Assembly (NCBI GenBank): GCA_050084985.1
Contig: JBITNC010000001.1
Location: 169,632,001 to 169,696,000, forward strand
DNA: 64,000 nucleotides
Direction of reading: 5' to 3'
From: Nageia nagi
Lineage: Eukaryota; Plantae; Pinophyta
A program made the translations under genes and the position numbers. The notes beneath the pieces are model-generated. The model worked only from the letters and a program-made list of their open reading frames with translations, was not told the DNA's origin and searched no databases. Positions 1-64,000 of this stretch are shown here, piece by piece; within the stretch, counting starts at the first letter, position 1; each line of letters starts with the position of its first letter.

Positions 1-1553
1 CATCAAATCTGAATGCACAAGTTGAAGAGGTTGAGATGCTCTTATTGCTTTATCTTTTTCAAATCTTTATCTATTCATCTTGCTAAGGATGCACTTCTCA
101 CATAGACCAATTGAAAGTAAACCTTCCATAAGATCTTGATTTTTCATGACTTGAATACTCTTGTGATTAACGTGCCCTAAGCATTGGTGCCAAAGATTTC
201 CTCTAAAACATACATTTGTAGTAGGACATATCATTTTTGAAACTTGATCCATAATGTAGATTTCATCTTTCACTAACCCTTGAACCAACATGGCAAGTGT
301 TAATGCATTAGGTTTGAGAGTCAAACTTAAAAGAGTACCTTTTCCTTGCAACTTGAATCAAAGAGAGAAGGTTCATCCTAAGATTAAGAACATAGACTAT
401 ATTTTTAAGAACCTTCCTGTGAATCAACACACTCCCAATGCCTTGGAATTCAAGGATAGAATTATCACCTATCACAACTGCATCTTTCTTATACTTGTGA
501 AAGTTCTCAAACTTGTCTTTTTCAAAGCATAGGTGATTAGTGCAACCAAAATTAACAATTCAATTAGATAAAAAAGTATGAGTCATAGGGAAGAGCATAA
601 TAGTAAATTCAACTTTTATATTTTTCTTCCCTTTGAAGTTCTTTACATTTCCATTACCCTTGTAATTTTCTTCTCTTTTTTTTGCATCAATCAGTTTCTT
701 TGTGACCATGGATGCCACAAAAGTTACAATTTCTATCAAATTTTCTCTAAAGATTTGGTTTTCTTGCCTTGCCTTTTCCATCTCTTTGCTTGAATAAGTT
801 GTTGTTGTCATGGTTGCCATTGTTGCCATGGTTGCTATTGTTGTTGCCCCTTTTCTCAAACCTTTTGGAGGAAGAAGGATAAGATTTTTTATGATTATTG
901 AACTTCTTCTTGAAAAGAGTTTTGGTTGCTCCTAGATAAATATTATTATCCTTTGGATAATAAATCAACACCTTTTTGTTAAGAGTTTCCTCATACTTTA
1001 AAAGGAGCCTAGAAAGGTTCTCAAGGGAGAAGACTTCTTCTTCATCATCGAGCCTAGTCTCAATTACTATCATAAAGTTACCAAAATTTGAAGAAAGGCT
1101 TTAGAGAATGATGAATACTATGAACTCATCATTGATCCAATTGCACCCATAAGCAACAAGTTAGGTTCTAAGGTAAATGATTTTGTTCAAGTAGATGACA
1201 ATATTTTCATCTTTCCCTTAATGAGATTGAAATAATTTTTCAAGGATAATAAACCTTTTAGAAAACTTATATCCAAGGTAAATCTTATTATGCTTATCCT
1301 AAGCTTCCTTTGTTAAGGTTGAGGTTGAAATCATAAGGAGCACATCATATGACACTACACTAAAAATCATGGAGGTTGTCAACTCATTCTTCATGTTGTA
1401 TACTTCAAGTGCCTTCTTATCTGTAGGAGCAACTAGGTTCTCATTCACTATTTGCCAAAACTTTCTTGTCTACAATTCAACTCTTATCTGAGGTTCCCAA
1501 ATTCCAAAGTTAGAATAATCAAGAATGTGTTTCAGTAAAAAGGTTCCTCCCAT
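1..1553 (-). pseudogene. Decayed copia gag-pol polyprotein
   Basis: ATG at 1553 gives MGGTFLLKHILDYSNFGIWEPQIRVEL*.. (UBN2-type gag). ORFs 747-1073 and 67-351 continue it, with several stops and frameshifts. Confidence 0.9.
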
Positions 1554-2382
1554 TTGCTACATAAGAATGTGAATAAATAATAAGCATGTGGTTCAAAAAA
1601 TAACATTACATGTTAAGTTTTAATCCAAGTAAATAATATATGTTAAATTTAACAATAAGGATATGCTTGATTTGTTTTACAAGAGAAAATGTTTACAACT
1701 CAAATATACATCCCATGTACCCAAATACCAAGAATCGTAGATGTAGAGTGACATTATTGAGGGTTATTTTCTTATCTAAATTAGGCCTTCACTTGGATGC
1801 ATACAAGGTTGAGCCCAAGTACAACCAATCGTCAACCAGTTCACCTTGGGTAGTATTATACTCTCATAAGGAGATGTACTTAATATTTTTTAAGGTATAA
1901 CATATATTGTATCAATAAAATTATTAATCTTGATTAGGTTTTAAGTTATCCTCATAGGTTATCAAGATAATCCCTAAATGGATGTGTAGACACGCATACT
2001 TGTCCACCTATTGGAGTTATATACAAACCAACAGAGGACTAAGGGGAATTGATAAGCATGAACTTTTCACCATTTGTATCATTGAACTTAAAGGATCCAA
2101 TCTACCTGTCCTCACCTCATGGCTCCCCAAACAAGTCATGTTGAAAAGTGTATGTATTGATGTGTTCATTTTAGGAGGTTGCTCATTTCAATGTTTATGA
2201 TTTTTGCATAATTAAATAAAGCAAAATGCAAAATATGAAGTAAAAGAGCATAAGCAAAAAACATCATTCATTTTGAAACCTAAGAGTCCAATGGGTTTTG
2301 TTTACCAACCCCTAAAGAACATCTTTACATCATTCTTTAATTGCACAAGTCCATTCCATTCTTACATAAGGAAGTAAAATTG

Positions 2383-2682
2383 GCATGCATTAATCCCATA
2401 ACTTAAAAAATTAGGAAGCATGCATCATTTAACTTAAAAATTAAGTACTAAGCATGTATTATTATCTTAAAAAAATAAGTACTAAGCATGCATTATTAAC
2501 TTACAAAATAAGTAGGAAGCATGCATCACTTAACTTAAAAAATTAAGTTTCATCACTAAAAGAAATAAGCATGCATTATTTCATAACTTAAAAATTTAAG
2601 TAAGCATGCATAATTTCCATAACTTAAAAAAAAATTAAGCAAGCATGCATAACTTTAAAATTTTAAGTAAGCATGCATTATT
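2383..2682. repeat. ~30-bp degenerate minisatellite (AACTTAAAAAATTAAGTAAGCATGCATTATT) in the copia leader
   Basis: About 9 recurrences of AAGCATGCAT flanked by AACTTAAAAA. Confidence 0.85.
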
Positions 2683-3942
2683 CCATATCCATTAAATTCC
2701 AAGAGATAAATATTCTAAGCATAAAGGATAAAAAAATTAAGTAAAAAAAATCCTTAAATATTCCCCCTTTAATAAATGTTTAGAAAAATATTTTATGAAA
2801 AGTTTGCCACTCTTGCTTAAAAAATTTATCCAAGGAAAAAAAAATTTAGTTCTAGGTAAAAAGTTGCATCTAAGAGTTACCAAAAAAAATGAAAGATTAC
2901 TTTTGCTATCTTAGGCTAAAATCTCTCAGCCTAAAAAAGAAAGCTTCATGCTTAAAATAATCTCCATTTACTGCTTCCATTTTAAACAAGTAATCATCAT
3001 TTAAACTTCATTAAATGGAGAAGGAAGTCATGTACTTAAAGGAATGGCATTTAATATATTTTTGAAGTTGAAGCTTACTCAAACTCAAAAACTTCTACTT
3101 TAAGTACTAAATTTAATGTGGCAAATGATGGTCTGACAAGAACTTTATTTTCAAGTAAACAAAAAAATACCTTTAATGGAAAAAATGGCCAACTACCAAC
3201 AATTAATACAGGCATGGAGGGTCTTACTAAGCCATACATAAAAAGTATTTACAAATTAAAAAAAAAGCTAGGAGAGAGCTACGCATAATGAGAAAAAAAG
3301 GAACTTACGTAGGTGGGAGGCTACTCTTTAGAAGGCATGAGAGGAGAGCAGCTAGGAAGGAGTATCTAGGTGGCACAAGGAGAGAGAGAGAGAGAGGAGA
3401 GAGCCCACGTGACCTCCTCAATTTTGCACAAATCCTCTCTTATTTTAGAGAAATACAACAAAAAAAGGTCATGTAGAGTGGGAAGAGAGGAGGAGAGGCC
3501 ATAGCTAGAGTAGAGTCATTCTAGAAAATAGCAAAAAAAAGGAATATGAAGAGGGCTAATAGGAGGAAGGTCACATAACGGAAACCAGTTTCATCCTTCA
3601 TATTGGCATGAAATAAGTCATGCAAGAGGTTCATAAAAGGTGCATAAGGTGAAAGAGTGATTGAAGGGACACCCAATCAAGAGAAATGGAGGGTTGAGAG
3701 GAGGCCAAAATCCTCAGGCTATGAGGTTCCAAAAAAAATGCCACCTAAAAAAAATGCTGCAAGGAATTCAAATAGTTGAAGGTTTGGGGTTCATCAAGAT
3801 CACCAAAGTAGACCAAACAAAGACATTAATAGATAAAAAATTCAATAGATTTTGTATTTTAGAAAAAAAAAACTTTCTTATGTGTATATTCCCCTTTTTT
3901 TATCTATATAAAAAAACATTAACCCCCCCTTATTACAATTAG

Positions 3943-3945
<3 letters not shown>

Positions 3946-3995
<50 letters not shown>
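3946..3995. repeat. (TA)n microsatellite
   Basis: Perfect AT dinucleotide run of about 50 bp. Confidence 0.99.
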
Positions 3996-3998
<3 letters not shown>

Positions 3999-4441
3999 AA
4001 TTGTATTTTTCTTCACAAAGATAGTAAAAAAAATTACATTATCTTTTCCTAAGATATTATTTCTCAAAAAAAGTGTATCTATATACATAAACTTTTATTC
4101 AAACCTTTTGAAAAAAAATTCAATCCATATATATACAAAATTAGAGTAATGTAATAAGCAATTTTAACTTGTAACTAACAATAGGAAGTATTAGTATAAG
4201 TGAACAAAATTACTTCATAATATATTGCTCCTTTAAAGAAATTTTACCACATATATAAGAAATTACTAACATAATACAACATATGTTGCTAACATTAGTG
4301 AAATATGCCATAAGATAAATAAATAAAGGAGAATGTATGTTGGAAGTTATACCTTGAATTTTACCTCAACAATGAAATGAAGAGATGAACACCAAGAAGA
4401 AGAGCTTCCATACCAAGGATGTGAAGATGAGCCTCCAAGGA

Positions 4442-4453
4442 GCTCTGATACCA
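4442..4453 (-). promoter_or_regulatory. Primer-binding site, tRNA-iMet
   Basis: GCTCTGATACCA is the reverse complement of TGGTATCAGAGC, 2 nt from the LTR end. Confidence 0.95.
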
Positions 4454-4455
4454 AA

Positions 4456-4959
4456 TGAAAGGATTGTAATATAACATAAATAATCATAAACTACCAATAT
4501 CACATGGAATCTCACTCATTCAACATTAATAACTCAAGCATAAACACTCTCACAAGATAACTCAAGAGATAAAGTGGTTCTTCCAACTAGGAGTACATCC
4601 ACTAACTAGATCTTACTCCATTCATGAACATGAGCCTCTTACAAATCTCCTAATATCATCTCCTAAACACTATCCTATAGCATAACTTTACTCCACAAAT
4701 TGTTGGATGATCACAAAGAGGGATCCTTTTATTTATAGGCCAAAGTCTCTCTTTGGATCACCCTTTTACCCAATGTACAAAGGCATGACATGCAACACCC
4801 TTTTACCTAAGTGGCATGCTCATGACATGGACTGTAGGATAAGTTACATTATCATATTCATTTAAATACTTAAGGTATCTATAGATACCCTTAAGTATTA
4901 GTGAATTTACAAAGAATACTAATACAAACCTTTACAATAATGCATTATACATTCCAACA
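4456..4959 (-). repeat. Copia 5' LTR (~504 bp)
   Basis: TG..CA ends, TATA box (CCTATAAAT on minus near 4735), adjacent PBS, and a homologous copy at 23465-23958. Confidence 0.9.
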
Positions 4960-5385
4960 CCCATATCCAAACCCTTTTTAACACTTCAGTTAAAGAAGGA
5001 TTTCTTAAGCAATGAATTGTTATCTTAATGATTCCTATTTACAAAATTAGAGATAAAGTAACTCATCAAATTATAGAATTATTATGATAATTCCTTTACT
5101 TTTCAAACTTTATGGTAGTATGATAGAAAATAAAAATAGTATTTAGCTTGATGATAATAATTTAAGAGCTAAAGGAAAAGCTAGTTTCATATGTAGACAT
5201 TCAACAATGGATCACATATTCACATTTCAAGTTATTGTTGAAACCTATCAAAATGATATAAAAGGTTTAATTGCTTGCTTTATGGATTTTAAAAAGCATT
5301 TTATTTGTTCTTAGGGATAAAATTTCAAAGTATATTACTAATTTAGATTTACCTCTTGAAATAAGATTGGTTGTTTATAAACTTT
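4960..5385 (+). mobile_element. Non-LTR (LINE) reverse-transcriptase fragment, abutting the copia LTR
   Basis: Translates as ..LMIPIYKIRDK..SNYRIIMIIPLLFKLYGSMIE..RAKGKASFICRHSTMDHIFTFQVIVE..ACFMDFKK. This matches LINE RT motifs (PIFK, NYR.I, QAGFR..STxDHIF, FVDFxKAFD). Confidence 0.85.
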
Positions 5386-6364
5386 TGGTTATTTGGGTTC
5401 AATTTTTGCTTCCCTAATTGAGTCATAAAGTAAACTGTAAAGAAGGTCCATGGCCATCATTTAGAGTATTTGGCCCCTCCTCCAAAAAAATTATTTTGTT
5501 ATTGATACACATTCTTACTTATTTGTTATCATTTTCCATTCATTTCCAAATTGTTACTTGTATTTGATTATATTTCAAATGATTAACATTATCATTTTTA
5601 TTTATGGAATAATTAATCAACTATATTAATGCATTTAATTATTATTTTTATTATACATAAAAAATTATAATTATATGTAAGTGATATGTCTAATGAGGTG
5701 TACTAATGTTGTATATAAACTTGTATTTTTATTTAAATTATATTTTAAGCAATCAATTATTATTTGTGTTCTACATATGAGTAAATATTTATTCATGCTA
5801 TCTATTTGTTAATACATATTGCCACTTATTTCTTATCATTTCTAATTTATATTTTATGTAATTGTTTCCATCCATTTCCAAATTATTACCTAATAGTTTA
5901 TGATATTTCAAGTGATTCACATTATCATGTATTTATAGATTCAAATCTATTAGTCAAAAATATTAGTGTATTTGATTATTATTTGTACTATGCATAAAAG
6001 CATACAATTACATTTAAGTGATTTATCCAATGAGTTGCACTAATGTTATATTCCTTATATAACTCATATAAACTTGTACTTTTATTTAATATTATGTCTC
6101 AATTTTTGGTTAAGTTTGTCATATGTTGACCATGTTGTGCCTTGTTTCCCATGTTGAATTCCCACTATGACATATACATGCTATGTAATGGCCTACTACA
6201 CTCATCCCATAGATTGGTTGGTGTCCTATGGAAATTTATATACTTTTACCTTTACCTTTAAATTACATTCTTGTATTTAAAAAATCAATTATTCAATCAT
6301 TTAAATGCAAACAAACACTTTTTAATGTGATCTATTCCATATTTTTAAAATACAAACACTTTAT

Positions 6365-7847
6365 TGTAATGAGATGAACTAGGGCTCATGCAAAAATGCA
6401 CATTCCTTGCTCACAAAATTAGTACAAACTCCAAAATAATGCATAAAATAGTTCCAAACACAAAGCAATGATGAAATATTACAACCAACACCCCAGGAGT
6501 GTGATGTCTTTCTCCAAAGCCAAATCTCATGCCAAACACAAAAATATTTAACATCCAAGTATAGAAGCAATAATATCATATTATCCAAAAATCCAACATC
6601 TAGAATAATGATACCAATTGCTTACAATAATGCTAAATTATGCTAGACATCCCACTTCTAATTATGGAAAGCTAGAACATGAATAAATAACATAATATGC
6701 ACTTCTAGTTCCAACATTCAAGCAAGATGAGACAAATGACAATAATATAGCAAAACCAATGCCAGAGTAATTGTATTCAAAGAATAGAATTATAGTAATC
6801 TTAATTATAATAAAAATTTAATGAATATTGATACTCCAAATCACAAACCTACAATGTGGTAAGGCTTGCTCCAGGGCTTCCTCCTCCAGTAGTTGTAGTG
6901 GAATCTCAGAGATCCACTAGCAATATTCTAATAATTCAAGGGGAATTCCAACACCCCCTAGATAGCTAATTGTAATCCTTGAGGTTTGACAAACATCAAG
7001 AAATCATTGCATAAATATAAATTTATGCCAAACTTCAAGCTCTTCACACCATTGATACAAATCCAAGAGAGGCATAACCCTAACCAAGAAGAAGAATAAT
7101 AATTCCAATCACATACATGCATTTTTCTTTTAGGGATACTCCCTATATAGGTAGCTCCATCTCCTATGCATGCAAAGGATTGATGTAATCTCATCCAATA
7201 GTATATTAGGATTGATTTGTATGCTCACTTATCCCATGTGCAAGATTGAGGTACCTTGAGATGGAAGTAATCACATCCCAAGGGTCAAGAGCACCAACAT
7301 TGGGATTTGGGAGTCCTCTAATGCTTTGTACCAAGTGTTATTCCATAGGAATCATGTTTCTCTACCTCGAGTAATTAAAAGGGGAGCTAAATAATAATTA
7401 TTACCTATTAAATGTGAATTTACATCCATCAAGGCTCCTTATATGCAAAATCCCTAATTTAAGTGACTAATATTGTATTTACATTTAATAATTACCTTAG
7501 TATCATCATTACGTCATGATTGGCATTAGAATACTAGTTTACCCCTAACTAGATATAAATCACACCTAGATTAATAACATAATAATTGCACATCCTTAGT
7601 GGAAAGATGTGACCTTTCCAATGGTTAGCTGGAAAGAGAATTTTGGATTCCAATGCATGTGCATGATATTAGAAAATACCATAACTCCTTCATTTCTTGA
7701 TAAAACCTAATCGTGTAACCTATCAAAATAATTGGTATGAGGTCCCCTTTTCGTTCAAAGTGGTAAAACATCATTTTTTGTCTTATAGAAGATGTAATCT
7801 CCTTAAAACCAAAAATGAGTAGAACTTTACAAATTGGGGACATTACA
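6365..7847 (-). repeat. 3' LTR of the 6365-12615 element
   Basis: Collinear with 11108-12615. Preceded on the minus strand by a PPT and a gypsy-type end (..KDKQFWRGGIVMSP). Confidence 0.93.
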
Positions 7848-8480
7848 ATACCACCCCTCCAAAATTGCTTGTCCTTAAGCAATACTAACATCATTATCGA
7901 ATTGGAACCATCTATAATATCCCAATTTGTTATCAAAGAAGATTCTTCATGCTTTTGTTGTGTAACTCTGATTATAAATTCATATTTCTATGGTAGTGCT
8001 TTAGGTGCTCTTTCTTTCCAAATAGCCATGAGGCTATAGATGGTTATAGGCATAGAGAGTGTCACCAAACTAAGTGTTGAAAAATATGTTACAAGAAATC
8101 CCAAATCTAGATATGTAAATGTAGCAATGAAGTAATTGCTCCAAGTCGATACTAACACTTGCCCCCATGTATCTAAGTTATCATCTAGATACCTCATGAT
8201 GTTGTATGTCCCTACTTCAAGTGAAAACTTATCTATGTATAGATGATTAGGAGTGAAGTAAATATTCCAAAATAATGCTAGTGCTCCTCCATGTATCTTA
8301 ATTCTATCTTCAACATTCTTCACATGCCCAAGTGCCTCTAAGTTTATAAAATATAGGTCTAAAGTAGTGTGTTCATTTGAGAAATGTGTACTCCAAGTTG
8401 AGTGGTAACCCTAAGCGATCATCCATGATTCATTTGCAAACTACTTGTATTCAAGCCTAGCATAACTGTATTTAATATAT

Positions 8481-9959
8481 CTAAGTAATGATCTTTCCCA
8501 AAATATTTAATTGCAATACTCCTTTATCTCCTATATCATAATTCAGTTTAGAGTCTTCACCCTCATCAAACTTTTCCTTAATATGTGTAAGTGTGCTTTC
8601 TTCAAGGAATGTGTTTAGAGATTCAAAGCATAATTTGAGTGATAAATTGTAATCCAACTTTTTTAAAGCATCATTCCCTTTACTCTCTACCTTTTTTTCA
8701 TAAAGCTCATGTTCTAGCTTCATGCTTATGTCCATTAGGTCCTCATCCTTTTGAGCTTTATTTAAAGATCAAGATAAATAAACATTATCTTCTTTTAGAA
8801 AAATGGTCACTTCTTCTAACTAAGAATTTCTCATAACAACTTGAAGTCTCATTTAATACAAAATTTCCTTTTTTGTATAATTTTTCCATTTGATGTCAAG
8901 TCTTCTTTGAAGCTCCATTATTTTCATACTTGATTCTTGAATTTGTGATTGCAAAATTGCATTTTTAGTTAGAGCATCATGATATTGGGCCTTGAGATGA
9001 GCCTTTTCTTGAGCCAATTCCTTCTCTATCTTGGCCAAATCCATGCTTTTCTCTATTTCTTGTAGCAATATGCTCATGTCCCTTGATGCCTTATTTGATA
9101 TCTCATCCAACATCATGACCTTGTTAGAGAGTTTTAATATTTCTTCATTGTATTTTCTTTGGATATCATTCACCTTTTGATCATTATATTGGGTCATTCC
9201 CTCTAGATATTTGACATGCTTTGCTTATTCTGCTTTCATCTTCAATTCATGTTACTTCCTGATTTCTATAGTTATATGTTCAACTATGAGTAGTTGTGTA
9301 TTAATTTGCTCTTCCAATGCTCTTTGCCTTTCTTTAGCTATTGCAATCAATTGATACCCTTTCATTAACTCTTGCTGAAGTCAACATATTTTTATATTAT
9401 GTAGTTTGATGGTTGCATGGTGATTTGAGAGTTCCTTTTATAAATATTCAATTTATTTTTCCTTTCTCTATAGGGTGGTTGTAAATCTTATTTTCATAAA
9501 TTCCTCTTTTTGTTGTGCTTCTTGTTGTAGTATGGTAGCTTCTCTCAATGATTCTTGAGCTATTTCATACTTCCTTTTCCATTCAAAGCTTTTCCCTTTT
9601 ATCCCTTTTAAAAGTTTGCAAACCTTGTCATGCTTTTATTCCAATGCTTTATATTTATGTTACATCCTTGCCAACCTATTTGAATCCCTCCTTGCATCCT
9701 TACTACATTTTTGTTTGAACACTAATTATTTTTCTATCATTTGCAATTTATCCTTAAGTGAAAGATACTTTGTTTGTAGTTTATTTCTAATAGTCTTCAA
9801 TTTTGTGTCTAGTTTGGATACCCTAGAGAGTGCTACTTGTTCCTTCTTCCTTGCCTCCATGAGGTTTGTCTTAGTGTTGGCTAGCTCGACCTTGATTCAA
9901 TCCATTGTATTCGATTCACTCTTGATCTCTTTGAGATGCGTTTCCCCTTTTGGAAGTGC
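8481..9959 (-). pseudogene. Decayed intronless coiled-coil ORF; core 9141-9473 resembles synaptonemal complex transverse-filament protein ZYP1/ZEP1
   Basis: One frame without frameshift includes ORFs 8853-9197 and 8481-8735. The core reads L*RKEK*IEYL*KELSNHH..LQQELMKGYQLIAIAKERQRALEEQI..EIRK*HELKMKAE*AKHVKYLEGMTQYNDQKVNDIQRKYNEE. Recalled ZYP1 reads [85 protein letters not shown]. Confidence 0.7.
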
Positions 9960-11107
9960 TTGATTCTCTTCTTTCTTTTATGTTGGTGGTGTTTATGTAC
10001 TTTTCCCTCAATTAAATGAGTTTGTTCTTGTTGAATTTGGAGTACAAGTGCAATGGATTATTTTTAGTAGATGCTTCTTTCCCTTTAAGTCCATAAATAT
10101 CCTATAAATATCCTAAAGTCTACCTTCTCCTTATATTTTTCTAAAACATGTCGACCAAATTATCTTATTTTCTTCATCCATAATTTCAAGTTCTTTTTAT
10201 AAAACTAATTATTCCTCCTAAAATTCTAAAATCACTCCATAGTGAAAAAAACTGATCCACAAGTTAGATCTAGATACTTGGTTGCTAAAGGTTGAGCTTA
10301 TGGCCCAACATCTCCCTTTCTTCCTTCTTCACTGCACAAAATATCACTATGATACTAACATCACCCTCCAAGAGAGAGAATGATAAAAATTTGATATTTA
10401 TTTCTTAGTGCAAAGTATGATACTATTGTAATATTTTATCTCTTAACAAAAATACCAAGATCTTAAATGTGATAACTCAAAGATTAAAATTTCTCAAATC
10501 TGGTGCAATTTGGTCCTTCTCAAAACCCAACGATCTCTTTGAGTGGCCTCAAAAATACCAAATGGTCCTCCTTAAGGTCATATGGACATCCTAATAGCCT
10601 TGAAACTCTAAACAAGTTCCCTCCTTTCTCTTCACAACTCATATCTAGAGCTCTATACTTCAAATGAATCCTCAAACTTGATGAAAATGTTGTAAAATTT
10701 TAGAAATAATTACTCACTAAGCTAGATGACTTCTTTAGAGCCTTCCAATTTAGAAAATATGATCAAATTGGATCCTATGAACTATCAAACAATGGGATCT
10801 AATCTCTTATACCTCCAACGTAGGTATCTCAATGTCTATATTAAGCAAATATGATGTCCAAAGTTCAATGTTAGCCCTCTAGTGTTAGAATGAACTAGAT
10901 TCAAACTTGAGAATGCTCTCCTTAACTCTTTGATACCAATGTAATATCTTCAACCTTCCTTATATATTCTAGTAATATGATAATATCTATTTAGCAGCTT
11001 CTCTCTAGCAAGATGGAGAGATTTGCTTTAAATTCTCCTCTTCAACAATTTAATTTTTTTTTAAGATCTAAACCAATAGGATGGTAAGATCTTGGCTCTA
11101 ATGTAAC

Positions 11108-12615
11108 TGTAATGAATCAAAATAGGGCTCATGCAAAAATGCACATTCCTTGCTTACAAAACTACTACAAACTCTAAAATAATGCATAAAACTAGTTCTA
11201 AACACAAAGCAATAATCAAATATTGCAACCAATACCCCAAGAGTGTGATGCCTTGCTCCAAAGCCAGATCTAATTGCAAACACAAAAATATCCAACATCC
11301 AAGTATAGAAGCAATAATATCATATTAAATAATGAATAACCATCCAAAAATCTAACATCTAGAATAATGATGCCAATTACTTACAATAATGCCAAATTAT
11401 GTTAGAGATCCCACTTCTAGGTATGGAGAGACAAAACATGAATAAATAACACAATATGCACTTCCAATTCCAATGTTCAAGAAAGATGAGCCAAATGATA
11501 ATAATATAGCAAAATAAAGGCCAAAGTAATTATATTCAAATAATAGTATTATAATAACCTTAATTATAATGACAATATAGAGAAGACTAATACTCTAAAG
11601 CACAGAATCGCAGTGTCGCAAGGCTTTCTCCAGGGATTCCTCCACTAGTAGCTATGGTGGAATATCAAATATCTTCTTGCAATATTCTAATAATCCAAGG
11701 GTAATGCTAACACTCACTAGATATCCTTCTATAATCCTTGAGGTTTTTTAACCCTCAAGAAATCATTGCATAAACCTAAAGTTATGTTGAACTTTAAACT
11801 CTTCATGTTATCGATGTGGATCTAAGAGAGGCACAACCCTAACTAAGAAGAAAAAGAATAATTCCAATCACTTACATGCATTAATTTTCTTCTATAAATA
11901 CTCCTTATATAGGTAACTTCATCTTATAATAATACATTTAGTTTGATGTAATCTCATCCAACGATGTTTGAGGTTGATCCGTGTGCTCACTTATCCTACG
12001 TCCATAATTAAGGTACCTCAAGATGGGAGTAATCACATTCAAGGCACAAGAGCACAAAAGTTGGGTTTTGGAAGTCCTCCAATGCTTCCTAGTAAGTGTT
12101 ATTCCATAGGAATCATGTTGCTTTACTTCAAGGAACTAAAAGGGGAGTTATTAAATGCCAATTTACATCCATCAAGGCTTCTTATATGCAATGTCCCTAA
12201 TTTAGGTGACTAATATTACATTTCAATTTAATTATTGCCTTAATATCATCATTACATCATTATTGGCATTAGAATACTAATTTACCCCTAACTAGATATA
12301 AATCACACCTAGATTAATAACATAATAATTGCACATCCTTAGAGGAAGGATGTGACTTTTCTAGTGATCAACTAGAAAGAGAATTCTAGATTCCCATGCA
12401 TGCATGCAATATTAAAAAATTGGTTGGAAAAATGAACTTCAAAATGCCATAACTCCTCTATTTCTTAACTAAACCTAGTCATGTAATCTATCAAAATGAT
12501 TGGCAAGAGGCCCCTTTTCTGTTCCAAGTGGTAAAATGTCAATTCCTAGTTTGTAGAAGACATAATCTCCTTAAAACCAAAAATGAGTAAAAATTTACAA
12601 ATTTGGGACATTACA
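11108..12615 (-). repeat. 5' LTR of the 6365-12615 element
   Basis: TGTAATGAATCAAAATAGGGCTCATGC..GGGACATTACA, homologous to 6365-7847. Confidence 0.93.
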
Positions 12616-13048
12616 TTTATTAAATTATTTGATTATTATTTTTACTATAAATAAAAATAATTCATATAATGATTATTATATGTACTATACATAAAAGCAT
12701 GAAATTATATTTAAGTGATTTATCTAATGAGGTGCACTAATGTTGTATTCTTTAAATAATTTATATAAACTTGTATTTTTATTTAAATTACATTATTGTA
12801 TTTAATCAATCAATTATTTAATCATTTAAATACGAATAAATACTTTTTTTATGTGATTTATTCCATATTTTTTAAATACAAACACTTTATTAAAGTATTC
12901 GATTATTATTTTTACTATACATAAAAATAATTCATATAAACTATCCATGCATTTCAAAATTATCACCCTTTGATTCACATTATCATTTATTTATAGATTC
13001 AAATACATTATTATTTTTAATATATATAAAAACAATGCAATTATATTT

Positions 13049-13278
13049 GCAAAAAGCTATTCTACCTCTAAATTGGCGCATATATGCCCCAAGTATATGG
13101 TTTAAAATGGTGGAACCAAAAATTCATGTTGCTCACATACTGGGGGATAATTGGGCTGAGGAAGTCAAATTTGTAGGTGGCTTGTCCTAATTCATCTAGA
13201 AGGATACAATTTTGATTATTTTTTAGCTATATGCTCAAGGCATATATGTTCAAATTTGGAGGGAGGATAACTTCATCC
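13049..13278. mobile_element. MITE-like element with ~55-bp degenerate terminal inverted repeats
   Basis: Left end GCTATTCTACCTCTAAATTGGCGCATATATGCCCCAAGTATATGG matches the reverse complement of the right end, GTTATCCTCCCTCCAAATTTGAACATATATGCCTTGAGCATATAG. It interrupts the host motif TTATATTT|AGTGATTT. Confidence 0.7.
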
Positions 13279-13829
13279 TAGTGATTTGTTCAATGAGTTG
13301 GAATCATGTAATTTTTTTAGTTTTAAATTGCATTCCTCTATTTAATCGATCAAACAAACATTCTATTTATGTGATCTATTATATTTTTAAAATAATAATT
13401 ATTAAATATTATGTGGCACAATAATCAATTTTATTATTTTTGTTATCATAAGTAGCAACTTTATACTCATGAAGACTTCAAATTATTATTACAATTTTGT
13501 GTGCTTTTTTTATGACTATCCATTCTTTTACAATTTTATTCAAATATTTTTTGTATTTTTGTATTCAAATATTGTACAACTCATCATCTATATTTATACA
13601 TAGTATTTTTAATTAAATATTTTTGTGAATGCTTTAATATTCATGCACATTAAGACTTCTTGCATCAAACTTTATCTTCAACAAGTTGTAATTCTAAAAT
13701 AGAATACTTAGCAAGTTCTCATAATAAATAAATAAAAATTAATATCAATGAAAACAATCTATAACATTAAATAAAGAGATTTTAGTTAAAAACTTTAAAA
13801 TGAAATAAAGATAACTTTAAACAAGGTTC

Positions 13830-13940
13830 CACCATATGATATGAAATGATCCAAGTGCACCATATGATATGAAATAATTTAAATGAATAAATATATGATA
13901 TGAAATAATCTAAATGCATAATCCACTATATGATATGAAG
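13830..13940. repeat. ~30-bp minisatellite with an ATATGATATGAAAT core
   Basis: Four copies of (C)ATATGATATGAA. Confidence 0.75.
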
Positions 13941-13969
13941 CTATGTAATTGTAATATATGAATTTTATT

Positions 13970-16900
13970 CAATATGCAATTGTCAGATGTTAAACCTTAA
14001 TAGAAATGTATTTTGTAAAATGTAAAATAACACTTGTCGTATCTATACCTCTACTCACTTCTCCTCTTCTCTACCCAAAAACTCAAAAATAATTATAAGG
14101 TGTTAAGCCTTGATAGATATGTATTTTGGAAAATTCAAAAGAATATAAGGCATGATAATTGTTTAACAAATTCAAAAACTTAAAAAGCTTGAAACTTTCC
14201 AAGTGCCTACCTAATAATGTTCCAAGTGCCTACCTATATTTTATTTATGTTTCACATGAGATATATTTATATGGAATGCAATGATTTGATGATATACAAT
14301 TCATAACTAGAACAAATTTTCCCTAGTTAAACTCTTTGATTAAGCACTTGGTAACAAACCCTTACAACATAACTTCAGTTATAAATACTTTAATAGCATG
14401 AGTGACTCTAATTGCATTACTCATAGGATAAATAATTATACATGGATTGTTGACCTTATTTGGCATGCAAAAATAGTTTTGTGGACTTTAAATGATGCAA
14501 AAATTATTGTACAAGATGCATGATGCAAACATAGTTTCATTGGGTACAAATTATTGGAGGATATGTAATTCATAGATATAAAAAGAATACAAAATATGGA
14601 AAAATACAAAAGGCCCAAAATTTATTTAACAAGATGTATGATGCAAACATAATTTTATGGACTCTAATGATTAGAAGATATGCAATTCATGGCTATAAGA
14701 AGGATGTAAAATGTGTAAGAATATACAAGTCTTAGGAATCATTTGAAAAGATGCATGATGCAAATATAGTTTCATAGGCTATAATGATTGCAAGATACAT
14801 AAAAAATAGGCTTTCCAAAAAAGGTGCTATATACTTTTATCTAGATGCAATTGTCAGGTGTTAAGCCTTGATAGACATGCATTTTATAAAATGTAGAAGA
14901 ATACAAGGTATAATAATCATTTGATAAGATATATACCTACTACACCAACACCTCACCTCTCCTCTCTTCTCCTTTACTCTCTCGTTTCTACTCTTCCAAG
15001 AAAAATGATAAAAATTGTAGGTGCTCGCTTGATGACTTTCCAAGTTCCAACCTAAGTTCTTAAGCACTCACTCAGAATTCTTAAAACAAAATCAATGTGT
15101 CTTGGTTTTACATTGAATGTTATGGTTATGATTTCCTTATATACATGTATGTAAAATGTGGAATAATACAAAAGACATGGGAATTGTTTTACAAGTTGCA
15201 TGATACAAACACAGTTTCATGGATTAAAAAGATTAAAATGTATAGAAAAATGGGTTTTCTAAAAAAGGCTCTAGATACTTTTATCTAAATGCAATTATAA
15301 ACAAATTAGGTTTTTTTATGCTAATGAAGTTTAAGAGGTGAAGGTGAAGAAATATACCTTAGGAGTTTGCCTTGGGTTTATGCAACTAGATTATGATGAT
15401 ATTCTCCCAAGTGATATACTTTTTGTGCCAAAGTAACAAGGAGGTGATAAATAATGGTATGATCAAAAGTATTGAAATTTGATCATAAGTATCAACTTTT
15501 AATCATACCTTGTCAACTACCCAACTCATTCATGTAACTTTGTAGTTGGTATTTGTGAACTTTTTTTCTTGGTGCCTATAGAATTCATAACAACTTGGAG
15601 TTAGAAAAATTTTTAGTAGAACCCTAAAGTTATATTTTATAATTGAATGTAATTTTATACTAGAATTTGTAGTAGAACCTAGAGAAATCACATGAATTTT
15701 TCGATAAGATACATGATACATTTCTAAGGGCCATAATGATCACAAGATATACATAAAATAGATTTTCTAAAAAGGTCCTAGAGACTTTTAAGTAGGTGCA
15801 ATTATCATGTACAAAATAAACTTTGTAACCTTTTCTAGAAATCTTCCAACATGTACAACCATGGGAGCTCTAGAAGAAGGTGTAGACATCTATAAAAGAG
15901 TAGTTGAAAATGGTTTTGCATTGAATGTTGTGGTTGTGAGTGCCTTATAGACATGTGCACAAAATGTAGAAGAATACATAACTCTTGATAATTATTTTAT
16001 AAGATACATAATGTAAATATAATTTAATAAACTATAATAATTGGAGGGTATGTAATTCATGTCTATAAAAAGGATACCCTCAAAATATTTGATCTGATGA
16101 AGCACTTAGGAACCAACCTAAAAATCATAACCTTTTTATATAATTTACTTACATGAAGTCATCTACTTCTAGTGGATGATGATTGTAAATACTTTAATAG
16201 CATGAGTGACTCTTAGTCATATAGGCTATCTCAAGGGATATTTGAACTTCATTACTAAAACACACATAAAAACTAAATTGGGTGTGTGGATGTGTCTAGC
16301 TACTTGGTTCTTACAAATTGAATGTTATGGTTTTGAATGCCTTGATAAACATTTATGTATAATGCATAAGAATACATAAGACCCAAAAATTATTTGGCAA
16401 GCTAAGATCTGTGATGCAAATACAATTTCATAGACTATAATGAATCTTGGAGAATATGTAATTCATAGCTACAACAAATATGCCCTTAAACTCTTTGATC
16501 TAATGAATTACTTAGGAAGAAACCATAATAGCATAAAATTTTGTATGTATTTTACTTGCATCCAGTCATCAAGTCTACTAGATGAGGTTTGTAAAAAACT
16601 TTCATAACATGAGTGGCTCTTAGTTGTGGAGGTTATATCAAGGGATCCTTTAACTTCACTACCAAAATACCAATAAAAATTGAATTGGGTATGTAGATAT
16701 GACTAGATAATTGGTGCTTGTAAATTAAATGTTATGGTCTTGAATGTTTTGATAGATATGCATGTAAAATATGGAAGAATACAGAAGTCTTATGAGTTGT
16801 TTAACAAGATGCATGATGCAAATATAGTTTTATGGACTTCAATGATTAAAGGATATTTAATTCATGGCTATAGCAAGGATGTCTTTAAAATATTTAATTT

Positions 16901-17129
16901 GTTGAAGCACTTAGGGATCAACCCTAATATCATAATTAATGTATGTGTTCTACTTGCATGTAGCTATCCATGTATAGTGTATGAGGTTTATGAGTATTTT
17001 AATAACATAATTCTTAGTCATATAGGCTATCTCAAGGGAGTTTTGAACTTCATTGCAAAAATACCCATAAATCATGAATTGGGTATTTGGATGATTCATG
17101 GATTAGGTTGTGAGTATGGATTTTCATAG
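13970..17129 (+). pseudogene. Array of rearranged PLS-class PPR gene fragments
   Basis: Repeated motifs such as LIDMHVKYGRIQKSYELFNKMHDANIVLWTSMIKGYLIHGYSKDVFKIFNLLKHLG..VLLACS.., VTFSRNLPTCTTMGALEEGVDIYKRVVENGF and MQLSGVKP, with many stops. Confidence 0.9.
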
Positions 17130-17959
17130 AGGTCCATATGATGTTGATTTGATTGATATGTGTTTACTTTTATCTAGTTGATTATTTTATTTTACAACTT
17201 AGCTAGCACTAATGCTATTGAAAAGTGTCAACACTATAAAAAAGTGCTAATGGTAGGCTTTATAGGAGATCAGGGGTCTTGGTTATAGGAGATAGTCCCT
17301 TTAGTTGTGAAGAAGGATTTTAGTATGATTTGGAGATGTTTTTATGTAATATGGAGTGTTATTTCTCTCCTACACATGTCATATAACTACCTGATCTTAA
17401 CCCAAACACTACTTGACTCTCCATGTTGATAGGCAATGCTAATACTTTAGGTAATGTCCACCTTGGTCTTCTTGAGGAGTTTGAATTCCAAATTCAATGA
17501 GTTGGATTTATGGTATATTTTCATATTTGATAGTATGTTTATATACCATTTCTTATATAATAAGGCTATCACCAATATTGGTGTTATAAGTCATGTTCAA
17601 AGGAAGTTGAAGTAGTTCAAGGAGTTTTGAAGTGGTTCTTGGGAGTTGTAATGATTGGGAAAGCCCAAGGGGTATCATATTTTGGTATTAAAAATTCTTA
17701 AACACTTCATTTTATATTTTTTGATGTTGTAATTGATATATAATACATTGTATGAATGCTCATAGTGAGAGATGACATTATATGACTATTCTCTTTCTGT
17801 TTGAGTATCATAGTTCTTGATTTTGATTTGTGGAGTTATTTTCACTACTACATTTTACCAATTTTACATCATACCATACGTTATAAAATTGCATTTTGAT
17901 TCCATAATGCAAGATGCATTTTTGGCATGTTAAATTCAATCTATATAAAACCAATTTTT

Positions 17960-18095
17960 TTGATCCATTAGTTGATGCATTGGTTGACTCATTGGTTGAT
18001 GCTTTGGTTGATGTATTATTTGGTGCATTAGTTGACATATTATTTGATGTATTAGTTGACATATTATTTGATGTATCAATTGATGTATTGATTGT
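17960..18095. repeat. 12-bp minisatellite (TTGGTTGATGCA-like)
   Basis: About 11 units; they produce the repetitive ORFs LVDALVDSLVDA and STNASTN. Confidence 0.85.
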
Positions 18096-18229
18096 GTCAA
18101 ATAATTCATAAAGTGATACATGGAATAGAAAAAAAAGGCATAGATCATGCACACAAATCATGGCATGATCTATTATTGAATTTTGATGCATTCCCTTGAT
18201 TGACGATGGATTTTTAATGGTGGGTATGA

Positions 18230-18400
18230 TGCCATTGATGAGTAAATGAATGAGCTTACCCTTTATAAGGGTATTTTTAGTGATACAAGTTTGCAAGAGC
18301 TAAAGACATATTGAAGAACATAGATAGTAGTGTGTATTTGTATTTTTTGGTAAGCAAAACATGCATTGCATACTTTAGCTTCCTATGAAGTTTGGTAGAG
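18230..18400 (-). pseudogene. N-terminal fragment of a PLS-PPR gene, inverted
   Basis: Minus strand reads KLKYAMHVLL..SSICL*LLQTCITKNTLIKGKLIHLLI, like the RLKEALHIL..STYLQLLQTCI..GKQIH start of conifer PPRs. Confidence 0.65.
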
Positions 18401-18429
18401 GCTTTCAAAGTTTGGTGTATTCCCATGAA

Positions 18430-18770
18430 GTTTTTAAATGTATGATTGAATGACATATCTTCTCATGGAATATGATAATTTTAGGTTACAAAAGACATGG
18501 CTTTCCTTAATAGGCATTGAAACTATTTCACTAAATGCAATAAACACTAACAGTAGTCCAACCAAATGAATTCACCTTTCCTAGCATCCTCAAAGTATGC
18601 ACCAAAATAAGAGATTTGAAAAAGGGTTTATACATACATAAAATAATCTTTAAAATCATTTTTTATTCATATGTTATGGTTATGAGTGCCCTATTAGACA
18701 TATATGCAAAATGTGAAAGTGTAGAGAAGACACACGAATTATTTGATAAGATGTATGATGCAAATAATAA
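18430..18770 (+). pseudogene. PLS-PPR fragment (P-L-S triplet)
   Basis: FSWNMIILGYKRHGFP..ALKLFH*MQ..QPNEFTFPSILKVCTKIRDLKKGLYIH..VMVMSALLDIYAKCESVEKTHELFDKM. Confidence 0.9.
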
Positions 18771-19472
18771 ATCCTCCTCATTATTGTAATTTTGATGCTA
18801 TAAATGATGATTTATACATCATGTATAACATTAATTATTTTATGCTTAGAATATCAATATATGATGCAAGGAATGACATTGTAATTGACACAAAAATGAT
18901 GCTTTATTTGATAGTACCCTAAGCATTAATTGATACGTCATGATATATACAATTTTTTTTAATTATGGATTAATGCATGGTATGATGCAAAATTAGTTAT
19001 TTGTAGTGGTTTTTTGAGGTTATAAAGGGTTGATTTGGTGTTGAGGAGATTATGTATTAGTTCTTGTAACATATATTATAACAATTTTCTTTACAATTGA
19101 TTGAAGAGAAGGCTGCTAAAAGGGGATGTACTCTCACATTGAAAGGAACCTTTATAGATCATTGTGTTAATCTTTGTGTATGTGATTTTCTTTTCATTAT
19201 ATTGCAATTCATTTTCTTGTTCAGTATTATAGATGTTGTTTTCATGCACATATGCTTGATGTGTTACTTTATTAGATCTTTTTGACATCAATTTGTATAA
19301 ATTTGTATTTGAGGATCCTTTGAAAGCCATAGGCTTAAAGTGATTACAGATCATGTGACATCAGAGTGAAAGTTTATGATTTAAAGGCTTATGGATGCAT
19401 GATAGAAGATCTTAAAGACTTGAGTTAGCTCCTACAAATCCTGGTATTAGAAGGAGAATTACACAGCCTACC

Positions 19473-20764
19473 ATGGAAGGAGTGGGAGAAGATGAACTAA
19501 TCATCCAAGAAATGGGAACCATATTAGATGTATACCTTGAAAGAAGATTTATGGATATGGAAAGGAACCTTAATCATCTAATGTATATGATGATGGAGAG
19601 AAAAAAACTTGATATTGGAAAAAGAAGACATTAGTCCAAAATTGAGGAGAGTCCTAATGGATCAATCTCTTCTTATACAAAAATACCATTCAAAATGCAA
19701 GCTAAGGTGGACATTCCTATATTTGTTGGTGTCATTGATGTTGAGAAGTTGAACAACTAGATCAAATAATTGGAGGTATACTTATTAATTCATGGTGTTG
19801 TTGAAGATGTCCATAAAATATATTTTGTAATGTTGAAAATGGGTGGACATGCCTTAGTTTGGTGGTAAATCTATGTAGAGCCTCTTAGGCATAAGAACCA
19901 ACCACTTATCTCTTCATAGGATGAGTTCATTAAGATACTTATAAATTAGTTCTATTGATTGGGCATCATAACAAGTAAGTTTTTAAGTGGTAATACTTGA
20001 GGTAATAAAAAGGGTAATCTATCCAAGATTACATCACAAAATTTAAGAAACAAGCTACTTTATTAAGCATTTCTTTGAAATACCCACAAGTTATGATGAA
20101 GTATGTTGGGGGACTACATAATCATTTGAGGAGTTATCATTTGAGGAGAGCCATTATGTTGTTCAATACATAAGACCTAGACCTTGTAACTATGTACACA
20201 CAATATATGGAGGAAGATGAAGGAAAGAAATAACAAGGTGAACATTCCAACCAAAATCTACATAAGCAGAGTGGTCTTCACAAGGGGAAATCTCAAGAAA
20301 AGAACAAAGAAAAGCAATCAGAGAAGGCTGCTACTACTACCAAGAAATATGAAAGCAACAAGCATTATCCTCATTGTGAAAAGGATGGCCATACTGAAAA
20401 TAAGTGTTGGAATCTTCAACCTAACAATAATCTACATAGGAAGAAGAATGTTGAGAAGATAAGTGCAATGATAATTAAGAGTGAAAATGTTGATGATATT
20501 TATGAGGTATATGAAGAAATCACTTAGGTTGTAGTTAAAAAGGTTGACAAGGAGGTTGAGTGCAATAAGAAGAAAGAGCAAGAAAAGGAGAAGAAGATGA
20601 TGCAACTCTTCCATATCAAGATTCAATCCAAGAAGACTGGTATTGATTCAACCTTTTATCTTGGTTCACAAGTTAATCTCATTATTGAGCACATGGTGAA
20701 TAAGTTGGGGTTGAAGACTTATAACCATCCTCATTCATATCCTTTCAGATAGATGCATAAATAT
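19473..20764 (+). pseudogene. Gypsy gag and N-terminal protease (decayed)
   Basis: PFKMQAKVDIPIFVGVIDVEKLNN..LKMGGHALVWW; zinc knuckle HCEKDGHTENKCW; LFHIKIQSKKTGIDSTF..GSQVNLI..LGLKTYNHPHSYP. Confidence 0.88.
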
Positions 20765-23464
20765 TGATGAGTCCATGAAATATCCATTTTGACATCCATT
20801 ATTTCCACCTATTTACATTCATTTTACTTCACCATTTCATATTTTATCCATATTTCTATGGCAAATTTATTATTTATTATGTATAGTTGGAAAGTTGATT
20901 AATTGAAGAATATTGTGAAAAATATAAGAAATTAGAACATAATCTTGAAGTATTGAATGAATATTATGATCTTGATTTTTTTACAAATTTTGTATGATCT
21001 TGAATTTCAAATGGTATAATAAGAATAGGAAACTAAAATACAGAAATAAAGTTACAACCCTAAAAAGTTTACAACTTCTACTAATCTTATGCAGTTTGAT
21101 AATTATTTGTTTAAGTATTACCAATTTTGCAGAAAGTGATAAAACACATTCTTGCAAAGATGATATGAGACACTTATTTTTGTCAAAGGTAAACATGTGA
21201 TATACCATTGGAAATATGGTAAAAAATGATTTCCAATCATATATCAAGTGATGAAAATGGAGTTATATAGAGAAATTTATAATGGCTACAAAATGAAGTT
21301 TGTGAAGATGTGACCAAAATGTGATATACAACAAAATAATTGCATAAGTGGCCAATTTTGATTCATCAACAATGGATGAATCAATAGTTACAAAATGAAT
21401 ATAATAAATTTTTTGAGGCATCTCAAATCATTCCACATAAATTCAAATCAGTTGCAAGCATTACAATCAAATTAAATGTATTGTTAGCATAAAGTTGATT
21501 TAGTTGTTTTGAATAAAGATAAAGAAGTTATTTTGTAAAGATTCCTTCTCACAACTATATAAGCATTTTAAGCTCAGGGAGAATATTATTATGTAATGTT
21601 GGGTATAAACTAAGTAATAAAAGTAAGTGGTGAAGGTTGCATCATATTTGTAAGTTTGTACTCCAATTTAGGAAGTTTTTAGTATTCTTTGTATTGATTG
21701 AAGTTAAACTAAGTAGAGTAGGTTAGGAGAAATTAATCTAATCTTATATGAATAAGAAAGGGCCCAATCATATAGATTTAGATTAGTCTAGATAGATTTA
21801 TATAGATTTAGATTAAATTGATTTCAATTCTTGCTGTATGATTTTCTTTCTTGCAAATTTACTACTTTCCGAGAATAGTTTATTTTTTACAATTTACTTG
21901 CTTTCTAGAATAGAATTTCATTTTTGTTGTGTGGTGTGATTTAATTTCTTGTAATTTTAATTCTTTATAGAATAAAATTTCCTTTTTGAAACTTTATTGC
22001 TTTCTAGATTAAAATTTAGTTTCTTGCAAATGTAAAGTAAGACCAATTTCTCAAGGCATTTGCATATACAATGCATGATACCTTGTAAAACTTAATCTAG
22101 ACACTAGTTTGAAAAATTAAAATGATACGTAAAAATGCAATCATTTTTGGCATCATTATTGGGTAAGGTTTCAAAATTATCTAAGGAGTTAGTCCAAGTT
22201 TAAGTCTCTATTTGATTTTAGTACAAACAAAACGAAAATGATAATAGAGCATATGTGTTTCTCCAAGAGTTGGTGCATACAAAGAGAAAAAAAACTTCCT
22301 TGATTCTATAAGGCATAGCACAAAAAAAAAGTTGGGAATAAGGTAGTTCCATTTTTTAATCCCTATTTCAAATGAATAAAAATTGAAATTGTAGTCCACA
22401 CACACTAGTCTAACATTAGCAAGCCCAAAATTGACATTTTTAAAAAGTGTCCAGAATATGATGAAAATTGTATAGCGGATTCTAGACAAAAATGGGAATT
22501 AAAAAAAAATAAATTTTGTTGAAAAAAAATATTGAGTAGATAAAAGTTATGGCCTTTGTAATTTTTCAGCTAGTTACAAGAAAGCATGGCAAAAAGTGAA
22601 AAGTTGTTAACTTTGGAAGGCTATAATTTGAGATTATTTTATTCATTTTTGATGAAATTTGATTCATATAAGAGAATTTTGAAAATGGAATTCAATAATG
22701 TTTGCTTCATCCAAAATATGAGTGTTTATCCATGTTTAATAATGGCCTACTTATGAGCACTTATTATTTTTGGAACTGAAAATTATTTATGTGAAGAAAG
22801 ATTTATCTTAGAAGCATAAAGAAATGGGTTATCATGCAACTTGAAATAAAAATTGGAAAACCTATGGAAAGAATAAAAATATTAAAATAAAACCAAAATA
22901 AAACATTCACAACCTTAACAAGAAAAATAATTTTTATGATTTCTTTCTTGCACATCAATACTACTAAGTGTGAATCTTATTTTGGATTGTATCCTAACAT
23001 ATTTTTTGTAGCATGGATTAACAATTTGATTATAGGAGAAGGTACATCAAGTAGTAATTTTCAATTATGCATGATGAATGTATACTTTGGTTTGATGCCT
23101 TTTATTTAGTCTTCCAAGTAATCTTTTAAAAGTTGGCAATTATTGCACATTCTCTATGCTCAAGGAAATCTTGAAGATGTTTCTTGTGGTCCTTGTGGTG
23201 ACTGACTTTTTATGGATACTACATTTCCCCACCATGATTTTTGTCCTCTACTATGTACCATTATGATGCTCTAGTGTATGTGCCATTTCCTCTACTATGT
23301 TCCTTTTATTTTATGCTTGTTGAGAGTCCTTATCTTCTTTGAACATGCCCTACCATCCATGCCACTATTCTAACACAAGTTCTTACATCATCCTCTCAAA
23401 GTACCCTCCACACACCTATTCACCTCGCACCATTATTCATTATATCAATCACCAATCAATTTAT

Positions 23465-23958
23465 AATGTATAATGCATTATTGTAAAGGTTTTGTAATAA
23501 TCTTCTATGTAAGTTCACTAATACTTAAGGGTATCATTTGATACCTTAAGTATTTAAGTGAATATGATAATGTAACTTGTCCTACGCTCCATGTCATGAG
23601 CATGCCCCTTGGGTAAAAGGATGTGCATGTCATGCTTTTGTACATTGGGTAAAAGGGTGATCCAAAGAGGGATTTTTGGCCTATAAATAGAAGGCTCCTT
23701 CTTTGGATCATACACCAATTTATGGAGTAAAGTTATGCTATAGGATAGTGTTTAGAAGATGAGGTTAGGAGAATTGTAAGAGATTCATGTTTGTGAATGA
23801 AGTGAGATCTAGTTTGTGGATGTACTCCTAGTTGGAGGAACCACTTTACATCTTGAGTTATCTTTGTGAGATTGTCATATTTGAGTTATTTAGATGTGAG
23901 TTTGAGCTTTTTTGAGATCTTGGTAGTTTAGGGTTGTTTATGTTATATTGCAATTCCT
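23465..23958 (+). mobile_element. End-truncated copia LTR of the same family as 4456-4959
   Basis: Collinear with the reverse complement of 4456-4959 (AATGTATAATGCATTATTGTAAAGG..GCCTATAAATA..GTACTCCTAGTTGG). It lacks the terminal TGTTGG and TTCA. Confidence 0.9.
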
Positions 23959-26699
23959 ACTATGTTCCTTCTATTTTACGCTTGTTGAGAGTCTATATCT
24001 TCTTTGAACATACCCTAACATCCATGCCACTATTCTAACATAAGTTCTTACATCATCCTCTCAAAGTGTCCTCCAAACACCTATTCACCTCCCACCATTA
24101 TTCATTATATCGATCACCAATCAATTTATTAATCCTCCAAATGAGCCACAACAACTTCAAGGTTAATCACATAAGCATGTCATTTCATCAATTTATTTCC
24201 ATAGTCTTCACATTTTACCAACATCCCCCATCCATAGTTTTTATCTATTTCTTATTCATAACTTCCATATTTTTTCATCCATAAGTTACCTCTCATACAT
24301 TTTTGTTTTCTAAATTGCACCAACTAAAAAAACTAATTTAATGAGATTGAATGTTTCCTTTACATCTCATTGATCTAAAATAAAAAAGGAGGAGCTGCAA
24401 ATGAAAAATTGATAATGAGAGGTGGTCTTTATAGTCATAGTGATCATATAGTGATACAAAAGTATTATTTCTAGAAGAGATCCTATCAAATGAAGAATCT
24501 TCCAATACACAAACCATGTCATGAGAGAAGATTTTTATAGTGATAATGATCACATTGTGATATGGAAGCATTACTGCTACAAAAGACCCTATCAAAATGA
24601 TAGAAATTGAGGTTTATTTCCAAGAAGGATTTTGATAAAATAAAAGTGATTCAAAGCCTATTATAATGCAAAATATTTCTTATCATAAGATCATGTGTAG
24701 AAGTAGAAATAGATTTTGAAGTTTTAGCTTTTCATTGTCATAAAAAAAGTGTTATGAAGCCATTTTATAGGACTTGCATCTTGAACCATGCATTCAAATG
24801 CCACAAAATTTAAACTGTGTTTTCTCCATGATATTTATTACCTATGGTTTATATTTAAGCATATAATTCATTTATAGTTGCTTCCAATTCATTCGCCAAG
24901 TTAGCTTCCAACATATTTTTTTTGTTTAATTCCCAATTGTTAAAAGTGAGAAATTGTCATTTTTTATTGCTTATAAATTTTTGAATATATTCTCACATAC
25001 CTTAAAATTTATAACATATGTTCATGGTAATATAATGCACAAATGGTTTAAATTTTAGCTCATAAATCTTGATTATTTATTCTTTCCAAGCTCTCCAAGG
25101 TAGTCTTCGATGAAGGATTATACATATTGGTAATGAGGCCATTTTTTGTATGGAGGCTACACAAAAGTACATCAACATAGTTTAGATAGTGTAAATTGGT
25201 TCTTTATAAAATGTTATGGTTATAAAAGAATTGATAACTTGAATATGAAAGATAAAGGCATAAGATGCACATGAATTATTTGATAAAGATGAATAAAGAT
25301 ATATAATACGAGTCAAAAAATGATGTTATTTGATTATGAAATGGCTTCAAGCAAGATGTCTATAAACCATGGAAGAGAACACAAGGTATTTGATGGCCAT
25401 TGATACATCTAGTGATATTTTAGTCACTATAATGTAAAAAAAATGATACAGTCATCAGTGATAATGTTGACATTGGCTCATACCCAATGAATGATGCATG
25501 CCATTGTGTATCCAATATGTAAATTTCATTGTACATATTGCCATGCAAGATTATTCATAGTGGAAGAAATTCCTAATGAACCATGTAGTGACTCAAGATT
25601 TAAATCCTTTATAAGCACAAATGCCAATATATAATAGCAATCATACCAAAGTTGGTATAAAGTAATTACATCTTTACTGATGAAAAGGAAAGAGATTACA
25701 TAAGTAATCTAGATTGAGAATCAAGTATTCAAAATATTGAACTCAATCAATTTTTTTACCTAGATGTATGATGCAAGAGCATCCTAGGTGAATTTGAAAT
25801 CTTCCATCAACCAAAAAGGAATAAAGCTTGCCATATTGATGTTGAGTTGGATTGGATTCCACAAAATGAGATTGAAGGAATTCAAGTGTTGGTTGTCTTC
25901 ATCCATTACTTGTGAATAACTCTCACAAGGTAATCAAGGCATCCTTTAATATTCTTTCTTTTTCCTATATTTTTTAGTTTAACCACTTCCACTTGCATGA
26001 TATTTAATAATTTTACCATTGTTGTTCTCACATTCCATAATCTCCATTCTCTTTTCCATAATCCTTATACTATTCCAAATCCTCCATTTTAAATATAATA
26101 TTCATATATCTACTAGCCACCATTTCCTTATTATAGCTCCCTTAACTATTGATATTTTCCTCCTTTTATACTCTTTCAATGTGTGTGAGGATGCCCATAT
26201 TTTTGAGTTGGGGGAAATACAATGGTTTGTTCTACCATCCTCCTTTGATGTATGAGATGCACATATGGTTGAGTTGGGGGAGATATGTAAGCTTTCTTCA
26301 TGAATTTAAATAAAATACATATATAATTAAGTGGAAAAAAGCATGATATATTGATGTCACTCATTTAACCATAATAGATATATCAAATGTTAAAAAAAAA
26401 GGAAAGGTGAATGAATCACTTGATGCATGTAAGAAATTTTGTAAATGCTTGTATGATGATATATAAGATCTTTTAATTAGGGGGGTGATGATTCCATGAA
26501 ATTTCCATTTTTACACCCATTTGCATTCATTTTACTTCACCATTTCATATTTTATTCATATTTCTATGGCAAATTTAGTATTTATTATGTATAGTTGGAA
26601 AGTTGATTAATAGATGAATATTGTGGAAAAGATAAGAAATTAGAACTTAATCTTGATGTATTTGATGGATATTATGTTCTTTAATGTTTCTAATAAAGA

Positions 26700-27200
26700 T
26701 AAGAGGTTGTAGATAGATTCTTGCAACTACTTGTAGTTGCTTGCAACCACTTGCAATTGTTTGCAGTTGCTTGCAACTACTTGCTATCATTTGTAGTTGC
26801 CTGTAACCACTTGCAATTGTTTGCAACCACACAAAGAAAATCAATTGAAGGCCCTTTCTTGTAGCTACTTGTAACCACATAAATCACATGAATACATTTA
26901 CTTGAAATTTCCTGCCACATACAAATATACCTAATAAGTTAGTCATCCATGCTCAATCAAGTGCTTGTAACTACCTGTAATGTGTAAAGCTTCCCAACCA
27001 ATCAGTTATCCATACTTAGTAAATAGCTTGCAACTACCTACAACATGCAATATGCTCAACCAATAAACCAAATACTTGCAACTGCCTAAAGTTTTTTAGT
27101 TAAAGGTTCTTACTTATAGTGGCTTGTAACCACATGAATACCTTTGCTTGTAGTTGCTTGCAAATACAAAGTCATCCAATTGAAGATCATGGCCTATAGT
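26700..27200. repeat. ~20-bp minisatellite (GTTGCTTGCAACCACTTGCA) present only in the 3' LTR
   Basis: Tandem copies at 26720-26830 and dispersed copies to ~27170; this explains ORF 26647-26880. Confidence 0.85.
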
Positions 27201-28377
27201 GGTCTGCACATTGCACATAATTAATCACTATAATATCATTGCATAAAGTGGTTTGCACATTGAACATATTTAGTCACTCAATCTACTCAGCTAGATGCTC
27301 ACAACTAGTAGCCTACCTAACAAAGTGCAGAATTGATTAAGTGTTCATAAATTAGAGAAAAATGATAAACTATGTCTTTATTAATGATATAAGAAGGGGT
27401 TATACGTATCATAATTGTGCAAATAGTACACCATTAGAAAGGTTTACAAGCTTTATTTCTAATTGTATAATAAGAACAAGAAATTAAAGTATAAAGAAAG
27501 TTATAACCCTCGAAATTTTATAGCTTTTACCAATTGTCTATAGTTTGAAAATTATTTTTCTGTGTTGACAGTATTACAAAAAGTGATAAAACACATTCTT
27601 GTAGAGATGATATGAGATACTTATTTTCATCAAATATAGGTGTATGATATACCATTGGAAAGGTGGTCAAACAAGCTTTCCAACTATATATCAAGTGATG
27701 CAAATGGATTTATATAGAAAAAGTTATAATGGATACAAAATGGTAATTAGTGAAGATGTGACCATAATGTGATATACAAAAAAATAATTGCATAAGTGGC
27801 CAATTTTGATTTTCATCAGGAATGGAAAAACTAACAGTTTAAAAATAAGTATTATGAATGTTTAGAGGCATCTCAAATTATTCCACATCAAAACAAATTA
27901 GTTGCAAGCATTAGAATCAAATTAAATGTACTGTTAGCATAAAGTTGATTTAGTTATTTTGAATAAAGATAAAGTTATTTTGTAAAGATTCATTCCCATA
28001 GCTATATAAGCATTGTATGCTTGAGGAGAAGATTATTATGTAATGTTGGGGAGAAAATAAGTGAAGGTTGCATCATATTTGTAAGTTTATATTTCAATTT
28101 ATGGAGTTTCTAATATAAGTTAAACTAAGTAGAGTAGGATAGGAGAAATCAATCTACTCCTACTTGTGTGGTATGATTTACTTTCTTGCAATTTTAATGT
28201 TATCTAGAATAGAATTTTCTTTCTACAACTTTATTGGTTTCTAGATTAGAGTATTTTTTCTTGCAAATGTAAAGTAAGACTAGTTTCTCAGGGCATTTGC
28301 ATATACAATGCATAATACCTTGTAAAATATCTAGATCCTTGGTTGATAAATTAAAATTAAAAATCAAAATGTAATCA

Positions 28378-31300
28378 AAGATGCTAGTTTACAAGTTACT
28401 ATGCAATGCAAGTTAGCTTTTGCTATTAGTAATAATTTCATTAATGAGGTGATTTGTGGTGTTATGTTTGGACACACATATTTCTAGGAAAGATATGCCA
28501 TTTATTTTAGGATATTAAACTATTATAAGATTATGAATAATGGTAAGACCTATGATATTAATTCCTATAGGAGTCAAAAGCATATGTAGTTAGTTACAAT
28601 GAGCCAAGTGAAGAGATTGATCAATGCTAGCAAGAAGTTTTTCATGTAATTCATTAGACCAAGTGGTAAGTATTCTATTGGAAAAGTGTTAGTGCTAGAT
28701 TTACATTATTTATTAACACTAATGCTATCCTCAGTACCCACACTGAGTCCCTAATGGTTGTAGATACAAAATGTGTTGCATGATTTCTCTGAGTTATTTG
28801 TTGAAGCTAGAGGACTACCTCCCAAAAGAAGTATTGAACATGAGATTTAGTCATGATCTAATTCTCCAATTCCTAACATTGGCTTTTATTGGTAGTCCAT
28901 TGTAGAGTGTGAGGAGATTAAGTAGCAAATTTGGAAGCTTCTTGATTAGGGAGTGATCAAACCTAACACTTCTTCATGTGGTTACCTTGTGGTTATAATA
29001 CCGAAGAGTGGAGAATTTATTTTGATTATAGGGCATTGAAAAAAATAATGATCAAGAATTGTTATCCATTACCTCACATTAATGATATTATGGATCAGTT
29101 GTAGGGAGAAATAACATTTTTCAAGTTGGGTCTCAAGAGTGGTTACCATTAAGTAAGAATCAAGAAAGAGGATTTTTGGAATAATGCTTTTAGGATAAGA
29201 TAAGGCTTATTTGAGTGGGTCGTGTTACCTTTTTTCCTTGCAAATAATTGGCTACCTTCATGAGTGTAATGAATGAAGTTCTTAGACCTTTCATTGTTTT
29301 TTTTATTATGTATTTAGATAATATTCTTATCTATATTAACTCTTGGGATGAGCACCTTGTGCATCTTAGAAAAGTGTTGTAAACTCATAAGGATGAACAT
29401 TTATTTTTGAAGTTTAGTAAATATGAGATTGGCAAGTGTATTTTGGTTTACTTGGGGCATGTTGTAGGTGAGGGAAAAATGAATATTGATCTTGACAAGG
29501 TGAGAGACATTGGTGAATGGCCTATACCTAGTAATGTGATAGACCAGAAATTTCTTATGGGCTATTTAATACCTTAAGAAAATTCATTTACAATTTTTCT
29601 AGTATTGCTTCTCCATTGCATGATGTGACTAGTAAGAAGTTAGTTTTTCAATGAGGTAAGAAGAAATAATCATAATTTGATTCTCTAAAGGAGAAGATTA
29701 TGAATACACCTATATTGGCACTTTCTAATTTCCTACAACCATTTGATATTGAGCCTGATAGAAATGATTATACCATGGGGTAATTTTTGATGCAAGGAAG
29801 AAAACCTATATGTTATCATTTTGACAAGTTTAGTGGAATTGTGATAAATTACCCTACCTACAATAAGAAGTTATTTTCTTTGGTTTAGGATGTGAAGAAG
29901 TGGAAGCATCACTTGGTGGGAAAGGAGACAATAATCCATATGGGCCATCTATCTTTGTAATACTTACAAACTCAAAGTAAGTTACAATAGACTAGGCATA
30001 TTCGTTGGGTGGATTTTTTTACAAAAATTTCATCTAATAATAAAGTATAAGAAGGGTTGTACCAATAAAATTTCTAACATGTTATCAAGAAGTCTAGTAC
30101 CAGCACTTTTAGAAGTACCCATGCTAGCATTGGAAAATTAGAATGTATCAAGTTTAAGTACTATGATATCTTTTACTCCATTTATTTAGGATGCATAGAA
30201 TGAGGGATATTTGTTAGATTCATAGTTTAAGAATGTTTACTTGAAGTTTAATCAATCTTCTATTCATATATTTGATGAGAATATTGATTATCATATAAAG
30301 GATGGACTTATTTATAAGTTGAATGCTTTGTGTGTTCCTAAAGGAGAAAGATTTTAGTTGATCAAGGAGGCTCATTCATCTTGTATTTTTAGTCATATTC
30401 TTGTCTATAGTAACTCTTGGGATGAGCACCTTGTGCATCTTAGAAAAGTGATGTAAAATCTTAAGGATGAAAACTTATTTTTGAAGTTTAGCAAATGTGA
30501 GTTTGGCAAGTGTATTTTGGTGTACTTAGGGCATGTTGTAGGTGAGGGATAACTAAATATTGATAATGAGAAGGTGAGACTCATTATAGAGTGGACTAGA
30601 CCTAGTAGTGTAACTAAGACCATAAGTTTCTTAGGGGTTACCTTTGAAAATTCATTTATGATTTTTCTAGTATTACTTCTCCATTGCATGATGTGACTGG
30701 TAAGAAGTCAATTTTTTGGTGTAGTAATAAGAAAAAATCATAATTTGATTCTCTAAAGGAGATTACTATGAATCCACCTATATTGGTACTTCCTAATTTG
30801 CAACAACCATTTGAGATTGGTAATTATGCAAGTGATTATGCCATGGGGGCAGTTTTGATATGGCAAGGAAGGAGACCTATGTGTTATCATTATGAGAATT
30901 TTAGTGGATTTGTGATTAATTATCCTACCTATGATAAGGAGTTATTTTCTATAGTTCAAGTTGGCAAAATTGGAGGCATTACTTGGTGGGAAAGGAGATG
31001 ATAATTTGTATGAACCATTAACTTTTGCAATATTTACAAACTCAAAGTAAGTTACAACAAACTAGGCATATTCATTTGATGGGGTTTTTGCAAAAATTTC
31101 ATATCATAATCAAGTATAAGAAGGGTTGTACCATTAAAATTGCTAACATGTTATCTAAACCTTAAATGTCAGTGCTTTTGGAAGCACCCATGCTAGCGTT
31201 GGGAGACTAGAATGTATCAAGTTTAAGTACTATGATGTATTTTACTCCATTTTTTTAGGATGCATATAAAGAGGGATATTTATTAGATTCATACTTTAAG

Positions 31301-32690
31301 GATGTTTACGTGAAGTTGACTCAATCTTCTAGTTACATATTTGATGAGGAGATCGATTATTATATGAAGGATGGACTTCTTTATAATTTGAATGCTTTGT
31401 GTGTTCCTAATTAAAGGAGAAAGAGTTCAATTGGTCAAGGAGGATCATTCATCTTATATTTTTAGTCATTTTGGTGTTGACAAGGTAGTGGTAAGTAATC
31501 AAAGATATGTGTATTGACCTATTTGCTATTTTAGCAAGTTATAAGCTATATTAGGGGTTGTGTGATGTATTGCACTAGTAAGCTTAGTAATTGTAAGTTA
31601 GGTTTGTATCAAACACTTCATGTTCCTAAAAAACCTTAAGAGAGTATATCCATGTACTTTATAGGAGTATTACCTATATACAAGTGAGGACATGATTAAT
31701 TATTTTTTATGGTGGATCATTTTGGTAAGATGTGTATTTTGATTCCATGTAAGAAGACTATTATTGGTCAAGATGATGTATGAAGACTATTATTGGTCAA
31801 GATGAAATGAATTTATTATTTTCTCATGTGTATGTTCATTTTGGTTTACCTAATTCTATTTTTTCAAATAGGAATAGTATATTTTTGGGAATGTTTTGGA
31901 CTTCTTTGTGGGAAAGGATTGATAATATGCTAAAAAGGAGTACTTTTCACCCTCAAATTGATGGACAAACTAAGGTGATAAATAGGATATTAGTTCAATT
32001 TCTTATAGGGTATTGTGACAAGAATAATAAAACTTGGGATGATCATCTTGTTTGTATCTAACATGTGAAGCATGTTTTGGGTACCTTCCACCATCACCAT
32101 TTGATTGTGTTTTTGGGAAGCATAAGAATCCCAAAGAAACCAATATTAAGGAGGAAGAGAAAACTAAAAGATTCCTTGAGAGGATCAGGATTGTCCACTT
32201 AAAGGTTCATTATTAACAACTTAAGGCTAGCCAAAGTAAGTATAATTTGAGACATGATAAGAATAGGATTGATCATAAATTCAAATTTTATGATCAAGTT
32301 TGGCTTCATCTCAATAAGGACAGGTTATAAGGACCTATAAAAAGTTGAAAACCATCAGATATGGACCATTTGAGATACTTGAGAAAGTAAGTGAGAATGC
32401 CTTCACATTGAATTTTCCACCTTATATGCATATTTATTCAGTTGTTAATGTTGATAACTTGAAGTTAGTTGAGCCATTTATGATGACTAATGTTGGGGTA
32501 GAAGTTGGGCAAGTCTTACCATCTATTAATGACTTCGTACCAATCATAATGGATGAGTTGAAGGAAGATTCCATTTTGAAAAAGAAGGTTTGTACTATAA
32601 GGAGGGGTCAATAAGAGTTTTGGTTAGTTGGGTAGAAAGGAAAATTACCTATAAAATCTATGTGTTATGATAAGGTAAAGGTTCCTCTCA
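28378..32690 (+). pseudogene. Gypsy pol: protease C-terminus, RT, RNase H (tandemly duplicated), integrase, chromodomain-like tail
   Basis: GLPPKRSIEHEI; DYRALKK..YPLPHI; YLDNILIY; LPNLQQPFEI..ASDYAMGAVL; HFGLPNSIFSNR..STFHPQIDGQTKVINR; YGPFEILEKV. Confidence 0.95.
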
Positions 32691-33425
32691 ATAAGTGACT
32701 CTTAATTGTGCATCTTATATCAAGGTATCTTTTAACTTGAATATCAAAATACCTATAAAATCTAAGTTGGGCATGTGGATGTAACTAGATACTTGGTGGT
32801 TGTAAATTGAATATTATAGTTTTGGATGTTTTGATAGACATTTATGTAAAATATGGAAGAATGCACAAATCCTATGAATTATTTGATAAGATGCATGATG
32901 CAAACATAGTTTCATGGATTTAAATTATTAGAGGATATGTAATGCATGGCTATAAAAAGAATTCCCTTAAAATATTTGATATGATGAAGCACTTTGGAAT
33001 AAACCATAATAGCATAACCTTTATATATGTTCTACTTATATGCAAATATCCATATCTAATGGATGAAGGTTATAAATACTTAATAGTATGAGTTATTATT
33101 GCTCATGTAGGCTATCTCAAGGAAGCTTAAAAATTCATTGCTAAACTACCCATAAAATATGAATTGGGTATGTGTATATGTCTAGCTATTTGGTGCTTGT
33201 AAACTAAATGTTATGGTTTTGAATATCCTCATGTATGTAAAATATGTAAGAATTTAATAATTGGATGATATGAAATTCATGGCTATAGTAAGGATGCCCT
33301 TAAACTCTTTGATTTGATGAAGCACTTAGGAACCAACACTAATAGCATAAATTTTATATACGTTTTTGAATGCAATCATCTAGATTTAGTGGATAGGGGT
33401 TGTAAATACTTTAATAACATGTGTA
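32690..33425 (+). pseudogene. Second block of the rearranged PPR repeat unit
   Basis: Same unit and junctions as 15900-17129 (LIDIYVKYGRMHKSYELFDKMHDANIVSW..GYVMHGY..FDMMKHFG; TACTTGGTGGTTGTAAATTGAATATTATAG). Confidence 0.88.
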
Positions 33426-35036
33426 TACATGAAATATTTGCAAAATAGGTGAGGGGATTAGTTATAATAAATAAACAATACCCAAAGAATAAATGGTGTA
33501 CTTGGGTTAACTATGGCTATAATATGATAAGATAAATATGGATTTAGAGATATCCTCTTATGTTCAAGTTTTTCTTTCTTTGAGAATTTAATAGAAACAA
33601 ACCTTAATGTAATCTATATAAATGAGGAGGATCTTAACCTTGGTCCCTTAAGAACTCATGGTGCCCAATATGGAGTTTAACCCTTTTTGGATGGTAGTAG
33701 GCTTCCAAAACACTCACTAAAATGGTGTATAGAAAATAGTTGTATGCTTATTATGCCTATGATTATGTGTTATATAATGTAGATTTATTCCTAATTGATT
33801 CTTGCTAATAAAGATTGATAAATATTATAATAAATATAATGATAAAGACCTTAATATGCCAAAATGAGCTTTAAGAATTTAATACAACAAAAAACTTATG
33901 ATGATTCAAGAAGAATACCTAAATAGGTTGTATTGATAACTAAAAATACCCATAAAGCCTAATATTAAATTTAACATAGCCAACACTAATGAGTATGATC
34001 AAGATTAATGGAGTGCAAATTAATATAATATTTAACCTACAAATATAAAATAATATGAAAATAAGTATGTACAATACCTCAAATTCATTTAGAACACCTT
34101 CCTTATCCCCAAAATGCTTATAATATATGATAATTATACCAAAAAGGGCATTTAGAGGTAATTTCAAACCCTCACCAAAGCCCTTTACTAATGATTATCT
34201 TCCCAACATCTAAGTTTGAGTTAATAAAACTCTATTTTCTATGGAGATAACTAATATGCATTAGCTTATGGTGACATAAATTACCACTTAAGGTTCAAAT
34301 GATGTGGTTATAACCTACCCCCTTAAAGTATATGGGAGTGGTTCAAAACCACCATCTTAAGAAGTATAAGGGTGGTTTGAAACTACCATAATAGTTTTTA
34401 AAGGGGCACTTTATGATTAGCCTATATATTTTAATGGTGTGATTTAAAACTACCTGTTAACAATTAATTTTGTTGAATATTTTTATGATCACTAAGATTA
34501 ACCTAGGTGGAGACTAAGTTAAGCATTCACATTCAACAATGCATATTACAATATGAATATAGATAAGGATATAATAAAGTAATGTAATAAGAATTAATAA
34601 TAGCTATGGATAATAAAGATGTAACAAAAATAAATGATGCCCTAACTATTAGATTAAATCTATAACCTATGGGGGAGAGATAAAAGAGAATGTACTTGTC
34701 ACCTTACCTGGATGAAAAATCACAGGCACAAACTTTGACTTATCGAGAGAGAATGATCTTGGTATGTGAATCCCTCTAATGAATACAATATTAAACCTTA
34801 ACATGAATGCTAATGATAGCATAAATACCAATAATAATGCAAATGTTGAGCCTCCAATGGTAGTTCAAATTCTAACTGTAGTACGAACACGAAGCCTTTG
34901 ATAGAGAAAATTTTACAACCAAGATCTAAAGTAGAGAAATAAATAACAAGCCTAGTCTAGCATATAATAGACTAAAAGGATGACAAAGCTTGTATAATAT
35001 CAAATCTCTCCCAATAGGCAATGTTGATGAATAACT

Positions 35037-35148
<112 letters not shown>

Positions 35149-35840
35149 TACTCTCTTGTTCTTTCTATGAAGCTCTCAAATCATCAAAGTTTGATGATAG
35201 TTGCTTCCCCCTCTTTGCATTGATTTTGGAGAGGCGAACTCTTTAACAAATCAAAATAATTAAATATAAAGAATAACTTGTAAAAATAAAGATAAAAAAT
35301 AACATCTTCCAAAATATACATGTGATTATTACTTAAACATATAGCAATAGTTAGAGCAATAAATAATATCATATGTGTACATAATATCTTCATCATAATT
35401 CTTAATTCCCTATTCATGGATAAAAATTGTTACACTAGGACCAAGAATCTAATTCATGAACTTATGTAATAACATTCCATCTCAAAAAATATAACATTAA
35501 ACAACAAAGATGAAATAAATATAATATGTAAACATCATCATTGAAGTAAAAAATACTCTATTCTTGAATATACATTATAATAGTAGGACCTAATGCCCCA
35601 TTCATGGATGTAAACATACAATCATAAAGAGAACATTCATAATGATGTTTAGTTTGTACCCAACCAAAAATGTTGACCATAAAATCATATCATAGTGATG
35701 GTTAGTTTAAACCAAACTAATAAAGGTGAGCATAAAATCATATCATAAAGGTTATGGTTATTTATATGTCCACCCAAAAGGGACTATAAAGGTATAACAT
35801 GAATATAATACAAACTAATGGTTTAGCATGGAGCCAAAAG

Positions 35841-36006
35841 AAAATATAAGGTTCTAGTGTGAAGCTAGTAGAAAATATAAGGGTCCAATGCGAAGCTAGA
35901 AGAAAATATAAGGTTCTAGTGTGAAGCTAGTAGAAAACATAATGCTCTAGTGCAAAGCTAGTAGAAGATATAAGGTTCTACCATGAAGCTAGTAGAAAAA
36001 TATAAG
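35841..36006. repeat. 31-bp minisatellite (GAAAATATAAGGTTCTAGTGTGAAGCTAGTA), ~5 copies
   Basis: Direct tandem copies are visible in the sequence. Confidence 0.92.
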
Positions 36007-39000
36007 ATCATAAACTTTATATCCAACCAAATTACTGATTTATTTCAACAAATTCATGACATATAAAAAAATTAAGCATGCATAACATATCATATCAAAA
36101 CAACATAAGCATAAAGGAGTAAGAGATAGAAATTTTCCTACCAAATGCTTGAAGGCATGCCCCCAAGTTTTGAATTATGAGCTCAACTACAAAATTCCCT
36201 AATGCTAACACTACTCGTAGCATTGAAAGTAAGTATTATAAGCCAAATAGCATTGAATTTCTCAATCATGTAAACATATAGATCATGTAATCATACAGAG
36301 CATACATATCATAAAGGGAATATAGTCATAAAGATCATATAAAATATGTCATATGAACATCAATATCCATACCATAATGCATAATCAAGTCATAATGAGT
36401 TAAGTGTTACAACCTTTTGAGCTCTTAAGGGCATGCCCCTAAGATAGGTGAGAACTTAACATATGCTCCCAACACTAGTGTTAGGGATCCTATATACTAA
36501 ACAAATTGATTACTAAATATTTGATCATTTCTAATTCTAAATTCTTGATAAATTCTAATTTCTAGCCTTATGCCCCCAACCTTGATGCTAAGGTGCTGAC
36601 TTATTTTGCCAATGAAACCTTTACCAATTAAACCTTTGATTTAGATTAACCTTTTTGAACTGAATCTCTAATAAATGAGATAGAATATGAGATAAACATT
36701 CTAAAGTAAAACTAATTTTCAACCAATTCATGACCAAATTTTAAATTGAAACCCAAATTGAACTCAAAAATTGTCTTAACTTGGTTGCCCCCAAGTCAAA
36801 AATTGATACCTTCAATCCATAAAAACTTACTATAGCAAGCATAGGGAAAATCATATCATAAATAATAACCCAAAATTGTTATTTTTTAAGATAAATTAAA
36901 AATAAAATACATTTAATTCCAAACATAGCTAAGCACATATGACATTTTGAACTTAACAAATTTATCATAACAATTTTTACAATATCCATATATATGGAGA
37001 CTTATCAACCATTGCAAATTCATTATATCAGGAAAGAAATGATAAATAATTATGTGTAACACTACTCAAAAACTTTCATCATCTAAAACCCCTAAATTTA
37101 AGATCATTTTTTTTATGTCTATCATTTATCGGTTTATCATTTTCTCAAGGTTTACTATTTAAAAACATATATTCCACATGGTTTACATATTGATACATTA
37201 TCAAATTTATAAAGTCTTCATCTATTCTTTGTAAGCACAAGGGTACGGTCACCAAGTACTCCTACCTTCACTTGTGAGTGGATACTCCTGATGATTGAGC
37301 CCTTGTTTTATTACTATATCCTAGAGCTTGGGAAAGTTTACTTATTATACCATAAAGGTTTAATATCACTAAATTGAGTGCAACTCAATGTTCGAGAAAA
37401 CTTACATTTTAGTTTCTTTAAAAATTCCAAACATCCAAATTATTTCCCATAGTACCCCCAAACTAACCATTTATTCCCTAACATTTCCCATATGGTCATA
37501 AATCTAAATTTGGGTCCATAAGACTAATATGGGATCCTTTCCAATATTTTGGGATGATAATGGATTTATTTAGGGTTCTTATTTCTTATAGATCCTTTAA
37601 AATGTTGTACAAACATTTGAGAAATATTTATTTGATCCCTATTTATTTTATACCACATCATTGAGAGAAATCATGGTCTAGATGTTCAAAGAAATATTAT
37701 TTATATTGAATTATTGCATAAACATTTTTAACGCAATTCTCGATACTATAGACAATCAAACCTTTCTTTTTATAATCATTTGAAAACTTTTAGCACACAA
37801 GAAATTAGGACTAACATATTCTCAAATCCTAAGCATTGAGAATTACCCCTTTTTTTATAATTTGAAAAATAAATAATTATAATATTACCCATTCATAATC
37901 CTATATATATACCTAATTATTATCCATTATCCATTTTCTAATGAAATCATTCTTGATATTTTGAGATATCAACTCATTCAACATTCTACCACATATATAC
38001 ATGATGTGCAAGGTCAAATCACACCACTATATTTCCAGATCCTATATAATCATAATCTGTTAGAATATGTTAACTTCTCATCTCATTATCTTCTATGATA
38101 CTTTATTACAATTCCATGATACATCATAAACACAATACTTGTAATTCATCATCGATATAAATCTTCATTCAATAAGCTTCAAGGTAAAGAAGAGTCTTCA
38201 TAAGTTCTTGTACTATCTCCCTTTTGCAAAATTTCCAAGGTTCGTAGAATGAGTGATCTAGGCACTAAGAATGGATACTCATGAGGATCAAGATAGCTCA
38301 TCACCTTTGGATCCAAATGCATATATTTATACATCCATTTGAGGTTTACTTACATTTTATACAAATTATGGTCTCAGGAGATTTTATGTCTTTGATGAAG
38401 CTACCTCCTTTCCTCGACCATATATTGATCCTTATCAAATAATCAAGAACTTTTATCTTAAATTTACACCATCTCTATGCTATCTTCAAATTATAATAAA
38501 CACTATTCTTCTTTCTCATATAGTTACCAAATAAAATTTAACTATTTCTTATAAACATATTATACAAAGTAAAGATTTGTATCTTCTTTATATATATATA
38601 TATAATCATTTAAATCATACATTATGAATCCTGATTACCTATCTAGCAAAATGGACATGCTAAAGGTAATTATGAATTATTTAACAAAATAATTAATCAT
38701 AGGGTAAAAAAAAAAACCAAAATAAAATGCTTCATTGGATGTGGTTTAATATAATGTAATGATTGAAAAGGATTCATTGATTTATTCTAAACGCTTGTAA
38801 GTAGTATTGTAGAGGTTGGAATCTGTTTGACAAAATGAGTCGAACACAGATTATATTGTGAAGTATTTTGAATGATTACTTATCTTAAACCAAAGAAATA
38901 ACTATTTTTCAAAAGGCGTGGAGTGAAAGAAGACCAGATTTAGTGCAACTCAAATTACTTATGAGTACTTCGAGGGCTCAAAGCATTGATAATGAGAATG

Positions 39001-40771
39001 AAAATGTGGTTTCTATAGAACTCATTACAAAACAAAATGATACATTTGAGATGCCCATGGTAATTGAATAGAATGTCTTTTTGCTATGAAGTCCCAAGGT
39101 GATACTGTGAGATCAAGACCTTCAAAATAGTGAATAAGAATGGTTTCTCATCGATGTTGTAGCTGTGAGTGCCCAGAGTAGTCCCCTTATTTTTTTTTAA
39201 CTAAATAGTATAGTAAAGTACATAACTGGTAGTGTCTTTTCATATCACCCAAGGTAATAATTGACTCTCTTTTCCTTTATTTTTAGACATAGAGTACAAG
39301 TATTCACATGTAATATACCAACCAAAAAGGGTACTTCAAGAACTTCAATATTATTAATGTCATAAATTTTTAAATGCACCCATCTTCTTTCTACAAACTA
39401 TAAGAAATGAAACAAATTTTTTCACAAGGTAACATTGTACAAAACTATACATATAGAAATATTAAATCATTTTAAAGAAGTCTTTTATAAAGTACTTTAA
39501 GAGTAAGATAACAACTTGTCTAAGCATTTGTACAAAACTTCTTATATAAGAGTACCAAATAATCACAATAAATTCTTTTCCCATAATAATTTACTAGTAA
39601 CACTATCATAAAGAATTAAAAGAGCCTCTCTCTCTTCAAACTACATTGAATGCAAAATATACAACATAACGAAGCATTTTTGAAACCAAATAACTAAAAA
39701 GCAAAAGAGAGTGTACTTGGGCTTAAGAGAAGTGGATTCTTTTCACCATATGACTCTAAACTAGAGTTCTTGAAAGAATGGGAGAGAATGCTTATTCCTC
39801 TAAAATTCTTCAATATTTATAAGCCAAATGGGGCTAATCCTTCCAAGAAAAGAACTATTGTTCCATCTCATCACATTTATATGTGAGGTGGAGATATTTA
39901 TCTTTTTGTAAAGGTTTTGATGCATCTACACAATTTTATTTCAAATCATTAGCACCTTTCTTCAAAGAATAAATTGGGTGTGGTTGAGAATTCAATAATT
40001 TTTGGAGGTGCCAAAGTAATCTAATTATTAAGAAAAGACAAATGTTCTTTCTTACCCTTTAAGTTTAGTTTTATTGATTATCACTAATATCCTTGGTTAA
40101 AATTTGAATTTTAATCAATGAAATGTTCCTTGTAGGTAGTTAGTAAACTCTTTTTTTTTTAAATGCATATCAATTTTTTAACACATATCTATTACCTGCA
40201 ATAATCCCTTAAACATGCAAGATAAATTTATTAGTACACATTCACATCTACACATAAAGGTATTATCAAAAACATAGTTTTAAATGTGCATCTATATGAT
40301 TTATGAGGGGTCCTTATGAATCTATCAGTAATTCAATACCAATCATTTCCTTACTCTTATGATTCCATTCCCTTAACCACTCATCCTAGTTCCTTGGGAT
40401 CTTCATCATGGTTTTTTTGTTAGATCAACATGTGACCTATATCACACAAAATCTCAAATCTAGTATCATATTGACACAAGTAATTTATCATCACATAGCA
40501 ATAATTTAAACATAGTTTTATTCACATCCTTGATGGTTCTCAAGGTTGACTAGTGCCATTGGGTGGGTCATTACATTATGAATCATGCTAACTAACTCAA
40601 AAATATACATGCATACCTGATTTATTTTTTCTAAACTTAAGGTATCAAAATAAAAACTTGTATTCATGACATTCTTGTAATTTCTTGATAATTTAAGTAA
40701 CTTTGCATATGTCCTTGAAATAAATTCAAATTGCATGCAAGTTTAATAAATAATAATCAAAACATACTCAT

Positions 40772-41010
40772 CCCTAAGGGGACAATGTGGTGGCCAAGTT
40801 CTTTGGCTTGCCTCTAGGAGGACTCAATATTGAATCTCTTGGTTAGTTAAATAAAACTATAATGGGGCTCCATCTTAGCTATGGTTTGGCTACAATTGTA
40901 CTATATATCCATAGTTGCAAGGCAGATGGAAATAACTCAAAACATTTACCCTACTGGTGGTCATGAGGGGGGGGCTCCTAGAATAGTTTGCCTCATGATT
41001 ACATTTAAAA
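40772..41010 (+). mobile_element. tRNA-derived SINE with a 20-bp TSD
   Basis: Exact direct repeat AATAATCAAAACATACTCAT at 40752-40771 and 41011-41030. Degenerate A-box (GGACAATGTGG) and B-box (ATATTGAATCTC), and a short A tail. Confidence 0.8.
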
Positions 41011-42079
41011 AATAATCAAAACATACTCATATATTTTATAACATACTTACCTTCATATTTGGGATTTTAATTTTTTATTTTCATACATTTGACCTTCCTT
41101 GTTCATGGCTAGCCCATTTTTTTCAAAACCTATCATTCTTACAAAACTACCCAACTTGTAAGAAATATATCTTTTATTATACATATTGAATAACCTAATT
41201 ATTTTTGCATTAGAAAGAATAAATAACCTAATTTTCATATAAATATAAAACCTCATCATGTTTTGAGAAAAAAAAAATGATTATTTTAGGGGCTAAAATA
41301 GACCTATTTCATACTTTTTAGATTTGAAAACTTCAAATGACCATATATTTTAAATTGTAAGGAATTTGGAGATCTTTTTTTTTTTAATTTGCATAAATTT
41401 TCAAGATCTATCCAAATAATAAATTATATTTGATTGTTCTATCTAATTACCCTAGAATTAGCATTGGGCTACCATTGAAATGTTTTTAGTGACCCCTAGG
41501 ATAACCTAAGTAGTTACTATTCTAAAATATTTAACATGTGATAATATATTATCTTTGTTATTAACTTAGATATATATGAAATAACAATAATGAATAACAA
41601 AATAATTAATAATCTTAATATAAATTAATGTAATAATAAGTAGATAATTTAGACTATTAGATCAAGATGGCAAAAGCACACATTATTGAGATTGAGATAA
41701 AGTGAAAGATAAATACATGTAAATCTTACTTGGGTAATCTAGATAGTTGCATTGATCTAGGAAATTGAATATCTTTATATGCTCACTTTAGATCTGATTT
41801 GATACTCTTCTTATCAATGTCATACCCTTAGGGATTATACATGCCTCTTCTATCATATTACATGCACACTTTTCATATATTAATCATTGTATAATTGAAT
41901 AAGTGTTACCTTCTTAATGGACTTATAATTGTTGTGTTTCTTTAATGATTCCACAATTTAGGGTCTACATTTTGGTGAACCTAATATTTCTTACGGTCTA
42001 CATTTTGGTGAACCTAATATTTCTTACACACCTAGAAATTCCTTCTAATTCCTTCTAAGGCATACCTCTTTAGGAGTCA

Positions 42080-44100
42080 TGAATTCTTTTGGCATTTTTA
42101 TTCCTTACTTTACCTGAAGTTGTTAGAATAGTACCTTATCAAAATGATAATAATACAGTTTGTTCAAATTTTTTTCCAAAAGTATTTTTAAGTGAAGAAA
42201 AAACTATAGTTTCAAAAGTTAGGGTTCATTTTGATGAAATTACAAGAAGTATGAGGTTAAACCCTAAGTTACCCCTATAATTTCATGAACCTTATCCAAT
42301 TGATAGAATAGCAACTGATGAAGAGAATTATTCTAAATATGTTAATTCTAGTTGTCAAATGAACATTATTGGTCAAACATCTAATAAGTTTAACATTGAA
42401 TTTGGAGATGATGATTTTGAAAGTGTAAATTTAGAAAATTCTATTATACATCTAAAAAATGAATCTGAGAATGATGATCTTGATAATATACCTTATAATG
42501 TTAGATCTATGAAGGAATTAATGGATTACAATATATTGGAATATTTTATCACAAAAACTATTGAAGCTATAATGGATATTCTAACCAATCATGAATTATT
42601 AGAGTCGAATCTTGAAACTCCACTTTTGTTAGATTCTTTATTTCAGTATGAGAATGCAAGATCTTAAAAATGAAAGATGTCTATCACTAAAAAACAAAGC
42701 ATTAATGTTGTACAAAAGAAAAGCATGAAATAAAAATTAATATTCTTATATATGCAAAAGAATCTAATGCTTTCCAAAAAGCCACTAAGGATCAATAACT
42801 AGATTTCCTATTTGATTTGATAGATAATATAGAGAAACAAAGAGTCCATAGAATTGGTCCTTTTCTAAATTATAAAGAAGAAAATTTGAAAAAAGTACAA
42901 GAAGCTCAATCCATAGTTAATATTCCTCCTCAAACAAGTAATGTTCCTCCACAAACCCCTTAAATCAGTCAACCTATAGTTCCACCTCCCTTTCCATAGC
43001 CTGTAGTTTCATAGCAACCTATAGCCCAACCCTCAGTTGTGTAATCCACTCAAATTACTGCAAATAATTTTAATTCAAAACTTAAAGAAAGAATAGAAAA
43101 AATAGAAAAGGAGTTTTATATAGGAGAAGAAGATTTTCTATCTTGCTTAAAATGTCCATTGAGTGATAGAATTACTTGTAAAGTGCTGAATTGTAAAAAG
43201 AGTATTAAATTTACTAAATTTTATGGTTCTTAAGATCCAAAAAAGCATGTTAGAAAATTTCAAGAGGAAGCTATTGAATTTCTTCATGATCATGATATGC
43301 TTGCAAAATTATTTTCAAGTAGTTTAAAACATAATGTATTTTACTCTTTCTAAAAAAATTATTGATAAATATAAGGATGTTGTCCTCTAATTTTTGGATA
43401 ATTTCAAGTATAATATTCAAGAAAATATCAATTTAGAGACTTATGCAAAATTAAACAAGCTAGTGACCAATCCCTAACTAACATTATGAAAATATGGAAG
43501 AAAGTTGCAAATAGAGTTATTGCCACTAAACAAGATTTAAAAGATACTTTTATAGTAGCATTAATCGTAATGTTTATGTTAGAGGTAATTGATAATGATA
43601 ATATGTCACAAGGAAAATTATAGAGAACTTCAAAAGGTTGTTAATACAAAGGTAAATAATTATACAAGTCCAAAACAAGTAGCAACAATGGTAAGTGCTG
43701 ATAAAAAACCAACTCCTTCAAAATGAAAGTTTACAAAGTTGAATGAAAGTGTTGATAACATTCTTAATGTTTTGGTAGAAAAAGATCTTATTGAGTTTTA
43801 ACCAAATTTTTAGCATGATTTCCCAAATGGTGTTCCTAAAAAATTATAGGTTTGAAGAGTTTTGTAATTATCATACAACACTAGGACACCTAACCATAAA
43901 CTGTAGTACTTTAAGAAATATCATACATGATATAATTGATCAAAAGGCTATCTAGATTGATGATACACCAAAACAAGAAGAAGATGTTAGCCCTATTCAT
44001 CCTAACAACAATCAACTTGGAATTTTCATGAACCCTTTTCCAAAGATAACTCAACAACCTAAAGGATACATCAAAATGGTAAGTACCCCAAACTAATTTC
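42080..44100 (+). pseudogene. Tat/Ogre-type gag (decayed)
   Basis: IKFTKFYGS*DPKKHVRKFQEEAIEFLHDHDMLAKLFSSSL and FCNYHTTLGHLTINCSTLRNIIHDII. Confidence 0.8.
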
Positions 44101-44899
44101 AATATTATTTTTCTAATAGTTGTAGGGAAACATGATACAAAAAGTCACTCTTTGGGAATTAAAAAAATTTACCAAGAAGTAATAACACCTGATCTCAAAG
44201 AATGCAAGGTGTTCACATTGTAAAATACTATCGACATGGCACTTACACCATGCATTCGAAATTCAAAATATTCCTAATATTTGTTCTTGCATTGATAAAT
44301 TGTTAATGGATCCCCAAAACCACCCAGGCACATCATATCATCAGTTAAACTAGATTTTCTTAATTTTACCTTATATAGTAGGTCATTTTTATTTTGTAAT
44401 TTTAAATGCATTTCTAGGCTTAGTTTTATTTACCTACATATTTAAGTAGATTGTTAGGTTAGTTTTCTCAAATTCCCCCATACATTCCTTGAAAAAAATT
44501 GTAAAATTTTAGAGCATTAATGCCTTACCTACTATTGGTAAAGCATCCACACCATTCATTTTCTAGTAAAGAAAAAAATCATTTATTTCCATATAGCCTA
44601 AGTAATTATTTTAAACAAATATTAGCATTCCCAAAGTATGTTTACAACAAAAAACTATGCAATATAGCTTAGTATTGCAATTTTTGTAATTTTATGTCAA
44701 TTTTTATTAGAATAGTTGGATTTATTGCATTTATTACTATTAACAGTTATATTTAATGTTTCCTTAGGCATACACTTGTTCTTTTTCAAACATAAAAATA
44801 TGAAATATAAAAAGAACATACATATAAGAAAACCAAATGAAGCCAATAAAATATGAACATATATATATATAATTTTATGTACAAACATAACTCCCACTC

Positions 44900-47632
44900 T
44901 ATACTCTCCTACACTTCCTAACTCTACTATCTCCAGAAATAGACATGGAAGCAAATATCCCACTAGAGCTAATCCCATGGGAAGCAAACGAAGCTTTGAC
45001 TTTCCTATAGTTTTTCCTCAAGTGACATAGATCCTAGATGATATTTTGTCATGCATCTACCTACTTAGACATAAATTCCTAAGACTCACTCGATGTAGGA
45101 ATATCTAGCTTCTCTTGGAGCCTCTTGCTCATTTGCTCCAACTTATAAATGGGAGCATTGCACTCATCTAAGGTAGTTTGTATCTCAGCAAAATTGCTCC
45201 ACAATTGTATGACCTCAGTCATAATATGCCTCAACCTTAAAATGTAAATCTTTTAGGATCTTAATCTCTCAAATTTAGCCTTAAAATGCTAAAGGCTAGC
45301 TAGTTCAACCTCCAAACTAGAAACTCTAGCCATCATATCATTTGTCTAAAAACACAACTGATGTTAGTACATAATAAAATTAAATAAAATATAATAAAAA
45401 TTTGAACTAATAAAACTTGTAACTATATTTATACTTGTATAAGCTAATGGAATAGCCTTTGCCAATAACTTAATGCCAAAAATAAGGGTAGTAGAAGTAG
45501 AAGGCCTTGATGGTGGCATATTTGGAGGAGGCATGCCATTATCCTTATCCTCCTCATCGAATGACTCCTCTAATGAAACCTTTATGAAATCCTCATCATT
45601 TATCATAGAAATCCAAATAGGGGTAGGTATAATCCATACCTACCATGTTTCATAACCTCGAATGGTACCAAGAGTAAAAGAAATGGTTGCTACAATGTTT
45701 ACCTCCTATGGCTCCTCCCAAGTGCTATGCTAAATTGGCATAATCAATGCATTCTTAGGGGCATCTTGATCATGCATCTATACTAAGAAATACCTAACAG
45801 GTGTTAGAATGTCCTATATAATACCAAACTATCATAGAACATGAGCAAGGTAATAGGACTCTACACCCTTCTATTAAGGCTTGGATGAAATAATGCTACC
45901 TCACCCAAGCAAGTCGGTGGGCATCCTCCTCCAAAGTATACTCCTAATAGGCCACCCAAATAATATTATCAAGTTGGATGCTATCCACATCCCTCCATTA
46001 TGCCTCAATATCATATGGATATTTGTAATACCCAAGATGAAACACCCAAAAATACATAGCAAGGTTTATCTCATCATTCCTCTATTGTGCCAATCCAATT
46101 GGTCTAAACAGTGCAATGTGCTCGTATTCTCATACTTGAAGGAGGGTGGTATGAGCTACTATCATATTGGATTTAACCATAATGAAAATATGATGCAAAT
46201 CCTTATAAAGTTGGACAAGTATGCATGGTGCCTATGCAAATACAGTTCCATGGGAGAAAATCTCCCTCATAATACAAACTAACCCAAGAGAAAATATTGA
46301 ATTATTCTTATTTGGACTCAAGAACATTGCTATGTGGATGTCACAAATAAACAAACATTATTCACACTAGGATCATACTACTAGGTAGTATGCAAATATG
46401 TTTCCCTCTTCTCTCAATCATGATCTTGGTTACTTGTAAGTCATGTAGATAGGTCATCTCACTCCTAGTTGTCATTAATAGTGGCATGGATTACTAATTT
46501 CCCATGAATGAGAATGTGCCAAGTTTGATATACATCGAGTAAGGTCATGATCATCTCCTTAAGTGGAAGATGAAAGGTGTTGGAATCAGGATCCTAATGC
46601 TCTATCAAGGCAATTAAGAGGGGAAGGTGAATTTGAATGTTGCTCATAATAATAAGATCATACATGCTTGTAGTCTCAAGATAGTCATTATCATTGTTGG
46701 ATATGATCTATATAAGGCTTCCACTTTTAAGGGACCCTCAGAAAATTATATCTATAAATATTAAAATCAAAATACAATTATCAAAAATTTATTTACAATA
46801 GTATTTGCATATGAATTTATAAAATATTGGGGGTAGAAAACTTGAAGGTTTCAATAATTTTTTTCTCCATTGCAATAAAAAATGAAAAGTTATGAATTCA
46901 TAAATGCTTGGTTGAGGGCATGTAACATATTGCAAAACCCCTTTTCAACACTTATTAATGAGAAACACACAAATATGGATTACAAACATAGGTTTGGGGA
47001 AAAAACTCAATAAAAAATTGAAGAGTAAAAACATGAAAAAATTTACTACCCTATCATAAAAATGAAAATACATAACATATCGAGATAGTAAATAAGTTTG
47101 AAAGAAAAAATGCTGGAGTTAATGGAAGATATTTCAATTTCAAAGGGAAATAACAAAAAAATCCAAACCCTCTCCCTCCACCCATTGAAAACATAGGCAT
47201 TGGCAAGAAAATGATAAAACGTTCATAAGGGCATGCAAAATTCAATAAAAAAATTAAAAATCTACCTGTAGCAAATTTTAAACACAAATGTTAACACTAA
47301 CAAGGGAAAAATAGATAAAGAAAAAATAAAATAAAATCAAAAGAAATATTAAAAAGCCCCTATTTCAAAAATTTGAAAGCAAAAATAAAAATTTCATACA
47401 GTAAAACTCTAAAATTTTCATGAGGAGATGAAAAACATACCAAAAATAATAAAAATGAAAGTGTAACGGTGCCTACCATGTGGTTTGCAAGGAGAGTCCT
47501 TAGATAATCAACAAGATGACTCTTCTTTCTTTCCAATGGCCTCTCAATCATTCTCCAATCAACATCTACCATATCAACAAGCTAAAAGGGAGAATCCAAC
47601 GAGTTGGACAAATGAACTAGACCTCACTTCAT
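44900..47632 (-). pseudogene. Antisense plant mobile domain (PMD, MAIN/MAIL-like) gene with three putative exons
   Basis: LLIALIEH*DPDSNTFHLPLKEMIMTLLDVYQTWHILIHG matches the PMD motif ERW..ETHTFHLP.GEMTITLEDV. Putative introns are 47476-46752 and 45434-45346. Confidence 0.85.
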
Positions 47633-49523
47633 GGTGAAATTATGGTTAAAATTGCCAATAGAGTAGAGAACACATCTAGCCAACAACATAGTGAAGTAGT
47701 CACCAGAGCTCCAAGTTAGAAAGGTGAGAAAATGAAAATGATAGGTGAATTTGTCTTTTTCCCCTATTTATTTTTTTAAAAAACCTTAGTTATACACCCT
47801 TTCTTTAAAATTTCAAAAATGATGCATGCAAGAATGATTTTTTATTATTTTTTTGAGTTACAAGATAAGTTACCTATCTTCTCTCTCTTTTAAAAAAATA
47901 AATTCAATGAATTTCAAAGTGTTGATGCCCTACAAAGCACTTACACCCTACTTTTAGTATTAATTTTACCATATTAATGCATGATGCTTCCTCTTTTGAA
48001 AATCTATGGCATGCACATATTATTTCATGAATATGAATTCCATTGATTCTTACTAGCAATATTATTGAATACATATATGGAAAATAGTATAAAGAATATG
48101 GCATTCATGTTGTGCTACTACTATCTTCATGGAATCCAGATTGTAATGTTCAATCATTTTATTATAAAATTCTTATCACTCATTGATATTAGGTCGTTAT
48201 TACTCTAAATATTTGGCATTTACATTGATATGAGATTTGAATTTCTCTTGCCTATTTCACAAAAGTAATGCATGTTCTACTAATAATATCTAAAATTACA
48301 AGCCATAGAAACCCCATAAGAATAATATTTTAAATTTTGAAAGTTATATTCTCATATGATTCTAGAATAAATTTCAAGCTTGGGGCACATCCTAACCTCA
48401 TTAGCTTGATGATCATCTTCAAAAAAAGGCTATAAGTCATAATGGAAATAGTCTAACAAAATATATTATATTAATTTTATCCTTCTCTTATTTTAATCAT
48501 TCTTTTTATGGATGTGATTTATTCAAGTACGTATTATCTCTTTAATTTCAACATATTATCCTAAAGAGTAGGACCAAAGATATCATCTATCCTTTGCACA
48601 TAGGATATCATTTTGGCTTAATCACCCTACCAAAGAAGCAACAAGGGGAAATCAAAGATCAAAAGGTGGCAAATGAGATATCATATTCAACATAGCTTTC
48701 ACTTAAGGAAAGTACACTTTACTATTGAAAAATTTTCACTTCTCTAGGCTTCTTCGGATTATGCAATTTCAAAATGCTTTTTCATTTCATATCCAAAGAG
48801 GGGCAAAATTTAGACACCTAAAAATGATTTATTGATTATTTAATAAATCATATTTTAGACTTATTTAAATAATAAAAGTAATAATTACAAATGTGAAGAT
48901 GAAGGTGTTATTACAATGCAATACCATTTGCTAGGACCAATGTAATATCATTAACCATAGTTCATATTTTAAAGTATTTTGAATATTACAAAGATTATAT
49001 TATTATTATAAATCAACTTTTACTCCTTTATATATCCTTATAGGTTATAAATGGAGGAGTTGGATGTTGACATCCCTATCGAATCTCTCTAATAGGTGGT
49101 TATCCCATATCATCATAATTTAGATGTTTCTAGACACCACCTATTAGAGAATATGTTATACTTTGAGCTTTTATTACTTGCTATATCTTGTCCACATCCT
49201 AATTTTGTAGGTCTCAAGGCATTGGTGTAGTAGCTCTAAACTATTCACACAGTATGAACATCATGCTTCTTTGCAATCCAAGGAATCAGATCTTAAAGTC
49301 ATCGAGCATTGATCCAAAAAATTGAATATTTTTGTATGCTCACCTTAGATCCGGTCCAATCTTCTTCTTATTAGTATCATACCCTTAAGGATTGTACACA
49401 CTTCTATCATATCAGGTGCACACTTTTCATATATTAATCATTTTATAATTGAATAAGTGTTACCTTATTAATGGACTTATAATTGTTGTATTTCTTCATT
49501 GATTCCATAATTTAGGATCTACA

Positions 49524-50830
49524 TATGAAGACATAAAAATATGATGGTTAATTTTCACCCCTAATCAACAAAGAGGAAAAGAACATAAAGTGCAATAATG
49601 CAATGAAAAATAAAATTGCATTATATGAAATGCATTCCTAACCTACATGAGATGCATTTAAAAGAACATTATCATGTAATATTAGGTAACTTATTCTTCA
49701 TTTATGAATGAGCATCACATATTGGATCACCAATCTCATTTGTTATTTCCTCTTTATATTTCTCATATATCTTATTGAGGAAGACTGGTAAATATTGTTC
49801 TTTATTTAATTTCATCAACAAACAAAATAATTCTTATGTTTATTGAGTCTTATGTACTTGTACTATCAAATATATTAATGCATCATCATATTCAACAAAC
49901 TCATTAGTAGCATTACTATCAACATAAATATCATAATTACTATGTTCAATATCTTCATTATCATTATACTCATCTAACAATTCTATTTCTTTTTCAAAAT
50001 AGACATCTTCATCATAATCCTTTTTTTCTTGAAAAATTTCACTATTCACATAAGTAATTTTTCCACTTGCTAAGAGCTTATACAATTTTTTCTTCATGCT
50101 AACACATCCATCAGTTAAATAACCTTTAAGTTGATGATATAAGCAAACATTATTCTCTTTATACCAATTAGGTTTCTTTTTATTTTTCATCAAATTCTTT
50201 TCCCTTTTTGGATTTTATTAATCCTTTTGCTAAATAATATTTAAATATGTTTGTAGGATTTATTGGTACTTTACAAAATGCTTCATCTTTTATTTCTTCC
50301 TCACTTATAGAAGTATTAGTATTAGAATAACAATTGCAACACTCTTCATTAGAATGTGAGCATGAATATTCAAATAGGTGTGAACAAAAATACCTTCATT
50401 AATAAGCCATCGTGTGATGTGTGTATCTTATTTTTTTAATAAATCAAATATATCAATATATTATTATCAATAAAAATGTTAATTGCATGAATGACTTTAA
50501 CATCATTATTCAAAGTATCATCATCAATAATAACATCTTGATTATCACTATCATTTGATTGAGTAGCAATATCATCAACAAAAGTATTAGCAAGTCATAT
50601 CATCATTAAAAATATATATAACATGATAATTACTTAGAGCAATATTTTCCTCATTAACAACATTTTCAATAATGATAGTATCATTATCACTCTCATTTTT
50701 CTTAGGAATACTACTTACCTCATGAAGCTTCTCATATTTGAAATTTGTTATAGGCAAATCATTATGACCAAATATAGGATATAATGTGACATATGAGATA
50801 CTATATAATGTTATTTAAGCAGCACACATT
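49524..50830 (-). mobile_element. Fragment of another Tat/Ogre-type gag
   Basis: ORF 49840-50193 KKKPNWYKENNVCLYHQLKGYLTDGCVSMKKKLYKLLASGKI matches the P.WY..N..C.YH...GH....C..LK..I..LI..G.I motif. Confidence 0.6.
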
Positions 50831-51549
50831 AGTAATATAGCACCTAAAGTATAAAATGATGTTATACAACATAATATTGTCAATGTAATATACATAATTT
50901 TTGCATAATTCAATAATATAGCATTGGTTGACCATTATTGTAAAATATAATTTCTAAAAATTACCAATATGTATCAATAATAAATATATATGAGTGAGGT
51001 AGATTTCTAATGGAAAAACTCACCAAATTGACCAAAATAACCTTTCAAATCTAGAATTTTTTGTAAAAATATTTTGTTTCTCAACCAAAAATCTCAAGAA
51101 AAAGCATGTAATACTCCTAATTTAACCTTCTAAAAATTGCCTACCATGAATATCTAGGGTTTAGGCAAAATCCTAGGGCATAAACATCCACCAAATCTTC
51201 AAAAATTAGGTTCAAAATCTAGGTTTTTGACTAAAAATGAAATAATTATTTTAAACATTCAAATGTATGTCAAACATACATCTACTAGAAAAAACTCATG
51301 CATGTGTGTATATTTGTGTTCAAACATTCACTAGGTCATTAGGTTTTTTGTGATTTACATTTATTATATCCATTTATCATTATTAACAGTAATCATTCAC
51401 TTTGTGTTTAGGCATCCATAAACTCATATATAAAATACAAAAGAATATAAAAACATGGATTCACATATAACAAATTTAATAGAGCCAATGAAACCATATA
51501 TATATAAACTCATGAAATAAGGTCTGTGATACAAATAATGTCATGAGTA

Positions 51550-54500
51550 GCTTGTACTACTACCACTACTCCTAACCTTAGAATACCTAGACCTCCTACC
51601 AGTACTTTGCCTAGATATAGACATAGTTACTAAGAACTCACTAGTACTAATGCCATGGGAGGCTAGTAGGGCATTATACATACCATACTTATCCCTAAGT
51701 GTATTTACCTCTTGGATCAATTATTTACTACAATCAATTTATTTTGATATACATGCCCATGACTCATTAGGGGTAGGCATGTCTAGTCTCTCCCTAAGTC
51801 TATTAATGGTTTGATCCATATTAATAATTTGAACATCATGCTTATATAATGTGTATAGTGTAGTAGTCAAAGAATCTTGTAATTATGCAATCATAGCCTC
51901 AATGGAACTCATTCTAGCAACCTCTACCTATAGTGGTATGAGCCTCACCAGTTTAACCTTGAAGGGTTGAAGTCTCACTAGTTTCTCCTTTAGGGTGGTA
52001 ACCCTAGTATTCATATCCTCTATGAAAATAAACACAGTGTTAGTAAGCAAAAAAATTTAGTCAAGTAAAAGCTATATACCATAAAAACTTGTAATATAAG
52101 TTTTACCTCTAGAAACCAAAGGAATGGTAGATGTTAATAGTTCGATTACCTGAGTAGGATCCATAGAAGCAATTTTTGTTGATGTTGGAGGAGGTGGTGG
52201 TGTGTCTATACGAATGCCAAAAAGAGGATTATCAACATTCTCATCATCCTTGCTAGTGGACTCATTGAAAGATACCTCTACCATATCCTCATCATTTGAA
52301 ACCTTAATAGTAATAGGTGTGGGCCTGATTCCCTCCCATTAAGTATCATACCCCTTAGTAGTACTAGGTGTAAATAAATTAGTTATGACTGTATCCACCT
52401 CCTTGGGATCCTCCCATAAGCAATTCTAACCTAGCATAATGTGAGCACCTTAGGGTGCATCCCTCTCATGCCTTTGGTGCATGTAAGAGTATGATTCTAT
52501 CATAATCCCCTACTTGATACTAAATTATCTCAATACTTAACCAAGATAGTAGGGCTCCACTAACTTTCGATGAGTCTATAAGAAATAATCCTATCTCACC
52601 CAAGCTAACATGTGCACATCCACATCCTAGATATAGTCTTGGTAGGTCACCCATATAAGGTTCTCAGGTCATTGTCTATTTATATCCCTATGTTTGGCCT
52701 TTATGTCACAGGGGATATGATAGTATCCCAACTAGGATATCCAATAGTACATAGCAGGGTATGTGGCATCATCCCTTTGTATCATCAAGTAAATAGATTT
52801 GAACATTGCAATGTGTTTATATGCCCACACTTTAAGTAATGATGCATGAGCCACTCTTACATTGGACTTGTCCACACACATAATGTGGTGCAAGTCTCTG
52901 TAAAGTTGGGTTAGGATGCAATGATCCCATGCAAATTTTATCCCCCTTGTGCAAATATAATGTACAATCCACACTATTCCAAGAGCAAAAAGTGAATCAT
53001 TGGTTTGTACATAAGAACATAATAATTATTGAAGTAACTAGTAACTAGAGTTTTCTAACCCCTAGATCAACCTGGCATGCAAAAAGAACTTAGGCATCCC
53101 TATGCTCCCAATCGTAACTCGGGTTGCCTAGTAAACAACTAGATAATTGATCTCTCTCAAGGGGATCATTAATGGTGGTATGGGTCACTAGTTTCCCACA
53201 AATGGGAACATGCTAGATCACATATACATCAAGCAAGGTCACCATTATTTCATCAAGAGGGAGATTGAATGTGTTTGCATCCAAATCCCATCTCTCAATG
53301 AGTGTAATACAAAGGATAAAATCTGGAGATGCCTCAAAATGAACCTTTATGTATTTGTAAATCATTTTAATCCCTTAACAATGTATTATTTAAAAAGGTA
53401 TTTAAAATGTATAAAAGAGGTGTAGGCCATATATTTGACCATTGTTAATTATATAAGGGGTTAAATCCTATAATAGAAGCAGCCCTATATAAAGGCATTA
53501 AAGACATACAAAGATAGAGGAGGATGAGATTGTCATCAAGAGGAGACTAGACAAGGGTAAATTACAGAAGACTTAAGGCTTCTATCAATTGAAGATTGGA
53601 TAGAGAATTAAAGGACTCGAAAATCATCTGTAAATCAAACACTTGCAAAGTATGCTTATCTGTAACAAGCAAATCTCTTATCTCAAATATTATCATATGT
53701 CCATTATATTGATAAATCATTCATTTATTTATCATTTCATCTTTTGTTGTATCTATTATTTGATCATTAACATGACATCGATGACATACTATTACTAGGG
53801 CATCAATGTCGTACTAATGCATATGATATTGCTTGTGTCTTTCCTTGATTGATTGAATATGTATGTTAATAAAATGAACCTATATGTTTAATCATTTATT
53901 GTCATATTCTCATTTTATGTCAACTAATTAATAGACCAAATAATGCATGTGTTAATTCCCTGAATTAATTACACTATCACATTATTTAGGGTTTACAAAA
54001 TCAATCTGTACGTGGCCTACAATGGCCAAATCATAGATCTCATCCCTCTCTAACATCTCATTTTCAGGTTAAAAGTGGATCCATTTCCTTGTTCTCTCCA
54101 AGGCCTACTACATGGGACCATCCATGATGAGGTGTTTGTGTTCGTACAAGAAAATAAAATATTGCAATGTTAGTTTCCTATGAAGTTGTAGTTGTAGTGT
54201 AATAAATAAATGTCAAATTTTAAAAAAATAAAGAACATATACTATATTTCTATGAACATAGCATTGCTAGGGGTAGTAAAGTTTGAAATAATAATTTATA
54301 GTTAAAATTAATGAGAACCCTTCCCCCATTCCTAGCATACGAAATGTAAAATCCTAAATACCTATGTTAAGTGAAAAAAAATGTGGAGACAAATGAAAGA
54401 AAAAAAATGATGGGGAATGAAAAAAATGCAAACTAACCCCCCTTTACTTATATGAAAATATTTTGAAAATGCAAAAATAAAAGACGCAATGACAAAGCTC

Positions 54501-54719
54501 AACCATAGGGCTCTCAAAAAGTTGAAAATTTATGAAAAGGATGAAGTAAGAAATTGGGCCTACCATATGCTTTATCGGTAGGGTTCTCAAGTACTCAGCA
54601 ACATGGCCTTTCCTCCTTATCAAGGACCTTTTAATGCTCCTCCAAACTACTTCATCCATATCAATATATGAAAAAGGGGATTTTGACAACTTAATCCATT
54701 ACAAAAGGACCCTACTCAA
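51550..54719 (-). pseudogene. Second antisense PMD gene, interrupted by a solo LTR
   Basis: TLIERWDLDANTFNLPLDEIMVTLLDVY; FAWDHCILTQLYRDLHH..LLKVWAYKHI; exon 1 MDEVVWRSIKRSLIRRKGHVAEYLRTLPIKHM is homologous to MVDVDWRMIERPLERKKSHLVDYLRTLLANHM. Confidence 0.85.
53356..53997 (+). mobile_element. Solo LTR (Tat/Ogre-like) inside the PMD gene
   Basis: TGTAAATC..GGGTTTACA ends and TATA CCCTATATAAAGG; the PMD coding sequence continues on both sides. TSD not recognisable. Confidence 0.7.
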
Positions 54720-56559
54720 TGGAAATTGAGCTAAAAAATTGCCAAGCAATAAGAGTTCTAGGTAAGTAGCAGGGGCACCAATCAACAAAGCTCAAGAAAA
54801 TAAAGGGGAGACAAGAAAATGGCATGTCATTTTATCTTTTTTCCCCCATTTTGTTAAAAATTTGTGCCAAACCTTAGCTTTTACTTTTGTTGTTAAAATT
54901 TCAAATTTGGTACATGAAAATTAGGTTCTCAATATTTTCATATACAATGAATTATGTTATTTCCACATAGTTTCTTTTTGAAAGCCCAATTCAATTATTT
55001 TCATGATGTTGATGCCTTACAAGATGTTGGTGCGGTACCTTTACTATTACTTTTAAATTAAAAGATGCATGTTAGTTATTTCCTTGAATATTCGTTATAA
55101 AAATACCATTATTTCACAAATATGGGTTTTATTGAAAATCACAAGACAATATGGTGAAGACAAGTTTTGATAATACTATTCACATCATGATGTTAGCATC
55201 ATGTTAAACTATGTTCAAGGTACCAATGTCATAAGTTTCAATGATTTTTATTGTAAAATTTCTAATGATTATCACCTCTAAGACCACTAATTCTTTGAAT
55301 ATTTGGTAATTGTAAACATGGCATTTAAATTTCTCATGACTAATTTTCAAACGCAATACATGTTCTACAACTAAAATCTGAAATTATAGGCCATGGCAAC
55401 CCCATGAGCATAATATTTCAAAAATTTTAGGTCATCTAATTCTTGAATATATTGCAAGCTTAGGGTATATCTACACCTCATCAACTTGATGTTCATCTTA
55501 TAAAGTCGACTATGAGTTGCAACAACAATAATCTAACAAACCATATTATATTAATTTCATCCTTTCTCTTAATTTTATTATTATTTCAATGGATGTAATC
55601 TATGCGATTATTATTTATTTTATTTCCATATATTATCTTGAAGAGTAAAACCAAAAGGTACCATCAATCCTCCACACACACGATGTAATTTTGGCTTGAT
55701 CACGCTGTAGAAGCTAGAGAGAGGGGTAATCCAAGACTAAAAGGGGGCAAATGAGATATCATACTCAACATGGAAATCATGAAAGGGAAGTAAGTTTTAC
55801 TCTTGAAATGTTTTCACTTTCAATTATCTAGACTTATTTGGATTATGGAATTTAAATGCTTTACATTTCATATCTAAAGAGGGGCAAAATGTATACACTA
55901 AAAAATAAATTATTATTTAGTTAATAAATCATATTTTAAACTTCTCTAAAGTAATTAATAGCCATATTACAAATATCAAGTTAAAGTTGATATAGGTTTA
56001 ATGCAATATCATTTATCATGGTTCATATTTTAAAGTATCTTGAATATTACAAAGATTATATTATTGCTATAATTTAGCTTTTACTCCTTTCTATGCCCTT
56101 GCAAGTTATAAATAGAGGAGTTGAAGGTTGACATCCCTTTCAGATCTCTTTGATAGGTGGTTATCCCATACATCATACCTTTGGTGTTTATATATGCCAC
56201 TTATTCGAGGATATGTTATGCTCTAAGCTTTTATTACTTGCTATACTTTATGCATAATCTAATTCTATAGGTTTTAAGGCGTTGATGTCGTAGTGCTCAT
56301 ACGATGTGGATGCTCTGCTACTTTGCGATCTAGAGTTATGAACTAAAGAGATTATGAATACTTATCTAGATAATTCAATATCATTCACAAGCTTGCCTCT
56401 AATATGATCCAATCCTCTGTATACCCTTATCACACCTTAAGGATTATCTATCATATCAAGTGCATACTTTTCATTTATTAATAATTGTATTTAAATAAGT
56501 GTTATCTTTAGTAGACTTATTTGTGTTTATTATATTATTTACACAATTTAGGGTCTATG

Positions 56560-59500
56560 CTTAGGGTAAGTTTCAAATTTATCAATCCAAAAATAATATC
56601 AACCTTGACCCTTTAATAGAATGAAAAGAACAATATCAATCCTTGTTTTTAGGTATTTTCATCCTAGAAAAATTGTAGATGTCTTCTCTTAGCTTTAGGA
56701 AGTCAAAGTCAATTTTTGCTCTCTAATTTAAGAAAAAAATTTAGCCTTGAAAAGATTATTTTTTCTTTAATAAAAAGCTTCAAAAATCATCAATGAAAAA
56801 TAAAAAATCTACAATCACAATAAAGTAATAATATCCTATTTTTAAATTGTAATGTTAGAAAACCAAGAATGAAGCTAGTCTCAACTTAATATAAGGATGT
56901 ATCAGGTTAAGCTTGGAAGCTTCCAAGCTAAGGAATAAAATTTACATTATCCTTGTACGAGTAATACAATGCTAAAATCAGTTATATGTAAAGGATATTT
57001 CTAAAAAATAAAAGTTTAAAGCATCTTCTCTCATACTTAGGAGGTCAATCTCGCACAAAGCTTCTTAATTTTGACAATTTTTATTTGGAAAAAGAGAGAC
57101 TTTCTCCCTTTATCAAAATCAAAAAATTATTAGCAAGAAATGAAATATTATCATCACATGAAATAACAAATATCCTATTTCAACATTAGTATCTTACAAA
57201 TCTAAGGATGGAAGAAATTTTATCTTAGTTATAGGGTTCATCAAGGGAAGTTTGGAGGCTTTCAAACCTAGGAATAAGGTCAACCTTGACCTTGTAGGAA
57301 AAAAAAGGATAAATTAAACCTTATTTTAGAATAATTTCATATCCAAAAATATTAATACCTATCAATTCATAGCTTTATAATTTCATTTTGGTCATTTTCA
57401 AGCAAAAAACAAAAAGGAATTTCTAAGTCAAAAATAGGATTTTTTATCATAAAATTTTATAAAAATAAAGGAAAAATTATAAATCAATTTAAAAATTATA
57501 AATAACTCTTACACTAGATAAGTAAAGAGATTGAAATACCAAAAAAGAAGAAAAATCAAGAAAGTTATGTAAGTTTTAGATTAAAATTAGGACCTATTCG
57601 AAAGCGAAAATTGAGAGGCTCTCATAATTTACCCATCTTCTCTCATTTATCATTTTTTATTAATTTTATTTCCCTATTATATTTTATGAATATTATGCAA
57701 AAGAAATAATTGTAAATTTCAATTTGAAAGACCTTCCTCTTAGCTTCTAAATCTGGATACTTTTTGAATGTTAAAAACTACAAAAAGTTAAAACTTAGGT
57801 ATATCAAATTTTTCTTACAAAAGTTATTTAATTCTATTAAAAGATATCATTTTCAATTTATCATGATAAATTTTATCAATATAAATTCTTTTTTAAGTTA
57901 TTTCATTTTTTTTTTTATAAAATTTTCATCCTTTTTGGTCTTTAAATTATTAAAAGATCCATCAAGGCAATCCCATGATGAAAGCATATCACTAATCATG
58001 CCCTTAAGTGTTTTCATACTTACATAAGAGTTAATGAGCATTCCAAATGTAAATCATCACCACATACTCATTTGGGGCATGGCCACCCTTTGTTTTGATT
58101 TTTGGGGTAATAGATGATCCTCTATATATTCATACCATGGTGATATTGGTGAGACCATCCTAAATCCTTCAGGTAAATGTTATCTCCTCCTAGCTTATCA
58201 TTTTCATTTATTCTTAATATGATGATTCATGATTAGTCATTATTTTTTTATAATCATAGCTTATAGTATGCATTTATTCAGTTCATTAAGATCATTAAAC
58301 TCTTCATATTTTTCATAGTTCTTCATGATATGTTACGATTCTTTTTTCATATATATTACTTAATTCTTCATGTATTTCATGTCCTTTATATTTATTTTTA
58401 TGATGTTCAATAATAAGGGAGTGTTTAGTCACTATTAAGATTTTTTAATAATCCCCATGACAATTAGGATACCTTCAAACCCCTTCGAATGTCTAAACTC
58501 CTTATAAGACCCTTTTTCTTTATCATTTTTTTTTTCAATTTCATTTTTGCTTTAAATTCCTTGTTCACATAAGTTTCATAAGAATTCTAAACCAAAAGGG
58601 GATGAAAAAAAAGGTGAAAAATGCAAATGTCCAAGCTCATGATATTCACCAAGATCATCATCTTTTTAAGGAAGCATCTTAAAAAGGAGTAATATATTTT
58701 TCTTTCCTTATTTTGGAAATGTAGTCTTCATTCCCACCACTACATCTTTAAAGGGGGGAAAATTGTAGACAGTTAATTTAATTTTTTAATTTATTTTAAA
58801 TCATAATTTAGTAATTTAAAATTAATTGACTTATAAAAGAGAATTTTAATAAACCTTATTCTAATTTCAATATAAGGGCAACTAATGTTCTCTTCTTTTG
58901 TTTCTTTTGCAAGGTATAAAAGGAGATGGTAAGATCATTTCAAAGAATTAATTCTCTTTATAATCAAGTGTTCTCTTTGAAAAGACTCGAGATCTCCCTC
59001 TTTGGTATGCTTTTGAACATTTGAAGATCATCATTTTAAATCAAAGATATTGAGGAATTTATTGCTAATCTTGGAGGCAAATAAGAGACCATTTTGAGCC
59101 AAAATGATCAATTTATGTATTATGGAAGAGATCAAACTCAAGGGGTAGGGATCCTAAACTCACCAGATAACCCCAATAATTCATACAAGTTCAAAAAATT
59201 CCTAGGACATGGTGGACTTCGACTCTTTTTAGGCTACAAGGCTGACCTTGGACTTGTTATTATCAATTATTAACTTTTTAATAATTGCTTGGTTGCTTTT
59301 TTTAGCACTTAAGCTTTTTGTATCCTCTATTTCTTTGATACAAGTATTTTTCATGCATGTTTTAATCTCTTCTTTCATTTCAATGTTGATTTTGGTTTCT
59401 AAGAAATAGAGAGAAGTTTGATCATCATAGAGGTTGATCCTAACCTCTATGAAATCTTGGAGAAGTGTTAATCCCCCTAAAACTATTAAGTTATTAAGTA

Positions 59501-59650
59501 CATCTTGACAATAAAATTCAAAGGGTTAGAATTCATTAAACAAATGCATAAGTATCATCATCATTATTTCAATTTGATATATTCATGTTAGATGTAGGAT
59601 TGTGATGATTAAATTGATTAGATCTTGTATGACCTAATTTGTTGTGTATT
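56560..59650 (+). mobile_element. 3' non-coding region, PPT and LTR of another Tat/Ogre-like element
   Basis: PPT TAAAGGGGGGAAAAT is followed by TGTAGAC at 58764, with TATA GGTATAAAAGG near 58915. The right end is not resolved. Confidence 0.6.
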
Positions 59651-59666
59651 TTCACATTATACCTTT

Positions 59667-59777
59667 CTTATGTCCTAATCTTAGCACTCGTACATGCCTA
59701 TAGGTTGGAACATGGGACCTAGCCGGTATACCATCACCGAACCCAAGGTCCCATCGCTATGCCACTCCCACTTGGGC
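59667..59777 (-). mobile_element. Short tRNA-derived SINE with a 15-bp TSD
   Basis: Exact repeat TCACATTATACCTTT at 59652-59666 and 59778-59792. Minus strand has an A-box GTGGCATAGCGATGG and B-box-like ATGTTCCAACC; CpGs are retained. Confidence 0.8.
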
Positions 59778-60144
59778 TCACATTATACCTTTTAGATATA
59801 TATTATTTTAGTTATATTTGTACTTTTTGTATGTAAATAAATATTGCATTTATTATTGCAATACATTATTTTATTTATCTACGATATAAATTATTTGTTA
59901 AACATGATCATTCCATAAAATGTACTTCATATAATAAATGTTTGACATGCACCCCATATATACATATACAGGAATAAATGTTTAAGAGAACCAAATGCAA
60001 TTTGAAAAGTACAATAAACATGAAATATGATATACATTGTATATAACATAATATTCAACATTCATACTACATACAATCATAAAAAAAAAATAGAGTACCA
60101 AGTGTAACTTGAAAACCATAAAGAAACATAAAATACAATGTATA

Positions 60145-60217
60145 TATATGAATAAAAGATAAACCCAATATTCACTTAAAGGGATTAAGAATATTGGGTT
60201 TATCTTTTATTCATATA
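60145..60217. repeat. Perfect 29-bp inverted repeat with a 15-nt spacer
   Basis: TATATGAATAAAAGATAAACCCAATATTC pairs with GAATATTGGGTTTATCTTTTATTCATATA. Confidence 0.97.
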
Positions 60218-60239
60218 ATCAAACCACCATATCAATTAC

Positions 60240-61200
60240 AAGAGCACTTTAGTTAGTGGATCAGTTTAGAGGAAGGGTTGGAGAATGATTGGAAAGAGGA
60301 GAAAAAAAAAACTAAGAGAAATTCTAGATAGAAGGAAATGGCCAAGATGAAATGGACTTGATCAACTAGCTTGGGGACAAAGACAACAAGGTACTTATAG
60401 ACTTAAAGAAGGATATAAAAAAATATTAAGTACTTCATATAACCCAATAAACCTTCCTTGGTTAAAGATATGAAAATCCAAAGGATGGCAAAAAATAAAT
60501 TGTTTTATTTTGCAAGTAGCTCATAATAGTACAATTACTCAAGATAACATGAGGAGGAAAGGCATGTGTGGACCTAACATGTGTGTTATGTGCTACCAAG
60601 AGAATGAAATAATAACTCATCTTTTATTTGAATGCTCTTATGCTAGAATAATTTGGACTTGGTGGTATAGAACTTTCAGATAGGAAGGGGATTCCTTTCC
60701 TACTGTAAATTCCTTCTAAGACTACTAGAAAATCAACAAGTTCAAATCTATGTTCATGAAGCCAACTTGGAACTTGGGAGTGGGGTTTTATTTGTTGGAA
60801 TATTTGGTTAGAAAGAAATAATAGATTTTTCACAAAAGAATTTAGACCAGAGGAAAGAGCCTGGGAAATCATAGTAAGGAGAACCTAGGAATTCATAGTA
60901 AGGAATTTAAACTAAGACTTTATTTGCAAAAATCTAGGACTTTCAAATGGAAGAGGAGGAAACTGATATTTGGACCCAACTCCAGAAACATATGTAAAAT
61001 GGAAAATCAAAAAATGAAGTCAACAAAAGTTCAATGGAAACCAATGATGAAGGCTAAAGTCCCAAAAAATAGAGTTTGGTCTTTTTATGTAGATCAATTA
61101 GCAAAAAGTAGAGTTTTCAAAAGTTACATAAATAAAAAAGATAAGTTGATTTGTATTTTGAACTTGGCCAAAAAAGGCCAACCTACAAATGCAATTGTAT
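60240..61200 (+). mobile_element. L1-type LINE ORF2 3' fragment (zf-RVT)
   Basis: LQVAHNSTITQDNMRRKGMCGPNMCVMCYQENEIITHL..FECSYARIIW; CWNIWLERNNRFF. Confidence 0.85.
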
Positions 61201-61690
61201 AACTTTCCTTTTTGAATAAAAGTTTTACCTTTACTAAAAAAAAGATAAAACCAATATAATATCATAACCTATTTGTATTATCATTGACAGGCTATATTTT
61301 ATGAGAAGGCACAAACAATATTCTAATAGAAGTAGGGTGTGTATACTTGGTATTGATCATAACACACTACAATGTTCTCTTGTTTATCTTTAACAAAGTA
61401 CAAGTGTTTCTATATAGAGATGGATTATGAATCTTAAAAATCAAATTAAGATTTATCTTTTTAAGTATAATTATGATAAATAGTAAAATTGAATAGTAAC
61501 ATAAAATTCTAGTTCTTTTAAATTGTAATTTTTACATAAATACGTTTAATTGACTAAAAGATTATTCAAAAATTAATTAAGAATATTTTTTTCAAATTTA
61601 TTTATTATATTATTAATTTAATTAATATTATATAGAAAAGTATCATTTCTCTTGTTATCTATATTGAAATATAAAATTATACATAATTAT

Positions 61691-61826
61691 CCAATGTTTG
61701 TAGGGAAGTTGGAGAGAGGGGTAATTGAAATCTCTCAAGTGGATAATGAGAGACCCAAGTTCAAATCTCCTCATAGCGGGTGTCCATTGCTCCGCACAAA
61801 CTTATAACTAACTATTAAAAAAAAAA
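61691..61826 (+). mobile_element. tRNA-derived SINE with poly(A) tail; a related head fragment lies at ~61861-61946
   Basis: B-box GAGACCCAAGTTCAAATCTCC, A10 tail, and an approximate TSD AAAATTATA(C/A)ATAATT. Confidence 0.7.
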
Positions 61827-64000
61827 TTATAAATAATTTTTTTAAAAACAATATGTGAACATGTTAGAGGAGTTGTGGATAGAGGGTAGCTAAAACTCTC
61901 CATTAAAATGTGAGTAACGTAGACTCATATATCATCCACTCTAACAAATAAATGTAATTTCAAATGATGATATTTTATTATTAAGTCCTCACTCTCTATT
62001 CAAAAAAATATTAATACAATTTTTTTGTTGTATTATATCTATGCAAGTTCTTTGAAGTGGAGAATCTCATGTATAAAAATCCTGAAATTAAGATGTCAGC
62101 CATATATTTGAATGGCCACCATCTTCAATGTTTTCAGTTTTCCAACACTGAGGATTTGTAATGAGCTGATGAAATGTAAGTGGCCAATCTCGATCAACAA
62201 ACACTTCCAATCCCCACCTCTTATATACGAAATGTCGTCAGCATATAAAACCTGTGCAGGTTTCTCGCCAGAAAAAATGTTTTGTCAGCAAGGAGATCAA
62301 CTCTGTAGAAAGTGTTTGGAGGAAGAAACAAATGTGCAGCTACATGATTATGATTATTCTGAGAGATGGGAATTCCTCAAGTCGCTGCCTCACAAGTACT
62401 GAATCTTATCCTTTCCTCAACATAATTTTCTATGCTGTTATCAAAAATCGTTTGTCTCTTGTTAAAAATGTTGTTTTTCCCCTCATATATGAGTTGATTT
62501 GAAATGCTGTTGGATTTTTGTTAACTTAACTCCAAATTGTCCAGACCCATATTTCCAAATCATTCCCCTAGTCAAGGCTTGAATTTTCGTCACTATCACA
62601 TAAGGCTTTTTAGTTTCTGTACCTTGTCTAATTGGGTAGATGGGCCCTCCTTAATCCTTAGCTGTTTAGTGCCATGATGACCATTTCGAGAATTGATGTT
62701 TTTTGCGGTTGAGGATAATGTGGTCAAAGCCGGATTTCTGGTTGCAAGGCATGGATCAGCTATGACTTGAACCCGATATCTTACCTTGGTAGTGCTAGGC
62801 AGTCTACTACTGAGCCACTGGCCCATTGCAGATTGAGTCTTTTGAGTGTGGATTGAACCTCCAACATTTCTGGGTGATTTTTAGTTCAGTTTGACTAGAT
62901 GAAGATCATAATACACTGAGAATTATTTATATGAGAGTTCTAGGTCTCGTGGGCACTAATCCTGCGTTGGTTACTTTAGAAGATACATAGGCCTCACAGT
63001 TATTAGACGCTATATGGAGTAAAACTAATATAGAGTGTGAAATTAGAGTTCAATTGACAGAATTCATCACAGATCTAGGTTGCAGAGCATGGGTGCAACA
63101 GCAAAATCACAAGACATCATAGGGTTGATATTTTTTGCCACTACTCTCTGATGCTTCTAATTACAGCCTTGTGAGACATTTGAAACCCGTTTAGAATTTT
63201 TCTTCAGATACTACAGAATGTTTGATACATGCTATATAGCTTCTCCATGTCTTCCTGCAATTTGATGGGTCCTGGATAACTTTATTGTATCTATTTCACC
63301 AGAGTCAGTCAGGCCTATTCATGGTTGGAGTTTGTAGCCCGCTTTTGGAAATTGAATCTAGGTTGTTTCTGCAATAAGCATGCAACTTGCTATTGGACCA
63401 CTATCAGCACCCCAACTTGTCATAATACAAGGAACACACTTATAAAGAGGATTTTACCTTCTTTATCCACATAACACATCGCTGGGAAGAACTTGTTATA
63501 GGGCGAGAGTGGGAAGACATGCACACACATCAACTCACACACTTTAAGAGAAAAAAGTGAAAATGATAAAGATTAAGTAATGAAGAAAATTAATACTGGT
63601 GGTCCATGAATACTAATAGTGATTGCAATATCATTCCTACTGTGGCTCATTTTATTGTTTGTGTGTGTAGACTTATACGGGACATTGCCTTTGTCATTGC
63701 AAGCCCAGACCTTTTGTTGGATTCTGATGAGGTGAGATATTGATTTATCCCTTGATAATACTTCTTTTATATTTCCATTGCTCAATTATTGTTATTATGG
63801 AGACAATGCATGCTATTAAGTGTGCCATTTTTACATGTTTGTACTATTTTAAAATTTTAATGTCAAATTTTGTTCTAACAATTCTCAGCATAATTAGTTT
63901 TCTCTAATTTTTACCTTACTGTCTCATCGCCCCCAATACCAACTACAGGGGATTAGGGCAATTGGGTTTGACCTCTTTGCCTCATCATCAGACAACTATT

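What the first reader, a model, noticed from the sequence alone, without database searches (positions are those of the whole stretch)
6365..12615. LTR retroelement whose only recognisable cargo is a synaptonemal-complex (ZYP1-like) coiled-coil gene
Seen: a complete element with two LTRs, PPT, PBS and a perfect TTTAT TSD, but no gag/pol. It carries a sense-strand frame (9959-8481, ~490 codons) with no frameshift or intron. All 10 stops between 9959 and 9197 could be C-to-T changes from CAA/CAG/CGA codons, as expected from methylation decay after insertion. The core 9473-9141 aligns almost gap-free with the ZYP1/ZEP1 C-terminal coiled coil (..IE.LQKE..H..LQ..EEQI..KQ..L..Q.NDQ.VNDI.RKY), judged from memory. 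Known: ZYP1 is the multi-intron meiotic transverse filament that controls crossover interference. Inference: a spliced ZYP1 mRNA segment was captured, fused to other coiled-coil sequence and carried as an open ORF by a mobile family. It could have acted as a meiosis-targeting or dominant-negative SC factor, or as a source of anti-ZYP1 siRNA. I know of no description of such a family.
Basis: partly seen in the sequence, partly recalled or inferred. Interest (0 to 1): 0.85.

Follow-up and report, generated by a model that had tools for sequence, protein, structure and literature searches.

The report
Dead LTR retroelement carrying captured ZYP1 pieces
An old, decayed, non-autonomous LTR retrotransposon really does carry two in-frame pieces of the host's synaptonemal-complex gene ZYP1/ZEP1, which is a clear new example of the known process of gene capture by plant retrotransposons rather than a new kind of system.

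Summary
The region 6365-12615 is one inserted unit. It has two ~1.5-kb LTRs (K2P 0.19), a TTTAT target duplication, an empty paralogous site next door, a polypurine tract, and no gag or pol.

The ZYP1 homology is real and specific. Among 1.84 billion representative proteins, the only genuine hits of the 114-aa ORF are conifer and Ginkgo ZYP1/ZEP1 (E 8e-12 and 3e-7). PDB coiled-coil proteins reach only E 0.04.

Profile mapping shows two ZYP1 blocks in one frame but in permuted order. Block A (9470-9138) matches ZYP1 positions 466-577. Block B (9146-8682) matches positions 293-452.

The flanks of the frame are stop-poor but not recognisably ZYP1. The upstream flank has heptad periodicity.

The cargo nests among conifer ZYP1 genes, next to Taxus, on a very long branch. 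It ignores ZYP1's site-specific conservation. It is more diverged than the LTRs, so capture predates this insertion.

This copy is dead, with 13 internal stops. Gene capture by plant LTR elements is well described (Bs1; hundreds of cases in rice and sorghum). A meiotic function is untested speculation. The scan has unchecked notes of other captures in this genome, but none of ZYP1.

The parts
6360..6364 (.). Target-site duplication TTTAT, on the 3' side of the element
   Evidence: The same pentamer is at 12616-12620, and the empty paralogous site at 12866-12905 has it once.
6365..7847 (-). 3' LTR (1483 nt), with termini TGTAATG...CATTACA
   Evidence: It pairs with 11108-12615 at K2P 0.19.
7848..7864 (-). 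Polypurine tract (..GGAGGGGTGGTAT) abutting the 3' LTR
   Evidence: sequence read directly. It is also conserved in the second family copy P0123.
7805..8197 (-). 3' interior, polypurine tract and LTR start, shared with another copy of the family
   Evidence: P0123, from a Logan contig of 2230 nt, aligns at 74% amino-acid identity over 131 residues.
8484..8681 (-). Downstream flank of the frame: 66 codons with no internal stop, followed by the terminal TAG at 8483-8481. Origin undetermined.
   Evidence: It is not ZYP1-detectable, but about 5.7 stops would be expected by composition.
8682..9146 (-). Cargo block B, matching ZYP1/ZEP1 central coiled coil at profile positions 293-452. It has 3 stops and only in-frame gaps.
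   Evidence: 85 bits against the gymnosperm profile; 0 of 300 shuffles reach it. Searches give 46% (hmmalign columns) to 49% (tree columns) identity to Taxus and Cryptomeria.
9138..9470 (-). Cargo block A, matching ZYP1/ZEP1 profile positions 466-577, including the family's most conserved motif (..NDQ..NDI.RKY). It has 6 stops. It joins block B in frame at ..RKYNEE/ILKLS..
   Evidence: 64 bits; 0 of 300 shuffles reach it..
9471..9977 (-). Upstream flank of the frame: 169 codons with 4 stops and strong 3.5-residue hydrophobic periodicity. It is a coiled-coil coding remnant of undetermined origin.
   Evidence: 0 of 2000 shuffles reach the periodicity. Searches find no ZYP1 signal. Searches find no family.
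9978..11107 (-). Leader of 1.13 kb with no coding signal
11094..11106 (-). Degraded PBS-like site, 9 of 13 to the initiator-Met PBS, with three of the four mismatches being transitions
   Evidence: read directly. This is weak. One search shows that the only match with 2 or fewer mismatches in the element is at 10927-10938, at chance level.
11108..12615 (-). 5' LTR (1508 nt)
12616..12620 (.). Target-site duplication TTTAT, on the 5' side of the element
12866..12905 (.). Paralogous empty site in the next unit of the flanking tandem repeat
   Evidence: (families D4 and D12).

Best explanation
This is an old, dead, non-autonomous (LARD-like) LTR retrotransposon on the minus strand. Its interior holds a chimeric reading frame of about 490 codons built by retroelement-mediated gene capture.

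Shown:
- Two pieces of a conifer ZYP1/ZEP1 coding sequence lie head to tail in one frame, uninterrupted, in permuted order (ZYP1 466-577, then 293-452).
- They are flanked in the same frame by other coding-like sequence. The upstream flank is heptad-periodic.
- The cargo branches inside conifer ZYP1, next to Taxus.
- It is much more diverged than the LTRs are from each other.
- It lost conserved and variable ZYP1 positions alike.

Inferred:
- During reverse transcription in a virus-like particle, the enzyme switched from element RNA to a co-packaged spliced ZYP1 mRNA, and switched again within it. This produced the permuted in-frame fusion.
- The chimeric element was then copied by a helper element's proteins for a long time before this copy inserted.
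- While the family was active the frame was probably kept open. The evidence is that stops are about half the neutral expectation, indels are in-frame only, and no frameshift is seen.
- After insertion the copy decayed neutrally, largely by C-to-T changes.
- At this locus it does nothing today.
For: Structure and single insertion.

No gag or pol: and the interior is only 3260 bp.

Coding frame.

ZYP1 homology:
- phmmer against 1.84e9 proteins gives only Cryptomeria ZEP1 (E 7.9e-12) and the Ginkgo orthologue (2.8e-07).
- tblastn gives 1e-19 and 3e-11 with composition correction.
- Profile scores are 56/41 bits (18-species profile) and 64/85 bits (gymnosperm profile) for A/B. None of 300 shuffles reaches them.

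Permuted order and shared frame.

Phylogeny: the cargo sits inside Cupressales with 97/95 support, sister to Taxus with 93/85, on an end branch of 1.01 against 0.07-0.16 for host genes. Each block alone gives the same nearest neighbours.

No ZYP1-type constraint: identity to Taxus is 44% in the conserved block A and 49% in the variable block B. Taxus against Ginkgo is 71% and 53% on the same columns.

Capture older than insertion: 47% amino-acid identity needs about 0.4 substitutions per site, against about 0.1 per LTR.

Frame kept open:
- There are 13 internal stops in 493 codons. My scaling gives about 25 expected at d = 0.4.
- The LTR pair shows 5 of 8 indels that would shift a frame. The cargo shows only in-frame gaps of 5, 8 and 3 residues.

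Family has another copy.

Mechanism and precedent: PMC13317346 (abnormal template switching; Bs1) and PMC3726574.
Against: - Only one copy could be examined.
- 'Spliced mRNA' and 'template switching' are inferred, not seen. No exon map of the host gene was available.
- Within the ZYP1 blocks alone the stop count does not reject pure neutral decay. It is 9 observed against about 13 expected, P about 0.17.
- The case for past selection rests on the flanks and on indel counts borrowed from the LTRs.
- No other predicted protein in 15 billion resembles the cargo. There is therefore no sign of a large family with intact cargo frames.
- The PBS is poorly preserved.
Confidence: 0.78

Rival explanations
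1. Nested or DNA-level origin. A LINE-made processed pseudogene of ZYP1, or filler DNA copied during break repair, landed inside a pre-existing non-autonomous LTR element. The LTR element did not itself capture the mRNA.
For: The cargo is intronless. The interior has no other recognisable element genes. Only one copy was seen with the cargo.
Against: - No poly(A) tract or internal target duplication is visible at the ends of the coding stretch.
- The two blocks are permuted yet joined in frame, and they continue in frame into further coding sequence.
- The cargo lies in sense orientation.
- The cargo is 3-4 times more diverged than one LTR. It was therefore already old when this copy inserted, which means it travelled with the element.
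Confidence: 0.1
2. The family encoded, or still encodes, a truncated transverse-filament protein that enters or poisons the synaptonemal complex. Alternatively it feeds siRNAs against ZYP1, so that the element acts on meiosis.
For: - The captured parts are the central coiled coil, through which transverse filaments pair. This is my background knowledge and was not tested.
- The frame seems to have been kept open for a time.
- Bs1 shows that a chimeric captured frame can be expressed in reproductive tissue (PMC13317346).
- Captured fragments can yield cross-acting siRNAs (bioRxiv 10.1101/777037).
Against: - This copy has 13 internal stops.
- Invariant ZYP1 residues are lost as freely as variable ones.
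- The N-terminal and C-terminal regions that hold most invariant columns are absent.
- At 44-49% protein identity no long identical RNA stretches with the host gene are expected today.
- No expression or small-RNA data could be obtained.
Confidence: 0.06
3. The ZYP1 likeness is a chance or compositional match between K/E/L/Q-rich coiled coils.
For: The sequence is low in complexity. Pfam gives only weak coiled-coil hits such as TPR_MLP1_2 at E 0.005.
Against: - Only ZYP1 orthologues are found among 1.84e9 proteins.
- The best PDB coiled coil reaches E 0.037 in a library 10,000 times smaller.
- 0 of 300 composition-preserving shuffles reach the profile scores.
- Identity falls with host phylogeny: 46-49% conifers, 40-42% Ginkgo, 22-28% angiosperms.
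- The cargo nests in the tree with 97/95 support.
Confidence: 0.01

Closest known systems
Bs1 of maize, an LTR retroelement with transduced host gene fragments forming a chimeric ORF (Jin and Bennetzen 1994; Elrouby and Bureau 2001, 2010, as summarised in PMC13317346)
   Same: Both are non-autonomous LTR elements without their own pol. Both carry intronless pieces of cellular genes in sense orientation, fused into one hybrid reading frame and propagated with the element.
   Different: The source gene differs: ZYP1/ZEP1 here, against H+-ATPase, xylan endohydrolase and glucanase in Bs1. Two pieces of the same gene are joined in permuted order. The host is a conifer-type genome. The copy seen is dead and no expression data exist.
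Genome-wide LTR-retrotransposon gene captures in rice and sorghum (PMC3726574), and capture by abnormal template switching (PMC13317346)
   Same: It is the same class of event, a host coding sequence found between two LTRs. Many such captures decay as pseudogenes.
   Different: I found no report of a synaptonemal-complex gene among captures, nor of such captures in gymnosperms. Two searches found no paper linking ZYP1 to retrotransposon capture. The library is incomplete.
ZYP1/ZEP1 transverse-filament genes of plants
   Same: Blocks A and B are homologous to the central coiled coil. They include the conserved ..LKEISQRNDQ.INDIRRK.. motif.
   Different: The cargo is not a ZYP1 gene. It lacks the N-terminal third and the C-terminal domain, its order is permuted, it has stops, and it shows no ZYP1-like pattern of constraint.
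LARD / TRIM non-autonomous LTR elements
   Same: It has LTRs, a polypurine tract and a target duplication but no gag-pol, so it must depend on a helper element.
   Different: It carries a long, formerly open host-derived frame rather than non-coding filler.

Membership tests
LTR retrotransposon (structural definition) | Two direct long terminal repeats with TG...CA termini | tested here: met
   1483 and 1508 nt, 83% identical, TGTAATG...CATTACA.
LTR retrotransposon (structural definition) | Target-site duplication of 4-6 bp, shown to be an insertion | tested here: met
   TTTAT on both sides, and the empty paralogous site at 12866-12905 has one TTTAT.
LTR retrotransposon (structural definition) | Polypurine tract next to the 3' LTR and a tRNA primer-binding site next to the 5' LTR | tested here: inconclusive
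   The polypurine tract is clear and conserved in P0123. The PBS is only 9 of 13 to the initiator-Met PBS at 11094-11106, and one search finds nothing better next to the LTR.
Autonomous Ty1/copia or Ty3/gypsy element | gag and pol (protease, RT, RNase H, integrase) domains | tested here: not met
   Searches find no Pfam family in any internal ORF. The interior is 3260 bp. ORF pieces are short, so very decayed remnants cannot be ruled out.
LTR-retrotransposon gene capture (Bs1-like transduction) | Host-gene-derived sequence between the LTRs, shown to be homologous to a cellular gene | tested here: met
LTR-retrotransposon gene capture (Bs1-like transduction) | Cargo lacks the introns of the source gene (RNA-mediated origin) | tested here: inconclusive
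   The matches of 111 and 155 codons are uninterrupted. Rice ZEP1 has 21 exons for 869 aa (PMC8523357). The host gene's exon map could not be fetched.
LTR-retrotransposon gene capture (Bs1-like transduction) | Cargo shared by several transposed copies of the family | not testable with these tools
   Only one copy is in the window. P0123 shows a second copy of the 3' end but not its interior.
ZYP1/ZEP1 transverse-filament protein | Conserved N-terminal region (most invariant columns lie at positions 50-145) | tested here: not met
   Searches find no match to profile positions below 292 in any frame.
ZYP1/ZEP1 transverse-filament protein | Colinear central coiled coil with the C-terminal conserved motif | tested here: not met
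   positions 466-577 lie upstream of 293-452. The motif is present but has two stops on invariant Gln and several invariant residues replaced.
ZYP1/ZEP1 transverse-filament protein | C-terminal globular, basic domain | tested here: not met
   Searches find nothing beyond profile position 578.

The most novel reading that the evidence does not exclude
A family of non-autonomous conifer LTR elements kept an open chimeric coiled-coil gene for tens of millions of years. The gene was built from the synaptonemal-complex transverse filament. It served either as a self-assembling Gag surrogate or RNA-protecting frame, or as a protein that binds host ZYP1 in meiocytes, where new insertions are inherited. 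Together with the scan's unchecked notes of PDS5-carrying elements in the same genome, this would point to retroelements that recruit chromosome-axis proteins.
Probability: 0.08. Interest if true: 0.75.

Novelty: new member of a known kind. Interest (0 to 1): 0.4.

Why it matters
It adds a well-documented case of retroelement-mediated capture of a core meiotic gene in a giant conifer-type genome. The permuted in-frame join records at least two template switches.

If other copies prove to have kept the frame open, it would be a rare chance to ask why a parasitic element preserves a host-derived coiled coil.

As it stands, the practical value is for annotation. ZYP1-like hits of this kind in conifer assemblies are transposon cargo, not meiotic gene paralogues.

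Tried and rejected
- Circular-RNA or back-splice origin of the permuted order. The only exon boundary I could infer nearby, from Magnolia isoforms, lies at profile position 588/589 and not at the 577/578 junction. The idea is not supported, but the evidence is weak.
- Flanks as further ZYP1. The upstream and downstream flanks score no better than shuffles. This holds against the 18-species profile, the gymnosperm profile, and a restricted test against the expected colinear ZYP1 segments.
- Upstream flank as a diverged duplicate of block B. The only signal is a marginal local match, E 0.004 in a two-sequence search with composition correction off. I did not rely on it.
- Naming the flanks and the 111-aa ORF. 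Pfam, PDB and Atlas searches gave nothing beyond generic coiled-coil look-alikes.
- Looking for other cargo-bearing copies. There are none in the window, none among predicted proteins, and none in the scan's index by sequence.
- A note on method. The two cargo blocks were placed in one alignment row, in ZYP1 order with gaps at stops, only inside a local script for the tree. Trees of each block apart agree.
Full report
**Anatomy**

A self-comparison of 5000-14000 finds one pair of long direct repeats, at 6365-7847 and 11108-12615. No further copy exists in the 64-kb window. Aligned, the repeats are 1483 and 1508 nt long. They have 245 differences in 1463 aligned columns (166 transitions, 79 transversions), giving K2P 0.19. 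There are eight indel events, five of which are not multiples of three. Both repeats begin TGTAATG and end CATTACA.

The pentamer TTTAT flanks both ends. The element sits in an AT-rich tandem repeat. The next unit of that repeat (12866-12905) carries the uninterrupted target with a single TTTAT, so the 6251 bp entered as one unit.

On the minus strand a polypurine tract (GGAGGGGTGGTAT) abuts the 3' LTR. The site next to the 5' LTR matches the initiator-Met primer-binding sequence at only 9 of 13 positions. The only match with two or fewer mismatches inside the element lies 170 nt further in and is at chance level.

The interior is 3260 bp. None of 19 ORF pieces from both strands hits a Pfam family significantly. 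The element is non-autonomous. The window as a whole has 30% G+C and CpG at 0.12 of expectation. It has no ORF of 180 codons, so it is heavily methylation-decayed DNA.

**The frame**

The minus-strand frame 9959-8481 has 13 internal stops in 493 codons. The other two sense frames have 47 and 50, and 42 are expected from composition.

The argument that they 'could' all be C-to-T products holds for any stop codon and proves nothing. Set against orthologues, four of the nine stops inside the ZYP1 blocks fit a single C-to-T step. Two of these lie on Gln residues invariant in all eight species compared.

**Is it ZYP1?**

Yes. The 114-aa ORF (8856-9197, minus) was scored against 1.84 billion representative proteins of any length. 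Three proteins passed E 0.001. Two are real matches, P0001 (E 7.9e-12, 51% identity) and P0002 (2.8e-07). The third is a repeat protein matched over 28 residues.

P0001 is annotated synaptonemal complex protein ZEP1 of Cryptomeria japonica. P0002 is a Ginkgo protein whose 354 relatives are the plant ZYP1/ZEP1 family.

The same ORF finds nothing better than E 0.037 among PDB chains, which include myosins, SMCs and tropomyosins.

**Two blocks, permuted**

tblastn with composition correction gives two hits. Cryptomeria residues 293-453 match 9146-8706 (E 1e-19). Residues 653-747 match 9413-9138 (E 3e-11).

A profile of 18 ZYP1 proteins, run on the frame with X at stops, resolves two domains:
- Profile positions 466-577 map to 9470-9138 (block A).
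- Profile positions 293-452 map to 9146-8682 (block B).

A gymnosperm-only profile gives 64 and 85 bits, and none of 300 shuffles comes near.

The later part of ZYP1 therefore lies upstream of the earlier part. They are joined in frame at ..RKYNEE/ILKLS...

**The flanks**

The flanks of the frame are 9977-9471 (upstream) and 8681-8484 (downstream). They are stop-poor, with 4 stops in 169 codons and 0 in 66. They score no better than shuffles against ZYP1, even when tested only against the expected colinear segments.

The upstream flank has strong 3.5-residue hydrophobic periodicity that none of 2000 shuffles reaches. It is therefore a real coiled-coil coding remnant of unknown source. Pfam, PDB and Atlas give only generic coiled-coil look-alikes.

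**Where the cargo came from and how it evolved**

Identity falls with host phylogeny:

| Block | Cryptomeria / Taxus | Ginkgo | Angiosperms and a lycophyte |
|---|---|---|---|
| B | 46% | 40% | 22-28% |
| A | 39-44% | 39% | 27-34% |

In a maximum-likelihood tree the cargo nests inside Cryptomeria+Taxus with 97/95 support. It is sister to Taxus with 93/85 support. Its end branch is 1.01 changes per site, against 0.07-0.16 for the host genes. Each block alone gives the same nearest neighbours. The host is thus probably a Cupressales conifer, perhaps near Taxaceae.

The cargo is about as diverged in the conserved block A as in the variable block B. Against Taxus it is 44% identical in A and 49% in B. 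Taxus against Ginkgo is 71% in A and 53% in B. This is the pattern of evolution blind to ZYP1 function.

A neutral simulation from a Taxus-like sequence needs about 0.4 substitutions per site to reach 47% identity. That is roughly four times the 0.1 accumulated per LTR since insertion. The capture is therefore much older than this insertion, and the cargo must have been copied along with the element.

A further sign of a family is P0123, a 128-aa ORF from a 2230-nt public contig. It aligns at 74% identity to 8197-7805, running through the polypurine tract into the LTR.

**Was the frame ever selected?**

The evidence is suggestive only.
- At d = 0.4 the simulation predicts about 13 stops per 254 codons. 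I observe 9 in the ZYP1 blocks (P about 0.17).
- Scaling that rate to the whole frame gives about 25 expected, against 13 observed (the scaling is mine).
- The LTRs show that most indels here would shift a frame, five of eight.
- The cargo differs from ZYP1 by in-frame gaps only (5, 8 and 3 residues, plus single residues). A, B and both flanks share one frame.

I put about 55% on the frame having been kept open while the family was active. Possible reasons are translation-dependent RNA stability or a self-associating Gag-like role. I put very little on any role today.

**Mechanism**

The simplest account is the known one. Reverse transcriptase switched templates between element RNA and a co-packaged spliced mRNA, with a further switch within ZYP1 giving the permuted join (PMC13317346). 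'Spliced' is inferred from the uninterrupted blocks and from the 21 exons for 869 residues in rice ZEP1 (PMC8523357).

A back-splice (circular RNA) origin was considered. The one nearby exon boundary I could infer from isoforms lies at 588/589, not 577/578.

**What is known**

Capture of host gene fragments by plant LTR elements is established.
- Bs1 of maize carries three transduced fragments fused into a chimeric gene.
- 672 captured genes are reported in rice and 1343 in sorghum (PMC13317346, PMC3726574).
- Captured fragments can provoke cross-silencing (bioRxiv 10.1101/777037).

Searches linking ZYP1 to retrotransposon capture found nothing, and the 2026 review of gene capture mentions neither meiosis nor gymnosperms.

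First-stage notes of this scan, unchecked, list other LTR elements with host cargo in the same genome, including PDS5, OTU and others. If they hold, capture is common here and this case is one of many.

**Limits**

Copy number, the host ZYP1 gene, dN/dS among copies and expression could therefore not be examined.

**Verdict**

The functional reading is unsupported. This is a new member of a known kind and of moderate interest.

Noticed in passing
window 5622-6365 and 12616-13044: The element sits in an AT-rich tandem repeat with start-to-start spacings of about 337, 270 and 105 nt. One unit serves as an empty-site control for the insertion.
   Followed up: partly
window 7988-8323 (minus), continuing to 7805: A 111-codon open frame lies in the 3' interior. 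In a second family copy (P0123, Logan contig) it stays open for 128 codons, straight through the polypurine tract into the LTR. It has no Pfam, Atlas or other relatives. It may be chance openness or an unknown element frame.
   Followed up: partly
window 4442-4453 (minus): A perfect initiator-Met primer-binding sequence, TGGTATCAGAGC, lies here. It probably belongs to another LTR element just upstream of the finding.
   Followed up: no
window 10927-10938 (minus): A PBS-like TGGTATCAAAGA lies 170 nt inside the leader. It may be a relic of an earlier element boundary or chance (3.1 such matches are expected per window).
   Followed up: partly
P0001 (Cryptomeria japonica ZEP1), residues about 465-650: The Cryptomeria protein model carries three to four extra tandem copies of a unit of about 54 residues (..KKEEENGKLLK.IAED.L.IKVQETEISQLQQES..) that Taxus, Ginkgo and angiosperm ZYP1 have once. 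This would lengthen the transverse-filament coiled coil.
   Followed up: no
whole window: G+C is 30%, CpG is at 0.12 of expectation, and there is no ORF of 180 codons in 64 kb. This indicates extreme methylation-driven decay of repeats.
   Followed up: partly
window 13828-13961: A short array of units of about 28-35 nt (..CCATATGATATGAAAT..) lies just beyond the flanking repeat.
   Followed up: no
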